UHGV virus genome: UHGV-0168752 | Strand: one strand, 5' to 3' | From: a virus | DNA: 14,491 nucleotides | In this document: positions 1 through 14,491 of the stretch, piece after piece | Layout of the letters: the number at the start of each line of letters is the position of its first letter | Position numbering within the stretch: the first letter of the stretch is position 1 | Made by a program: the position numbers and the translations under genes | Notes under the pieces: generated by a model | What the model was told of the DNA's origin: nothing | Database searches by the model: none | The model's input: the letters and a program-made list of their open reading frames with translations, nothing else

Positions 1-5
1 ATTTA

Positions 6-25
6 GTTAAGTGAGAATTCTCACA
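6..25 (-). promoter_or_regulatory. Operator-like palindromic element, copy 1 (GTTAAGTGAGAATTCTCACA)
   Basis: Perfect 14-bp palindrome GTGAGAATTCTCAC at 11-24. A near-identical 20-mer recurs at 5999-6018. Lies in the intergenic region downstream of the CDS ending at 61, i.e. upstream of whatever minus-strand gene lies beyond the window start. Confidence 0.4.
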
Positions 26-60
26 TAGATGAAATATATCTTAAATTTTTTAGACAATTA

Positions 61-369
61 TCAGCATAGCGCGATGTTAACCGACTTACCAGGTAGCGGG
101 AAATGCTGTAGTTCTATTGACTGAAGTTTCCTGTCAATAGTCAGTATTTCATCAACGTTGGGCGTAAGGCGGAATACAGCGCGAGGTAGCGTGAAGGACA
201 CGTTCGTCGAGCAGTTATTTAACAGTAACTGATCCTGAGAATAATCAATCTCTACCACTCTCGCAATTACCCAACGATCGCGAATCTCGCCACCTAGAGG
301 AGCAGCTAATGCACGTTGCAAGCGCTGTAAATTAGTCCCATCAGTATTAGTGTGGTTTTGGCTCGACAT
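61..369 (-). CDS. Hypothetical protein (about 102 aa from the ATG)
   Basis: ORF track 61..381 begins at a TTG; the first ATG is at 369..367 (MSSQNHTNTDG...). Overlaps the upstream CDS end by about 23 nt. No recognisable motif. Confidence 0.5.
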   Translation of the reverse strand: MSSQNHTNTDGTNLQRLQRALAAPLGGEIRDRWVIARVVEIDYSQDQLLLNNCSTNVSFTLPRAVFRLTPNVDEILTIDRKLQSIELQHFPLPGKSVNIALC

Positions 370-682
370 AAGTTTCCCCAAACACGTATACGTGTTCAGT
401 CACGTATGCAGATTCTGTTTCAAGCGTCGGTTTAGCGACACGCCACTTCCATGCGCCGGTTTCAGGATCTTGCCAGGACAACAAAAGAGAACCCTCGCAA
501 ATTTCAGAGGTATCGACCTCAGGGTGGAACAACATGAATTCGTTTTCGTTGTCGTCCACTACGACGAATTGGCCTTCTTCTACCCTTTCGAACTTAGCAA
601 CACCTACTACAGTTGCTGGTTCTCCAACAGTAAACACCATTTCTTGTTTCGGTAAATCACGGTGAATCGCACTTAACCACAT
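347..682 (-). CDS. Hypothetical protein (111 aa)
   Basis: ATG at 682..680 preceded by GAGGA about 9 nt upstream on the minus strand; first gene after the terminator at 738-776. No recognisable motif. Confidence 0.6.
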   Translation of the reverse strand: MWLSAIHRDLPKQEMVFTVGEPATVVGVAKFERVEEGQFVVVDDNENEFMLFHPEVDTSEICEGSLLLSWQDPETGAWKWRVAKPTLETESAYVTEHVYVFGETYVEPKPH

Positions 683-737
683 TTAAGCTGTTCCTCAATT
701 AATTTTGTTTACGTGTGCATAATTAGACACGAAAGCG

Positions 738-776
738 TAAAAATAAATTCACCCTCTCCCCAAGCGGAGAGAGGGA
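738..776 (-). terminator. Rho-independent terminator
   Basis: GC-rich hairpin (plus-strand arms 752-761 and 766-775, loop AAGC, one mismatch) followed on the minus strand by TGAATTTATTTTTAC; sits just 3-prime of the CDS ending at 781. Confidence 0.65.
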
Positions 777-780
777 AAGT

Positions 781-1287
781 TTACAGTACGTTTTCGTCGC
801 GATCGTCTACTAAAATAGATGTAATTACATAACGTGCTAAACGACTGCGTGCTTCTTCAGTTTCTTCTTCAGAAGGTAGCTGCTCACCTGCGGGTGCGCA
901 CAAGGTTAGTCCAGATTCACGAAGTTGTTCGGTATAGTCTTCCACAGCTGTGTCGAACGTACCACGGATACCTGCTACTGCGTCCATAATTTCGTCATTC
1001 GGAATAATGGATTCTTTTAGCACAGCGTGCGCGTCTGTAGGCTCCACCATTTGTAGATTCTGTTCTACCAGCATCGCCTGTTTCGCTAGGCTGTCGGTGA
1101 TAAAGCAAGACAGAATCTTTTCGAAATCGTCTAACGAGAATTCGGTGTCTTCAGATGCACCGGTAATCAATTGCCCGTAGCGATTAAAGAATTCTTTACA
1201 ACGTGTTTCGTAGTCAGCTTCTAAGTCGCGAACGCCGAGATCAAAATCGTGCTGCTCCAGCTGATTAAAATCCAGAGTCTCTTTCAT
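781..1287 (-). CDS. Strongly acidic hypothetical protein (168 aa); candidate DNA-mimic or anti-restriction protein
   Basis: ATG at 1287 with GGAGA upstream. By my count about 39 Asp/Glu versus about 14 Lys/Arg, including a PSEEETEEA cluster. Last gene of the Dam operon. Confidence 0.7.
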   Translation of the reverse strand: MKETLDFNQLEQHDFDLGVRDLEADYETRCKEFFNRYGQLITGASEDTEFSLDDFEKILSCFITDSLAKQAMLVEQNLQMVEPTDAHAVLKESIIPNDEIMDAVAGIRGTFDTAVEDYTEQLRESGLTLCAPAGEQLPSEEETEEARSRLARYVITSILVDDRDENVL

Positions 1288-1325
1288 CTCTAAGTCTCCA
1301 GTTAAGAGGTCATATTACCTGCTGG

Positions 1326-1553
1326 CTAGAGTGCCAACGTTAACCCGGTATGGGTTTGTACTGAACCAACACCATCGCGTGCTTTTGCTTTGGCGATGAG
1401 TTTGTCAATCACGCGCTGATGGCTACGAGTAATGACTTTACCTGGATAACCGATAATTAGCGCGTTCTCATCATTAATTACCGCCGAGAATTCATTATCG
1501 CCTGCGACGTAAGTAATCTTTTTGTCTTTGGTTACAATACGTTTGATTTCCAT
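1326..1553 (-). CDS. Small hypothetical protein (75 aa)
   Basis: ATG at 1553 with AAGGA 6 nt upstream; starts immediately after the stop of the preceding gene. Confidence 0.6.
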   Translation of the reverse strand: MEIKRIVTKDKKITYVAGDNEFSAVINDENALIIGYPGKVITRSHQRVIDKLIAKAKARDGVGSVQTHTGLTLAL

Positions 1554-1562
1554 TCATTGTCC

Positions 1563-2336
1563 TTAAAAGATAAAATGGCCAGTTAGTGCTTCTACTTCAA
1601 CACCAGACATTGCTGGAGGTGCTGAGTATGGAAAAGTAAGACGCACGGTTGCACCCTTTAAATACGCAATACGGTAGTATGTGGTCAAGAGCGCAATCCC
1701 GTAAGTACAGTCGTTATAGAAGAAACCTTCGGTTGCAAACGTCTTTTCGTTGATTTTCGAATAGACTAAGATACCTTCAACTTTACCGTCTTTACGACAG
1801 CACAGCCCTTCAGCAGCCCCAATAGCTAACAATCCCAGGCAGTATGTATCCAAACTGACATTAACCACCTTAGGAATCGTAAACGTTTCTTCTAACGTTA
1901 GAGATTCAATATCAACTACATCAGGTAAATCGGTGCGAACTTCGGGTTCTTCAGTAAACGTCAGGTCATAGTCGATGGACGTCGGCTGCATACCCAAATA
2001 CGCCATTAACTGGTCACGACGTTTTAGGTCGTTGGCAGGGTATGTGACATCAAACATCTCCACTTTTAACAAACGTTTGAGTTGTGCGAAATTAATTTTC
2101 TTCTTCGCAAACACAACGATTGCCGACATGTAGAAAAACTTACCATCGGCACGACCGGAGAAGATTCCTTGTAGCTGATTCGTGTTCGAAAGAATGATAA
2201 AGGTCGGATCTTCAGACTCGCGAATGACGTCCTTTTCCAATAACCCTTTCCGTACACGGGTTAGTGAAACCATTTTCCCGTCCACGCCAATTGCTAAATG
2301 GTCATTACGATAATCGTGGATATCCACTATGCGCAT
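1563..2336 (-). CDS. Hypothetical protein (257 aa), translationally coupled to Dam
   Basis: ATG overlaps the Dam stop (TAATG at 2334-2338). No motif I recognise. Confidence 0.7.
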   Translation of the reverse strand: MRIVDIHDYRNDHLAIGVDGKMVSLTRVRKGLLEKDVIRESEDPTFIILSNTNQLQGIFSGRADGKFFYMSAIVVFAKKKINFAQLKRLLKVEMFDVTYPANDLKRRDQLMAYLGMQPTSIDYDLTFTEEPEVRTDLPDVVDIESLTLEETFTIPKVVNVSLDTYCLGLLAIGAAEGLCCRKDGKVEGILVYSKINEKTFATEGFFYNDCTYGIALLTTYYRIAYLKGATVRLTFPYSAPPAMSGVEVEALTGHFIF

Positions 2337-3151
2337 TAGAGCACTCCCAGTAATTCAGTCACTGTTTTCCGAGCGGCACCGGACGCACCCATATAGCGAC
2401 CGACCTCAATACTACGCCACTCAAAACCGTAATAAATTTCTCGGGTGAGTAGGGTGTCTGCATTTGACAACACGACACTGTTGCCACGTTCCACCTGCTG
2501 CTGTAGTAACTTGGCTAATTCTCGATGATCCGTTTGTGAGAATTCTTTACGGTGGTATTGCGCATGTTTCGCGGTATCCGATAACGGAATATAAGGAGGA
2601 TCGGCATAAATCACGGCATCCTCAGGTGTCCGCGCCAGTACGGAACGAAAGTCTTCACAAACGATTTCCAAATAATCCACTTCTGCGCAACGTTTAGCCC
2701 AGTCTCGAATTTCTTCTAACGGGTAATAAACACCGTTCGGGTAACGTCCAAACGGAACATTGAACCCACCACTACTGTTATAGCGACACATCCCGTTATA
2801 GCCGTGACGCATTAAGTATAAAAACATCGCTGCCCGTTCAACGTCTGACATCGATTTACCGCTATTAAACAGCTCACGACGTTCCATATACCTTACTGTA
2901 GTATTACCGTCTAAGAACAATGGCTGAGACGCAGCAATCAGTTCTTCAGGTTGTTCACGTGCAACACAGAGTAAGCGTATCAGATCAGGGTTAGAATCTG
3001 ATAGAATATACCGGCTATAATTCGTATTTAGGAAGACAGAGCCTGCACCCACAAACGGTTCTACAAACGTTGTACGTTTAGGTAAGACCTTTTGTAATTC
3101 TCCTAAAACACGGGTTTTCCCACCCATCCATTTAATAATCGGTTTCCGCAT
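2336..3151 (-). CDS. dam: DNA adenine (N6) methyltransferase, Dam family
   Basis: Translation has KWMGGK near the N-terminus, FVEPFVGAGSVF (SAM-binding FxGxG), NGMCRYNSSGGFNVPFGRY and the catalytic DPPY, colinear with E. coli Dam and T4 Dam as I recall them. Confidence 0.9.
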   Translation of the reverse strand: MRKPIIKWMGGKTRVLGELQKVLPKRTTFVEPFVGAGSVFLNTNYSRYILSDSNPDLIRLLCVAREQPEELIAASQPLFLDGNTTVRYMERRELFNSGKSMSDVERAAMFLYLMRHGYNGMCRYNSSGGFNVPFGRYPNGVYYPLEEIRDWAKRCAEVDYLEIVCEDFRSVLARTPEDAVIYADPPYIPLSDTAKHAQYHRKEFSQTDHRELAKLLQQQVERGNSVVLSNADTLLTREIYYGFEWRSIEVGRYMGASGAARKTVTELLGVL

Positions 3152-4130
3152 TATATCCGCCTTGTAACGATGACACTTCGTCGCCTAACACTAATTCGAC
3201 CCGGTTTTTCCGACGCTCCCAGCTGACAACATCATCGTCGCGTACTAAAACAAATTCGTATTCGTAGGGACGGAATTTAAACAAATCTACGGCTAGGTGT
3301 CTAAATGCAGGGTTGTTATTGTAACACCCTATTTCTAATGGCGCTGCCGTGGTCGATGCAATCTGTAAAGCACGATACAACAAGGCACGGCCAATCCCAC
3401 GACCACGATGCGTTTCACTTACCGCAATGGCTTTTAATTCACACTCGTTGAGATTACGCAATTTGACTTGAACCACACCCACAACGTCATTACCGTCCAT
3501 CCAAACGTAGGTGTGGTGATTGATGTGACGTACTAACTCCACCAACGTTTCGACTTGTGGCATGATTTGCCGAGAACGGCCTACAGGGTCAGCATTGATG
3601 TTTTCAACAACACTGGTACCCAACAACAGCATAAGTTGTTCACGTTGTGCAGCGTTTAAATCTTTATAAAGATCGCCAGAAATATTCTTCACGTTCGTCG
3701 GTAATGTAACATCCAATAACGTACGTGTCCCTAAGCGGTATGAGGTCTGTGTATGCCTAAATCCGAAGTCATTAAGCTCAGCAATTTCTTCCACGCCTCT
3801 GGCAATTCGATTGAGGTATGTAAAACCAGTATAGTCCAGTACCAGTAAAAGGTTCAGTTTGTTCAAACACCCTGGTACAATTTCGTGCATATACAAGCAG
3901 TGTAACGTTGGGTCACCGTAAATATGTTTTGTGATGATAAACCCTTGAATCGTTTTTCCTTTTTGTAAAGAGAACGTATTCAGCTCAGTATTACACAACG
4001 CCTCGCGAATCACAGCACCGTTAGGACCCGTTAAACATGCCTGAAGTTGGGGATTACGAATATCTCTTCGTGCTAAGCGTCCTACGGTTAAATCCAGAGC
4101 GGTACGTTCTATAGTCTTCCTAAAAGCCAT
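3132..4130 (-). CDS. GNAT-domain acyltransferase-like protein with N-terminal extension (332 aa; possibly tandem GNAT)
   Basis: C-terminal region contains VSETHRGRGIGRALLYRA, matching the GNAT motif A signature (R-x-x-G-x-G/A). AAGGAG 8 nt upstream of the ATG at 4130. The 3-prime end overlaps the Dam start by 20 nt. Confidence 0.7.
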   Translation of the reverse strand: MAFRKTIERTALDLTVGRLARRDIRNPQLQACLTGPNGAVIREALCNTELNTFSLQKGKTIQGFIITKHIYGDPTLHCLYMHEIVPGCLNKLNLLLVLDYTGFTYLNRIARGVEEIAELNDFGFRHTQTSYRLGTRTLLDVTLPTNVKNISGDLYKDLNAAQREQLMLLLGTSVVENINADPVGRSRQIMPQVETLVELVRHINHHTYVWMDGNDVVGVVQVKLRNLNECELKAIAVSETHRGRGIGRALLYRALQIASTTAAPLEIGCYNNNPAFRHLAVDLFKFRPYEYEFVLVRDDDVVSWERRKNRVELVLGDEVSSLQGGYNAETDY

Positions 4131-4180
4131 GTTAATTGCTCCTTAAAAGGTCGTCTCAAAACAATACGCTAAAGCTGTAA

Positions 4181-4216
4181 AAACAAAAAAAAAGAAAGGG
4201 GAACCGAAGTTCCCCC
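4181..4216 (-). terminator. Rho-independent terminator
   Basis: Perfect 7-bp stem GGGGAAC/GTTCCCC (4198-4204 and 4209-4215) with a 4-nt loop (TTCG on the minus strand), followed on the minus strand by TTTCTTTTTTTTTGTTTTT. Confidence 0.8.
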
Positions 4217-4223
4217 GTAATAG

Positions 4224-4811
4224 TTAACCGAACAGTTTACGATGTAAATGGGGGAACCAATTACATATTTCCTTTTTGTAGTTCCGTCCGGTTTTATCCC
4301 AATCGTCTTCTTTGAACAGACTTTCGTCAAAATTCAGATACGATTCGAATTGTTTGTTGAGCATGGTATGTTGCTCTGGAAAACGTACCAGAATTACCGC
4401 GTCCTTTTTATCGAGTGTTTGGACATTCAGAACTTCTGGCGTAAACTTGAAGTAAGCGTTCGCGTCCACCCGTAACCAGTTGGCAAGGCAGATAACATCT
4501 TGTTCGAGCTGGTTCAATATTTCGAACACGTCAGAATCGGGCGCTTCCATGGTTAAACGTAGTAGTAACTTTAACAAATCGTTACCGCTCAGCAAGTCGT
4601 AATGATGTCGTCCTGAGGTGAGACTCACGAGTTCGCCTTCCCATAGCCAGGCCATAAAGTGACAGTTGAAGGGACGGTAGTGATAAATCCGACACTCGCT
4701 AAAAGGACTCAATTTAAGGGTGAGAATAGGGTCTGCTAAAGCGTGTAGCGTGACTGGTGGGAAGATCGCTTTAGGAAACGTAGTGTCTTCTGGTAAGGTT
4801 TCTGTTGCCAT
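4224..4811 (-). CDS. Hypothetical protein (195 aa), co-transcribed with the XRE regulator
   Basis: ATG at 4811 with AGGAG 9 nt upstream. No recognisable motif. Confidence 0.7.
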   Translation of the reverse strand: MATETLPEDTTFPKAIFPPVTLHALADPILTLKLSPFSECRIYHYRPFNCHFMAWLWEGELVSLTSGRHHYDLLSGNDLLKLLLRLTMEAPDSDVFEILNQLEQDVICLANWLRVDANAYFKFTPEVLNVQTLDKKDAVILVRFPEQHTMLNKQFESYLNFDESLFKEDDWDKTGRNYKKEICNWFPHLHRKLFG

Positions 4812-4881
4812 GATTTTTACTCCTGAAATGGTTTGTCGAAAGCACCGAAAAGTTTGGTAACGGGCTGATCTCCAATTAATC

Positions 4882-5232
4882 TTAGAAGCCCAGTGTTTGT
4901 TTAAATACGTTGCTGAGGTAGCTTGGTTTTGTCGCCTTGACGTAATCTAACGCGGACTCTGCGGTTACCTTAACCACACAACGTCCGTTAGTGGACTCAA
5001 ACGTCACGCTGTATTTCAAACGTAACATGTCGGCAACTTTCATTATCATTCCCAGACTTAAACGTTCTGGATGTTCGTTCGCAATTGAAGAAATCACCGA
5101 TGGGGAAACTTTCGCAAGCTGGGCCAATTCACGTTGAGTGATTTTACCACGTTGTAAATGGCGAATGATATAACCCAGACGAATAACTAACTGCTGTTTT
5201 GCAATAGTGACGGTGTTATGTTTGTAAGCCAT
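4882..5232 (-). CDS. XRE-family helix-turn-helix transcriptional regulator (116 aa)
   Basis: N-terminal ITQRELAQLAKVSPSVISSIAN fits the Cro/CI-type HTH pattern. AGGAG 8 nt upstream of the ATG at 5232. Confidence 0.7.
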   Translation of the reverse strand: MAYKHNTVTIAKQQLVIRLGYIIRHLQRGKITQRELAQLAKVSPSVISSIANEHPERLSLGMIMKVADMLRLKYSVTFESTNGRCVVKVTAESALDYVKATKPSYLSNVFKQTLGF

Positions 5233-5304
5233 GGTTATACTCCTTTAGGTTAACAAGTCGGTGTAAAGAGTTAATCGCAACTCTCACTTAAGTAATATCT
5301 ATCT

Positions 5305-5344
5305 GTGAAAAAATAAAATACAGGTACCACCTAACGGTGGTACC
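5305..5344 (-). terminator. Rho-independent terminator
   Basis: Perfect 9-bp stem GGTACCACC/GGTGGTACC (5323-5331 and 5336-5344), 4-nt loop, followed on the minus strand by TGTATTTTATTTTTTCAC. Confidence 0.8.
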
Positions 5345-5351
5345 TAAGCAG

Positions 5352-5975
5352 TTAGTTTGCTAAAATGTGTGTAACAATCTCTGCCGCTTTTAAACGGTAG
5401 TCATCGTTCTGCGTTACACGTTGTAAAGTGTGCAGGCAGCCTCCTTCCGTCAAGATATGGTGTGCGAAACGGTAGTAGTCACGCAACGCGTCCCAACTGG
5501 TTTCGTCTTTCAGGTACTTAGCCGTAAGTACCTCATCGTCCCAATTCTTACCTTGTTCTTCTACCCGTTTCTTAAAACGCTCCGTAGCCGTTGTATAGTC
5601 AACATCCAACCACACGTAGAGATCCGGCGCGTGGTAGTGACGAGTTACCTTGCGTCGGAACACCGCATCCTTCCCATCGGTACCTTGGTAAACGATCGTC
5701 GACGGGCAAAAACGGTCAAAGATAACCACGTCGTAGTCGTCAACCACGTTATCCATTGTGTAAATAAAATCCAGACACATCGCGTCGGCTATTCTGTCTT
5801 TTGAAGCAGCCTGCACCACCAGACTGCGTGCGCGAATACCCGCGTCCGTTTCAGACGTTGGATGATTTCGAACGCAGACTTTTAATCCTAGCGATTCCAA
5901 CATCGCTTTTACCATTTTACACAATGTAGATTTCCCAGAAAAGTCAGGGCCATCAATAGACACGGTCTTAAGCAT
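5352..5975 (-). CDS. tmk: Thymidylate kinase-like dNMP kinase (207 aa)
   Basis: P-loop IDGPDFSGKST, DRF motif in VIFDRFCPSTIVYQG (compare the E. coli Tmk DRH...QAYQG region) and a LID-like region DLYVWLDVDY...ERFKKR. Confidence 0.8.
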   Translation of the reverse strand: MLKTVSIDGPDFSGKSTLCKMVKAMLESLGLKVCVRNHPTSETDAGIRARSLVVQAASKDRIADAMCLDFIYTMDNVVDDYDVVIFDRFCPSTIVYQGTDGKDAVFRRKVTRHYHAPDLYVWLDVDYTTATERFKKRVEEQGKNWDDEVLTAKYLKDETSWDALRDYYRFAHHILTEGGCLHTLQRVTQNDDYRLKAAEIVTHILAN

Positions 5976-5998
5976 TATTGTTTTACCTTTTTACGCAC

Positions 5999-6018
5999 GT
6001 TAAGTGAGGATTCTCACA
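5999..6018 (-). promoter_or_regulatory. Operator-like palindromic element, copy 2 (GTTAAGTGAGGATTCTCACA)
   Basis: 19 of 20 identical to copy 1. Lies between the terminator at 6045-6082 and the tmk start at 5975; the upstream flank TATCAT resembles TTTCAT at copy 1 (a possible -10 element). Confidence 0.45.
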
Positions 6019-6044
6019 ATGATAGTATCGGTTGTAATAATTTA

Positions 6045-6082
6045 CGATAAAAAAGAAACCCGCCCCTACCATTCGGTAGGGG
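6045..6082 (-). terminator. Rho-independent terminator
   Basis: Perfect 8-bp stem CCCCTACC/GGTAGGGG (6063-6070 and 6075-6082), 4-nt loop, followed on the minus strand by CGGGTTTCTTTTTTATCG. Confidence 0.8.
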
Positions 6083-6089
6083 TAAGGTT

Positions 6090-6695
6090 TTACTGGTGGT
6101 CGACAATCGGCTCGCTCCACGTGGTTACCGGTTCCGGCGTACGCAGATTTTGCGTTTGTGCTGACGTTACACACAACAACACTAAACCTTGTCGTGCCAG
6201 ATAATGTTGCATTCTGGCTGCTTCCACGGGAGTGTCAACAATAACGAGCTCAGCGCGCCGTAGCAACGCTAAAGCAGCTTGACCTTCTTGTGGTGTGGTT
6301 AAAGCATCAGAGTCGTCCAGAATGCGTTTAAGGCGGTTATACGCCATCCCGGTTACATTACTCCGACCTGCGCGAAGATCAACAACCATATCGTTATATT
6401 CTCCTACCACCTGTTGCGTCGAGTTTGGATAAAACCGAAACGCAGCACGACGACGTTTACGACGCACCTCAGAAATCGCGCGTTGTAAAACCAACAGTAC
6501 GTATTTCGGTGCAGCTTCACTGTTTGGACGGCGCATCTTTGCTAAACGCGCCGCCAAATCCAAAACTTTCGTTAATGGGTAGCGGTGTTTAAACCCTTCG
6601 CGTTCGATGGTGACACCCCGCTTAGGAAGCTTACCTGTTTTGTTGATATACGACACCGTAATCAGTAGTAATGAATCGAGAATCATCTCTGACAT
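6090..6695 (-). CDS. Hypothetical basic protein (201 aa)
   Basis: ATG at 6695 with GAGGG upstream. Arg-rich segment EVRRKRRRAAFRF. No confident family assignment. Confidence 0.65.
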   Translation of the reverse strand: MSEMILDSLLLITVSYINKTGKLPKRGVTIEREGFKHRYPLTKVLDLAARLAKMRRPNSEAAPKYVLLVLQRAISEVRRKRRRAAFRFYPNSTQQVVGEYNDMVVDLRAGRSNVTGMAYNRLKRILDDSDALTTPQEGQAALALLRRAELVIVDTPVEAARMQHYLARQGLVLLCVTSAQTQNLRTPEPVTTWSEPIVDHQ

Positions 6696-6709
6696 TACAA
6701 CACCCTCTC

Positions 6710-7081
6710 TTAGAACCCCTCGAGAACAGCTTTCACAAATTCGTAAACCGTGCGGCGGTGTTCTTCAAGCGGATAACCAAACTTCGCATAATCGTCGTTC
6801 CAGACAATCGGATAAAGATCGCCTCCACAACTCAGATACCCTTTACGTAGCAGATAATAATCCAGCCCAACTCTAAAATTTAAAGACAGGCTGCCTTGTT
6901 TACTGCATACGTGCAACTGAATCGATTTCACACCGTCGTGTGTTGGCGTTTCAATCGTTTCTGCATACAATACATCCGAGCAACCTTCTAGTGTGCTAAC
7001 GACGTCTCTAAGGTTGTTATTGGCGTCGATGGTTGCGGCACGAAGCGCGTCGGTGTATTGCTGAAGTTCTCGATGGAACAT
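6710..7081 (-). CDS. Hypothetical protein (123 aa)
   Basis: ATG at 7081 with AGGAGA about 9 nt upstream; the start lies 94 nt inside the preceding CDS in another frame. Confidence 0.55.
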   Translation of the reverse strand: MFHRELQQYTDALRAATIDANNNLRDVVSTLEGCSDVLYAETIETPTHDGVKSIQLHVCSKQGSLSLNFRVGLDYYLLRKGYLSCGGDLYPIVWNDDYAKFGYPLEEHRRTVYEFVKAVLEGF

Positions 7082-7620
7082 CCTGCTAATCTCCTGTCTC
7101 TACCGTAAGGCAGAGGAAATGCTTTGTGTTCGAACTCTACCACAACATAAGCCGGGTAGAACAAAAGGTATTTATAAAACGTTGCCAACGTTACGTCTTT
7201 CGGGGTCGCCAGAAAATAATTAAGGTCGGGTGCGTCAGGAAATGCAAAATACAACCCTGTATAAATCTGACCGTTATACAACCCATTAAACGGTGTCACT
7301 ACACACTTCGGATGGGTGGGTTCGACGTGTAACCATCGACTACCGACGTGATAGACGCCCCGTAACGTGCCATTTCGGGTCTTCCCTAAATAACGACAAC
7401 GGATATTCTTTTCCCATGCGCTACGCTGGGTTGGAGAACCGCGCTGGACAAAACGACTTAACGCTTCGGGTGTAAAGTAATCAAAAATGGCTGTGGGTAA
7501 ATACCAACACGTTTTATCGATTCGTACCACTCTCCAGCCAGGACGAAAACCTACAGCGTAACGCTCTACACCAAAAGTATATCTAGACCCGTCGTGAAAC
7601 GGTACGAACCTTGCGCTCAT
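6988..7620 (-). CDS. Hypothetical protein (210 aa)
   Basis: ATG at 7620 with AAAGGAAAT upstream, 1 nt after the GNAT stop. Aromatic-rich; no recognisable motif. Confidence 0.65.
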   Translation of the reverse strand: MSARFVPFHDGSRYTFGVERYAVGFRPGWRVVRIDKTCWYLPTAIFDYFTPEALSRFVQRGSPTQRSAWEKNIRCRYLGKTRNGTLRGVYHVGSRWLHVEPTHPKCVVTPFNGLYNGQIYTGLYFAFPDAPDLNYFLATPKDVTLATFYKYLLFYPAYVVVEFEHKAFPLPYGRDRRLAGCSIENFSNTPTRFVPQPSTPITTLETSLAH

Positions 7621-7621
7621 T

Positions 7622-8092
7622 TTAGATTTCCTTTATCATTTCCCTGCACTCTGTACGAAAACCCATTTTCTCGTACACACTGATGGCTTTAATGTTATTG
7701 TCCAACACATCTAAAGACATCCAGCCACAACCCTTAGATTTTCCGTAGTCACGGACTTTATCCATAAGGGCACGACCGACCCCTTGTGAGCGCGCTTCCT
7801 CTAATACATAGTAATTCCCAATATAGACGAAGTTGTCTTTAGCACAGGAACCCAACGAGAACGTCATAAACCCTAAGAGAGTATCGTTATCGTCAACGGC
7901 GCACGCACACAGATAATCTTGTGGCCAAATCTCTTCCAGTCGTTCTATCGGGTTAAAGGTATCACGACCGGTGAGTTGGCTGATACGCACTTTCTCTTCA
8001 GCGAATAAGTGGTTATGTAAACGTAATACGTCAGCACCGTAACGTTTACCGTATTTACTGTCGGGTTTAAGGATAATAAAGACGCGCATCAT
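7622..8092 (-). CDS. GNAT-family N-acetyltransferase (156 aa)
   Basis: Motif A RSQGVGRALMDKV followed by AISVYEKMGF, typical GNAT core. Start overlaps the upstream stop (ATGA). Confidence 0.8.
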   Translation of the reverse strand: MMRVFIILKPDSKYGKRYGADVLRLHNHLFAEEKVRISQLTGRDTFNPIERLEEIWPQDYLCACAVDDNDTLLGFMTFSLGSCAKDNFVYIGNYYVLEEARSQGVGRALMDKVRDYGKSKGCGWMSLDVLDNNIKAISVYEKMGFRTECREMIKEI

Positions 8093-9222
8093 TTAACCTC
8101 GACTAATGATAAACGGCACCACTCCAGCAACCCTTCTGCAACGCGCACTAATGCGGTTGTGAAAGCGTCCTCTAAACGTAGTGCATTTTTATAACGCACC
8201 GTAGCATCACGTAACTCACGTCCTTCAAGCGATTTGAGTTCTTTGCGCATACGTTGAATTTCGTCATAAATTCCCGTATACCCAACACTGCGACGTTTTG
8301 TGCCACGCTGACGTAAGGCACGAATAATGCGATCTACGGCTTCTAACGCCTTACCAATCTCGTGTAAGTTCAACGATTTAATGGTATCTCCGTAATCACC
8401 GTCGCGCGCAATCGCCCATTCGATTTTACCATTCTGATGCTCAACCACAACCACGTTACCCGGCCACGGATACGCTTTTACAGATTTAAAAGGATCGATA
8501 ATGCCAAGTAAGCCTGCGCTTCGCTTAATTGCCCAGCTCGTAGAACGACCTACTCTTTCTAATCCGCTTTCGGTAACTTTCTTACTCTTACCGATAATCG
8601 TACGCGTTTTAACCGTGTACTCGTTAACCATCCCATCGATAGCGTTCAAGTTCTTACTGAAATCAATACACGCTTCAACATTCGGTTTGTCTTCTAAACA
8701 AACTTTTGTTGTCCAGCTTCCTGTTTCACAGTCACGTGGTTTTAACGTGTCTTTGTCACCAATTAAACTTAAGCGTGAATTTAACTTCTGTAGCTTGCGT
8801 TCTAACGACGCGGCTTTGGACGTTGCTTCTTTCAGTTCATTAATGACTTCTTTACCGGCAGCTTCCGCGAAATCGACAAAACGTAACGCCAGTTGCTTAG
8901 AATGCTTACCTGCAAACTTACCAGACGCTTTGGCTCCTGCCACCGCCGCCTTTCCAGCAACCCGACCAACACCCTTAACCGCTCTACCTGCTGTTCGTGC
9001 TACCGCTTTACCTACCCCTGCATAGGGTTCCGTGTCCGCAACGAATTGTGCACGATCCATCATCGCTGCGGATTCCTGTGCGACCTGAATATCGTCTAAT
9101 GCCCAGCGTTTTCGGATAGCAACAACTGCTGGATAGTTATCTTTAACGTTAAGCGATTCTAAAGCGACTAATCGATCGTAGTCATCGCAAAGGACTTCTA
9201 AATCGGAATCTAATGTTGACAT
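8089..9222 (-). CDS. Hypothetical protein (377 aa) with a Lys/Ala/Gly-rich low-complexity segment
   Basis: ATG at 9222 with AAAGGA upstream. Internal segment AGVGKAVARTAGRAVKGVGRVAGKAAVAGAKASGKFAGK; the remainder looks helical and charged. Confidence 0.7.
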   Translation of the reverse strand: MSTLDSDLEVLCDDYDRLVALESLNVKDNYPAVVAIRKRWALDDIQVAQESAAMMDRAQFVADTEPYAGVGKAVARTAGRAVKGVGRVAGKAAVAGAKASGKFAGKHSKQLALRFVDFAEAAGKEVINELKEATSKAASLERKLQKLNSRLSLIGDKDTLKPRDCETGSWTTKVCLEDKPNVEACIDFSKNLNAIDGMVNEYTVKTRTIIGKSKKVTESGLERVGRSTSWAIKRSAGLLGIIDPFKSVKAYPWPGNVVVVEHQNGKIEWAIARDGDYGDTIKSLNLHEIGKALEAVDRIIRALRQRGTKRRSVGYTGIYDEIQRMRKELKSLEGRELRDATVRYKNALRLEDAFTTALVRVAEGLLEWCRLSLVEVK

Positions 9223-9244
9223 CCTTTACCCCATTTAAGCTAAA

Positions 9245-9260
9245 GCGGGGAGAAGCCCGC
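9245..9260 (-). terminator. Weak hairpin, possible attenuator or leaky terminator
   Basis: 5-bp GC stem (9245-9249 and 9256-9260) with a poor T tract on the minus strand; lies between the SLOG-like gene and the 377-aa gene. Confidence 0.3.
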
Positions 9261-9271
9261 CCTGACTAACT

Positions 9272-9820
9272 TCATAATAAGCGCAGGTCTTCTAGCCACT
9301 TACTTGCATCGGTGGTGTGATAATAACAAGGAATATTCAACGTCTGCGCATAACGAACACCCATTGCCGTCCCACCTTTCGGATTTCCCTTTTTATCGTG
9401 CGGTGCGTAGTAATAGACAGCATCTACGTGATCGTCTAAAGTGTCGCCGGATACAATATTTAAGTTTCGTCCATGCAGCGCCCAAGCAATATCCGATAGT
9501 TTATCAGGATTAGGATGAAGTGAAGCCACAATCCCACGATAACGAATGTCTTGAGGAATAACACGAAACTCTACGTTTGGGTGTAACTTACGTAGCCACA
9601 ACTTACGTTCGTCAGGTAAATAGCAAATATGCGAAGCTGGTTCAGTACGCGCCAACATAAATTGTAATTGGTCTGGTCCTTTATAACAACCACCTGAACG
9701 TGTTTCGATAGTGTGTTGTTTATTACGAAGAATTTTAAACCCACGTTGCAACACGTCCAGCATTTCTTGCATTGTGTCTTCGGGAGTTTCTCGAGAACCG
9801 ATAATAGCAATTTTATACAT
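9272..9820 (-). CDS. SLOG/DprA(Smf)-like Rossmann-fold protein (182 aa)
   Basis: N-terminal IAIIGSRE, then SGGCYKGPD, and C-terminal GGTAMGVRYAQTLNIPCYY, resembling the GSR...SG.A.G.D...GGT pattern of DprA/LOG-type SLOG domains. GGAGGTGA upstream of the ATG. Confidence 0.5.
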   Translation of the reverse strand: MYKIAIIGSRETPEDTMQEMLDVLQRGFKILRNKQHTIETRSGGCYKGPDQLQFMLARTEPASHICYLPDERKLWLRKLHPNVEFRVIPQDIRYRGIVASLHPNPDKLSDIAWALHGRNLNIVSGDTLDDHVDAVYYYAPHDKKGNPKGGTAMGVRYAQTLNIPCYYHTTDASKWLEDLRLL

Positions 9821-9848
9821 TTGTCACCTCCATACTGAGGTCGTAAAG

Positions 9849-9894
9849 TGAAAAAAAAAATAAAATAGGAGAGAACCTCAAAAGGTTCTCTCCT
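9849..9894 (-). terminator. Rho-independent terminator
   Basis: 10-11-bp stem GGAGAGAACC/GGTTCTCTCC (9868-9877 and 9884-9893), 6-nt loop, followed on the minus strand by a T tract (plus-strand A run 9849-9866). Confidence 0.85.
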
Positions 9895-9907
9895 AACGTT
9901 ATCGTTA

Positions 9908-10543
9908 TCACTCTAATCCACTTAATACCACAGTTTCGAGTAACGCTTTACCCATCCATACATCCAACTCACCGTCTAAGTCCGCCAACGGGCGTTTATT
10001 CAGCTCATTGTTATAGTCGAGTCCATCGAGCGTTCTGTTTGTAATAATTTGGCCTAAATGTAGTGGCAGGATAAATCGATTTCTCGCACTATAAATAAAC
10101 GAATCACATTCGTAAACCACTGCGTACCGCTCGATATCTTCATCGTACTCAATATGGCATTGAGAACCGGTGTCCCACGCACGCGACAGAACCATACCAC
10201 GGTCCTGACACATCTTCTCCACCGCTACCTTCGCGGATGCACTCCACGTATCGTAGTTCTTTGGTTGACCGTTTTCGAAATCGAACCATTCCAGATACTT
10301 GGCAGGAATCTCAAGGAAGTCGTTTAACTGAAGCTTTGTGTAAGTTATCATTACCGCATCGTTAATGTCGTTACGGTTGGTTAACTTTACTTTATACCGG
10401 CCTTCCGGGGTGGGCGCACCTATTAAAGAAACATCCACTTTCTCAGCCGAAAGCTTTTTACGTACACTGTCACTGTTACAATAACTGACAAGATTGAGTA
10501 AGTTCTGTCTGTGGCCAACTTCGAAATCAATTACAAAAGACAT
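9908..10543 (-). CDS. Hypothetical protein (211 aa)
   Basis: ATG at 10543 with GGAG 7 nt upstream. No recognisable motif. Confidence 0.7.
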   Translation of the reverse strand: MSFVIDFEVGHRQNLLNLVSYCNSDSVRKKLSAEKVDVSLIGAPTPEGRYKVKLTNRNDINDAVMITYTKLQLNDFLEIPAKYLEWFDFENGQPKNYDTWSASAKVAVEKMCQDRGMVLSRAWDTGSQCHIEYDEDIERYAVVYECDSFIYSARNRFILPLHLGQIITNRTLDGLDYNNELNKRPLADLDGELDVWMGKALLETVVLSGLE

Positions 10544-10565
10544 ACAAACTCCGTGGGGTTAATCA

Positions 10566-10958
10566 CTAATACCCGTATAAGGGATACCGTGCAGTGATTT
10601 CATCACCCGCATAAAAGGTTAAACGTTGAATATTGATGTTTTTATTTGTGTAAGGTACAGTTTCTAACGTCACCTTCACGGTTGCAGAACAGCTTCCAGG
10701 ATCAACAAATTGGTACGTGCGCCGTTTGATGTTTACCAAATAGAAACCGCCTGCGGGACACAATTCGGTTTTACCGTAATTTACCACAGCAAATTCATCA
10801 TTCTGAACTGCGACGATAGGCTGGTCACCGGGTTTAAAAACCACAGGTTTATCGCCAGGTACGGTCGGTTCAAAACGACTAATGTCGTGCGGCTTAAATT
10901 CTGCCATTGCAGAAAATGAAAGTGACGTTAGAAATAGAGTAATAACAAAACGTTTCAT
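10566..10958 (-). CDS. Secreted/periplasmic small protein with N-terminal signal peptide (about 130 aa)
   Basis: True start is the ATG at 10958 overlapping the upstream TGA (TGATG); the track's 10961 start is a TTG. MKRFVITLFLTSLSFSAMA-EF looks like a Sec signal peptide with an AMA cleavage site. Confidence 0.7.
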   Translation of the reverse strand: MKRFVITLFLTSLSFSAMAEFKPHDISRFEPTVPGDKPVVFKPGDQPIVAVQNDEFAVVNYGKTELCPAGGFYLVNIKRRTYQFVDPGSCSATVKVTLETVPYTNKNINIQRLTFYAGDEITARYPLYGY

Positions 10959-11434
10959 CAATCTACCTCATCAAGATAATCACGCAGCCAAGGCATCGTT
11001 TCTAAACGAGGAATCATGTTCCGCGTATTCGGCGAAAACCATAACGCGTCGTGATATTTCTTTTTGAAACGTTCCCAGTTATACGAGAAAGGTTTGGGTG
11101 TAAAACCGCGTTCTTTTAACACCTCTTCCCAAACTAAGTCTTTAATGAAATCATCCACTAATAGTAGTACCAACACTTTCCACTTACTGCGACGAAAGTG
11201 TCGGGTAAAACATTTGCGGAGTTCTGAAAAGTCTTCTCGTTGACTGGAACGTACTGCTGGAATTGCTTTCTCTTTATACTGCGAACAAGGATTATGCTGT
11301 AATATCGTTACAGGAACACCCCGAACGCGACCTGTGCGTAGATCAAGCTCGTGAACGGGGATAACCTCAACACAACGTAATACTTTTGCTTTATTGCCTT
11401 CCAAGTACCGCGTCTCATACTCGACACGAATCAT
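10958..11434 (-). CDS. Hypothetical protein (158 aa)
   Basis: ATG at 11434. Basic, Trp-rich; no recognisable motif. Confidence 0.65.
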   Translation of the reverse strand: MIRVEYETRYLEGNKAKVLRCVEVIPVHELDLRTGRVRGVPVTILQHNPCSQYKEKAIPAVRSSQREDFSELRKCFTRHFRRSKWKVLVLLLVDDFIKDLVWEEVLKERGFTPKPFSYNWERFKKKYHDALWFSPNTRNMIPRLETMPWLRDYLDEVD

Positions 11435-11454
11435 TTTGGGCTCTCAACTGTTTT

Positions 11455-11934
11455 TTAATAAATCTTATCCGCAACAGAGAGAAAGATGGGGGTGTTTTCA
11501 ATAAAGTCCACCAAATATCCTTCTTCCGGCGGGGCGTATGACGAATCAACGTTACCGTTCGTCATACGAAAATACCGACGAGAGTCACTGGCAATAAACC
11601 AACGGTCTATTTGGTAGCCCTTTTTGGAAAAGAAACACAAGCCGTCAATGTTTGAAGGATGGACACGACACATCACTATTTGGCGGTCAGAATTAAGTTG
11701 AACGTACTTCAGTAAGAAAGAACCTACGCCGCTACGACGAGAACCTTCAGCAACTACTAAATAAATAAGATTCCCTGGTTCCCAGATTGCAATTCCGTGA
11801 GTAATATCATCTTCAACGGCTAACGTGATCCTAACCGGTGTTTCCCGGATTGAATTTAAGTCTTTAATGTATTCACGTAATTCAGGAAATTTAGCGGAGA
11901 TTTTATCTTCGGTAATATCTAACTGTTGCATCAT
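11455..11934 (-). CDS. GNAT-like acetyltransferase (159 aa), tentative
   Basis: LVVAEGSRRSGVGSFLLKYV matches the GNAT motif A pattern R-x-x-G-x-G. Start overlaps the upstream stop (TAATGATG). Confidence 0.5.
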   Translation of the reverse strand: MMQQLDITEDKISAKFPELREYIKDLNSIRETPVRITLAVEDDITHGIAIWEPGNLIYLVVAEGSRRSGVGSFLLKYVQLNSDRQIVMCRVHPSNIDGLCFFSKKGYQIDRWFIASDSRRYFRMTNGNVDSSYAPPEEGYLVDFIENTPIFLSVADKIY

Positions 11935-12584
11935 TATTCCCCAATAGCCAAAACATTTTTAACAAATTCGTCCCAGGTGGTTTTATCACCAGAAGTGAGT
12001 AAACGATCGAAAGGTACGGTTCGGTGTACTGGTAAAATACTTTCTAGTTTCGGCGCAGGTACGGAACTCCAAAGAGCATAACCGAATAACGTCTCTAACG
12101 TCTTGCGTTTATTATCGAGAATAGGGACAAACCATTTGAACTGGACGAAGTTAGCGCCACGACATTTTTTTATCTCGGCAACATAACCATGGTCCATCAA
12201 ACGTGCTTCTATACCATTGTCCGCAAGTGTATAAAGACCGTACTCTGAAAGTAGTCTACGTAATTGTTTATTCAACTCTATTTGGTAAGCAATGAGCTCG
12301 TCAGACTTTACGAAAACACGCCCACTGTTAAGACCTATACCTTTTTGTTCCAGGTGTTGCGCCATTAAAGCAGAAGCACTTCCTTCAACACCAGGTAAAT
12401 CCAGTGCGCCAGTCATCGGTATCGTTTTATAAAGGCGATACACGTTTTCCTGGAAAGCGGCAATAACGATTTCGTTGACTTTTAAGAAGTCAACAAGTTC
12501 CCCATTAGAAGCACATAATGGGACAACCTTTAATCGGCTAATAGGGATCAGTAAAGTTCTTGTCATTAAACGCAAAGGTTCCAT
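11934..12584 (-). CDS. Hypothetical protein (216 aa from the ATG)
   Basis: The track start at 12608 is a GTG; the ATG at 12584 (MEPLRL...) has a strong AAGAGGAGA 7 nt upstream, so I place the start there. First gene after the terminator at 12625-12664. Confidence 0.7.
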   Translation of the reverse strand: MEPLRLMTRTLLIPISRLKVVPLCASNGELVDFLKVNEIVIAAFQENVYRLYKTIPMTGALDLPGVEGSASALMAQHLEQKGIGLNSGRVFVKSDELIAYQIELNKQLRRLLSEYGLYTLADNGIEARLMDHGYVAEIKKCRGANFVQFKWFVPILDNKRKTLETLFGYALWSSVPAPKLESILPVHRTVPFDRLLTSGDKTTWDEFVKNVLAIGE

Positions 12585-12624
12585 TGGTAATCTCCTCTTT
12601 AGACTCACACTATGTTTAAAAATT

Positions 12625-12664
12625 GTAAAAATAAAAAGAAGAAACCTCTACCCGAAGGTAGAGG
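12625..12664 (-). terminator. Rho-independent terminator
   Basis: Perfect 8-bp stem CCTCTACC/GGTAGAGG (12645-12652 and 12657-12664), loop TTCG on the minus strand, followed by TTTCTTCTTTTTATTTTTAC. Confidence 0.8.
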
Positions 12665-12670
12665 TTAATG

Positions 12671-13249
12671 TTATTTCGTTGTTGTGCTTTCTGTCTTCGA
12701 CTTAAGCTGGCCTGATTTCTCAAGCTTTTTCTCAACAACTTTCGTAGCGATTTCAAGGGACTTATACGCCAGCGTCTTAATCGGCCACGTGGCGAATACC
12801 ACCAACGCAAAGAACGGGACTAAACATACCAGTAAAACATCTAAACTGTCTTCTGGGAAATGTTGGTGGGTATCATAACCCAGGAACCCCGTTACGGCTA
12901 CAGTTGCCAGGGTCAGCAGAAAGATAATGAATTTCTGCGCGCCAGATAACTTCGGCCACAACGTTAGCATGGTTTCTTTGCTGATCTCATCCCCTAAAGA
13001 TTCCACAGCATCCGTCGCTTGCTGATGGAACTGCTCTGACAGTTTACCTAAATTATCAATCAGCGTTGGACGTAGGTCAGAGAGAATTTTCGTACCCGAA
13101 CGGGTAACATCAACATTGACTTCATCCCCGTACGCCGCTTTCAACAATTTCGTTAACTGCTCAGACTGTTCCTTACTTAACTTTCTGTTTCCAGCTTGAA
13201 TCAACAAGTCAAGTATTTCAGTAGGTAGCGTCTGTGTGTTTGGTTCCAT
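12671..13249 (-). CDS. Membrane protein with two predicted transmembrane helices (192 aa)
   Basis: Hydrophobic stretches FIIFLLTLATVAVTGFLGY and VLLVCLVPFFALVVFATWPI. Start overlaps the RuvC-like stop (TAATG). Confidence 0.7.
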   Translation of the reverse strand: MEPNTQTLPTEILDLLIQAGNRKLSKEQSEQLTKLLKAAYGDEVNVDVTRSGTKILSDLRPTLIDNLGKLSEQFHQQATDAVESLGDEISKETMLTLWPKLSGAQKFIIFLLTLATVAVTGFLGYDTHQHFPEDSLDVLLVCLVPFFALVVFATWPIKTLAYKSLEIATKVVEKKLEKSGQLKSKTESTTTK

Positions 13250-13893
13250 TAACGTTTCCTCCGACGCCTTCTCCGCCTGGAGGTCTTCGGCGACTTTTGT
13301 TTAGGCGGTAGCAGGCTGTTTAAATTTAACAGATTTACCCTGACGAAAATGTTTCCCACCGCCACGGCATCGATGCTATGCTCGTCTAACGTTGTAATAT
13401 CAAACAAAGCGTGTTCACGATACAGTTTGGTCACGGCCCGAAACATATCGGTTTTATCCGTTCCCTTTGCTTCCACACCAACGAATGATTTTACAATGAT
13501 AGGATTGAAACCGTGTAAGATTTTCTCCGGGTAAATGTCCCACAGGGCACGTCGCAACATCAGCTGTAATTCAACACCTGATTCGTACGCGGAGAGTTTT
13601 GCTCTCCGCATAAACGGGGTTTCTGTTGCAACGAAGGTTGGGCAAGCAATCCGAAGAAATTCACGGTAACAAGCTTCGAGCTTAACGAGTCGATCGTCAC
13701 GTTTACCGACACACTCTGCGAACGCATTTGGATGCGTTGGGTCTAATACATGCATGGTATCAGCCCAAACTACTTCGGCTTGATCGCTGCCGTATTCCCA
13801 ATCCAATACCGCCATACCAAGATGGCTCGTACCGGGGTCTATTGCCGCGATTCTCACCATCTTATCTGGAAGTCTCGGCTCGGGTATCAACAT
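13249..13893 (-). CDS. RuvC-like Holliday junction resolvase with Arg-rich C-terminal tail (214 aa)
   Basis: IAAIDPGTSHLGMAV (compare RuvC ILGIDPGSRVTGYGV), FVATETPFMRR (compare FAIEQVFMAK) and DEHSIDAVAVG (compare DAADALAIA). C-terminus SRRRRRRRKR. Start overlaps the upstream stop (TAATG). Confidence 0.8.
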   Translation of the reverse strand: MLIPEPRLPDKMVRIAAIDPGTSHLGMAVLDWEYGSDQAEVVWADTMHVLDPTHPNAFAECVGKRDDRLVKLEACYREFLRIACPTFVATETPFMRRAKLSAYESGVELQLMLRRALWDIYPEKILHGFNPIIVKSFVGVEAKGTDKTDMFRAVTKLYREHALFDITTLDEHSIDAVAVGNIFVRVNLLNLNSLLPPKQKSPKTSRRRRRRRKR

Positions 13894-14448
13894 TAATTCG
13901 CTGTCCCCAGGAAGAACGGCGCAGGCTGACCGATACGAATGGTCAGTGACAGTTTATCATTCGTCTGCGCCAGGTTAGTAAACATCGAGATGTAATACAG
14001 CGCCTGGACACCAATCGCTTCGGTGTAACTGAACTTAGACCCAGTTGCGGAATCACCCGACGTGACTTGGTCTAACCCGGAGCAGAGTGCCAGTTCGGAG
14101 ATAATCGAACTACGCGGACTACCGCGCATGATACTCGTCACGTTCATGTATTCCTGAACATCAAAATCCGTCCACGGAATCACCAGGTCAGCACCGGATT
14201 CAACATAACGACCATCAGGAATCGCAACGGTACCGTCATCATCATAATCGTAATCCGGCAATACTTTCGGTACCGGGTTCAATTCTGTATCGGTGTACAC
14301 GAAGTCTTCGACGGTCTCAACACCGTTCTCACGTTTGATATCGTAGTCTGACGTTTTAACCGCGCGCATATCGATGCGTTTTAAGTAATACGCCCAGTAT
14401 TCACGCTTGTTAAACGTTTCCAAAGTACGGAAAGCGTAGTTCTTACGC
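13893..14448 (-). CDS. Hypothetical protein, 5-prime truncated (C-terminal about 185 aa only)
   Basis: Open frame runs into the adapter at 14449; the apparent N-terminus MCIRDRR is translated adapter, so the real start lies beyond the contig end. No recognisable motif in the remainder. Confidence 0.6.
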
Positions 14449-14491
14449 CTGTCTCTTATACACATCTGACGCTGCCGACGACTCCTTACGT
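14449..14491. other. Illumina Nextera adapter (sequencing artefact)
   Basis: CTGTCTCTTATACACATCT (Tn5 mosaic end) followed by GACGCTGCCGACGA (reverse complement of TCGTCGGCAGCGTC), then 8 nt CTCCTTAC and GT. From memory the 8-mer is the reverse complement of a standard i5 index and GT begins the P5 complement. Confidence 0.95.

Follow-up and report, generated by a model that had tools for sequence, protein, structure and literature searches.

A repeated palindrome in a minus-strand gene array

In the window, by which we mean the whole 14,491-nucleotide stretch of viral DNA analysed here, the minus strand is the coding strand of every gene. The gene order is syntenic with ~83-101 kb of phage SPN3US, with kinase, HTH, GNAT and methyltransferase genes following one another in the same order. 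Judging by this synteny, on which its clade membership rests, the window derives from an SPN3US-like jumbo phage. IMG/VR contains four relatives, each of 150-225 kb (L034, L035, L036 and L037). No RNA polymerase gene lies within the 14.5-kb window; the SPN3US annotation includes several "RNA polymerase beta subunit" genes. The genes and the terminator needed for what follows are:

4882-5232, minus strand: XRE/HTH gene, encoding an HTH_3 protein
5975, minus strand: start of the thymidylate-kinase gene (tmk; Pfam PF02223)
6063..6082, minus strand: intrinsic terminator closing the upstream unit

A 20-mer occurs twice, as GTTAAGTGAGAATTCTCACA at 6-25 (copy 1) and GTTAAGTGAGGATTCTCACA at 5999-6018 (copy 2), with 19 of 20 positions identical and a single mismatch. 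Two matches were reached in 0 of 200 dinucleotide shuffles, and no third copy was found in the window with up to 3 mismatches allowed. The core of copy 1, GTGAGAATTCTCAC (11-24), is a perfect 14-bp palindrome; copy 2 has a central change, and its GTGAG/CTCAC arms flank a 4-nt centre. Copy 2 sits between the terminator (6082-6063) and the thymidylate-kinase start (5975). All of this agrees with a first-pass annotation, which had reported the repeat, the palindrome and the position of copy 2. Because the terminator closes the upstream unit, expression of the kinase gene requires either read-through or a promoter of its own. Copy 1 is likewise gene-proximal: in relatives, 20 nt separate it from the downstream ATG of an 89-aa gene, which lies just beyond the left end of the window. 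The distance from GTGAG to ATG is 37 nt for copy 1 and 42 nt for copy 2.

The left arm and a promoter-like motif of SPN3US-like phages

SPN3US contains a 36-nt promoter-like motif, tCAGATAnATATTAyyTArGTGAG, in 23 copies, every time on the coding strand. These are the sites scoring at least 20 bits among 480,754 positions, all on the + strand; 22 of the 23 lie ~55-165 nt upstream of an annotated start codon and one falls inside a gene, and two precede RNA-polymerase subunit genes. The fuller family consensus is aAAAAnTTTCAGATAnATATTAyyTArGTGAG, where copy 1 reads AAGATATATTTCATCTA. We scored the window with a matrix trained on the SPN3US sites alone, so that its own lineage was never included. 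The promoter-like blocks, and the leader elements that follow them, are:

17..52, minus strand: promoter-like block of copy 1, TAAAAAATTTAAGATATATTTCATCTATGTGAGAAT, matching the 36-nt motif at 30.2 bits
11..24, minus strand: copy 1 hairpin, GUGAG-AAUU-CUCAC (RNA fold -5.9 kcal/mol, z -3.5)
1..10, minus strand: copy 1 leader spacer, TTAAC-TAAAT, continued in relatives by GGAGTAATCTAAAATG
5280..5315, minus strand: strong same-family candidate promoter before the XRE/HTH gene, TATTTTTTCACAGATAGATATTACTTAAGTGAGAGT, 40.6 bits
5266..5285, minus strand: XRE-gene leader hairpin, GAGAGUUG-CGAU-UAACUCUU
6010..6045, minus strand: upstream block of copy 2, GTAAATTATTACAACCGATACTATCATTGTGAGAAT, in the same register, a weak and degenerate match at 0.8 bits
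6004..6017, minus strand: copy 2 hairpin, GUGAG-AAUC-CUCAC (-5.9 kcal/mol, equal to copy 1)
5976..6003, minus strand: copy 2 leader, TTAACGTGCGTAAAAAGGTAAAACAATA, up to the thymidylate-kinase ATG

Membership in this promoter family is strong for copy 1. The last 8 nt of its block form the left palindrome arm, so the promoter consensus suffices to explain the GTGAGA arm, which is the conserved downstream end of the 36-nt motif. Across the four IMG/VR relatives the block is 100% conserved, and orthologous promoters precede the same gene in SPN3US, STsAS, pEa_SNUABM_29 and Asesino. By contrast, membership is weak for copy 2, whose block scores -5.0 bits in its upstream half and +5.8 bits in its downstream half, and just 89 of 480,754 SPN3US positions reach 0 bits or more. 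Its GATAyTATCAwTGTGA sequence also matches a site at 9242 in L034/L037. At 0.8 bits, copy 2 possibly falls outside this promoter class, in which case it could be the leader hairpin of a transcript from a different start site, such as ATTATTAC ~16 nt upstream. The association of the element with promoters, which the first-pass annotation had proposed, is thus borne out in that the left arm is the end of an SPN3US-type promoter motif. The T(A/T)TCAT flank that it had read as -10-like does accompany both copies and is part of the promoter-like block, but its distance from the palindrome is unequal (3 nt for copy 1, against 0 nt for copy 2).

The site before the XRE gene is the ortholog of SPN3US site 94228, which precedes the HTH gene gp165, and it matches a covariance model at 56.8 bits (E = 8e-8). 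It includes a stretch at 5281-5292 that had been called a degenerate copy of the 20-mer. That stretch is related as the core of the same promoter family, but the bare match, 10 nt of TTAAGTGAGA at 5282-5291 in opposite orientation, is at chance level, with at least 10 nt matched in 164 of 500 shuffles. The arms of the XRE leader hairpin covary in orthologs, reading GAGATTAC/GTAATCTC in L036 and L037 and GAGAGTT/AACTCTC in SPN3US. A further 12-nt match claimed inside dam was reached in 15 of 500 shuffles and is unconserved in relative L037 (AAAGAGTTTTCCCAGG), so we take it to be chance.

Jumbo phages that encode their own RNA polymerases all have a conserved AT-rich motif centred near -10 of their early genes (PMC7598289). 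In phiKZ-type phages the conserved positions of the early motifs lie at -10, -20 and -30, and the motifs stop close to the start site (PMC11512511), and phiKZ 5' UTRs are typically 31-40 nt (PMC8244752). In SPN3US, too, copies of a long AT-rich consensus precede genes across the genome and lie on the coding strand. The likeness extends to the early promoters that virion RNA polymerase uses in phiKZ, 201phi2-1 and AR9, with a ~30-36-nt AT-rich coding-strand motif before non-structural genes; to the phiKZ core TATATTAC, which ATATTAC/ATATTAT resembles here; to a motif end near the expected start site, with leaders of ~30-40 nt; and to the split beta/beta' polymerase subunits, which SPN3US also encodes. 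However, the consensus here is CAGATAnATATTAy...GTGAG, and SPN3US-like start sites and polymerase dependence are predictions, the literature searched containing no start-site map or transcriptome of an SPN3US-like phage. A leader hairpin right after the motif is frequent in the SPN3US-like clade, whereas the initial 50 kb of phiKZ show it only patchily, at 4 of 7 sites. We found no published description of a leader hairpin placed directly after such a motif.

The same sequence could also be read as a host sigma-70 promoter whose extended -10 element (TGTGAGAAT) lies within the palindrome, the dyad then being incidental. TGn-GAGAAT is present in both copies, and TTAAGA lies 16 nt upstream in copy 1. 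Yet the palindrome sites were not among the 23 reported by a sigma-70 scan, for which 23.5 were expected by chance, the hexamer becomes GAGAGG in the L035 version of copy 2, and the conserved 36-nt family motif is not sigma-70-like. In addition, phiKZ, the best-studied relative, is transcribed independently of the host polymerase (PMC7598289). We therefore give a sigma-70 promoter very little credence.

Hairpins that begin where the promoter-like block ends

The hairpins of copies 1 and 2 are small (5 bp, -5.9 kcal/mol), and no Rfam 15 match at the gathering score occurs anywhere in the window. Even so, similar structures recur at this position across the family. At 46 distinct CAGATAKATATTACYT...GTGA sites, the next ~30 nt folded at a mean of -8.2 kcal/mol, compared to -3.1 kcal/mol for shuffled sequence (p = 5e-22) and -3.5 kcal/mol for control matches (p = 3.5e-11), and 78% of the sites reached -6 kcal/mol or lower vs 8% of shuffles. 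At the majority of CAGATAKATATTACYT sites, the hairpin begins 0-4 nt from where the conserved block ends, GTGAG/GAG is always within one arm, and every hairpin is on the sense strand. The arms vary from site to site with compensatory changes and G-U pairs, and the loops are 3-8 nt long and variable in sequence. In the alignment, which was fitted to the model and so favours pairing, pairing holds in 87 of 87 cells, compensatory changes occur in 3 of 8 pairs, and the observed covariation score was reached in 0 of 500 shuffles; palindromic operators can show such arm-to-arm covariation too. In Asesino, the promoter orthologous to that of copy 1 is followed by TGTGAGGAAT-ACTAAC-ATTCCTC, a different hairpin in the same place.

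The hairpin is far from universal. Enrichment over all 23 SPN3US sites was not significant (p = 0.08), about half of these sites, the ATTATCT subclass, have no clear hairpin, and there is none at the copy 1 ortholog in SPN3US and STsAS. With many motif sites lacking it, the hairpin appears dispensable for promoter function. These observations bear on whether it acts at initiation, where a hairpin formed by the non-template strand or by nascent RNA would help the phage RNA polymerase to recognise the promoter or to escape from it. Such a role would suit the tight placement after the promoter block, the constant use of GTGAG/GAG and the restriction to the sense strand, and it would be loosely N4-like. 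The promoter hairpin of the N4 virion RNA polymerase has a 3-nt loop and requires specific bases. A virion-delivered polymerase and a small hairpin at early promoters would be shared features. However, the N4 enzyme is a single-subunit polymerase and its hairpin lies upstream of the start site (5-7-bp stem, defined 3-nt loop), whereas here the hairpin follows the conserved block, its stem sequence and 3-8-nt loop are free, and many promoters, including the SPN3US and STsAS orthologs of copy 1, do without it. The G-U pairs also favour RNA over DNA. We consider a role at initiation unlikely.

Loop spacing within the clade also bears on the choice between a hairpin and a DNA-binding site. Four sites from the window's own relatives (L174, L205, L219 and L227) read GGTGAGAG-(6-8 nt)-CTCTCAC-TTAAC(G/T)AAA behind promoters of 47-48 bits, so that the arms GTGAG(AG)/(CT)CTCAC are 2-4 nt apart in the window and 6-8 nt apart at these sites. 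Identical arms with a variable loop length fit a hairpin, not a fixed-spacing dimer operator. The places where copies differ are those that a hairpin tolerates. The sole difference between copies 1 and 2 falls in the loop, and the L035 ortholog of copy 2, GUGAG-AGGU-UUCAC, differs from copy 2 by three loop bases and one C to U that retains a G-U pair, so all 5 pairs are kept.

The first-pass annotation had favoured an operator for a dimeric repressor. By this reading a phage HTH protein, the XRE protein (4882-5232) for example, would repress two transcription units by binding at their start to the dyad GTGAGA/TCTCAC. The element does share dyad symmetry, a length of 14-20 bp, promoter overlap and a nearby HTH gene with Cro/CI-type operators: the dyad of copy 1 is perfect and nearly the whole 20-mer is repeated, the site overlaps the predicted start region, the HTH_3 protein is encoded ~650 bp away, and the HTH gene's own promoter includes the 10-nt match described above. 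However, a dimer requires fixed half-site spacing, and the 2-4-nt and 6-8-nt centres within one clade count against this, as do the unrelated dyads at the same position of sister promoters and the G-U pairs, which are mismatches in DNA. There is no multi-site array, and a whole-genome motif search found the perfect palindrome only once per related 150-225 kb genome, hence no regulon. Nor is the site conserved together with its supposed regulator. The HTH gene is kept in all four relatives, yet the copy 2 hairpin is absent in three of them (L034, L036 and L037), and SPN3US has the gene (41% identity) but no similar palindrome within 2 mismatches. The promoter consensus alone accounts for GTGAGA. 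We regard an operator as very unlikely.

Alternatively, the hairpin could be an operator that acts on translation or RNA processing: a phage RNA-binding protein would recognise it, or a nuclease would cleave it, and so control how both mRNAs are translated or decay. Consistent with this, the hairpin and a conserved UUAAC come directly before the Shine-Dalgarno sequence, with the hairpin 5-10 nt upstream, and the leader CTCACTTAAC(T/G)AAA after the hairpin is common to copy 1 and to L174, L205, L219 and L227. In copy 1, GGAGTAATCTAAAATG in relatives comprises the Shine-Dalgarno sequence and the start of the 89-aa gene. Against it, the predicted stem leaves the Shine-Dalgarno sequence unsequestered, there is no known protein partner or Rfam family, and the different stems of other family members make a single sequence-specific binder unlikely. 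We think such an operator quite unlikely.

Probable promoter-leader modules at the start of two mRNAs

We conclude, with a probability of about 0.62, that neither copy is an operator and that each is a promoter-leader module of an SPN3US-like jumbo phage. The palindrome is most likely the start of two mRNAs, where the end of a phage promoter runs into a small leader hairpin; that is, most likely an early-type promoter of the phage's own RNA polymerase joined to a 5' leader stem-loop. Here, we infer the start site, the identity of the polymerase, the temporal class and the role of the hairpin. The AT-rich ~30-nt block would direct the phage's own multisubunit RNA polymerase, which by analogy with phiKZ-type early promoters may be the virion RNA polymerase. 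RNA synthesis would begin at GTGAG or immediately before it, and a stem of 5 bp with a loop of 4 nt (GUGAG-AAUY-CUCAC) would form in the first ~16 nt of the mRNA, followed by the UUAAC spacer, the Shine-Dalgarno sequence and the start codon. Copy 1 would serve the 89-aa gene off the left end of the window and copy 2 the thymidylate-kinase gene. The palindrome itself would have arisen because the start of the transcribed sequence is conserved and the 3' arm evolved complementarity to it.

The most likely role of the 5'-terminal stem-loop would be to protect or tune early mRNA, in the way that known stem-loops at 5' ends counter 5'-end-dependent decay. In E. coli, the ompA leader is such a case, with a 5'-terminal stem-loop that stabilises the transcript. 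As in ompA-type leaders, a short stable hairpin is found at the presumed 5' end or no more than a few nt from it, and the hairpin's structure is conserved rather than its sequence. Unlike in ompA-type leaders, the 5' arm here is constrained by the promoter consensus, and the 5' end is presumed.

More broadly, a GTGAG-initiated stem-loop might mark early transcripts at their 5' end as a class-specific signal built into the promoter, in SPN3US-like jumbo phages and perhaps in other nucleus-forming ones, a generalization that we regard as doubtful. If true, the stem-loop could aid start-site escape by the virion RNA polymerase, shield transcripts against ribonucleases of the host or the phage during the first minutes of infection, or be recognised by a phage factor. 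It would then be a promoter-coupled RNA element of a kind so far undescribed for multisubunit phage polymerases.

Two copies of the element and the promoter-like motif of SPN3US

The 20-mer GTTAAGTGAGAATTCTCACA at 6-25 recurs with one mismatch at 5999-6018. Because two matches to it appeared in 0 of 200 shuffles, we consider the repeat real, and the window contains no third copy with up to three mismatches. The first-pass annotation had also described a perfect 14-bp palindrome at the core of copy 1 (GTGAGAATTCTCAC), which we confirmed, as well as a GAATTC (EcoRI site) in this core, which is present in copy 1 and absent from copy 2. Its placement of copy 2 between a terminator and the start of tmk was likewise correct.

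Positions of the two copies
6-25, minus strand: copy 1, at the window edge, 20 nt upstream of the ATG of an 89-aa gene that lies outside the window (placed from relatives)
5999-6018, minus strand: copy 2, between an intrinsic terminator (6082-6063) and the thymidylate-kinase ATG (5975), 23 nt from that ATG

Because the minus strand carries all plausible genes of the window, the element is best read as TGTGAGAAT(T/C)CTCACTTAAC. In this orientation, GTGAG precedes the ATG by 37 nt in copy 1 and 42 nt in copy 2, and the copies differ solely in the loop, with equal fold energies of -5.9 kcal/mol. The hairpin was dropped as a terminator for want of a following U-run, and as an RNase III site because its stem is too short. 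An extended -10 promoter for host sigma-70 (TGTGAGAAT) is a weak alternative, and the site was absent from the output of a sigma-70 scan.

The window matches known phages at the DNA level only at 13304-14447, with 74% identity to the SPN3US/SPFM/phiEaH2 jumbo phages. Its gene order is that of SPN3US 83-101 kb (virion proteins, thymidylate kinase, HTH protein, GNAT, adenine methyltransferase, and a homolog of the 89-aa gene). Closer relatives are four IMG/VR contigs of 150-225 kb (IMGVR_UViG_3300029126_000001, 3300045988_113438, 3300045988_078609, and 3300045988_095954), with 80-86% kinase identity, and several public assemblies hold near-identical strains. About a third of each of the four genomes was inspected here. 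We note that the contig end at 14449-14491 reads CTGTCTCTTATACACATCTGACGCTGCCGACGA..., an untrimmed Nextera transposase adapter fused to phage DNA. This adapter creates the apparent ORF start ATGTGTATAAGAGACAG at 14465, the same contaminant probably underlies a short match at the end of the Vibrio phage JSF5 record, and the adapter also occurs at the ends of two related Logan/ENA contigs (L129 and L132).

Across the whole SPN3US genome, the motif tCAGATA(G/T)AT(A/G)TTA(C/T) has 17 exact copies, all on the plus strand. Highest-order Markov k-mer enrichment largely masked this motif and gave hints only. Of 480,754 positions, 23 scored 20 bits or more with a 36-nt matrix built from the SPN3US copies, with the lineage of the window absent from training, and each of these sites was on the coding strand. 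Except for one inside a gene (25215), they precede an annotated start codon by ~55-165 nt, and two of the 23 stand before RNA-polymerase subunit genes. The family consensus is TAAAAAATTTCAGATAGATATTATCTAAGTGAGAGT.

Scores of the SPN3US matrix in the window (89 of 480,754 SPN3US positions score at least 0)
5315-5280, minus strand: site upstream of the XRE gene (HTH gene at 4882-5232, minus strand), 40.6 bits
52-17, minus strand: copy 1 block, 30.2 bits
copy 2 block, minus strand, same register as copy 1: 0.8 bits (downstream half +5.8, upstream half -5.0)

Because a matrix trained solely on SPN3US gives high scores to copy 1 and the XRE site, the left arm GTGAGA is the conserved downstream end of the 36-nt motif. 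The supposed degenerate copy at 5281-5292 is indeed related (CTTAAGTGAGAG, minus strand), not as a degenerate operator but as the core of the strongest promoter site of the three. Similarly, the T(A/T)TCAT hexamers described as -10-like do lie within a promoter-like motif, where they fall in its ATTA(C/T)C part.

This type of promoter is of a known kind. Each jumbo phage with its own polymerases has an AT-rich conserved motif upstream of early operons, centred near -10, which is an early promoter for the virion polymerase wherever tested (PMC7598289, review). In phiKZ and 201phi2-1, the early motifs show conservation near -10, -20, and -30, with their downstream end close to the start site (PMC11512511), and the SPN3US-type motif follows the same layout. 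Such early promoters are predicted for each phage of the group, and the window adds members.

Two further observations concern promoter classes. An ATTATCT subclass (for example SPN3US 72673, 184033, and 191591) is partly palindromic (AGATAGATATTATCT) and usually without a leader hairpin, and the family may comprise two classes differing in timing or strength. On the minus strand of the window (683-780, 4131-4223, 5233-5351, 5976-6089, 9821-9907, and 12609-12670), a T-run ending in TTTTTAC, TTTTCAC, or ATTATTAC follows almost every intrinsic terminator by ~5-25 nt, with (G)TGAG ~16-18 nt past it in three cases. Either a second promoter type of lower strength or simple terminator tails could account for these runs.

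A covarying hairpin directly behind the probable promoter

Promoters of the subclass ...ATATTAC-YTA(G/A)GTGA are followed by ~30 nt that fold into a hairpin beginning at GTGAG or GAG. By scanning IMG/VR for CAGATAKATATTACYT and adding SPN3US and the window, we collected 46 distinct family sites. Their 34-nt leaders folded at a mean of -8.2 kcal/mol, compared to -3.1 kcal/mol for shuffles of the same sites (p = 5e-22) and -3.5 kcal/mol for 61 controls with the same 16-mer but without GTGA (p = 3.5e-11). Energies of -6 kcal/mol or lower were reached by 78% of family sites, 8% of shuffles, and 23% of controls. The enrichment is limited to the ...ATTAC-YTAGGTGA subclass, and it was not significant across all 23 SPN3US sites (p = 0.08). 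The hairpin could conceivably act in initiation itself, although the many sites that carry the same motif without a hairpin, as across these 23, speak against it.

The arms vary among sites (GAGAGTTAA/TTAACTCTT, GAGATTAC/GTAATCTC, GAGATTGC/GTAATCTT, GAGCATTGA/TCAATGCTT, GATAGA/TCTATC, and others). Because MAFFT misplaced the loops, we replaced its leader alignment with a covariance model built from four sites and aligning twelve distinct sites. In this model-fitted alignment, which favours pairing, 87 of 87 cells pair, both sides change at three of eight pairs, and the observed covariation score was matched by 0 of 500 shuffles. Chimeric swaps of 5' and 3' arms were uninformative as a covariation test because GTGAGA is common to all sites. 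In the leader of the XRE gene, AGAGTTA/TAACTCT in the window and two relatives (L034 and L035) is replaced by GAGATTAC/GTAATCTC in the other two (L036 and L037), such that both arms change. At most sites a G-U pair closes the stem, which favours RNA or the sense strand over duplex DNA.

Loop length bears directly on the earlier proposal of an operator for a dimeric repressor. Four further promoters of the clade (47-48 bits) share their arms and 3' flank with the window copies but have longer loops.

Further clade promoters with the arms of the window copies
L174: GGTGAGAG-TACAAAAG-CTCTCAC-TTAACGAA
L219: the L174 site with loop TACGAAAG, then TTAACTAAAA
L227: GTGAGAGT-TCAGTT-ACTCTCAC-TTAACGAA
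L205: an imperfect version of the same arms

Within the clade, identical arms thus enclose either 2-4-nt or 6-8-nt loops. Because a dimer needs fixed half-site spacing, this variability counts against an operator for a dimeric HTH protein and, judged from sequence, suits a hairpin. Both copies share TTAAC beyond the palindrome because CTCACTTAAC(G/T)AAA is a recurrent leader of the clade.

As a separate observation, a 47-bit promoter and a leader hairpin (GAGTTAA/TTAACTC) at SPN3US 165694-165756 run directly into an intrinsic terminator (GGCTACCTTCGGGTAGCC and a T-run), and no ORF lies between them. This is a candidate small RNA of ~55 nt.

Fate of the copies among relatives

All four relatives keep copy 1 and ~30 nt upstream of it unchanged, apart from a single base in two of the four, and they do so even when a different gene lies upstream. 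Copy 2 was found only in L035, diverged to TGTGAGAGGTTTCACTTAAC at three loop positions and through one C-to-U substitution preserving a G-U pair, and was not found in L034, L036, or L037. Copy 2 is a weak and evolutionarily unstable family member, perhaps a module that has decayed or was copied only in part. In L034 (9242-9300) and L037 (9244-9300), we observed an extra small gene upstream of the kinase gene, with its own 19-22-bit promoter and then a GTGAGT-CGGTA-ACTCAC hairpin. The kinase gene there stands directly behind a terminator without a promoter-like block.

We scanned the whole IMG/VR collection for exact matches to the 20-mer, GTGAG-N4-CTCACTTAAC, and the 14-bp palindrome. The perfect palindrome occurs exactly once per related genome, so the genome-wide search suggested in the first-pass annotation did not reveal a genome-wide site. 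Other matches were chance-like and in unrelated contigs, and those listed for GTGAG-N{2,14}-CTCACTTAAC were mostly chance. The copy 1 region had no match among annotated phages in a distant DNA search, so we located its orthologs through the 89-aa protein. In Erwinia phage Asesino, another hairpin (GAGGAAT/ATTCCTC) follows the promoter, and SPN3US and STsAS have the promoter and no hairpin. At the left end of the window, an independent 18.5-kb ENA scaffold (L126, position 15975) ends at the same base as window position 1, 5 nt past the palindrome, and a 37-kb Logan contig (L125) continues past this point. The shared break may stem from difficulty at the palindrome or from strain variation immediately downstream.

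The XRE protein (116 aa, HTH_3, 41% identity to SPN3US gp165) is kept in all relatives and in SPN3US. By contrast, copy 2 is not, and SPN3US contains nothing within two mismatches of the palindrome. Together with the varying loops, this disfavours the operator reading, and the sequences offer no support for the XRE protein acting on the 20-mer. The 12-nt partial match inside dam, identical in L034 and L035 and degraded in L037, was taken as chance, since matches of at least 12 nt to the 20-mer arose in 15 of 500 shuffles (at least 10 nt in 164 of 500).

A proposed promoter-leader module in SPN3US-like phages

The operator as first stated is unsupported, and we replace it with an ordinary promoter-leader architecture. 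The most conserved part of the motif (AGATAnATATTA) would place the start at about the purine before GTGAG. A phage polymerase would then initiate at or just before GTGAG, presumably early, and the nascent RNA would immediately fold into a small stem-loop, which could protect or tune the mRNA from its 5' end. It is improbable that the stem-loop is instead a translational or processing operator, and no Rfam family matches the window.

Leaders in phiKZ are typically 31-40 nt (PMC8244752). Among seven TATATTAC early-promoter sites in the first 50 kb of phiKZ, we found a leader hairpin at four (z -1.5 to -3.7) and none at three, a patchy pattern at too few sites to judge whether promoter-coupled hairpins reach beyond the SPN3US-like clade. 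Our literature searches returned nothing specific on an SPN3US promoter, transcriptome, or motif string, no start-site map for SPN3US/Seoulvirus-like jumbo phages, and no published description of a covarying hairpin directly behind a promoter in this clade. The promoter-adjacent covarying hairpin is thus a modest new detail rather than a new kind of system.

Overall, what appeared to be an operator regulon becomes two or three promoter-leader modules. The 36-nt consensus and the 23 SPN3US sites, with the covarying leader hairpin of the ~46 distinct sites from public jumbo-phage contigs, provide a testable promoter model for SPN3US/Seoulvirus-like jumbo phages. If confirmed, this model would aid early-gene annotation in such phages, and the hairpin would point to a simple way of protecting or regulating early mRNAs.

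Follow-up and report, generated by a model that had tools for sequence, protein, structure and literature searches.

The window analysed here, a 14,491-nucleotide stretch of the UHGV virus genome UHGV-0168752, carries a run of five minus-strand genes between two intrinsic terminators. The features of this run, in the direction of transcription, are as follows.

4178-4216, minus strand: upstream intrinsic terminator, which ends the preceding unit (stem 4216-4197, UUCG loop, then a T-run)
3132-4130, minus strand: gene for a 332-aa protein (open reading frame; AAGGAG ribosome-binding site 8 nt upstream)
3168-3816, minus strand: segment of the 332-aa GNAT gene (~aa 106-321) in which no nucleotide similarity to L009, a close relative, was detected
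3294-3527, minus strand: predicted C-terminal catalytic GNAT lobe of the 332-aa protein, aa 202-279 (PF00583)
2336-3151, minus strand: gene for the 271-aa Dam (open reading frame; DPPY motif at 2591-2602)
1563-2336, minus strand: gene for a 257-aa protein (open reading frame; PHROG 9941, SPN3US gp106 family)
1326-1553, minus strand: gene for a 75-aa protein (open reading frame; PHROG 7896, SPN3US gp108 family)
781-1287, minus strand: gene for a 168-aa protein (open reading frame; PHROG 8221, SPN3US gp109 family)
738-775, minus strand: downstream intrinsic terminator (stem 775-752, then an A/T-rich tail)

The positions and order of the five genes agree with the first-pass annotation of this DNA, as do the terminators on both sides, each of which comprises a stable hairpin and a T-run. 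When folded against shuffled sequences, the upstream stem (8 bp, -13.9 kcal/mol, z = -3.4) and the downstream stem (10 bp, -19.5 kcal/mol, z = -4.4) were matched in stability by none of the shuffles, and the motif TTTTTAC occurs in both regions (at 4183-4177, after the upstream stem, and at 743-737). The five genes thus bounded plausibly form one transcription unit, as had been proposed. Within it, the 332-aa gene stops (3134-3132) 20 nt inside the Dam reading frame, whose ATG lies at 3151, and the sequence TAATG at 2338-2334 gives the Dam stop and the 257-aa gene start one base in common. Both overlaps are exactly as first described, but they are nothing special as a sign of coupled translation: overlaps are the norm in the window, where 10 of 23 gene junctions overlap or leave no more than 1 nt between the genes.

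Judged by its residues, the 271-aa product is a true Dam-family N6-adenine DNA methyltransferase of the orphan type, with its catalytic and GATC-contact residues intact, and its original identification as Dam holds. It scores well above the cutoffs of the Pfam profile PF02086 (E = 5.2e-57; 193.9 bits vs. 22) and the NCBIfam profile TIGR00571 (254 bits vs. 114.85), aligns over its full length with E. coli Dam (2g1p; E = 5e-65), and has both the SAM-binding FxGxG motif (FVGAGS, aa 32-37) and the catalytic DPPY motif (aa 184-187). Because its score against the E. coli Dam equivalog model NF008152 (257) falls below the cutoff of 441, it is not an E. coli-type equivalog. Among the residues of the E. 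coli enzyme that we take, from the Dam-DNA structure, to contact GATC, the 2g1p alignment shows K9, Y119, N120, R124, P134, R137 and Y138 to be kept and L122 to be replaced by M, the residue that T4 Dam presumably also has at this position; K7 of the phage protein, the counterpart of K9, is included only with the upstream start codon. The enzyme is of the same orphan type as the E. coli, T4 and P1 enzymes (without a partner nuclease, as in T4 and P1), but its gene belongs to a phage related to the nucleus-forming jumbo phages. Such phages are believed to have little need of DNA modification. DNA-modification genes have been reported as uncommon in them (PMC13282480).

The 332-aa protein (PHROG 8663, SPN3US gp104 family) does bear the C-terminal GNAT domain ascribed to it earlier, with matches to PF00583 at aa 202-279 (E = 3.2e-12; 47.2 bits vs. 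a cutoff of 20.7) and to PF13508 (37 bits vs. 27). Its acetyl-CoA pyrophosphate loop, R242-G-R-G-I-G247 (encoded at 3390-3407), fits Q/R-x-x-G-x-G/A, and G247, R248, L250, N273, H278 and L279 are invariant or nearly so in 10 members of the family; in the Erwinia orthologues the first glycine of the loop is substituted (KRIGR, KRHGR). With this canonical loop kept in its C-lobe, the 332-aa protein is apparently the active paralogue. Profile searches with the N-lobe alone found no GNAT relative, and the family profile finds its best PDB sequence match in VipF (6wqb), a tandem-GNAT effector.

The structural search that the first-pass annotation had recommended was informative mainly for the 257-aa protein, whose AF2 model (pLDDT 79.5) led to tandem GNATs; the AF2 model of the 332-aa protein was poor (pLDDT 47.7). 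The size and position given for the "257-aa unknown" were right, but its GNAT-fold paralogy to the neighbouring protein had been missed. Specifically, its model is a two-lobed (tandem) GNAT fold for which Foldseek gives MshD and VipF as the best PDB matches, with Eis-like proteins, glucosamine N-acetyltransferase and WecD among the other top analogues, and it also resembles aminoacyl-tRNA-dependent GNATs. In BFVD, the matches that follow its own orthologues are a 317-aa protein of Kwan (E = 1.8e-11, TM 0.68; 311 columns aligned) and Derbicus gp103 (E = 7.9e-12), both orthologues of the 332-aa protein. No structural relatives outside its own orthologue group are closer than these, which makes the 257-aa protein a paralogue of the 332-aa protein. 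The two family profiles align by hhalign over 202 collinear columns (E = 2e-4), while unrelated neighbouring families, used as a control, reach probabilities of only 0.1-0.4%. The acetyl-CoA loop is absent from both lobes throughout the 257-aa family, which is thus modelled as a degenerate two-lobed GNAT-fold paralogue of its neighbour. From this model, the BFVD model of the Kwan orthologue and the weak profile similarity, we infer that the 332-aa protein is two-lobed as well. This allows PHROG 9941 (SPN3US gp106-like), formerly a "hypothetical" family with just five representatives in 1.84 billion clustered proteins, to be annotated as degenerate two-lobed GNATs paralogous to the adjacent acetyltransferase.

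Two GNAT lobes per chain are also found in Legionella VipF, M. tuberculosis MshD, MAB_4324 and Eis. The likeness extends to the CoA loop, which in the 332-aa protein is confined to the C-terminal lobe; in MshD and VipF, too, one of the two lobes is presumably the catalytic one. However, sequence identity is only 6-12%, a TM of ~0.5 reflects a divergent lobe arrangement, and the 257-aa paralogue differs from these enzymes in having no CoA loop at all. On these models, the genes on either side of Dam belong to a single fast-evolving family, and its 257-aa member is modelled as two-lobed.

This region is a further representative of an already known gene block. It is syntenic with SPN3US gp104-gp109 (GNAT, Dam, then hypotheticals) and with Erwinia jumbo phages, and the order of the block is kept in SPN3US (Seoulvirus), Machinavirus, Wellingtonvirus and metagenomic relatives. 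With SPN3US and the Machinavirus, Wellingtonvirus and Erskinevirus phages of Erwinia, it shares gene order, gene sizes and PHROGs (8663, 56, 9941, 7896 and 8221), together with a flanking thymidylate kinase, HTH gene, internal head protein and small GNAT. It differs from them in that the proteins are only 22-67% identical and in that gp107, a second (and third) degenerate paralogue present in the others, is missing from the window. The phage collection held no nucleotide-level match to the window, and the SPN3US literature that we searched does not discuss these operon proteins. The internal head protein encoded in the window is of the phiKZ type, and a chimallin homologue is present in SPN3US (PMC9365700).

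The conserved GNAT-Dam-257-aa arrangement that the first-pass annotation had proposed to look for in related phages was indeed found: wherever both genes occur (four genera and metagenomic relatives), the order is invariant and tightly packed, which would also fit a functional link. Natural variants show, however, that Dam and GNAT occur without each other. Erskinevirus phages (Asesino, phiEaH2 and Stratton) have a Dam 71-72% identical to that of the window, and the downstream genes, without the GNAT; Derbicus has two GNATs of the 332-aa family side by side (hhalign probability 98%, both with Pfam GNAT matches) and lacks Dam throughout its genome of 224 kb. These results caution against taking gene overlap and conserved order, where jumbo-phage genomes are strongly collinear, as evidence that the products share a pathway, and these natural knock-outs—Erskinevirus for the GNAT, Derbicus for Dam—are ready comparators for the roles of Dam and of the fast-evolving acetyltransferase.

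The genes of the block diverge at very different rates. Identity across genera is 50-72% for Dam, 21-30% for the GNAT and 22-24% for the 257-aa protein. Between the window and L009, identity is 43% for the whole GNAT and 28% for its aa 201-290, compared with 82% for Dam, 91% for the 257-aa, 93% for the 75-aa and 86% for the 168-aa protein. The flanks of the dissimilar segment at 3168-3816 have 68-80% nucleotide identity to L009, and the gene just upstream of the operon (4224-4811) lies, like the GNAT C-lobe, in an island that is hypervariable or mosaic between near-identical phages.

We favor, at a probability of roughly 55%, a reading in which an orphan Dam sits among GNAT paralogues inherited as an array, the active one of which acetylates a substrate other than DNA, in a vertically inherited operon of an SPN3US-like, phiKZ-related jumbo phage. 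Dam would methylate the GATC sites of replicating phage DNA, from which the host Dam is presumably kept away inside the phage nucleus, and this methylation could hide the remaining sites from proteins that recognize unmethylated ones (e.g., MutH or GATC-specific nucleases). The C-lobe of the 332-aa protein, working by analogy with the tandem GNATs VipF and MshD, would transfer acetyl from acetyl-CoA to an amine of a protein or small molecule bound in the inter-lobe cleft, and the 257-aa paralogue may be a non-catalytic binding, regulatory or decoy partner. Dam's place among the paralogues would then come from gene-order history (insertion into, or retention in, a paralogue array), with the genes co-transcribed yet functionally separable rather than members of one pathway. 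GATC is strongly depleted across the clade (observed/expected 0.54 in the window and 0.17-0.44 in relatives), but the ratio of 0.21 in the Dam-less Derbicus, a depletion as strong as in Dam-carrying phages, counts against this reading.

What the active GNAT acetylates divides the alternatives closest to this reading. A sharper version of it, which we rate as clearly less probable, takes the 332-aa protein to be an effector of anti-defence or host takeover with a host protein as its acetylation target, and the dead paralogue to be a decoy or adaptor. AcrVA5 acetylates Cas12a, Rac the RNA polymerase alpha subunit and VipF a translation factor; AcrVA5 and Rac (LUZ19/phiKMV) are phage-encoded acetyl-CoA-dependent GNATs, as is predicted of the 332-aa protein, and plausible functional analogues, although they are small and single-domain and no homology to them was found outside superfamily membership. 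The rapid evolution of the family next to a conserved Dam, the location of the C-lobe and the upstream gene in the variable island, and the match to an effector, VipF, as best PDB relative all point this way, as do the phage GNATs documented to target host proteins (PMC7552054, as cited in PMC7824862). Yet the PADLOC library gave no match, Erskinevirus phages do without the gene, and the hypervariability may stem from recombinational mosaicism at the edge of the operon and not from selection. If the substrate were instead a small molecule (a polyamine, aminoglycoside-like antibiotic, amino sugar or thiol), the role would be metabolic or protective. Many top analogues of the 257-aa model (MshD, Eis-like proteins, glucosamine N-acetyltransferase and WecD) suit such a role, and a functional spermidine acetyltransferase is encoded elsewhere in this phage group: the 156-aa GNAT of the window has a homologue in Caitlin that is an active enzyme of this kind (PMC9992855). 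We nevertheless consider a small-molecule substrate unlikely: NCBIfam gave no equivalog-level match to any small-molecule GNAT family, all scores being far under the cutoffs, and sequence change this rapid is unusual in a metabolic enzyme.

A different proposal, made in the first-pass annotation, paired the GNAT with Dam after the manner of phage Mu Mom: the GNAT, perhaps with the 257-aa protein, would modify DNA bases with or after Dam, as a hypermodification or anti-restriction module. The 332-aa protein and Mom do have in common a GNAT superfamily fold, a phage origin and a historical link to Dam, and the invariant packed order and probable co-transcription with Dam in Seoulvirus, Machinavirus, Wellingtonvirus and the window lineage speak for such a module, as does the resemblance of the 257-aa model to aminoacyl-tRNA-dependent GNATs. 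In Mu, however, the link between Mom and Dam is regulatory, through GATC sites in the promoter, and Mom expression also involves a com-type translational activator. Here GATC is absent from 3672-4763, and therefore from the operon leader (4131-4223), and we found neither a com-like gene nor a small upstream reading frame overlapping the start of the 332-aa gene. Mom shows that a GNAT fold can modify DNA; it is a single-domain dimeric GNAT with an HTH-like insertion that uses Gly-tRNA(Gly) rather than an acyl-CoA as donor and depends on R111, S124 and R151 (PMC13219725), and predicted GNAT/ABC systems are known in jumbo phages (PMC7824862). Comparison of the GNAT family with Mu Mom by hhalign gave a probability of 0.1% (E = 0.61), and no Mom-type PHROG matched at E < 0.01. 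We rejected membership of the 332-aa protein in the Mom family on this lack of homology, on its inferred two-lobed architecture and on the canonical loop (RGRGIG), for which Mom, working without CoA, has no use. The closest relatives also lie elsewhere (VipF for the GNAT profile; VipF, MshD and other tandem GNATs for the 257-aa model), Dam and GNAT are separable in Erskinevirus and Derbicus, and two phages with 82% identity in Dam share only 28% in the catalytic lobe of the GNAT. The Mom-like pairing is hence quite improbable. Most improbable, in our estimate, is that the GNAT, its CoA-loop-less paralogue(s) and Dam form a second, Mom-distinct GNAT system of nucleic-acid modification (e.g., base or m6A-site acylation in the phage nucleus), in which the 257-aa paralogue could be an aminoacyl-tRNA-dependent transferase or a DNA-binding subunit.

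The last two genes of the unit encode proteins of opposite charge. The 75-aa protein is basic (pI 9.6), and no PDB relative was found for it. The 168-aa protein is, as first described, highly acidic (pI 4.1, net charge -25) and has no Pfam, NCBIfam, PADLOC or PDB match; an Ocr/ArdA-type DNA mimic was considered, but no homology to a known mimic family was found and acidity is all that they have in common. In Derbicus, the homologue of the 168-aa protein lies ~8 kb from the rest of the block.

The first-pass annotation proposed a Mom-like partnership between the GNAT protein and the Dam methyltransferase of the five-gene operon, which was a reasonable lead at the outset because Mom, the DNA-modifying enzyme of phage Mu, has a GNAT fold and Mom-like genes occur in jumbo phages of other groups (PMC7824862). 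The features on which we draw here are as follows, and every gene of the window lies on the minus strand.

Features of the operon and its surroundings
781-1287, minus strand, ORF of the 168-aa acidic protein
1326-1553, minus strand, ORF of the 75-aa protein
1563-2336, minus strand, ORF of the 257-aa protein
2336-3151, minus strand, ORF of the 271-aa Dam
3132-4130, minus strand, ORF of the 332-aa GNAT protein
4224-4811, minus strand, hypervariable gene for a 195-aa protein, just upstream of the operon
7622-8092, minus strand, single-domain GNAT of 156 aa
8089-9222, minus strand, phiKZ-type internal head protein (PF12699)
11455-11934, minus strand, single-domain GNAT of 159 aa
4216-4197, minus strand, hairpin then T-run (-13.9 kcal/mol, z = -3.4)
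775-752, minus strand, hairpin then T-run (-19.5 kcal/mol, z = -4.4)
737-743, 4177-4183 and 12625-12631, minus strand, TTTTTAC after three minus-strand terminators

The architecture first described for the operon stands: the five ORFs lie exactly where they had been placed, the stop codon of the 332-aa gene falls 20 nt within the Dam ORF, the TAATG junction gives the Dam stop and the 257-aa start one common base, and the 168-aa protein is highly acidic (pI 4.1, net charge -25). As had also been claimed, the operon genes are co-located between two terminators, i.e., the hairpin and T-run sites that bracket the block. Because of these bracketing sites, and because internal matches are only weak stems in coding sequence with no strong terminator-like site within the block, the earlier view of a single transcription unit is a reasonable reading. 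One such weak match (3386-3407, minus strand, within the GNAT gene) was rejected as a terminator and represents the G/C-rich codons of the acetyl-CoA pyrophosphate loop (CoA loop) RGRGIGR. Each of the five genes has a Shine-Dalgarno-like sequence of its own and, since 10 of the 23 gene junctions in the window overlap or abut, the overlaps are a local norm and no mark of a special relationship. TTTTTAC or a close variant directly follows each strong terminator hairpin and T-run, before the next gene, and similar TTTTTCAC sequences occur in the intergenic regions 5233-5351 and 9821-9907. The motif may belong to a phage promoter set back to back with the terminator; over the whole window it is not enriched (6 found, 6.0 expected). 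A sigma-70 promoter scan gave 8 sites against 10.0 expected in shuffled sequence, and no excess would be expected of a phage transcribed by RNA polymerases of its own.

No nucleotide-level match to the window was found in the phage collection. Its protein order is collinear with that of jumbo phage SPN3US: small acetyltransferase, DprA-like protein, internal head protein, small acetyltransferase, thymidylate kinase and HTH protein, then the GNAT (gp104), Dam (gp105), the 257-aa family (gp106), gp107, gp108 and gp109. The Erwinia jumbo phages of the genera Machinavirus and Wellingtonvirus are also collinear with the window, such that the gene-order check suggested in the first-pass annotation found the block conserved in all three. 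SPN3US has a chimallin homologue (PMC9365700) and is therefore grouped with the nucleus-forming phages. Metagenomic contigs hold near-identical copies of the cassette, and close relatives of the operon proteins (93-95% identical) are encoded by contigs as long as 225 kb and by one that was deposited under the name Shigella sonnei. Our literature search found no paper that discusses SPN3US gp104-gp109. SPN3US and dozens of relatives already carry this block, in part with annotations, and the window is a new, fairly distant addition to them.

The Dam call is secure at the level of domain models (PF02086, E = 5e-57; TIGR00571 exceeds its cutoff). Over its full length the 271-aa protein can be aligned with E. 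coli Dam (2g1p, E = 5e-65), and it keeps FxGxG, DPPY and K9, Y119, N120, R124, P134, R137 and Y138 of that enzyme; L122 is replaced by M, as in T4 Dam. These seven residues and L122 are the GATC contacts of E. coli Dam, and the alignment shows a Dam-family enzyme with its catalytic and recognition residues intact. Across genera, no protein of the block is better conserved than Dam (50-72% identity), and because no nuclease partner is present, Dam is an orphan phage methylase of the T4 and P1 kind, which likewise lack such a partner. GATC depletion (trinucleotide-based expectation), computed on the whole window, on relatives' loci L001-L006, L009 and L012, and on the Derbicus genome (L013-L017), gave observed/expected ratios of 0.54 in the window and 0.17-0.44 in relatives. 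As the complete genome of Dam-less Derbicus is also depleted (0.21; 194 sites, 940 expected), this depletion is clade-wide and independent of Dam carriage.

The C-terminal GNAT domain reported for the 332-aa protein lies at aa 202-279 (PF00583, E = 3e-12). Its family, for which VipF is the best PDB sequence match, retains RGRGIG as its pyrophosphate loop, together with several invariant residues in the C-terminal lobe (C-lobe). Because its own AF2 model is poor (pLDDT 47.7, from a four-sequence alignment), we infer its two-lobed fold; an N-lobe-only profile gave nothing meaningful against PDB and Pfam. The 257-aa protein had been called an unknown; the structure search proposed at that time now identifies it as a GNAT-fold paralogue. 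Its sequence family is very small (five members among 1.84 billion representative proteins by profile search). The AF2 model built with the five members (pLDDT 79.5, pTM 0.70) contains a strand-helix pattern twice, and its top PDB match by Foldseek is again VipF (E = 4e-9). Among predicted viral structures its own orthologues rank first (TM 0.82-0.85), followed by orthologues of the 332-aa protein, namely Derbicus gp103 (E = 7.9e-12) and the 317-aa protein of Kwan (E = 1.8e-11, TM 0.68 over 311 aligned columns). Profile-profile comparison of the 332-aa and 257-aa families gave E = 2e-4 over 202 collinear columns, against probabilities of 0.1-0.4% for unrelated neighbouring families. Neither lobe of the 257-aa family has a counterpart of the CoA loop or of the invariant C-lobe residues. 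The operon thus encodes one GNAT protein with a CoA loop and one GNAT-fold paralogue, modelled as two-lobed, without it. A joint profile of both families from seven phages found three matches only, all previously known proteins. Among the extra gp107-like proteins downstream in SPN3US and Erwinia phages, one subgroup matches the 257-aa family (hhalign probability 56%, E = 1e-4) and the other shows no clear relation to it by hhalign. With the two single-domain GNATs, the window holds four GNAT-fold genes. The 156-aa GNAT corresponds to SPN3US YP_009153389, for which spermidine acetyltransferase activity was not seen, and an Erwinia phage Caitlin candidate in the same study, presumably a homologue, was active (PMC9992855).

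Dam and GNAT occur apart. The closest Dam (71-72% identical) is that of Erskinevirus (Asesino, phiEaH2, Stratton), where 257-type, gp107-type, 75-type and acidic genes follow Dam; the GNAT gene and its upstream neighbour are absent from this locus, and genome-wide tblastn with two divergent GNAT queries found no GNAT. In Derbicus, thymidylate kinase is followed directly, at the syntenic position, by two adjacent GNATs of the 332-aa family (hhalign probability 98% each, with Pfam GNAT domains in each), and tblastn of its complete 224-kb genome found no Dam. These two cases show that Dam and GNAT are separable and need not be functionally tied; the conserved feature is therefore an array of probably two-lobed GNAT paralogues, with Dam inside the array in some lineages.

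The GNAT gene is also part of a hypervariable island. Between the window and its close relative L009, identity is 82% for Dam, 91% for the 257-aa, 93% for the 75-aa and 86% for the 168-aa protein; it is 43% for the GNAT and 28% for its catalytic lobe, and no nucleotide similarity is detectable across 3168-3816. More variable still is the product of the gene at 4224-4811, which is 23-41% identical among three phages with 257-aa proteins 91-100% identical, varies in length (195, 223, 227 aa) and matches nothing in Pfam or PHROG. The ~215-aa proteins of Erwinia phages Kwan and Huxley resemble the 257-aa model weakly (Foldseek E ~1e-6, TM 0.33-0.43), and should they be members of this upstream family, it may itself be a further GNAT-like paralogue. 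The variability reflects either diversifying selection or a hot spot of recombination where the operon meets its neighbour, and neither fits an enzyme co-evolving with Dam. New here are the fold and the paralogy now assigned to the gp106-like family, Dam/GNAT separability and the island, which are useful for annotation and experiment design rather than surprising.

What might such an operon do? Dam would methylate GATC on replicating phage DNA, the C-lobe of a two-lobed 332-aa protein would move acetyl from acetyl-CoA to a protein or small-molecule amine (VipF and MshD being the acetyl-transfer model), the 257-aa protein would serve as a non-catalytic partner or decoy, and the genes would be neighbours by descent. 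The weakest step is the acetyl acceptor, for which we tentatively favour a host or defence protein (probability about 0.25) over a small molecule, because the GNAT evolves quickly and patchily and resembles VipF; the small molecule seems to us the more doubtful target. Mom-family membership is rejected. Mom is a single-domain dimer with an HTH-like insertion that moves glycine from Gly-tRNA to adenine (PMC13219725), whereas the 332-aa family is probably two-lobed, keeps its CoA loop and aligns to Mom with an hhalign probability of 0.1%; further, the operon leader contains no GATC, and no com-like gene was found. That a GNAT-fold protein of the operon acts on nucleic acid in a non-Mom way is highly improbable, though the 257-aa model does resemble aminoacyl-tRNA-dependent GNATs.

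Elsewhere in the window, the consecutive ORFs 6988-7620 and 6710-7081 overlap by 94 nt (6988-7081), and the syntenic pair overlaps too, with 73 nt shared in Derbicus and 55 nt in both SPN3US and Asesino; the 94 nt could mean that the genes truly overlap, that a start codon is misplaced or that recoding takes place. Dam-less Derbicus carries a pair of neighbouring genes annotated as radical SAM superfamily proteins (record 132692-134927; L015 32692-34927), which may have a bearing on some other route of nucleic-acid or metabolite modification in that phage. The window's right end contains the Illumina Nextera read-1 transposase adapter in full, TCGTCGGCAGCGTCAGATGTGTATAAGAGACAG (14449-14481, minus strand). 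The 190-aa ORF 13893-14465 therefore owes its "MCIRDR..." start to the adapter, an artefact in a gene truncated at the contig end.

Follow-up and report, generated by a model that had tools for sequence, protein, structure and literature searches.

Two proteins of Erwinia phages, YP_007237670 of phiEaH2 and YP_009292176 of Caitlin, have been shown to restore the formation of N-acetylspermidine in a delta-speG strain of E. coli BL21 (Li et al., PNAS 2023, PMC9992855). A 30%-related protein of phage Goslar did so as well, whereas the ortholog from Salmonella phage SPN3US yielded no N-acetylspermidine in the same assay (PMC9992855). A further acetyltransferase of this phage group is represented by PDB entry 7dqg ("Crystal structure of Salmonella phage acetyltransferase"; released 2021-12-29), whose matched stretch reads the same as SPN3US gp88. 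The small GNAT Rac of the phiKMV-like phage LUZ19, which acetylates the alpha subunit of the host RNA polymerase (RNAP), has been proposed as a model for jumbo-phage GNATs (PMC7824862, PMC13282480), and Iyer et al. predicted the latter to modify host RNAP or ribosomes (PMC7824862). Here, these systems are compared with three GNAT genes on a 14,491-nucleotide stretch of viral DNA (UHGV-0168752; hereafter the window).

Genomic context of the GNAT genes

The window is part of the genome of an SPN3US-like (Salmonella/Erwinia-type) jumbo phage, found in enterobacterial or metagenomic assemblies. When reverse-complemented, its gene order is colinear with the 83-100 kb region of SPN3US and also with the Erwinia phages Caitlin and Wellington, and the relative positions of the three GNAT genes are identical in all four. 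SPN3US gp104 (YP_009153398), gp95 (YP_009153389), and gp88 (YP_009153382) are the positional orthologs of the window proteins designated GNAT1, GNAT2, and GNAT3, with identities of 30, 49, and 59%, respectively; Caitlin and Wellington carry the equivalent genes in the same colinear block. Neighbors common to the four blocks are a DprA-like gene and the genes of an internal head protein, a thymidylate kinase, an HTH protein, and Dam. The trio spans 8.8 kb in the window as compared to 10.6 kb in SPN3US. On the DNA level, a single 1.1-kb stretch of the window matched phage records (74% identity) and the window therefore represents a new species-level lineage, related most closely to unannotated contigs from Salmonella assemblies and a metagenome.

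The syntenic GNAT block is present in approximately 50 SPN3US-like jumbo phages, where the three GNAT genes already carry an acetyltransferase annotation. The unusually high density of such genes emphasized in an earlier, sequence-only reading of the window is thus a real clustering, but the trio is an inherited, already-annotated feature of this phage group and no peculiarity of the window. Since phiEaH2 lacks GNAT1 but has kept GNAT2 and GNAT3 (as well as Dam and paralogs), the set is separable.

Identification of three GNAT proteins

The sequence-only reading had proposed three GNAT-type genes within about 9 kb, the third tentatively. All three ORFs exist at exactly these positions on the minus strand: GNAT1 (3132-4130, 332 aa), GNAT2 (7622-8092, 156 aa), and GNAT3 (11455-11934, 159 aa). 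Each contains one strict copy of the motif R-x-x-G-x-G, which is absent from the rest of the 24 predicted proteins of the window (4,566 aa); approximately 1.0 copy would be expected from the amino acid composition, versus the three seen. The clustering is real and a chance motif match is excluded, because each ORF is supported by profile evidence. Judged by their matches in Pfam, PHROG, and to PDB 7dqg, all three proteins, GNAT3 included, are genuine GNAT-fold proteins and predicted acetyl-CoA-dependent acetyltransferases. None reached an NCBIfam equivalog cut-off, the matches to RimI, AAC, PaiA, and others remaining far below; RimI ranked first for both GNAT1 and GNAT2, and second among the two matches of GNAT3. 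Neither GNAT1 nor GNAT2 is thus of the ordinary housekeeping type.

GNAT2, a probable spermidine N-acetyltransferase

GNAT2 matched Pfam Acetyltransf_1 over nearly its whole length (E = 6.6e-19, 68.7 bits) and PHROG 3810 (9e-43). Within its motif A (R101-S-Q-G-V-G106; 7775-7792, minus strand), R101, G104, and G106 do not vary among 11 orthologs. Proteins at syntenic positions in phiEaH2 (YP_007237670), Caitlin (YP_009292176), and SPN3US (gp95) are 52, 46, and 49% identical, respectively. The first two, both active on spermidine, have motif A, Tyr140, and Asp131 in common with GNAT2, and their genes occupy the same place downstream of the internal head protein gene. SPN3US gp95 is as closely related to GNAT2 and yet inactive, so that not all members of the orthologous group are active on spermidine; Asp131 (VLDNN) is kept in GNAT2 as in both active orthologs, and a glycine occurs there only in the inactive SPN3US lineage.

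The closest solved relatives of GNAT2 are SSAT2, polyamine and thialysine acetyltransferases, and NATA1. By sequence, the best are human SSAT1 and SSAT2 (diamine/thialysine N-acetyltransferases; PDB 2b3u, 2bei), with 2bei ranking first for the family profile (1.3e-12). The match to 2bei is long and in register through beta4, motif A, beta5, and alpha4 ("VLDWN..LYKALG" versus "VLDNN..VYEKMG"), but the human SSAT match covers only about 72 residues and the N-terminal third is without detectable similarity. GNAT2 also differs from the human enzymes by lacking a MATEE-type tail and in its host and regulatory context. Among the NCBIfam models, PaiA, with a cut-off of 250 bits, reached 26, and the best 25 of 38 matches did not include a SpeG model. 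GNAT2 is most likely a spermidine N-acetyltransferase, an activity demonstrated for two orthologs and extended to the window protein by homology. Of the targets suggested in the sequence-only reading (host proteins, small molecules, or nucleic acid), small molecules are accordingly the best guess for GNAT2 alone, as its orthologs acetylate spermidine (PMC9992855). GNAT2 would bind acetyl-CoA via the R101-x-x-G-x-G loop and transfer the acetyl group to a primary amine of spermidine, with Tyr140, which is invariant and lies in the "VYEKMGF" helix, as putative general acid.

Directly upstream lies the gene of a phiKZ-type internal head protein (8089-9222, minus strand; Pfam phiKZ_IP, 30.9 bits versus a cut-off of 27; PHROG 2497 "internal head protein", 4.8e-77). 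The stop codon of this gene and the start codon of GNAT2 overlap (ATGA), from which translational coupling of the two genes is predicted, and the adjacency recurs in SPN3US, phiEaH2, Caitlin, and Wellington. The ATGA overlap, the conservation of the adjacency in the five genomes examined, the inactivity of the SPN3US ortholog on spermidine in vivo (PMC9992855), and the promiscuity of SSAT-like GNATs (the top solved relatives include enzymes acting on thialysine, ornithine, and diamines) would all suit a GNAT2 that acetylates another target, such as the lysine/alanine-rich internal head protein or a different amine metabolite, the spermidine activity of the Erwinia-phage orthologs being a side activity. 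We consider this possible but doubtful: two of three tested orthologs and the more distant Goslar homolog are active on spermidine, and GNAT2 has Asp131 like the active orthologs, instead of the glycine of the inactive one. The main text of a 2023 SPN3US mass-spectrometry paper mentions neither acetylation nor gp95, which is weak evidence in the same direction.

GNAT3 and GNAT1

By itself, GNAT3 remained below the Pfam cut-off (Acetyltransf_7, 21.5 bits versus 27), but its tentative recognition as a GNAT was borne out: it matched PHROG 7861 "acetyltransferase" (1.5e-69), and in the aligned family 12 of 12 members matched Acetyltransf_7 (best 9.9e-8) and 8 of 12 Acetyltransf_1. PDB 7dqg was found both with GNAT3 itself (E = 1.1e-60; 58% identity over the full length) and with the family profile (2e-81). 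It was also the first Foldseek hit of an AF2 model of moderate confidence (pLDDT 65.6), followed by GNATs only. A literature search found no paper, ligand, or substrate information for 7dqg, and the structure therefore gives no function for GNAT3 yet. GNAT3 occurs in 62 phage records, and its orthologs in SPN3US, phiEaH2, and Asesino show 58-67% identity to it. The single-domain protein is unusually conserved over its full length (mean column identity 73%). In the putative acetyl-CoA pyrophosphate-binding loop (motif A, R66-R-S-G-V-G71; 11722-11739, minus strand), R66 and G69 are invariant among 12 orthologs; an invariant Phe takes the place of the usual catalytic Tyr. GNAT3 may be described as a GNAT of minimal size whose C-terminal extension is strongly conserved.

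GNAT1 is a tandem-GNAT protein, with a predicted degenerate N-terminal GNAT-like domain (residues 14-133; 3732-4091, minus strand), from which Q/R-x-x-G-x-G/A is absent, and a C-terminal GNAT domain (residues 205-296; 3243-3518, minus strand) containing motif A (R242-G-R-G-I-G247, encoded at 3390-3407). The Pfam match (Acetyltransf_1, E = 3.2e-12, 47.2 bits versus a cut-off of 20.7) is limited to residues 202-279, and the C-terminal domain aligned with the GNAT2 family in hhalign (Prob 91.6%, E = 8.4e-7). In the GNAT1 family, which is confined to SPN3US-like phages, G247 is invariant and R248 nearly so; Arg frequently replaces the middle Gly of motif A, and the usual catalytic Tyr position varies (A, F, Y, or L). 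Structural neighbors are the tandem small-molecule and protein GNATs MshD, WecD, and VipF and, among viral proteins, NMT and FemAB. Compared with the tandem GNATs MshD mycothiol synthase (PDB 1ozp), MAB_4324 (7q3a), VipF (6wqb), and Orf14 (2wpw), identities are 8-17%, and the NCBIfam MshD model scored 21.5 bits against a cut-off of 163. Hosts of SPN3US-like phages are not known to synthesize mycothiol, and the GNAT1 substrate must therefore differ from that of MshD. We regard GNAT1 as a probable clade-restricted MshD-like tandem GNAT, whose architecture is predicted and whose chemistry and acceptor we infer. The C-terminal domain would bind acetyl-CoA through the R242-G247 loop, and the degenerate N-terminal domain together with a conserved linker (ISGD, DPxGR) may form the acceptor cleft.

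The end of GNAT1 is overlapped by 20 nt by the start of dam, as read directly from the sequence, which encodes a Dam-type (D12 class) N6-adenine DNA methyltransferase (2336-3151, minus strand; Pfam MethyltransfD12, 5.2e-57); this adjacency is kept in SPN3US, Caitlin, and Wellington. Downstream of dam lies a 257-aa ORF (1563-2336, minus strand) that lacks motif A and had no sequence match in Pfam or PDB. In hhalign, its family aligned with the GNAT1 family over 229 co-linear columns (Prob 84.5%, E = 7e-6) with a score of 47.2, as compared to 11.8-18.6 for the reversed and 20 column-shuffled controls. A Foldseek search of BFVD with the GNAT1 model retrieved uncharacterised 256-278-aa proteins of the same phages (E = 1e-9 to 1e-14). 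The ORF probably encodes a degenerate tandem GNAT-like paralog of GNAT1 and is a candidate pseudo-enzyme; GNAT1 would be co-transcribed with it and with Dam.

With their atypical Tyr positions, GNAT1 and/or GNAT3 could be poor catalysts or perform different chemistry. They might even be catalytically dead GNAT-fold binding or scaffold modules, as the GNAT-like domain of chimallin is said to be, which would leave GNAT2 as the sole enzyme. The missing or variable general-acid Tyr, the neighboring paralog already devoid of motif A, and the whole-length conservation of GNAT3, which fits a protein-protein interface, agree with such a role. It nevertheless appears unlikely, given that the acetyl-CoA loop is under selection in both families, as seen from the conserved residues named above. 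This Tyr is also absent from many active GNATs.

Relationship among the GNATs and their transcription units

A paralogous expansion by recent duplication was rejected, as profile-profile comparison gave superfamily-level similarity only (hhalign Prob 94% for GNAT2 versus GNAT3 with 27% identity over only 85 columns, 77% for GNAT1 versus GNAT2, and 0.9% for GNAT1 versus GNAT3). By these comparisons, the three proteins belong to separate GNAT lineages that appear to be vertically inherited.

The gene strand contains six intergenic hairpins with T-runs, and three of these immediately precede units that hold a GNAT gene. A terminator-like GC hairpin with T-run followed by TTTTTAC (4177-4216, minus strand) directly precedes the GNAT1-Dam-257-aa ORF unit, an arrangement that is the same at SPN3US gp104. 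A hairpin with T-run followed by TTTTTCAC (9848-9895, minus strand) lies upstream of the unit of the DprA-like gene, the internal head protein gene, and GNAT2, and one followed by TTTTTAC (12625-12666, minus strand) upstream of a 224-aa ORF and GNAT3. From these consensus scans alone, we infer that the GNAT genes are located in three separate hairpin-delimited transcription units. The AT-rich sequence TTTTT(C)AC has five gene-strand occurrences, all intergenic and just after hairpins, which may be taken as the one hint of early expression; in RNAP-encoding jumbo phages, an AT-rich early-promoter motif of approximately 10 nt has been reported (PMC7598289).

The TTTTT(C)AC element before each of the three units, the prediction for jumbo-phage GNATs by Iyer et al., and the RimI matches, all far below cut-off, might point to one coordinated early host-takeover module that is expressed from virion-RNAP promoters and jointly acetylates host RNAP or ribosomal proteins in the manner of LUZ19 Rac or RimI. 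We judge this improbable. The three proteins are not closely related, the set is separable in phiEaH2, and GNAT2 orthologs have a demonstrated small-molecule substrate (PMC9992855). The units moreover hold the internal head protein gene and adjoin virion structural genes, suggesting late function. No specific similarity was found between Rac and the window GNATs, leaving a functional analogy. The description of the locus as a phage early region was likewise not borne out: the GNAT block also encodes a virion structural protein, a RuvC-like resolvase, thymidylate kinase, and Dam, and because it encodes the internal head protein the label is unproven.

Least probable of all is that GNAT1, Dam, and ORF 1563-2336 form a nucleic-acid modification module in which GNAT1 would act like Mom and acylate DNA bases or nucleotides, in concert or in parallel with adenine methylation. 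Despite the GNAT1-dam overlap, the conserved adjacency of the two genes, and the occurrence of DNA-base-acylating GNAT-superfamily enzymes (Mom) in jumbo phages (PMC7824862), no Mom-type family match was obtained in Pfam, NCBIfam, or PHROG, no DNA-binding domain was found, the structural neighbors of GNAT1 are small-molecule and protein tandem GNATs, and phiEaH2 retains Dam and paralogs after loss of GNAT1.

The best explanation, to which we assign a probability of roughly 70%, is that SPN3US-like phages inherited three distinct GNATs vertically as separate units with different acceptors: GNAT2 acting on spermidine, an MshD-like GNAT1, and a minimal GNAT3. Each of the three proteins most likely has an acceptor of its own, so that they would not form one system, and GNAT2 activity may reduce the free polyamine of the host during infection.

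Identification of Three GNAT Proteins

All substantial open reading frames (ORFs) of the window are located on the minus strand. Among them are the three that the sequence-only reading had claimed as GNAT-like, present exactly at 3132–4130 (GNAT1, 332 amino acids), 7622–8092 (GNAT2, 156 amino acids), and 11455–11934 (GNAT3, 159 amino acids). When all 24 predicted proteins (4,566 amino acids in total) were scanned with a regular expression, the strict signature R-x-x-G-x-G of the acetyl-CoA pyrophosphate-binding loop (motif A) turned up only in these three, with a single copy each (R242GRGIG, R101SQGVG, and R66RSGVG in GNAT1, GNAT2, and GNAT3, respectively), whereas composition predicts approximately one copy in total. 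Motif A is kept in the orthologs of all three proteins, with a relaxed middle glycine in the GNAT1 family. The observation of three motifs holds and does not reflect chance matches.

Membership in the GNAT superfamily was assessed by profile searches, and the GNAT alpha/beta fold was found. The Pfam family Acetyltransf_1 (cut-off 20.7 bits) matched GNAT1 with 47.2 bits (E = 3.2e-12) over residues 202–279 only, and GNAT2 with 68.7 bits (E = 6.6e-19) over nearly its full length. GNAT3 alone remained under the Pfam cut-off (21.5 vs. 27 bits). This protein had been named only tentatively, but its GNAT identity was confirmed by assignment to PHROG 7861 “acetyltransferase” (1.5e-69), by the aligned members of its family, of which 12/12 matched Acetyltransf_7 at E ≤ 0.01 (best 9.9e-8) and 8/12 Acetyltransf_1, and by a match to PDB entry 7dqg, “Crystal structure of Salmonella phage acetyltransferase” (E = 1.1e-60; 2e-81 with the family profile). 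None of the three proteins reached any NCBIfam equivalog threshold, and they therefore lack the status of ordinary housekeeping enzymes. The outcome that the sequence-only reading had named as its refutation, a third protein outside the GNATs beside two acetyltransferases of housekeeping type, did not occur. PADLOC models of anti-phage defence and GNAT-toxin systems gave no match at E ≤ 0.01 for the three GNATs, the 257-amino acid ORF discussed below, or the DprA-like protein encoded in the window.

Pfam searches at E ≤ 1 or E ≤ 0.1 with 17 of the 21 further ORFs revealed no additional hidden GNAT. When ten neighboring gene families were aligned by hhalign with the three GNAT profiles and with the family profile of the 257-amino acid ORF, only the family of this ORF was positive. 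The 195-amino acid ORF upstream of GNAT1 (4224–4811, minus strand) was rejected as a GNAT relative owing to its weak hhalign score of 25. This ORF is shorter than its counterparts in all relatives (215–224 amino acids; 223 amino acids at 9234–9905 of a 93%-related metagenomic contig, L005), pointing to a truncated N-terminus or a different start site in the window.

Relatives and Conserved Synteny

A near-identity DNA search with the whole window found no close reference phage genome. Besides matches to an adapter, the sole match to phages was a 1.1-kb stretch with 74% identity to SPN3US-like jumbo phages. The adapter comprises the last ~48 nucleotides (14444–14491), which correspond to the Illumina Nextera transposase adapter (CTGTCTCTTATACACATCTGACGCTGCCGACGA plus index-like bases); it accounts for matches to the termini of phage records that are otherwise unrelated and makes the “MCIRDR...” start of the ORF at 13893–14465 an artefact. 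The true gene at this position encodes a virion structural protein of 295 amino acids in relatives and runs off the contig end.

On the protein level, the number of phage records with a homolog was 48 for GNAT1, 57 for GNAT2, and 62 for GNAT3; nearly all of these records stem from jumbo phages of Salmonella, Escherichia, Proteus, Cronobacter, or Erwinia with genomes of ~220–250 kb. The gene order in SPN3US, Caitlin, and Wellington is identical to that of the window, but reverse-complemented: virion structural protein, RuvC-like resolvase, GNAT3, DprA-like protein, internal head protein, GNAT2, thymidylate kinase, HTH protein, GNAT1, and Dam. The SPN3US orthologs of GNAT3, GNAT2, and GNAT1 (gp88, gp95, and gp104) already carry acetyltransferase annotations. 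Phage phiEaH2 possesses GNAT3 and GNAT2 but lacks GNAT1, and Seoulvirus genomes contain an additional GNAT2-like gene elsewhere (in P0033, and in two places in EC001). Nearer relatives, with 89–99% amino acid identity, were unannotated contigs of 100–225 kb from metagenome and Salmonella enterica assemblies.

The sequence-only reading had regarded the three genes as an unusually high density. Since the same trio is syntenic in SPN3US, Caitlin, Wellington, and related phage records, the density is inherited synteny of one clade and not a trait of the window. The trio is a known, annotated, and conserved feature of SPN3US-like phages, of which the window represents a new diverged member. The motif observation of that reading stood, and its interpretation was supported in part only.

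Near-identical copies of the block are present in Salmonella enterica assemblies, where they are labelled as bacterial proteins; examples are a 100-kb contig of Salmonella Braenderup (L007, GCA_007525025.1) and a 220-kb contig of S. Wangata (P0028). Evidently, a jumbo phage was co-sequenced with its Salmonella host, as a carrier state or a contamination. The Braenderup contig contains an extra phiKZ_IP paralog, and its GNAT3 locus is apparently split into two ORFs.

Other genes of the block showed further peculiarities. The RuvC-like Holliday junction resolvase (13249–13893, minus strand; PHROG 159, 1.8e-37) has an unusual poly-arginine tail (…KTSRRRRRRRKR), and the 192-amino acid ORF at 12671–13249 (minus strand; PHROG 8722) contains a hydrophobic stretch consistent with membrane insertion. 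The 131-amino acid ORF at 10566–10961 (minus strand; PHROG 5248) starts with a typical signal peptide (MMKRFVITLFLTSLSFSAMA), and its product may be secreted or exported to the periplasm.

Putative Transcription Units

Six GC-rich tetraloop hairpins with T-runs were found on the minus strand in intergenic gaps of the gene strand (12625–12666, 9848–9895, 5305–5346, 4177–4216, and 737–775; also 6063–6082). They delimit five complete putative transcription units and two that are cut by the window ends. The complete units consist of (i) a 224-amino acid ORF, GNAT3, and ORFs of 158, 131, and 211 amino acids; (ii) the DprA-like protein, the internal head protein, GNAT2, and ORFs of 210, 123, and 201 amino acids; (iii) thymidylate kinase alone; (iv) the HTH protein and the 195-amino acid ORF; and (v) GNAT1, Dam, and ORFs of 257, 75, and 168 amino acids. 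The three GNATs thus belong to different putative transcription units. The DprA-like gene (9272–9820, minus strand; PHROG 768, 3.1e-44, no Pfam match) is conserved as the first gene of the unit containing the internal head protein and GNAT2.

The sequence TTTTT(C)AC occurs in five copies on the gene strand, all of them intergenic and within ~25 nucleotides after a hairpin (at five of the six hairpin sites); intergenic sequence accounts for 882 of the 14,491 nucleotides (6%) of the window. The same arrangement also precedes gp101 and gp104 of SPN3US. Jumbo phages that encode RNA polymerases are reported to have phage-specific AT-rich early-promoter motifs of ~10 nucleotides (PMC7598289). The hairpin followed by TTTTT(C)AC resembles a terminator–promoter module, and the motif could be the phage's own AT-rich, perhaps early, promoter. 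A scan for sigma-70 promoters showed no enrichment (23 found vs. 23.5 expected), which fits a phage that encodes RNA polymerases of its own. The assignment of the block to a phage early region in the sequence-only reading was not established, as the block encodes the phiKZ-type internal head protein (8089–9222, minus strand) and adjoins virion structural genes. The SPN3US ortholog of this head protein, gp94, was detected in virions (PMC10052503).

GNAT2, a Predicted Spermidine N-Acetyltransferase

With the family profile, the best solved relative of GNAT2 was human SSAT2 (1.3e-12), and the other solved relatives comprised BH1408, nourseothricin and aminoglycoside acetyltransferases, polyamine and thialysine acetyltransferases, and NATA1. 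Candidate phage spermidine acetyltransferases have been expressed in E. coli BL21 ΔspeG, where N-acetylspermidine was made by the proteins of phiEaH2 (YP_007237670) and Caitlin (YP_009292176) and none was made by that of SPN3US (YP_009153389; Li et al., PNAS 2023, PMC9992855). GNAT2 shares 52, 46, and 49% identity with the assayed proteins of phiEaH2, Caitlin, and SPN3US, respectively, all of which are exact positional orthologs; the alignments with the two active enzymes cover 99% of the length, and the genes directly follow the internal head gene.

In an alignment of 11 GNAT2 sequences, motif A and Tyr140 were invariant. Asp131 (“VLDNN”, codon 7700–7702) is an aspartate in 9 of the 11 orthologs, including both active enzymes, and is replaced by glycine solely in the SPN3US lineage. 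It aligns with the aspartate of “VLDWN” in SSAT2. GNAT2 contains both the acidic residue of the beta5 motif “VL(D/E)xN” and the alpha4 tyrosine found in SSAT enzymes. In human SSAT1, the equivalent of Asp131, Glu152, is required for activity, and the equivalent of Tyr140 has a functional role as well. Judged from these residues and the orthology with active enzymes, spermidine N-acetyltransferase activity is the most likely function of GNAT2, to which we assign a probability of roughly 60%. The exchange of Asp131 for glycine offers a one-residue hypothesis for the published inactivity of the SPN3US protein. Although its predicted action is like that of SpeG and PaiA, GNAT2 lies outside these equivalogs, with 26.4 bits for the PaiA model of NCBIfam (cut-off 250) and no SpeG model among the best 25 of its 38 NCBIfam matches.

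The genomic context leaves room for a head-related role of GNAT2 instead. The stop codon of the internal head protein gene and the start codon of GNAT2 overlap in an ATGA (8089–8092), and the adjacency of both genes is kept in SPN3US, phiEaH2, Caitlin, and Wellington. Together with the overlap between GNAT1 and dam (3132–3151), the ATGA overlap suggests that these gene pairs may be translationally coupled. Spermidine acetylation is the reading preferred here.

GNAT3, the Ortholog of a Solved Protein

GNAT3 is the most conserved of the three proteins (73% mean column identity). To a minimal GNAT domain it adds ~35 conserved residues at the C-terminus (PPEE...PIFLS), and it has an invariant phenylalanine at the place of the catalytic tyrosine of many GNATs. 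The matched stretch of 7dqg is identical to the translation of SPN3US gp88. Besides this structure, the family profile reached unrelated GNAT structures (3ld2, YjaB, NATA1, Naa50, and GCN5). The structural model of GNAT3 was of moderate quality (pLDDT 65.6), and Foldseek returned 7dqg followed by GNAT-type acyltransferases only. A literature search found no publication on 7dqg, the main text of the SPN3US genetics and proteomics papers makes no mention of gp88, gp95, or gp104, and a search for acetyltransferases in the literature on the Chimalliviridae core genome yielded nothing useful.

GNAT1, Dam, and a Degenerate Paralog

A word-indexed protein search with GNAT1 gave only four matches, and an exhaustive search of 1.84 billion representatives gave 12 proteins at E ≤ 1e-3, roughly eight of them full-length. 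By these searches, the family is small and essentially confined to the SPN3US-like phage group. An AlphaFold model calculated from a 9-sequence alignment (pLDDT 81.7, pTM 0.76) comprised a GNAT-topology domain (residues 14–133), a helical linker, a second GNAT-topology domain (205–296), and a disordered tail (307–332). GNAT1 thus has two consecutive GNAT-fold domains in one chain, the hallmark of MshD-like tandem GNATs. Motif A is restricted to the C-terminal domain; the N-terminal domain lacks it and is barely recognizable by sequence, and a comparison of both domains gave no signal of internal duplication. The invariant residues are concentrated in the N-terminal domain and the linker (GDPTLxC, LLDHTG, GF, ISGD, and DPxGR), where by analogy with MshD the acceptor would bind. 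The usual catalytic tyrosine position is variable in the family, and His278, located one helical turn earlier, is nearly conserved. GNAT1 is nevertheless not a mycothiol synthase of the MshD equivalog, as TIGR03448 matched only one domain with 21.5 bits (vs. 163.1) and the identity with the MshD structure 1ozp is 8%.

The gene downstream of GNAT1 encodes a Dam methyltransferase of the D12 class (2336–3151, minus strand) and shares its first 20 nucleotides with the end of GNAT1 (overlap 3132–3151); this adjacency is kept in related phages. The next gene after dam is the 257-amino acid ORF (1563–2336, minus strand; PHROG 9941), which had no Pfam match and no match in the PDB by phmmer or hmmsearch. 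As a single sequence, it gave a probability of 1.8% in hhalign. The alignment of its six-member family with the GNAT1 family reached a probability of 84.5% (E = 7e-6, score 47.2) over 229 co-linear columns, compared with scores ≤18.6 for the reversed and 20 column-shuffled controls. A Foldseek search of BFVD with the GNAT1 model retrieved uncharacterized proteins of 256–278 amino acids from phiEaH2, Kwan, and relatives (E = 1e-9 to 1e-14), which were equated with the post-Dam genes of these phages by length alone. The 257-amino acid ORF lacks motif A (“FFYNDCTYGIALL” opposite “SETHRGRGIGRALL”) and is probably a divergent paralog of GNAT1 and likely a pseudo-enzyme; the window therefore probably encodes five GNAT-like domains, distributed over four genes. 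In related phages, Dam is followed by one to three paralogs of this kind.

GNAT1, Dam, the 257-amino acid ORF, and the further paralogs of related phages might constitute a clade-specific module in which an active tandem GNAT and its pseudo-enzyme relatives jointly acylate a new kind of acceptor, but we consider this improbable. Under this reading, the acceptor would be either a nucleotide or DNA base or a macromolecule of the phage or its host. For a Mom-type DNA modification, the adjacency to Dam is the sole suggestive feature, and no Mom-type family was found among the Pfam, PHROG, and NCBIfam matches of GNAT1, GNAT2, or GNAT3.

The three GNATs themselves did not arise from each other by local duplication, which is ruled out by profile–profile scores of superfamily level only: hhalign probabilities were 94% for GNAT2 and GNAT3 (85 columns, 27% identity), 77% for GNAT1 and GNAT2, and 0.9% for GNAT1 and GNAT3. 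Judged by these scores, the three GNATs are separate lineages related at the superfamily level only.

Significance for SPN3US-Like Jumbo Phages

At present, these results annotate a diverged jumbo phage of the SPN3US type correctly and do not constitute a discovery. According to the sequence comparisons, its three GNATs comprise one probable spermidine-acetylating enzyme, one clade-specific tandem GNAT linked to Dam and a degenerate paralog, and one protein with a solved ortholog. Polyamine acetylation may be common to enterobacterial jumbo phages in general. The tandem GNATs of the SPN3US gp104 type and their degenerate neighboring paralogs point to a small gene family around an acceptor, and of the three GNAT families, that of the 7dqg protein is the most conserved. 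If the improbable module around GNAT1 and Dam existed, SPN3US-like jumbo phages would possess a modification system not described so far, which would combine with polyamine depletion by GNAT2 into a multi-pronged takeover strategy based on acetyl-CoA. Should host proteins or nucleic acids turn out to be the substrates, the block would provide a compact model of acetyl-CoA-dependent host manipulation by giant phages.

Follow-up and report, generated by a model that had tools for sequence, protein, structure and literature searches.

All genes of the window (the whole 14,491-nucleotide stretch of DNA that was analyzed) lie on the minus strand, with no divergent pair, and their order matches that of Salmonella phage SPN3US gene by gene. 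Embedded among them is a two-gene unit, in which a gene for an XRE-type helix-turn-helix (HTH) protein is followed by a gene for a 195-aa protein that we call X, with strong intrinsic terminators on either side (Table 1). The HTH gene is preceded by a strong AAGGAG ribosome-binding site at 5245-5240. Upstream lies a dTMP kinase gene, and downstream lie genes for a GNAT protein and a Dam-class methyltransferase.

TABLE 1 Features of the HTH-X region; positions are counted from the first letter of the window
Feature	Position	Strand	Remarks
Upstream intrinsic terminator	5308..5346	-	Closes the one-gene dTMP kinase unit; stem-loop 5346..5321, U-rich tail to ~5308
Putative phage-specific early-promoter core TTTTCACA-GATAGATATTAC-TTAAGTGAG	5283..5311	-	GATAGATATTAC block 5303..5292; GTGAG 5287..5283
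Promoter-proximal stem-loop GAGAGTT-gcgatt-AACTCTT	5263..5287	-	-7.7 kcal/mol; presumed transcript 5' end
Conserved 5' UTR box CGACTTGTTAAC	5249..5260	-	CGACT 5260..5256; between hairpin and ribosome-binding site
XRE-family HTH DNA-binding protein, 116 aa	4882..5232	-	Orthologue of SPN3US gp165
HTH-X spacer	4812..4881	-	70 nt; carries the X ribosome-binding site AGGAG; contains no terminator
X, 195-aa alpha/beta protein, fast-evolving	4224..4811	-	Probable diverged member of the SPN3US gp163/Machinavirus gp114-gp119 family (weak sequence-level homology)
Terminator of the HTH-X unit	4185..4216	-	GGGGAACC-UUCG-GGUUCCCC plus U-tract

A reading made earlier from the sequence alone (here, the sequence-only reading) had proposed that the two genes form their own transcription unit between strong terminators, and this proposal held up in stem, energy, U-tract, and positional conservation. 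The upstream terminator has an 11-bp stem (6 GC pairs; -19.8 kcal/mol, z -5.9) and a U-tract, and a hairpin with another stem sequence stands at the same position in the relative L007 and in SPN3US. Behind X, the terminator at 4216..4197 combines a UUCG-looped 8-bp stem (-13.9 kcal/mol) with 9 U in a row, and position-matched hairpins in L007, L005, and SPN3US have UUCG loops on differing stems. Both flanking elements are therefore Rho-independent terminators, GC-rich hairpins with U-tracts, whose position is kept among relatives. Since the spacer between the two genes is without significant structure (fold z of -0.17), HTH and X are likely cotranscribed; the same spacer measures only 21 nt in L005 and L007. 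Terminator-bounded units are not unusual in this DNA: its 14.5 kb contain six strong terminators on the minus strand, and the dTMP kinase gene next door is a one-gene unit too. A scan for sigma-70 promoters showed no enrichment (23 found versus 23.5 expected), and host-type promoters are not a relevant signal in this stretch.

The promoter of the unit appears to be of another kind. The sequence-only reading had placed a degenerate operator half-site immediately upstream of the HTH gene, and the sequence in question, TTAAGTGAGAG, is indeed present at 5291-5281. However, it lies inside the promoter core, and its GTGAG is the 3' end of the phiKZ/OBP-type early-promoter consensus (...ATATTAYYWAAGTGWA), shared by about 15 promoters per genome, rather than a private operator. 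The element is also found upstream of the HTH orthologue in L005, L007, L015, L016, SPN3US, and SNU29 and, in ChrisDB, upstream of a short gene that precedes the orthologue. Its copies are intergenic and strand-specific, numbering 14 to 15 per genome: a stricter pattern yielded 14 on the plus strand and 0 on the minus strand of SPN3US, a looser one 14 to 1, and the looser pattern gave 15 to 0 on the coding strand of NZ_CP173450.1 (p98232). Early promoters have been predicted and published for N1M2, OBP, 201phi2-1, and phiKZ, and the window element matches them (PMC7058600); a review describes AT-rich motifs near -10 as early promoters read by the virion polymerase (PMC7598289). We infer the early class from this identity of motif with early promoters of related phages, which were predicted and, for phiKZ and AR9, also mapped. 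Neither this phage nor SPN3US had expression data or a transcriptome in the searchable material. A part in early-gene control is plausible for the unit, given that it carries the early-promoter consensus of the phage. A palindrome upstream of dTMP kinase (GTGAGaatcCTCAC) was considered as a full operator and rejected, as L007 and SPN3US keep TTGTGA only and not the second arm. Behind other terminators, TGTGA appears again downstream of T-rich TTTAC motifs.

Two further elements accompany this promoter class. At the same place as the stem-loop in the window, 14 of 16 elements fold a 7- to 11-bp hairpin, with stems that differ from one to the next (GAGATTAC/GTAATCTC in L007 and GAGCGTTA/TAACGC in SPN3US, for example). 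Folding was done sequence by sequence against shuffles, with loop lengths differing between elements, and each hairpin was equalled by at most 1.7% of 300 shuffles. The second element is the CGACT box of the leader, a candidate operator or RNA signal. CGACY occurs in 7 of the 14 SPN3US promoter elements (background, 0.13) and in 5 of the 15 from p98232 (background, 0.10), and in 9 of the 12 elements carrying it the position is fixed at +41 to +46. The box is present in the leader of the HTH operon in the window, L005, L007, L015/L016, SPN3US, and SNU29 and absent from the ChrisDB leader. Only about 40% of early elements contain the box, and it could act at the RNA level. No published description of a 5' hairpin with varying stem or of the CGACT box was found, and both are observations of the present analysis.

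The sequence-only reading's assignment of the first gene to the XRE-type HTH regulators is confirmed at the level of family. Residues 26-72 match HTH_3 (PF01381; 27.1 bits, cutoff 23) and HTH_26 (PF13443; 26.5 bits, cutoff 22), both above the Pfam gathering cutoffs, and the protein gives a full-length match to phrog_7126, a jumbo-phage "HTH DNA binding protein" (E value, 3.1e-30; residues 1-103; profile of 120 positions). It shows 27 to 44% identity to 72 jumbo-phage records; jumbo phages of Salmonella, Erwinia, Klebsiella, Proteus, and Aeromonas are among those found. The orthologue occupies the slot downstream of dTMP kinase in SPN3US, SNU29, ChrisDB, Caitlin, Asesino, Kwan, and L007. Across genera the recognition helix is kept, and variability is confined to the last 15 to 25 residues. 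A literature search on SPN3US gp163-165 or on chimallivirus HTH regulators returned nothing specific.

Protein X had been put forward as a protein without a recognized function, and it indeed matches no family. Searches of Pfam, PHROG, PADLOC, and NCBIfam (E up to 0.1-1) and of PDB sequences (E up to 10) gave no match, nor did tblastn against 50,697 phage records; a near-identity DNA search of phages was likewise empty, and no paralogue of X is present in SPN3US or in the window. Among 5.8 billion proteins, homologues of X form about 15 clusters at 90%, and those whose contig reaches far enough all sit in the same genomic slot, homologues at 23 to 29% identity included. Pairwise BLASTP of X against SPN3US gp163, gp164, and Miami gp203 showed no similarity. 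Profile comparison gave more: the A2 HMM matched Caitlin gp114 with an E value of 1.2e-5, a reciprocal search with the gp163 HMM reached P0003, P0002, and P0011 (E 0.002-0.04), and hhalign of X against gp163 gave an E value of 1.3e-4 and a probability of 54% over 190 columns with the wider profile and a probability of 5.8% with the narrow one. In a BFVD fold search, the top match was a 215-aa phage protein (probability 1.0, TM 0.53). X also shares its position with the gp163/gp114-gp119 family, as the last gene of the HTH operon before terminator, GNAT, and Dam. Synteny, profile searches, and the BFVD fold match thus suggest that X is a very diverged member of the gp163 family, with weak homology at the level of sequence. 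The connection to gp163 surfaced only via profiles, with Caitlin gp114 as the bridge.

The AF2 model of X reached a pLDDT of 80 and a pTM of 0.78 from a shallow alignment (15 rows, Neff ~2), the five models ranging in pLDDT from 56 to 80; a single-sequence run gave a pLDDT of 37 and was unusable. The fold found no match in the PDB, and no kinase was among the fold hits. The sequence-only reading had named structure prediction and a remote-homology search as ways to examine the 195-aa protein, and the two together have returned no PDB fold and a weak link to the gp163 family. Across the X superfamily only one residue, R85, is invariant, and no set of polar or catalytic residues is conserved, so that an enzymatic role for X is improbable.

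One gene in this block always diverges faster than its neighbors. X shows about 25% identity between relatives, versus 81 to 93% for the flanking genes, and its dN between alleles is 0.8-0.9 versus 0.04-0.14 for the flanking genes. The HTH gene ranks second in divergence in the window-L007 and ChrisDB-Caitlin comparisons, in both of which X is first; in the SPN3US-SNU29 pair X again leads, and the GNAT gene (62%) diverges more than HTH (70%). X comes in allele types of 195, 223, and 227 aa within one phage clade that is otherwise 80 to 95% identical. Within alleles and between close relatives the dN/dS of X, computed with our own Nei-Gojobori script, is 0.03-0.26, the mark of purifying selection, and since the reading frame is constrained in this way we take it to be a real gene. 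Silent sites of dTMP kinase and Dam are saturated between both lineages as well, which argues that the difference in divergence lies mainly in constraint; a recombinational cassette swap is not needed as its sole cause.

Taken together, these data make it fairly probable, in our judgment, that the HTH-X region is an operon of the early class in a virulent enterobacterial jumbo phage, chimallin-encoding (nucleus-forming) and distantly related to SPN3US, and that the two proteins of the operon function as follows. [quoted passage not shown] The HTH protein would regulate phage transcription through a conserved DNA target, most simply a motif common to early leaders such as the CGACT box, and would exert feedback on, or shut off, some of the early promoters; alternatively, the target would be the host chromosome. 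X may be a nonenzymatic binding protein at the phage-host interface, acting in host takeover or antidefense or serving as a target of host sensors; sensing of early chimallivirus proteins by cytoplasmic host immunity has been described for Avs5 and JADA (PMC12931631). A role of this kind would explain both the fastest divergence in the neighborhood and the purifying selection among close relatives. It is suggested by the evolutionary pattern and the absence of catalytic residues, and fast divergence could also reflect weak constraint. HTH and X would then share one promoter as coexpressed cargo rather than form an obligate repressor or toxin-antidote pair. The operon is an ordinary, though uncharacterized, phage operon, and the toxin-antitoxin and lysogeny ideas that made the locus stand out are not upheld.

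A bolder version of this reading is possible, though we think it unlikely as a whole. The HTH-X operon would be a host-interface hotspot of enterobacterial nucleus-forming phages, in which X, with a new fold, disarms a defense or a takeover target or is itself sensed, and in which the XRE protein is the dedicated feedback regulator of promoters that combine the hairpin with the CGACT box.

That X instead modulates the HTH protein, binding for example its variable C-terminal tail and toggling DNA binding as an antirepressor or corepressor while both coevolve, seems to us a quite unlikely explanation. It would account for the concentration of fast evolution in the two genes in the window-L007 and ChrisDB-Caitlin comparisons, for the restriction of HTH variability to the tail, and for the comparison with L005, in which nucleotide identity falls exactly at the HTH start codon and returns exactly at the terminator, with promoter and leader 90 to 93% identical. 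Nevertheless, in SPN3US-SNU29 the GNAT gene outpaces HTH, and X diverges independently of its neighbor, with identity of only about 40% between the 223- and 227-aa types and of 92% between the accompanying HTH proteins. The pairing itself is loose as well: one or two genes intervene between HTH and the X homologue in SPN3US, SNU29, ChrisDB, and Caitlin, the genes downstream of HTH differ in Miami, Asesino, Kwan, and ZPAH34, and in Asesino, Miami, and Aeromonas phages, where the HTH gene is retained, no recognizable X homologue adjoins it.

The sequence-only reading had also raised a lysis-lysogeny switch, and we find it very unlikely that the XRE protein is the repressor of such a switch, or of a carrier state in which a phage of about 222 kb persists as an episome. 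The idea draws on the records themselves. Complete E. coli and Enterobacter genomes list close relatives among their circular "plasmids," and assemblies of Salmonella and E. coli isolates contain contigs of about 223 kb that encode the window's own proteins. In addition, the XRE protein is the sole annotated transcriptional regulator in the closest complete relative, NZ_CP173450.1 (221,873 bp; identities of 55% for ChmA, 67% for the virion RNA polymerase beta subunit, 78% for capsid, and 81% for TerL). Yet the annotation of that genome includes no integrase, partition (ParAB), or replication-initiator gene, and the phage has the lytic toolkit of chimallin and its own RNA polymerases, including that of the virion. 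The HTH gene has no divergent Cro-like partner, about 15 other units share its promoter class, and it is also conserved among phages that were isolated as lytic plaque formers. Assembly of phage together with isolates could, moreover, result from carrier cultures or contamination.

Highly improbable, too, is a role for HTH as a timing controller in the style of the C proteins of restriction-modification (R-M) systems, delaying or boosting downstream genes relative to the nearby Dam. R-M controllers are among its weak PDB sequence matches (E ~0.01), and the Dam-class methyltransferase gene lies two genes downstream; however, a terminator and the GNAT gene separate it from the unit, X has no nuclease motif, one invariant residue, and no conserved acidic or lysine catalytic set, and no C-box-like inverted repeat is private to the promoter, where the palindrome varies and is present at many promoters. 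A HipB-HipA-like type II toxin-antitoxin system, with X as toxin and HTH as autoregulating antitoxin, is hardly tenable: a small HTH gene does precede a larger partner in one operon, and the nearest PDB and NCBIfam neighbors of the HTH domain include the HipB, HigA, and Y4mF antitoxins, but all fall below family cutoffs (HipB, 16.7 bits against 79; Y4mF/couple_hipB, 26.5 bits against 71.65), X is only 195 aa long and has no HipA or other toxin domain (Pfam, NCBIfam, PADLOC) and no conserved catalytic residues, the two genes lie 70 nt apart with separate ribosome-binding sites, their pairing is lost or interrupted by other genes in relatives, the supposed operator is a generic early promoter, and the context is a virulent jumbo phage.

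In nucleus-forming jumbo phages, the control of the early program and survival before the nucleus forms are poorly understood, and nearly all early genes are uncharacterized. The HTH-X locus offers a compact test case, with a promoter of the virion-polymerase class that has a conserved 5' hairpin and leader box, a conserved DNA-binding protein, and, adjoining it, the fastest-evolving gene. If the bolder reading is true, no sequence-specific transcription factor would have been described before the XRE protein for a chimallivirus early program, and the turnover of X alleles would be driven by host pressure on X while infection is in its first, unprotected minutes. Should HTH regulate early promoters or X meet host immunity, either would provide a handle for jumbo-phage biology and for host-range work in phage therapy.

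The closest known system is the gp165-gp164-gp163 operon of SPN3US (Seoulvirus; NC_027402.1, 94240-95756). Its order is the same, with dTMP kinase, a terminator, an early-type promoter with hairpin and CGACT box, and the HTH gene, and then, further downstream, a gene of about 215 to 227 aa, a terminator, GNAT, and Dam. SPN3US gp165 is 41% identical to the window's HTH protein, and X is tentatively linked to gp163 by profile, fold, and position, pairwise BLASTP being negative. SPN3US has a 128-aa gp164 between HTH and gp163 that the window lacks, and X is without the Lys/Ala/Thr-rich N-terminal tail of about 40 residues found in gp163 and in the 223- and 227-aa alleles. In the Erwinia Machinavirus operons (Caitlin gp112-gp114 and ChrisDB gp117-gp119), the HTH orthologue shows 34 to 36% identity, and the 215-aa last gene is the best sequence bridge to X, as seen with the A2 HMM. 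The dTMP kinase, GNAT, and Dam flanks and the promoter class are as in the window, and the differences are an extra small gene before HTH and a gp164-like gene after it.

HipA is a Ser/Thr kinase toxin of about 440 aa with HipA N- and C-terminal domains. In HipB/HipA and other XRE-antitoxin modules, as in the window, a larger gene follows a small XRE-type HTH gene within a single transcription unit, and HipB and HigA show weak sequence similarity to the window's HTH domain. Unlike these modules, the window unit has no toxin domain or catalytic residues, a loose and nonconserved pairing, a generic upstream element, and a virulent-phage context. A CI/Cro-type switch, for its part, consists of a divergent regulator pair with shared operators, in a genome that has genes for integration or maintenance, whereas the window genes are all codirectional. 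The early promoters of the phiKZ-like phages (Chimalliviridae) are likewise multicopy, strand-specific, and intergenic. To the phiKZ early promoter TATATTAC, and to the ...TTTCARRYAKATATTATYWAAGTGWA of OBP and N1M2, the window's TTTTCACAGATAGATATTACTTAAGTGAG corresponds closely, fitting the consensus almost base for base.

The gene for the 116-aa XRE-type protein (HTH) and the gene for the 195-aa protein (X) form, with near certainty, a terminator-bounded two-gene operon of a chimallin-encoding jumbo phage, under a multicopy, strand-specific promoter of early-consensus type. The minus strand carries all credible genes of the 14.5-kb window. Both of the strong intrinsic terminators between which the sequence-only reading had placed the two genes were found; the HTH-X spacer is 70 nt long and unstructured (z -0.17), and a separate Shine-Dalgarno sequence precedes each gene. 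Short terminator-bounded units are the norm in the window, since it contains six strong minus-strand terminators and the adjoining dTMP kinase gene is a one-gene unit.

Features of the HTH-X unit and of other parts of the window
Feature	Position	Strand	Details
HTH gene	4882..5232	-	116 aa; passes Pfam cut-offs for HTH_3 and HTH_26
X gene	4224..4811	-	195 aa
Upstream intrinsic terminator	5346..5321	-	-19.8 kcal/mol; z -5.9
Downstream intrinsic terminator	4216..4197	-	-13.9 kcal/mol; UUCG loop; U run
Leader box	5249-5260	-	CGACT(A/T)(T/G)T, in the window then GTTAAC; directly after 5' hairpin
GNAT acetyltransferase gene	3132-4130	-	332 aa; large N-terminal extension (phrog_8663)
GNAT acetyltransferase gene	7622-8092	-	156 aa
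GNAT-like ORF	11455-11934	-	159 aa; judged by eye only
Two ORFs in region 6090-7620	6710..7081, 6988..7620	-	overlap by 94 nt; SPN3US counterparts overlap too
Candidate second-class promoter sites (examples)	about 4196-4150, 6058-6010, 12640-12600	-	
Terminal ORF	13893..14465	-	N-terminus "MCIRDR..."
Nextera transposase adapter	14449-14481		CTGTCTCTTATACACATCTGACGCTGCCGACGA; with a 10-nt tail it ends the window (14449-14491)

Synteny with Salmonella phage SPN3US extends gene for gene along the window; common to both is the order DprA-like protein, internal head protein, GNAT, three hypothetical genes, dTMP kinase, HTH (gp165), GNAT, and Dam methylase. Near-identical copies occur at two loci (L003 and L004) on contigs of 37 to 108 kb, and contigs of about 223 kb in isolate assemblies of Salmonella and E. 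coli also encode the window's own proteins. Relatives at about 80% identity are a circular "plasmid" of E. coli 98232 from urine (NZ_CP173450.1, 221,873 bp) and one of Enterobacter ludwigii from a gull cloaca (NZ_CP134650.1, 222,441 bp). Such "plasmid" and isolate-assembly records could reflect a carrier state, pseudolysogeny, or contamination. Compared with SPN3US, NZ_CP173450.1 has chimallin at 55%, a virion RNA polymerase subunit at 67%, the major capsid protein at 78%, and the large terminase at 81%, and no integrase, partition (ParAB), or replication-initiator (Rep) gene is among its annotations. The literature treats SPN3US as nucleus-forming (PMC10643120). The source of the window is thus a virulent, nucleus-forming jumbo phage of enterobacteria. 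The 332-aa GNAT is 93% identical to that of the related locus L007 and only about 29% to that of SPN3US, unlike the neighboring genes. The 210-aa ORF of the overlapping pair in region 6090-7620 matches phrog_9255 (E 1.7e-60) yet is uncalled in L003/L004 (7189-7728) and NZ_CP173450.1, leaving a gap of about 540 nt. Because the window ends in a Nextera adapter, the N-terminus of the terminal ORF is an artifact of adapter read-through at the contig end; the intact version is a 295-aa DUF7208 protein at L003:28-915.

Downstream of the upstream terminator, the coding strand reads TTTTCACA-GATAGATATTAC-TTAAGTGAGAGTTgcgattAACTCTT-TACAC-CGACTTGTTAAC-CTAAAGGAG-...ATG. The element also lies 5' of the HTH orthologue at the related loci L005, L007, L015, and L016 and in SPN3US and SNU29; in ChrisDB it precedes a short gene that itself lies upstream of HTH. 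Across the entire SPN3US genome, the coding strand has 14 copies of the element's core, GATAKATWTTAY, and the other strand none. A slightly looser pattern gives 14 versus 1 in SPN3US and 15 versus 0 in the E. coli 98232 "plasmid," and nearly all copies sit directly 5' of start codons. The element agrees with the predicted early promoters published for related jumbo phages, namely, N1M2 (TTTCARRYAKATATTATYWAAGTGWA), OBP, 201phi2-1, and phiKZ (TATATTAC) (PMC7058600), and a review describes conserved AT-rich motifs centered near -10 as early promoters of the virion RNA polymerase (PMC7598289). By its match to the published consensus, the element upstream of HTH is a predicted early promoter, and the GTGAG that had been taken for a degenerate operator half-site is the 3' end of that consensus.

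A palindrome upstream of the dTMP kinase gene (GTGAGaatcCTCAC) was set aside as not conserved, just its TTGTGA being kept. The TGTGA contained in it reappears behind other terminators, after T-rich TTTAC motifs. The resulting layout, T-rich-TTTAC, 12 to 20 nt, and (T)GTGA, comes immediately after terminators and 5' of dTMP kinase, GNAT, and other genes, with candidate sites in SPN3US at 93461, 95795, 100136, and 181015; its strand bias, 7:0 in the E. coli 98232 "plasmid," is no more than 7:4 in SPN3US. The layout may represent a second promoter class, and it recalls the weak AT-rich motif near -24 of phiKZ middle promoters (PMC7598289).

Directly after the early-promoter element, 14 of 16 copies carry a hairpin of 7 to 11 bp, each equalled by no more than 1.7% of shuffles, and the stem differs from copy to copy (e.g., GAGAGTT/AACTCTT, GAGATTAC/GTAATCTC, GAGCGTTA/TAACGC, and GAGATGAG/CTCATCT). 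Such variation speaks for a stem with a structural role, in the simplest case the mRNA 5' end, and against a sequence-specific protein operator. The CGACT box occurs in 7 of 14 elements in SPN3US and 5 of 15 in the E. coli 98232 "plasmid" (about 40%, versus a background of 0.10 to 0.13), in 9 of these 12 at a fixed +41..+46 from the start of the promoter core. HTH-operon leaders with the box are those of the window, L005, L007, L015/L016, SPN3US, and SNU29; that of ChrisDB has none. The box sets apart a subclass of early leaders to which the HTH operon belongs in most, not all, of the phages examined.

Along its full length, the HTH protein matches phrog_7126 ("HTH DNA binding protein"; E 3e-30), and homologues at 27 to 44% identity occur in 72 jumbo-phage genomes (Salmonella, Erwinia, Klebsiella, Proteus, Aeromonas, and others). 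Conservation among genera covers residues 1 to 100 and with them the recognition helix (S-x-S/P-x-I-S-x-I-x-N-E), the variable part being the last 15 to 25 residues. The sequence is that of a generic XRE protein, with HipB(Lp) (E 3e-4), 2o38, R-M controller proteins, CylR2, and HigA2 as its best PDB sequence neighbors. The HTH gene is the constant member of its operon, and the downstream genes are variable cargo. The operon is HTH-X in the window clade, HTH-gp164-gp163 in SPN3US, HTH-151 aa-gp164-like-gp163-like in SNU29, small gene-HTH-gp164-like-215 aa in ChrisDB and Caitlin, and HTH-139 aa-gp164-like in Asesino, which has neither a gp163-like gene nor the GNAT; Kwan, Miami, and Aeromonas ZPAH34 carry other genes downstream of HTH.

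For X, comparison with Pfam, PHROGs, PADLOC, NCBIfam, and PDB sequences gave no match. Among 5.8 billion proteins, a word-indexed search returned a single match, a 99% identical cluster. Two further homologues, P0002 (223 aa, E 3.5e-7) and P0003 (227 aa, E 2.5e-5), emerged when 1.84 billion representatives were scanned exhaustively with HMMER, and profile searching gave 15 clusters in total. Every X homologue on a sufficiently long contig occupies the slot dTMP kinase-HTH-X-GNAT-Dam. Between the window and L007, protein identity is 81 to 95% in the flanks, 56 to 61% in HTH, and 25 to 26% in X. Against L005, promoter and leader are 90 to 93% identical, and identity drops at the HTH start codon, lies at noise level across X, and recovers at the terminator. 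Between-allele dN is 0.8 to 0.9 for X, 0.36 to 0.39 for HTH, and 0.04 to 0.14 for flanking genes; within alleles, the dN/dS of X (0.03 to 0.26) indicates purifying selection. The X counterpart is also the most diverged gene in the SPN3US-SNU29 and ChrisDB-Caitlin pairs. HTH comes next in the ChrisDB-Caitlin and window-L007 comparisons; in SPN3US-SNU29, the GNAT (62%) is more diverged than HTH (70%).

Structure prediction and remote homology, proposed earlier as a check on X, yielded a predicted fold, a candidate family link, and no toxin domain. The AlphaFold2 model, built on a 15-sequence alignment (pLDDT 80, pTM 0.78), predicts a five-stranded beta-meander (residues 30-67), then two long helices (76-113) and a beta-hairpin (126-142), with a long helix at the C-terminal end (171-194). 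In the Erwinia Machinavirus phages, a 215-aa gene fills the exact X slot (ChrisDB gp119, Caitlin gp114), and the X-family HMM detects Caitlin gp114 (E 1.2e-5). A gp163-family HMM detects P0003, P0002, and P0011 (E 0.002 to 0.04), and a sequence chain runs from ChrisDB gp119 to SNU29_50 (E ~1e-5) and on to SPN3US gp163 (E ~1e-36). Aligning the X and gp163 profiles with hhalign gave E 1.3e-4 over 190 columns, a narrower profile only 5.8% probability. On these links we take X, with moderate confidence, to be a very diverged positional orthologue of gp163. At their N-terminus, gp163 and the 223/227-aa alleles have a tail of about 40 residues, rich in Lys, Ala, Thr, and Pro, that is absent from the window's X. 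Since R85 is the one invariant residue of the superfamily and the conserved positions are hydrophobic, the alignment argues against an enzyme or catalytic toxin. X evolves fast, yet under selection, and without a catalytic signature. Several Salmonella SPFM phages (genomes of about 240 kb, like SPN3US) have a gp163 homologue (proteins P0037-P0041) of only 31 to 42% identity over about half its length, as might result from frameshifts, from sequencing errors, or from the gene having been replaced locally. SPN3US gp163 also occurs on contigs of 108 to 243 kb in many Salmonella assemblies.

We consider it on balance probable that the unit is an early operon of a virulent jumbo phage, encoding an HTH regulator and a host-interface protein, the functional assignments being much weaker than the anatomy. 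By analogy with phiKZ-like phages (PMC7598289), the injected virion polymerase would transcribe the unit immediately after infection, and synthesis of both proteins would therefore take place in the host cytoplasm, ahead of nucleus formation. HTH would regulate transcription by way of a conserved DNA target, plausibly a motif common to leaders, for example the CGACT box, with feedback on some early promoters as the result, or alternatively host DNA. X may be a binding protein acting at the phage-host interface. Its rapid divergence would have a rationale there, because the cytoplasmic immune sensors Avs5 and JADA detect early chimallivirus proteins (PMC12931631).

That HTH and X are instead a cognate regulator-modulator pair seems unlikely. 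Their joint fast evolution and the sharp edges of the divergent block speak for it, but operon gene content varies and X diverges by itself, out of step with HTH: identity between the 223- and 227-aa types is about 40% for X and 92% for the accompanying HTH proteins. The lysis-lysogeny switch put forward by the sequence-only reading, or a carrier-state switch, is very improbable: its sole support is the repeated recovery of these phages as circular "plasmids," and the gene content of NZ_CP173450.1 tells against it. A C-protein-like timing device, having neither a private operator nor a nuclease here, is more improbable still. The suggested HipB-HipA-type toxin-antitoxin module is the least credible, every testable defining feature having failed: X has no family match, just R85 is invariant, and NCBIfam antitoxin/regulator models score far below their cut-offs against HTH.

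Three features of the probable early operon are worth keeping: X is extremely diverged although the rest of its block is conserved, one early-leader subclass combines a hairpin with a box, and a putative HTH regulator is conserved across many jumbo-phage genera. The protein families (uncharacterized), the kind of phage, and the kind of promoter were already known, and the HTH-X unit is a very diverged new member among them.

Follow-up and report, generated by a model that had tools for sequence, protein, structure and literature searches.

Does a small, single-domain relative of DprA in a jumbo phage bind single-stranded DNA (ssDNA), or does it handle a nucleotide-derived signal? The question is raised by a 182-aa protein encoded in the stretch of DNA analyzed here (14,491 nucleotides of the virus genome UHGV-0168752; hereafter, “the window”), and it extends well past this locus. 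The family in question, PHROG 768, is large: an exhaustive profile search (E ≤ 1e-3) returned 1734 representative clusters at 50% identity, members are found in 603 deposited phage genomes, and the domain also turns up inside giant multidomain proteins. In two computational studies, a single group gave jumbo-phage and viral SLOG domains opposite roles. In the earlier of these, the DprA/Smf protein of group 1 and group 2 jumbo phages was put forward as a possible ssDNA binder that replaces UvsY (Iyer et al. 2021, PMC7824862); in the later one, viral SLOG domains were held mainly to handle ADP-ribose derivatives, making them processors of ADP-ribose signals, and fusions to Macro, NADAR, helicase, and HTH domains were cited (Iyer et al. 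2022, PMC9503650). In the literature, we came across no experimental work on members of PHROG 768. Our preferred answer is that the 182-aa protein belongs to the DprA branch of the SLOG superfamily, as a minimal member with one domain, and binds ssDNA in phage recombination, replication, repair, or ssDNA protection; we would put the probability of this at roughly 45%. The window itself is ordinary: the phage is a new relative of known jumbo phages, and its gene is a fresh member of an already annotated family and has an annotated orthologue. The main value of the analysis lies in converting a vague annotation into a sharper, testable question on a very widespread domain, with the SPN3US-type protein now placed between DprA and YAcAr and the ssDNA pocket of DprA kept.

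A genuine gene in a relative of SPN3US and Asesino

The window contains 23 tightly packed ORFs of at least 80 aa on the minus strand and is collinear with two nucleus-forming jumbo phages, Salmonella phage SPN3US (Seoulvirus) and Erwinia phage Asesino (Erskinevirus). A megablast search of positions 8000–11000 against 50,697 phage records gave no match; in terms of DNA, the phage is new. Among annotated records, the closest is a 222-kb “plasmid” of Enterobacter ludwigii, 78.5% identical in nucleotide sequence over 12.3 kb and with the same gene order. This “plasmid” is plainly a phage, and of the kind seen in the window.

The ORF of the 182-aa protein (Table 1) had been called in a first-pass annotation of the same DNA, and it was borne out here, with an ATG start, 182 codons of protein, and a GGAGGT ribosome-binding sequence. 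Judged by sequence comparison, it is a genuine gene and not a chance ORF because its closest homologue, on a 191-kb contig, is 93% identical, because its orthologues in SPN3US (gp92) and Asesino (gp108) retain both synteny and 57–62% identity, and because it matches the PHROG 768 profile (E 3.1e-44, 151.8 bits; residues 1–172 of the protein vs. positions 3–170 of 191 in the profile). The PHROG carries the label “DprA-like DNA recombination-mediator protein,” as do the SPN3US and Asesino orthologues in RefSeq. Virion proteomics of SPN3US mention the neighboring gp94 and not gp92; packaging of gp92 is thus without support.

The surroundings of the gene speak in two directions. A RuvC-like resolvase gene lies 3.4 kb upstream of it in the window, which favors a role on ssDNA, and genes for a Dam methylase and a thymidylate kinase lie downstream. 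Against such a role, the surroundings are made up of head and virion genes, not of replication genes. The stretch 3′ of the DprA-like gene includes, besides an internal head protein gene, one for a GNAT acetyltransferase.

Table 1. Coordinates of the DprA-like gene and of the features around it in the window.
Feature	Position	Strand	Remarks
“Weak hairpin”	9245..9260	minus	chance level; not counted as a terminator
phiKZ-type internal head protein gene	8089-9222		3′ of the DprA-like gene
Gene for short DprA-like SLOG-domain protein, 182 aa	9272..9820	minus	PHROG 768 family
Shine-Dalgarno sequence GGAGGT	9826..9831	minus	5 nt before the ATG; direct sequence reading
TTTTCAC motif	9848..9854	minus	directly past the T-run of the terminator
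Intrinsic-terminator-like hairpin and T-run	9856..9895 (hairpin 9895..9866)	minus	13-bp stem, 4-nt loop; terminator scan
Gene preceding the DprA-like gene	9908-10543	minus	

The predicted structure is a SLOG domain

The structure model of the 182-aa protein (pLDDT 93.7) is a single domain that spans residues 2–181 and adopts a three-layer α/β Rossmannoid fold. All of its strong structural matches were SLOG proteins, in keeping with the SLOG Rossmann fold that the first-pass annotation had read from short motifs. The highest structure-comparison scores were those of ShosA (8ZVA, 12.6) and Helicobacter pylori DprA (4LJK, 12.1), followed by YpsA and TM1055 (11.9 each), a Moco carrier protein (11.8), and Streptococcus pneumoniae DprA (11.2); other LOG-type proteins scored 9.2–10.7, and the SLOG domain of ThsA with 3′cADPR scored 8.8. 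Foldseek likewise returned only SLOG proteins at the top, where TM1055, the Moco carrier protein, YpsA, and LOG-like proteins outranked DprA, an order that counts against ssDNA binding. In Foldseek comparisons with viral models, TM-scores were 0.57–0.80 within the protein’s own family and about 0.43–0.51 for DUF2493/YAcAr. On the strength of this model, the assignment to the SLOG superfamily is secure. The clade within the superfamily must come from sequence, not from structure.

A short branch between DprA and YAcAr

Two alignments were compared with known families: a broad one of 75 diverse stand-alone relatives, and one of the 20 sequences that make up the jumbo-phage subfamily. The consensus of the broad family reads GIGSRxTP ... 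LRSGxAxGAD ... EIYxPW ... HPA ... LHxRN..QILG ... GGT.TAV..A....IP..N. The 182-aa query has no match in Pfam even at E ≤ 10, and none in NCBIfam or PADLOC. Among the 75 relatives, 29 matched the DprA family PF02481 (E ≤ 0.01, best 3.3e-8), four matched LDcluster4, and two matched YAcAr. In the PDB, the matches of the 75-sequence profile were DprA chains only (E about 1e-4), and PF02481 was the sole precomputed Pfam family among the 120 matches listed in a further profile search. With hhalign, the broad family aligned to five solved DprA/ShosA Rossmann domains at 95.2% (E 2.6e-8) over 138 columns, corresponding to residues 3–172. Against the single Escherichia coli Smf sequence the figure was 41% (E 2.8e-4), and the aligned part was the Rossmann domain (residues 108–252 of the 374 in Smf). 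For the broad family, these alignments indicate homology with the DprA/ShosA Rossmann domain over the full length of the domain.

The jumbo-phage subfamily, taken separately, tells a different part of the story, and one that counts against ssDNA binding: its match to the same DprA/ShosA domains was weak (10.3%, E 3e-3, 137 columns), and it aligned with five YAcAr sequences at 95.7%, over the N-terminal 69 columns only. This half of the subfamily proteins has the motif SGGC[W/Y]KGPDQ. For the broad family, the comparison with YAcAr gave 55.7% over 52 columns, and DprA and YAcAr themselves aligned at 92%. The YAcAr/DUF2493 family proper (PF10686) gave weak matches in three of the 20 close relatives (best E 0.029). 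In the PDB, the 20-sequence profile matched nothing real. A single-sequence search there returned ETV6 fusions and SEL1L, which we rejected as spurious (E > 0.01); a nucleoside deoxyribosyltransferase also appeared, at E 0.76.

YAcAr domains resemble the query in being small, common in phages, and of the SLOG type, and they have the GSR and SG.AW.GPD(D/Q) motifs in common with it. They differ in that strand 3 is joined by a short link to the helix bearing the Arg-Asn (RN) motif, where the query family has a DprA-like insert, and their alignment with the query subfamily is confined to the N-terminal half. The “DprA gp153” of Erwinia phage RAY is nucleus-localised (PMC10299810). We considered this localization as support for the query and rejected it: gp153 is of the YAcAr type and has no BLASTP similarity to the query. 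A guess that the N-terminal domain of gp153 is NADAR-like was not borne out by Pfam.

DprA/Smf proteins (PF02481; 3MAJ, 3UQZ, 4LJK/4LJR) share with the query the core motifs GSR, SGG..G.D, Y-x-P, [F/L]xxRN, and G-G-[S/T]. However, they are composed of SAM, Rossmann, and winged-helix (DML1) domains, whereas the query is a single domain of 182 aa that lacks both flanking parts and escapes the PF02481 profile. DprA is also a chromosomal competence gene; the query family resides in phages, plasmids, and giant multidomain proteins. ShosA (8ZVA, 9VZO), the DprA-like antitoxin of the ShosTA defense system, is paired with the PRTase toxin ShosT and requires, for stability and dimerization, both a SAM domain at its N terminus and an additional helix at its C terminus. 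The query is without both of them, and no toxin gene adjoins the phage DprA-like gene. The N-glycosidases of the LOG/PpnN type and the SLOG sensor of ThsA (Thoeris) had lower structural scores, and profile searches gave no sequence-level match to LOG/PpnN or to the ThsA SLOG domain.

From the sequence evidence, we conclude that the 182-aa protein represents a short branch of its own within the DprA/YAcAr part of the SLOG superfamily, one that appears nearer to DprA over the full domain and yet is not a canonical DprA. The description “DprA-like” given in the first-pass annotation therefore holds up: DprA is the nearest sequence family, and RefSeq and PHROGs already annotate the protein in this way. 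The relationship to DprA-type recombination mediators is one of homology, not of orthology, and the domain architectures differ.

The ssDNA-contacting residues of DprA are retained

In the structure of H. pylori DprA (HpDprA) with dT35, residues R52, F140, R143, N144, Y108, and G164 form a pocket that takes one base (Wang et al., PMC3950713). The ssDNA-binding motifs of DprA are G-S/T/A-R and F/L/Y-x-x-R-N/D (Wang et al. 2014, PMC3950713). Charge reversals in HpDprA are costly: the affinity losses of R52E, K137E, and R143E range from 170- to 315-fold, with R52E at about 315-fold and R143E at 173-fold (PMC3950713). In ShosA, the equivalent arginines bind ssDNA (PMC12961424).

Both motifs are found in the query, as GSR at residues 8–10 and as L115-H116-G117-R118-N119, and they align with G50–R52 and F140–N144 of HpDprA. 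Residue by residue (with the HpDprA numbering checked on the PDB sequences), R10 corresponds to R52, Y67 to Y108, L115 to F140, R118 to R143, N119 to N144, G150 to G164, and R156 to R170. The alignment thus establishes that residues that hold the flipped-out base and the phosphate of ssDNA in HpDprA have been kept in the query. They are also conserved among the 75 relatives: R118 is present in all 75, R10 in 74, and N119 in 73, and the position of Y67 is aromatic in 73. The RN motif is found in YAcAr proteins as well, so that it is not exclusive to DprA or to ssDNA binders, which weakens the case for ssDNA binding.

The loops typical of SLOG domains are all present, namely the Gly-rich one after strand 1, the GxD with which helix 2 begins, and the GG[T/S] after strand 4, and G8, G43, G48, D50, G149, G150, and T151 are invariant in all 75 relatives. 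The GSR, SGG..G.D, and GGT motifs of the first-pass annotation were recovered at G8-S9-R10, S42-G43-G44...G48-P49-D50, and G149-G150-T151, and vary little or not at all among relatives; the second of them stands as a motif, but its actual spacing, SGG-xxx-G-x-D, is one residue longer than had been noted. Compared with DprA, this motif (SGGCYKGPD) has a one-residue insertion and GPD. A further peculiarity is an insert of about 45 residues with an extra helix, specific to the family, between strand 3 and the RN helix. This insert carries H102 (68/75) and H116 (71/75), histidines that are nearly invariant. Canonical DprA has no counterpart of the insert, of the extra helix, of H102-P103, or of H116, which takes the place of the Pro/Leu of the FPxRN motif. 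A comparison of catalytic residues with LOG and DprA had been proposed along with the first-pass annotation. In it, the ssDNA-contact residues of HpDprA proved to be kept, and the query was found to lack PGGxGTxxE, the catalytic motif of LOG enzymes as defined in PMC3950713; the corresponding stretch is P147-K-G-G-T-A-M-G-V-R-Y-A, without a Glu.

Relatives have partners of two types

Relatives elsewhere have both DNA-type and ADP-ribose-type partners. Of the best 144 representatives, 56 are longer than 250 aa. Several observations on the DNA side favor an ssDNA-binding function. Fusion proteins of 1–5 thousand residues join relatives to RecD/PIF1-type SF1 helicases and to DUF7831; on a 103-kb phage contig, the DprA-like protein, DUF7831, and a PIF1-like helicase are encoded by separate adjoining genes. 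(All three domains are fused in P0073, and DUF7831 is fused to the DprA-like domain in P0072.) On an Aromatoleum plasmid, a relative lies two genes downstream of rdgC, which has a DUF1071 gene beside it, and on pNL1 a relative lies near genes for an SRAP peptidase and SSB.

Other associations fit an NAD/ADP-ribose role and count against ssDNA binding. Two plasmid matches fall in genes annotated as macro-domain proteins. In one of these, from Erythrobacter, the DprA-like part is N-terminal and a Pfam Macro domain is C-terminal; the Macro-fused relative scored 15.6 bits against PF02481 (cut-off, 29.6). In three types of phage contig of ~85–100 kb, the gene order is NAPRTase, Macro, glutathionylspermidine synthase, DprA-like. 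Pseudomonas phage Bitten matches this order, except that the gene standing in place of Macro bears no annotation other than phosphatase. A third kind of neighbor is found in T4-like phages of Klebsiella, Enterobacter, Serratia, and Cronobacter, in which a family member directly follows rnlB (RNA ligase 2). In KpV477, the stop of rnlB and the start of the DprA-like gene overlap by one base, and the neighbor has the Pfam domains RNA_ligase and T4_Rnl2_C.

Candidate functions

If the protein binds ssDNA, as we think the most probable of the readings considered, the conserved pocket would be the site of binding, possibly for any single-stranded nucleic acid, and the protein would serve recombination-dependent replication or repair, or the protection of ssDNA, inside the phage nucleus. 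Asesino, the closest named relative, has a nucleus-localised UvsX, gp238 (PMC11724907). The protein may act as a mediator for such a UvsX/RecA-like recombinase in a lineage that lacks UvsY, although loading of UvsX is a conjecture on our part. With SAM and winged-helix domains missing, any dimerization or recombinase contact must come from elsewhere, and would then involve the core domain or the ~45-residue insert. The absence of these domains, together with the failure of the query to match Pfam, NCBIfam, or PADLOC models, counts against the assignment to ssDNA.

The same pocket might instead bind or cleave a molecule derived from NAD or ADP-ribose (cADPR isomers, ADPr derivatives, or modified nucleotides), the protein being a sponge or an N-glycosidase that blunts host immune signaling. 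This was the guess of the first-pass annotation, and Iyer et al. 2022 made the same proposal for viral SLOG domains in general. The SLOG fold is common to LOG enzymes and the cADPR-binding sensor of ThsA, a relative is fused to Macro, the order NAPRTase-Macro-glutathionylspermidine synthase-DprA-like recurs, and the N-terminal half is similar to phage YAcAr domains; to these may be added H102 and H116, which are family-specific, have no DprA counterpart, and stand beside the pocket motifs in the sequence. Yet the protein has PKGGTAMGVRY in place of the LOG motif, its ssDNA-contact residues are conserved, no Macro, NADAR, Nudix, or NAD-salvage gene occurs in the window or in the syntenic regions of SPN3US and Asesino, and fusions to helicase and HTH domains are as common as the one to Macro. 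We consider a role in ADP-ribose chemistry rather improbable, though a serious rival to ssDNA binding. Less probable again is recognition of ssDNA for the purpose of counter-defense, in which the protein would help Macro or NADAR proteins to strip the ADP-ribose added by DarT, or would be a ShosA-like decoy that silences defenses that sense ssDNA or RecA, such as ShosTA. DarT modifies the bases of ssDNA, and Macro (DarG2, AdfM) and NADAR (DarG1, AdfN) proteins remove the modification (PMC13309987), which would fit a family that is both fused to Macro and found next to Macro genes and whose plasmid neighbors are genes of the establishment type (SSB, SRAP, ImmA, SocA). A role of this sort would reconcile the DNA-type with the ADP-ribose-type partners. 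The case is one of gene context, however; the nuclear anti-DarT macro protein of Asesino, gp217, is encoded far from gp108 (PMC13309987), and the query, which no PADLOC model of ShosA matches, is without the SAM domain and the C-terminal helix on which ShosA relies.

This idea can be widened: the PHROG-768 SLOG domain could be a portable module for the recognition of ssDNA bases, deployed by phages, plasmids, and polyvalent proteins against defenses that act on or sense ssDNA, rather than a recombination mediator. Such a module might present bases ADP-ribosylated by DarT to Macro or NADAR hydrolases, or might replace the ShosA antitoxin, and H102 and H116 would in that case be there to recognize, or even to cleave, a modified base. 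We think this improbable. The rnlB neighborhood suggests still another function: the protein could act on RNA and assist RNA ligase 2 in repair as an accessory partner that binds single strands. Only one group of phages shows this juxtaposition with rnlB, and the site is a known hypervariable stretch flanked by gene 24 and hoc/inh; rnlB of Aeromonas phage CC2 stands 3 kb off; and no RNA ligase is encoded in the window or in the syntenic regions of SPN3US and Asesino that were examined. A function in RNA repair is very improbable.

Transcription signals around the gene

The first-pass annotation had also described the gene as insulated by terminators, with a strong one at 9849–9894 and a weak hairpin at 9245–9260. 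The former was confirmed. It was called in the terminator scan; its hairpin (−28.9 kcal/mol, z = −4.74) was more stable than all of 200 shuffled sequences; and the corresponding intergenic gap of SPN3US and of Asesino also contains a terminator, although with an unrelated stem sequence. The weak hairpin fared differently: with a z of −0.02, 88 of 200 shuffles at least as stable, and no call in the scan, it was rejected as a terminator. Insulation thus applies to the upstream side; given that the downstream hairpin is at chance level, the DprA-like gene is not insulated on both sides. Being upstream of that gene, the strong terminator ends the preceding gene, not the transcript of the DprA-like gene. 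The next minus-strand terminator past the DprA-like gene in the scan is at 6082–6063, and the gene probably heads a unit that runs into the genes for the internal head protein and the GNAT acetyltransferase.

Across the window, 24 terminator-like sites were found (13.9 ± 3.5 expected), several strong ones being intergenic. A scan for sigma-70 promoters gave 23 sites vs. 23.5 expected and was uninformative, as would be anticipated for a phage with RNA polymerases of its own. On the minus strand, TTTT[TC]AC has five matches (at 743, 4183, 5311, 9854, and 12631). All five are intergenic, in a window of which intergenic sequence makes up only 1110 of 14,491 bases; four lie directly past terminators called in the scan, and the one at 743 lies past a hairpin seen by eye. 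We infer from this arrangement that these sites and the terminators are candidate terminator-plus-promoter modules. The TTTTCAC ahead of the DprA-like gene may be part of a putative phage promoter, in which case the gene would be the first in a new transcription unit.

Associations of the DprA-like domain and its relatives

In a 103-kb phage contig (locus L014, 4602-7523), genes for a DUF7831 protein, a DprA-like domain and a PIF1/RecD-like helicase adjoin one another. The same three parts are fused in a single giant protein (P0073), and a second protein (P0072) is a fusion of DUF7831 and the DprA-like domain. Because these parts occur both as neighboring genes in the contig and as fusions, the data suggest that they constitute a functional trio.

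In the literature, the name DprA has been given to gp153 of Erwinia phage RAY, whose entry into the phage nucleus has been shown (PMC10299810). In this protein (locus L020, 8630-9511), the SLOG part spans residues 160-229, is of the YAcAr/PF10686 type and is preceded by a 150-residue N-terminal domain; gp153 lies three genes downstream of the UvsX gene in RAY.

Annotated proteins from Salmonella phages SPFM1, 8, 9 and 10 (P0036-P0039, P0046) matched the family profile in blocks of about 20 residues whose order was reversed. Such a pattern is expected if the 60-nt lines of a record were reversed; the block reversal is probably an artefact of those records.

Organization of the window

The nearest annotated relative of the window is NZ_CP134650.1, a 222-kb entry named “Enterobacter ludwigii plasmid unnamed1” and typed as non-mobilizable. 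Its interval 163204-179746 is collinear with both the window and SPN3US, with 78.5% nucleotide identity to the window across 12.3 kb. This entry appears to be a jumbo-phage genome that was filed as a plasmid.

Five copies of the motif TTTT[TC]AC were located on the minus strand of the window (at 743, 4183, 5311, 9854 and 12631). All five occurrences are intergenic, and each comes after a hairpin and a T-run; four of these hairpins were called as terminators by the scan, while that at 743 was identified by eye only. Together, these elements resemble a terminator-plus-promoter module that recurs in a phage relying on its own RNA polymerases.

Only a 49-bp spacer separates the DprA-like and internal-head-protein genes, whereas SPN3US gp93 and Asesino gp109 (~90 aa) occupy this place in those phages. 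Elsewhere, two ORFs overlap by 94 nt, and the overlap is also annotated for their orthologues (SPN3US gp170/gp169, Asesino gp112/gp113); it could reflect a mis-set start codon, a true overlap or a frameshift site. Finally, a small ORF (ATGGAAATCAAACG..., ~75 aa) that fell below our 80-aa cut-off lies within an apparent 275-bp “gap”. It is preceded by GGACAATGA and is probably a genuine small gene.

Coordinates of intervals in the window
Feature	Position	Strand
“Gap” with ~75-aa ORF	1288-1562	-
Interval	2336-3151	-
Interval	5352-5975	-
Overlapping ORF	6710-7081	-
Overlapping ORF	6988-7620	-
Interval	7622-8092	-
Spacer	9223-9271	
Interval	11455-11934	-
Interval	13249-13893	-

Follow-up and report, generated by a model that had tools for sequence, protein, structure and literature searches.

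The window examined here, a stretch of phage DNA of 14,491 nt, ends in 43 nt (14449–14491) which supply the start codon of an open reading frame on the minus strand, and the question raised by this locus is whether these bases, and the N-terminus which they encode, belong to the phage. The initial annotation had read them as Illumina Nextera adapter, and this reading was borne out at every base: on the plus strand the stretch is identical, in 43/43 positions and with a catalogued index included, to the reverse complement of the Nextera i5 library adapter (Table 1). It is considered practically certain that these bases are Illumina Nextera adapter left untrimmed and that the phage genome never contained them. 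Nothing in the sequence speaks against this reading.

Table 1. Coordinates of the adapter parts, the truncated gene and the gene calls at the end of the window
Feature	Position	Strand	Remarks
Tn5 mosaic end (ME), CTGTCTCTTATACACATCT	14449–14467	+	exact 19/19; transposase-added part, faces outward
Read-1 tail, reverse complement of TCGTCGGCAGCGTC	14468–14481	+	i5 PCR-primer landing site
CTCCTTAC, reverse complement of i5 index N505 (GTAAGGAG)	14482–14489	+	N505 oligo sequence
GT, first two bases of reverse-complemented P5 (GTGTAGATCTCGGTGGTCGCCGTATCATT)	14490–14491	+	part order in i5 oligo
Genuine 3' two-thirds of the predicted DUF7208 virion structural protein gene	13893–14448	-	codons 112–295 and stop
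Artificial ATG inside the ME	14463–14465	-	opens the 190-aa ORF 13893–14465
Public-record gene call, 198-aa partial, VRSRRQRQMCIRDRR...	13893–14489	-	first 14 residues, VRSRRQRQMCIRDR, adapter-encoded

The first 33 nt of the stretch (plus strand, 14449–14481, CTGTCTCTTATACACATCTGACGCTGCCGACGA) are the exact reverse complement (33/33) of the 33-nt Nextera Read-1 transposase adapter TCGTCGGCAGCGTCAGATGTGTATAAGAGACAG, a sequence which has been given as the Tn5-A arm (PMC5861650). The window contains a single copy of it, and in 200 dinucleotide-preserving shuffles it did not occur even once with up to three mismatches; the same was found for the 19-nt ME taken by itself (single copy, 0/200 dinucleotide shuffles with three mismatches allowed). 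The remaining 10 nt (14482–14491), CTCCTTAC followed by GT, are the reverse complement of N505 and of AC, the last two bases of the P5 segment ending in ...GATCTACAC. When read on the minus strand from 14491 to 14449, the stretch consists of AC, GTAAGGAG, TCGTCGGCAGCGTC and AGATGTGTATAAGAGACAG, representing the end of P5, N505, the Read-1 tail and the ME, respectively. The i5 N505 primer is listed as AATGATACGGCGACCACCGAGATCTACAC-GTAAGGAG-TCGTCGGCAGCGTC in a published oligonucleotide table (PMC10730373), with this order also supported by the oligonucleotides of PMC5861650. No difference from the Illumina Nextera i5 adapter carrying N505 was found over the 43 nt, either in sequence or in the order of ME, Read-1 tail, index and P5; P5 is represented by only 2 nt because the contig stops there. 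The complete series of parts, with a catalogued index followed by P5, faces outward at the contig end, and it is missing at the homologous site of the relatives of this phage while being present in unrelated genomes.

Other library sequences were not found in the window, these being the TruSeq adapter AGATCGGAAGAGC (up to two mismatches) and the Nextera Read-2 adapter GTCTCGTGGGCTCGG (up to three mismatches). At the opposite contig end, no adapter was found in the first 180 nt and positions 1–60 of the window showed no obvious terminal feature. A tRNA scan and the local composition near the adapter-bearing end gave nothing notable.

The contig is predicted from sequence similarity to be part of an undescribed jumbo phage which is SPN3US-like and related to phiKZ, SPN3US being a Salmonella phage (Seoulvirus). 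Its nucleotide identity was approximately 74% to SPN3US and relatives and approximately 84% to the nearest IMG/VR contigs (L130 and L131), with about 8% of the window matched by megablast against GenBank phages. Besides the gene at the adapter-bearing end, the window was found to contain genes for a RuvC-like resolvase (13249–13893), two GNAT acetyltransferases and a thymidylate kinase, together with a faint phiKZ_IP match.

When the 198-aa edge-partial protein was looked up by exact sequence, one contig was found, ena:ERZ1026973:NODE_334_length_14491_cov_5.338529. The window is the entire SPAdes contig NODE_334 of ENA assembly ERZ1026973, with approximately 5x k-mer coverage (5.34), and the adapter therefore lies at a true contig end. 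Homology to all relatives, namely the SPN3US-like jumbo phages and four IMG/VR contigs, ends at 14447/14448. By megablast, the SPN3US-like phages gave matches of 1 kb or more which stop at window positions 14438–14452, in most cases at 14447 (the remainder were short internal matches and, in one set of results, matches to the adapter itself). The four IMG/VR relatives are contigs of 151–225 kb which were found by a protein-seeded scan; blastn alignments to them (78–84% nucleotide identity) end between 14441 and 14448, with the loci of the relatives running 3 kb further. It was for this reason that the view of the window end as an assembly boundary was upheld: the window is a whole SPAdes contig, and its relatives continue in the middle of the gene.

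At the junction (marked here by a slash) the relatives read ...GATTTGTCTGATGAACAG / CGTAAGAAC... (with the longer continuation / CGTAAGAACTACGC...), passing through the site mid-gene. The window reads ...GTGTATAAGAGACAG / GCGTAAGAACTACGC, with adapter replacing the continuing gene of the relatives; the end of its plus strand is ...GTAGTTCTTACGC / CTGTCTCTTATACACATCTGACGCTGCCGACGACTCCTTACGT, and the minus strand is ACGTAAGGAGTCGTCGGCAGCGTCAGATGTGTATAAGAGACAG / GCGTAAGAAC.... Base 14448 (G on the minus strand) corresponds to the last base of codon 111 (CAG, Gln) in two of the IMG/VR relatives (L128 and L129), which places the Tn5 cut between 14448 and 14449. An exact DNA search of IMG/VR with the 33 genomic bases adjoining the junction gave no match.

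The gene interrupted at this junction is predicted by homology to encode a 295-aa DUF7208 virion structural protein, orthologous to gp84 of SPN3US and homologous to gp139 of phiKZ. That the real gene is truncated, as had been proposed, is evident from its encoding only residues 112–295 of 295. The first 111 codons, approximately 38% of the gene, are absent and base 14448 is left as the orphan third base of codon 111. The missing ~333 nt would be expected to code for N-terminal residues resembling those of IMGVR_UViG_3300045988_095954 (MSNVKVYDGK...DLSDEQ). The window fragment matched PHROG 3315 (phrog_3315, E = 6e-73) at profile positions 111–289 of 295 with positions 1–110 missing, and this partial match likewise leads to a contig without the first 111 codons. 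Local alignment of the window protein with SPN3US gp84 gave 83% amino acid identity over gp84 residues 110–295, while the four IMG/VR relatives share 98–99% amino acid identity (99% for L128) with the fragment.

The full-length ortholog of L128 consists of 295 aa (MSNVKVYDGK...DLSDEQRKNYAF...), as does that of SPN3US. This L128 ORF belongs to Pfam family DUF7208 (PF23838; E = 1e-100, 337 bits against a cut-off of 27), a match measured on the L128 ORF, which is 99% identical to the window fragment; the fragment, with residues 112–295 only, does not represent a full-length DUF7208 protein. Against the PDB, the L128 ORF matched the PHIKZ139 structures 9xpg and 9xqd (E = 3e-34) and also 11lx, described as "virion structural protein" (E = 2e-34). 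SPN3US gp84 is annotated as "putative virion structural protein 10" (295 aa) and lies approximately 84 kb into the 240-kb genome, where it is flanked by gp83 and gp82 and, at its opposite end, by a RuvC-like gene. The gene order of the window agrees with that of SPN3US gp84–gp90. The window gene resembles SPN3US gp84/phiKZ gp139 (PF23838; 9xpg, 9xqd and 11lx) in being syntenic with a RuvC-like gene next to it, but differs in that the N-terminal 111 residues are lacking.

The adapter is open in the frame of this gene up to the contig end (VRSRRQRQMCIRDRR...) and contains an ATG; an ORF finder requiring a start codon therefore gives a false, seemingly complete 190-aa MCIRDR protein. An edge-aware gene caller would give a partial protein beginning VRSRRQRQMCIRDR, the form which is on the public record. 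The 190-aa ORF on the minus strand reads MCIRDRRKNYAF..., with MCIRD wholly encoded by adapter and R6 (AGG) made up of two adapter bases and genomic base 14448, while R7 (CGT, 14447–14445) is genuine phage sequence and represents residue R112 of the full protein. The adapter had been credited initially with the ATG and the whole of MCIRDRR, which holds for the ATG, for MCIRD and for two bases of R6, but not for the last arginine. The ORF 13893–14465 of the initial annotation is present in the window, but the public record carries the 198-aa partial protein instead, and an exact-sequence look-up did not find the ATG-started 190-aa protein on record.

It should be mentioned that a perfect Shine-Dalgarno-like AAGGAG is present within the N505 index (minus strand, 14482–14489, GTAAGGAG), separated by 16 nt from the adapter ATG at 14465. 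Its position upstream of this ATG is a coincidence and the spacing is rather long, although the motif could lift the score that a gene caller assigns to the fake start.

The same adapter was also detected in other records. Using the 43-mer as query, 28 GenBank phage records containing the 33-mer were found, the hosts of which include Vibrio, Acinetobacter, Bacillus, Paenibacillus, Listeria and E. coli. Many adapter sites in these records lie within approximately 250 nt of the record end, with others being internal (TAC1, WFK and P22H1). Within IMG/VR the 33-mer is present in at least 120 contigs; among the matches listed, 120 of the 121 sites are no more than 100 nt from the contig end and face outward, with a median of 13 nt past the 33-mer. 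The 8-mers which follow it at the 121 listed sites make up a small group of recurring sequences, which is what an index set would give, with CTCCTTAC occurring at 13 of the sites. Since at least 120 unrelated IMG/VR contigs end in outward-facing adapter, this is a property of library preparation and not of the genomes. This pattern of recurrence is that of a library-preparation contaminant and is incompatible with a conserved biological element. About half of 80 listed adapter-tipped IMG/VR contigs come from a single dataset (3300045988), to which three of the four contigs most closely related to this phage also belong. In Vibrio phage JSF5 the full layout can be seen, with genome followed by the 33-mer, an 8-nt index, P5 (GTGTAGATCTCGGTTGTCGCCGTATCATT) and poly-A, and the full P5 continuation after the same adapter was also found in Acinetobacter phage TAC1.

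The false start recurs together with the adapter. At the 121 listed adapter-tipped IMG/VR ends, the adapter ATG opens an MCIRD-beginning ORF in 20 cases when a minimum length of 60 aa is set, and in 12 when the minimum is 100 aa. Two deposited proteins were found to carry it: VUF54202.1 of Escherichia phage ev017 (LR597643.1, 49805–50035), a CDS annotated from the same adapter ATG and beginning MCIRDT, and VUF54226.1 of Lambda_ev066 (LR597653.1, 46495–46722), a partial CDS running through the adapter and reading LSLRRQRQMCIRDS... (...RRQRQMCIRDS). The artefact has therefore entered the protein databases under the label "hypothetical protein." Both are like the window ORF in that the same adapter ATG or frame is joined to the sequence beside a Tn5 cut; however, they are short hypothetical ORFs, whereas in the window the adapter-derived N-terminus is attached to a fragment of a real conserved gene. 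The initial annotation had described the peptide as a recognised contamination signature; the artefact does recur in IMG/VR and in GenBank CDSs, but no literature source for this description was found. No mention of "MCIRDR" was found in the literature searched, and the literature on adapter contamination, Nextera and public databases gave only routine mentions in methods; for this reason, "recognised signature" is not endorsed here as a fact of the literature.

The adapter also lies internally in several phage records deposited as complete genomes, and in at least two of them (TAC1 and WFK) it splits tail-fibre genes. In TAC1 (MK170160.1, 22575–22854), described as "complete genome," an internal inverted pair was observed, arranged as adapter-index-P5 and P5-index-adapter. 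This pair sits between TAC_0042 and TAC_0043, both annotated as "tail fiber protein," with ATCAGCTTTACC on both sides, and it looks like an adapter-mediated mis-join which splits one gene. An internal adapter in Escherichia phage vB_EcoM_WFK (MK373775.1, 149749–149782) is located at the point where the long tail fibre proximal subunit is broken into two pieces, and another in Peduovirus P22H1 (NC_049386.1, 1293–1329) is located within the annotated large terminase.

As to how the adapter came to lie at the end of this contig, an origin by read-through followed by a failure of trimming is proposed. Tn5 transposase would have cleaved between 14448 and 14449, joining the mosaic end to the phage DNA, with index N505 and P5 then being added by PCR. 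If the resulting library fragment was shorter than the read and sequencing started at its i7 end, the read would have continued beyond the insert through the Read-1 adapter, the index and P5, all as their reverse complement. The order found in the window, namely genome followed by reverse-complemented Read-1, i5 and P5, fits an i7-primed read with an insert shorter than the read, given the library structure that is derived from the oligonucleotides. The reads may have gone without adapter trimming or been trimmed incompletely, and SPAdes, at approximately 5x coverage and with no competing path, could have kept the read-through as the tip of NODE_334. The adapter length of 43 nt does not equal k-1 for any usual SPAdes k. 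The exact stopping point of the contig was probably set by read length or by partial trimming, with tip handling as a further candidate.

Other explanations for this end were also considered. The gene is interrupted exactly at a 19-bp element, as would be the case if a natural Tn5/IS50 transposon, or an engineered mini-Tn5, had truly inserted into the phage gene and the element were its end. The mosaic end derives from the ends of IS50; the natural Tn5 outside end, CTGACTCTTATACACAAGT, differs from it at 3 positions and the inside end at more. The 19-mer of the window, however, is the exact synthetic hyperactive mosaic end, its flank consists of the Illumina Read-1 tail, a catalogued index and P5 rather than transposon DNA, and the sequence ends 43 nt past the junction, at the contig end. 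No second end was found in the window with up to three mismatches. With a single end, an Illumina flank and no transposon DNA, the locus was not accepted as a natural IS50/Tn5 insertion, and the chance that such an insertion took place, natural or engineered, is regarded as vanishingly small. The location of the adapter at the very end of the contig would also be expected if this were a real physical terminus of the phage genome which had received adapter. This is judged to be highly improbable, given that the site falls in the middle of a conserved 295-aa gene, at a point which in SPN3US is approximately 84 kb into the 240-kb genome, that the four close relatives (contigs of 151–225 kb) read through it, and that the same outward-facing adapter is found on at least 120 unrelated IMG/VR contigs.

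The artefact could, in principle, be longer than 43 nt, for example where a chimeric read had joined unrelated DNA before the adapter. Reads bearing adapter can be chimeric, and internal adapter joins are seen in the deposited TAC1 and WFK genomes, but in the window colinear DNA and protein homology is unbroken up to 14447/14448 and the gene order agrees with SPN3US gp84–gp90, leaving a larger chimera very improbable. There is a similarly slight probability that the 43 nt were physically present in the sampled DNA, coming from a Tn5-tagged or engineered phage or from an earlier library which was carried over and tagmented again. The end would then represent a real molecule instead of a read-through artefact, but it would still be a laboratory product and not part of the biology of the phage.

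As untrimmed adapter, the 43-nt end is an assembly artefact of an ordinary kind rather than a feature of the biology of the phage, and the value of the finding is one of data hygiene only. It is recommended that the contig be trimmed to 1–14448, that the DUF7208 gene be annotated as 5'-partial and that the 14 adapter-encoded residues (VRSRRQRQMCIRDR) be dropped from the publicly recorded protein. If kept, the fake N-terminus can mislead analyses of start sites, signal peptides, clustering and domain boundaries, and the shared adapter can make false links between unrelated contigs. That the adapter is present in 28 GenBank phage records and at least 120 IMG/VR contigs may prove more useful in practice than the main finding itself.
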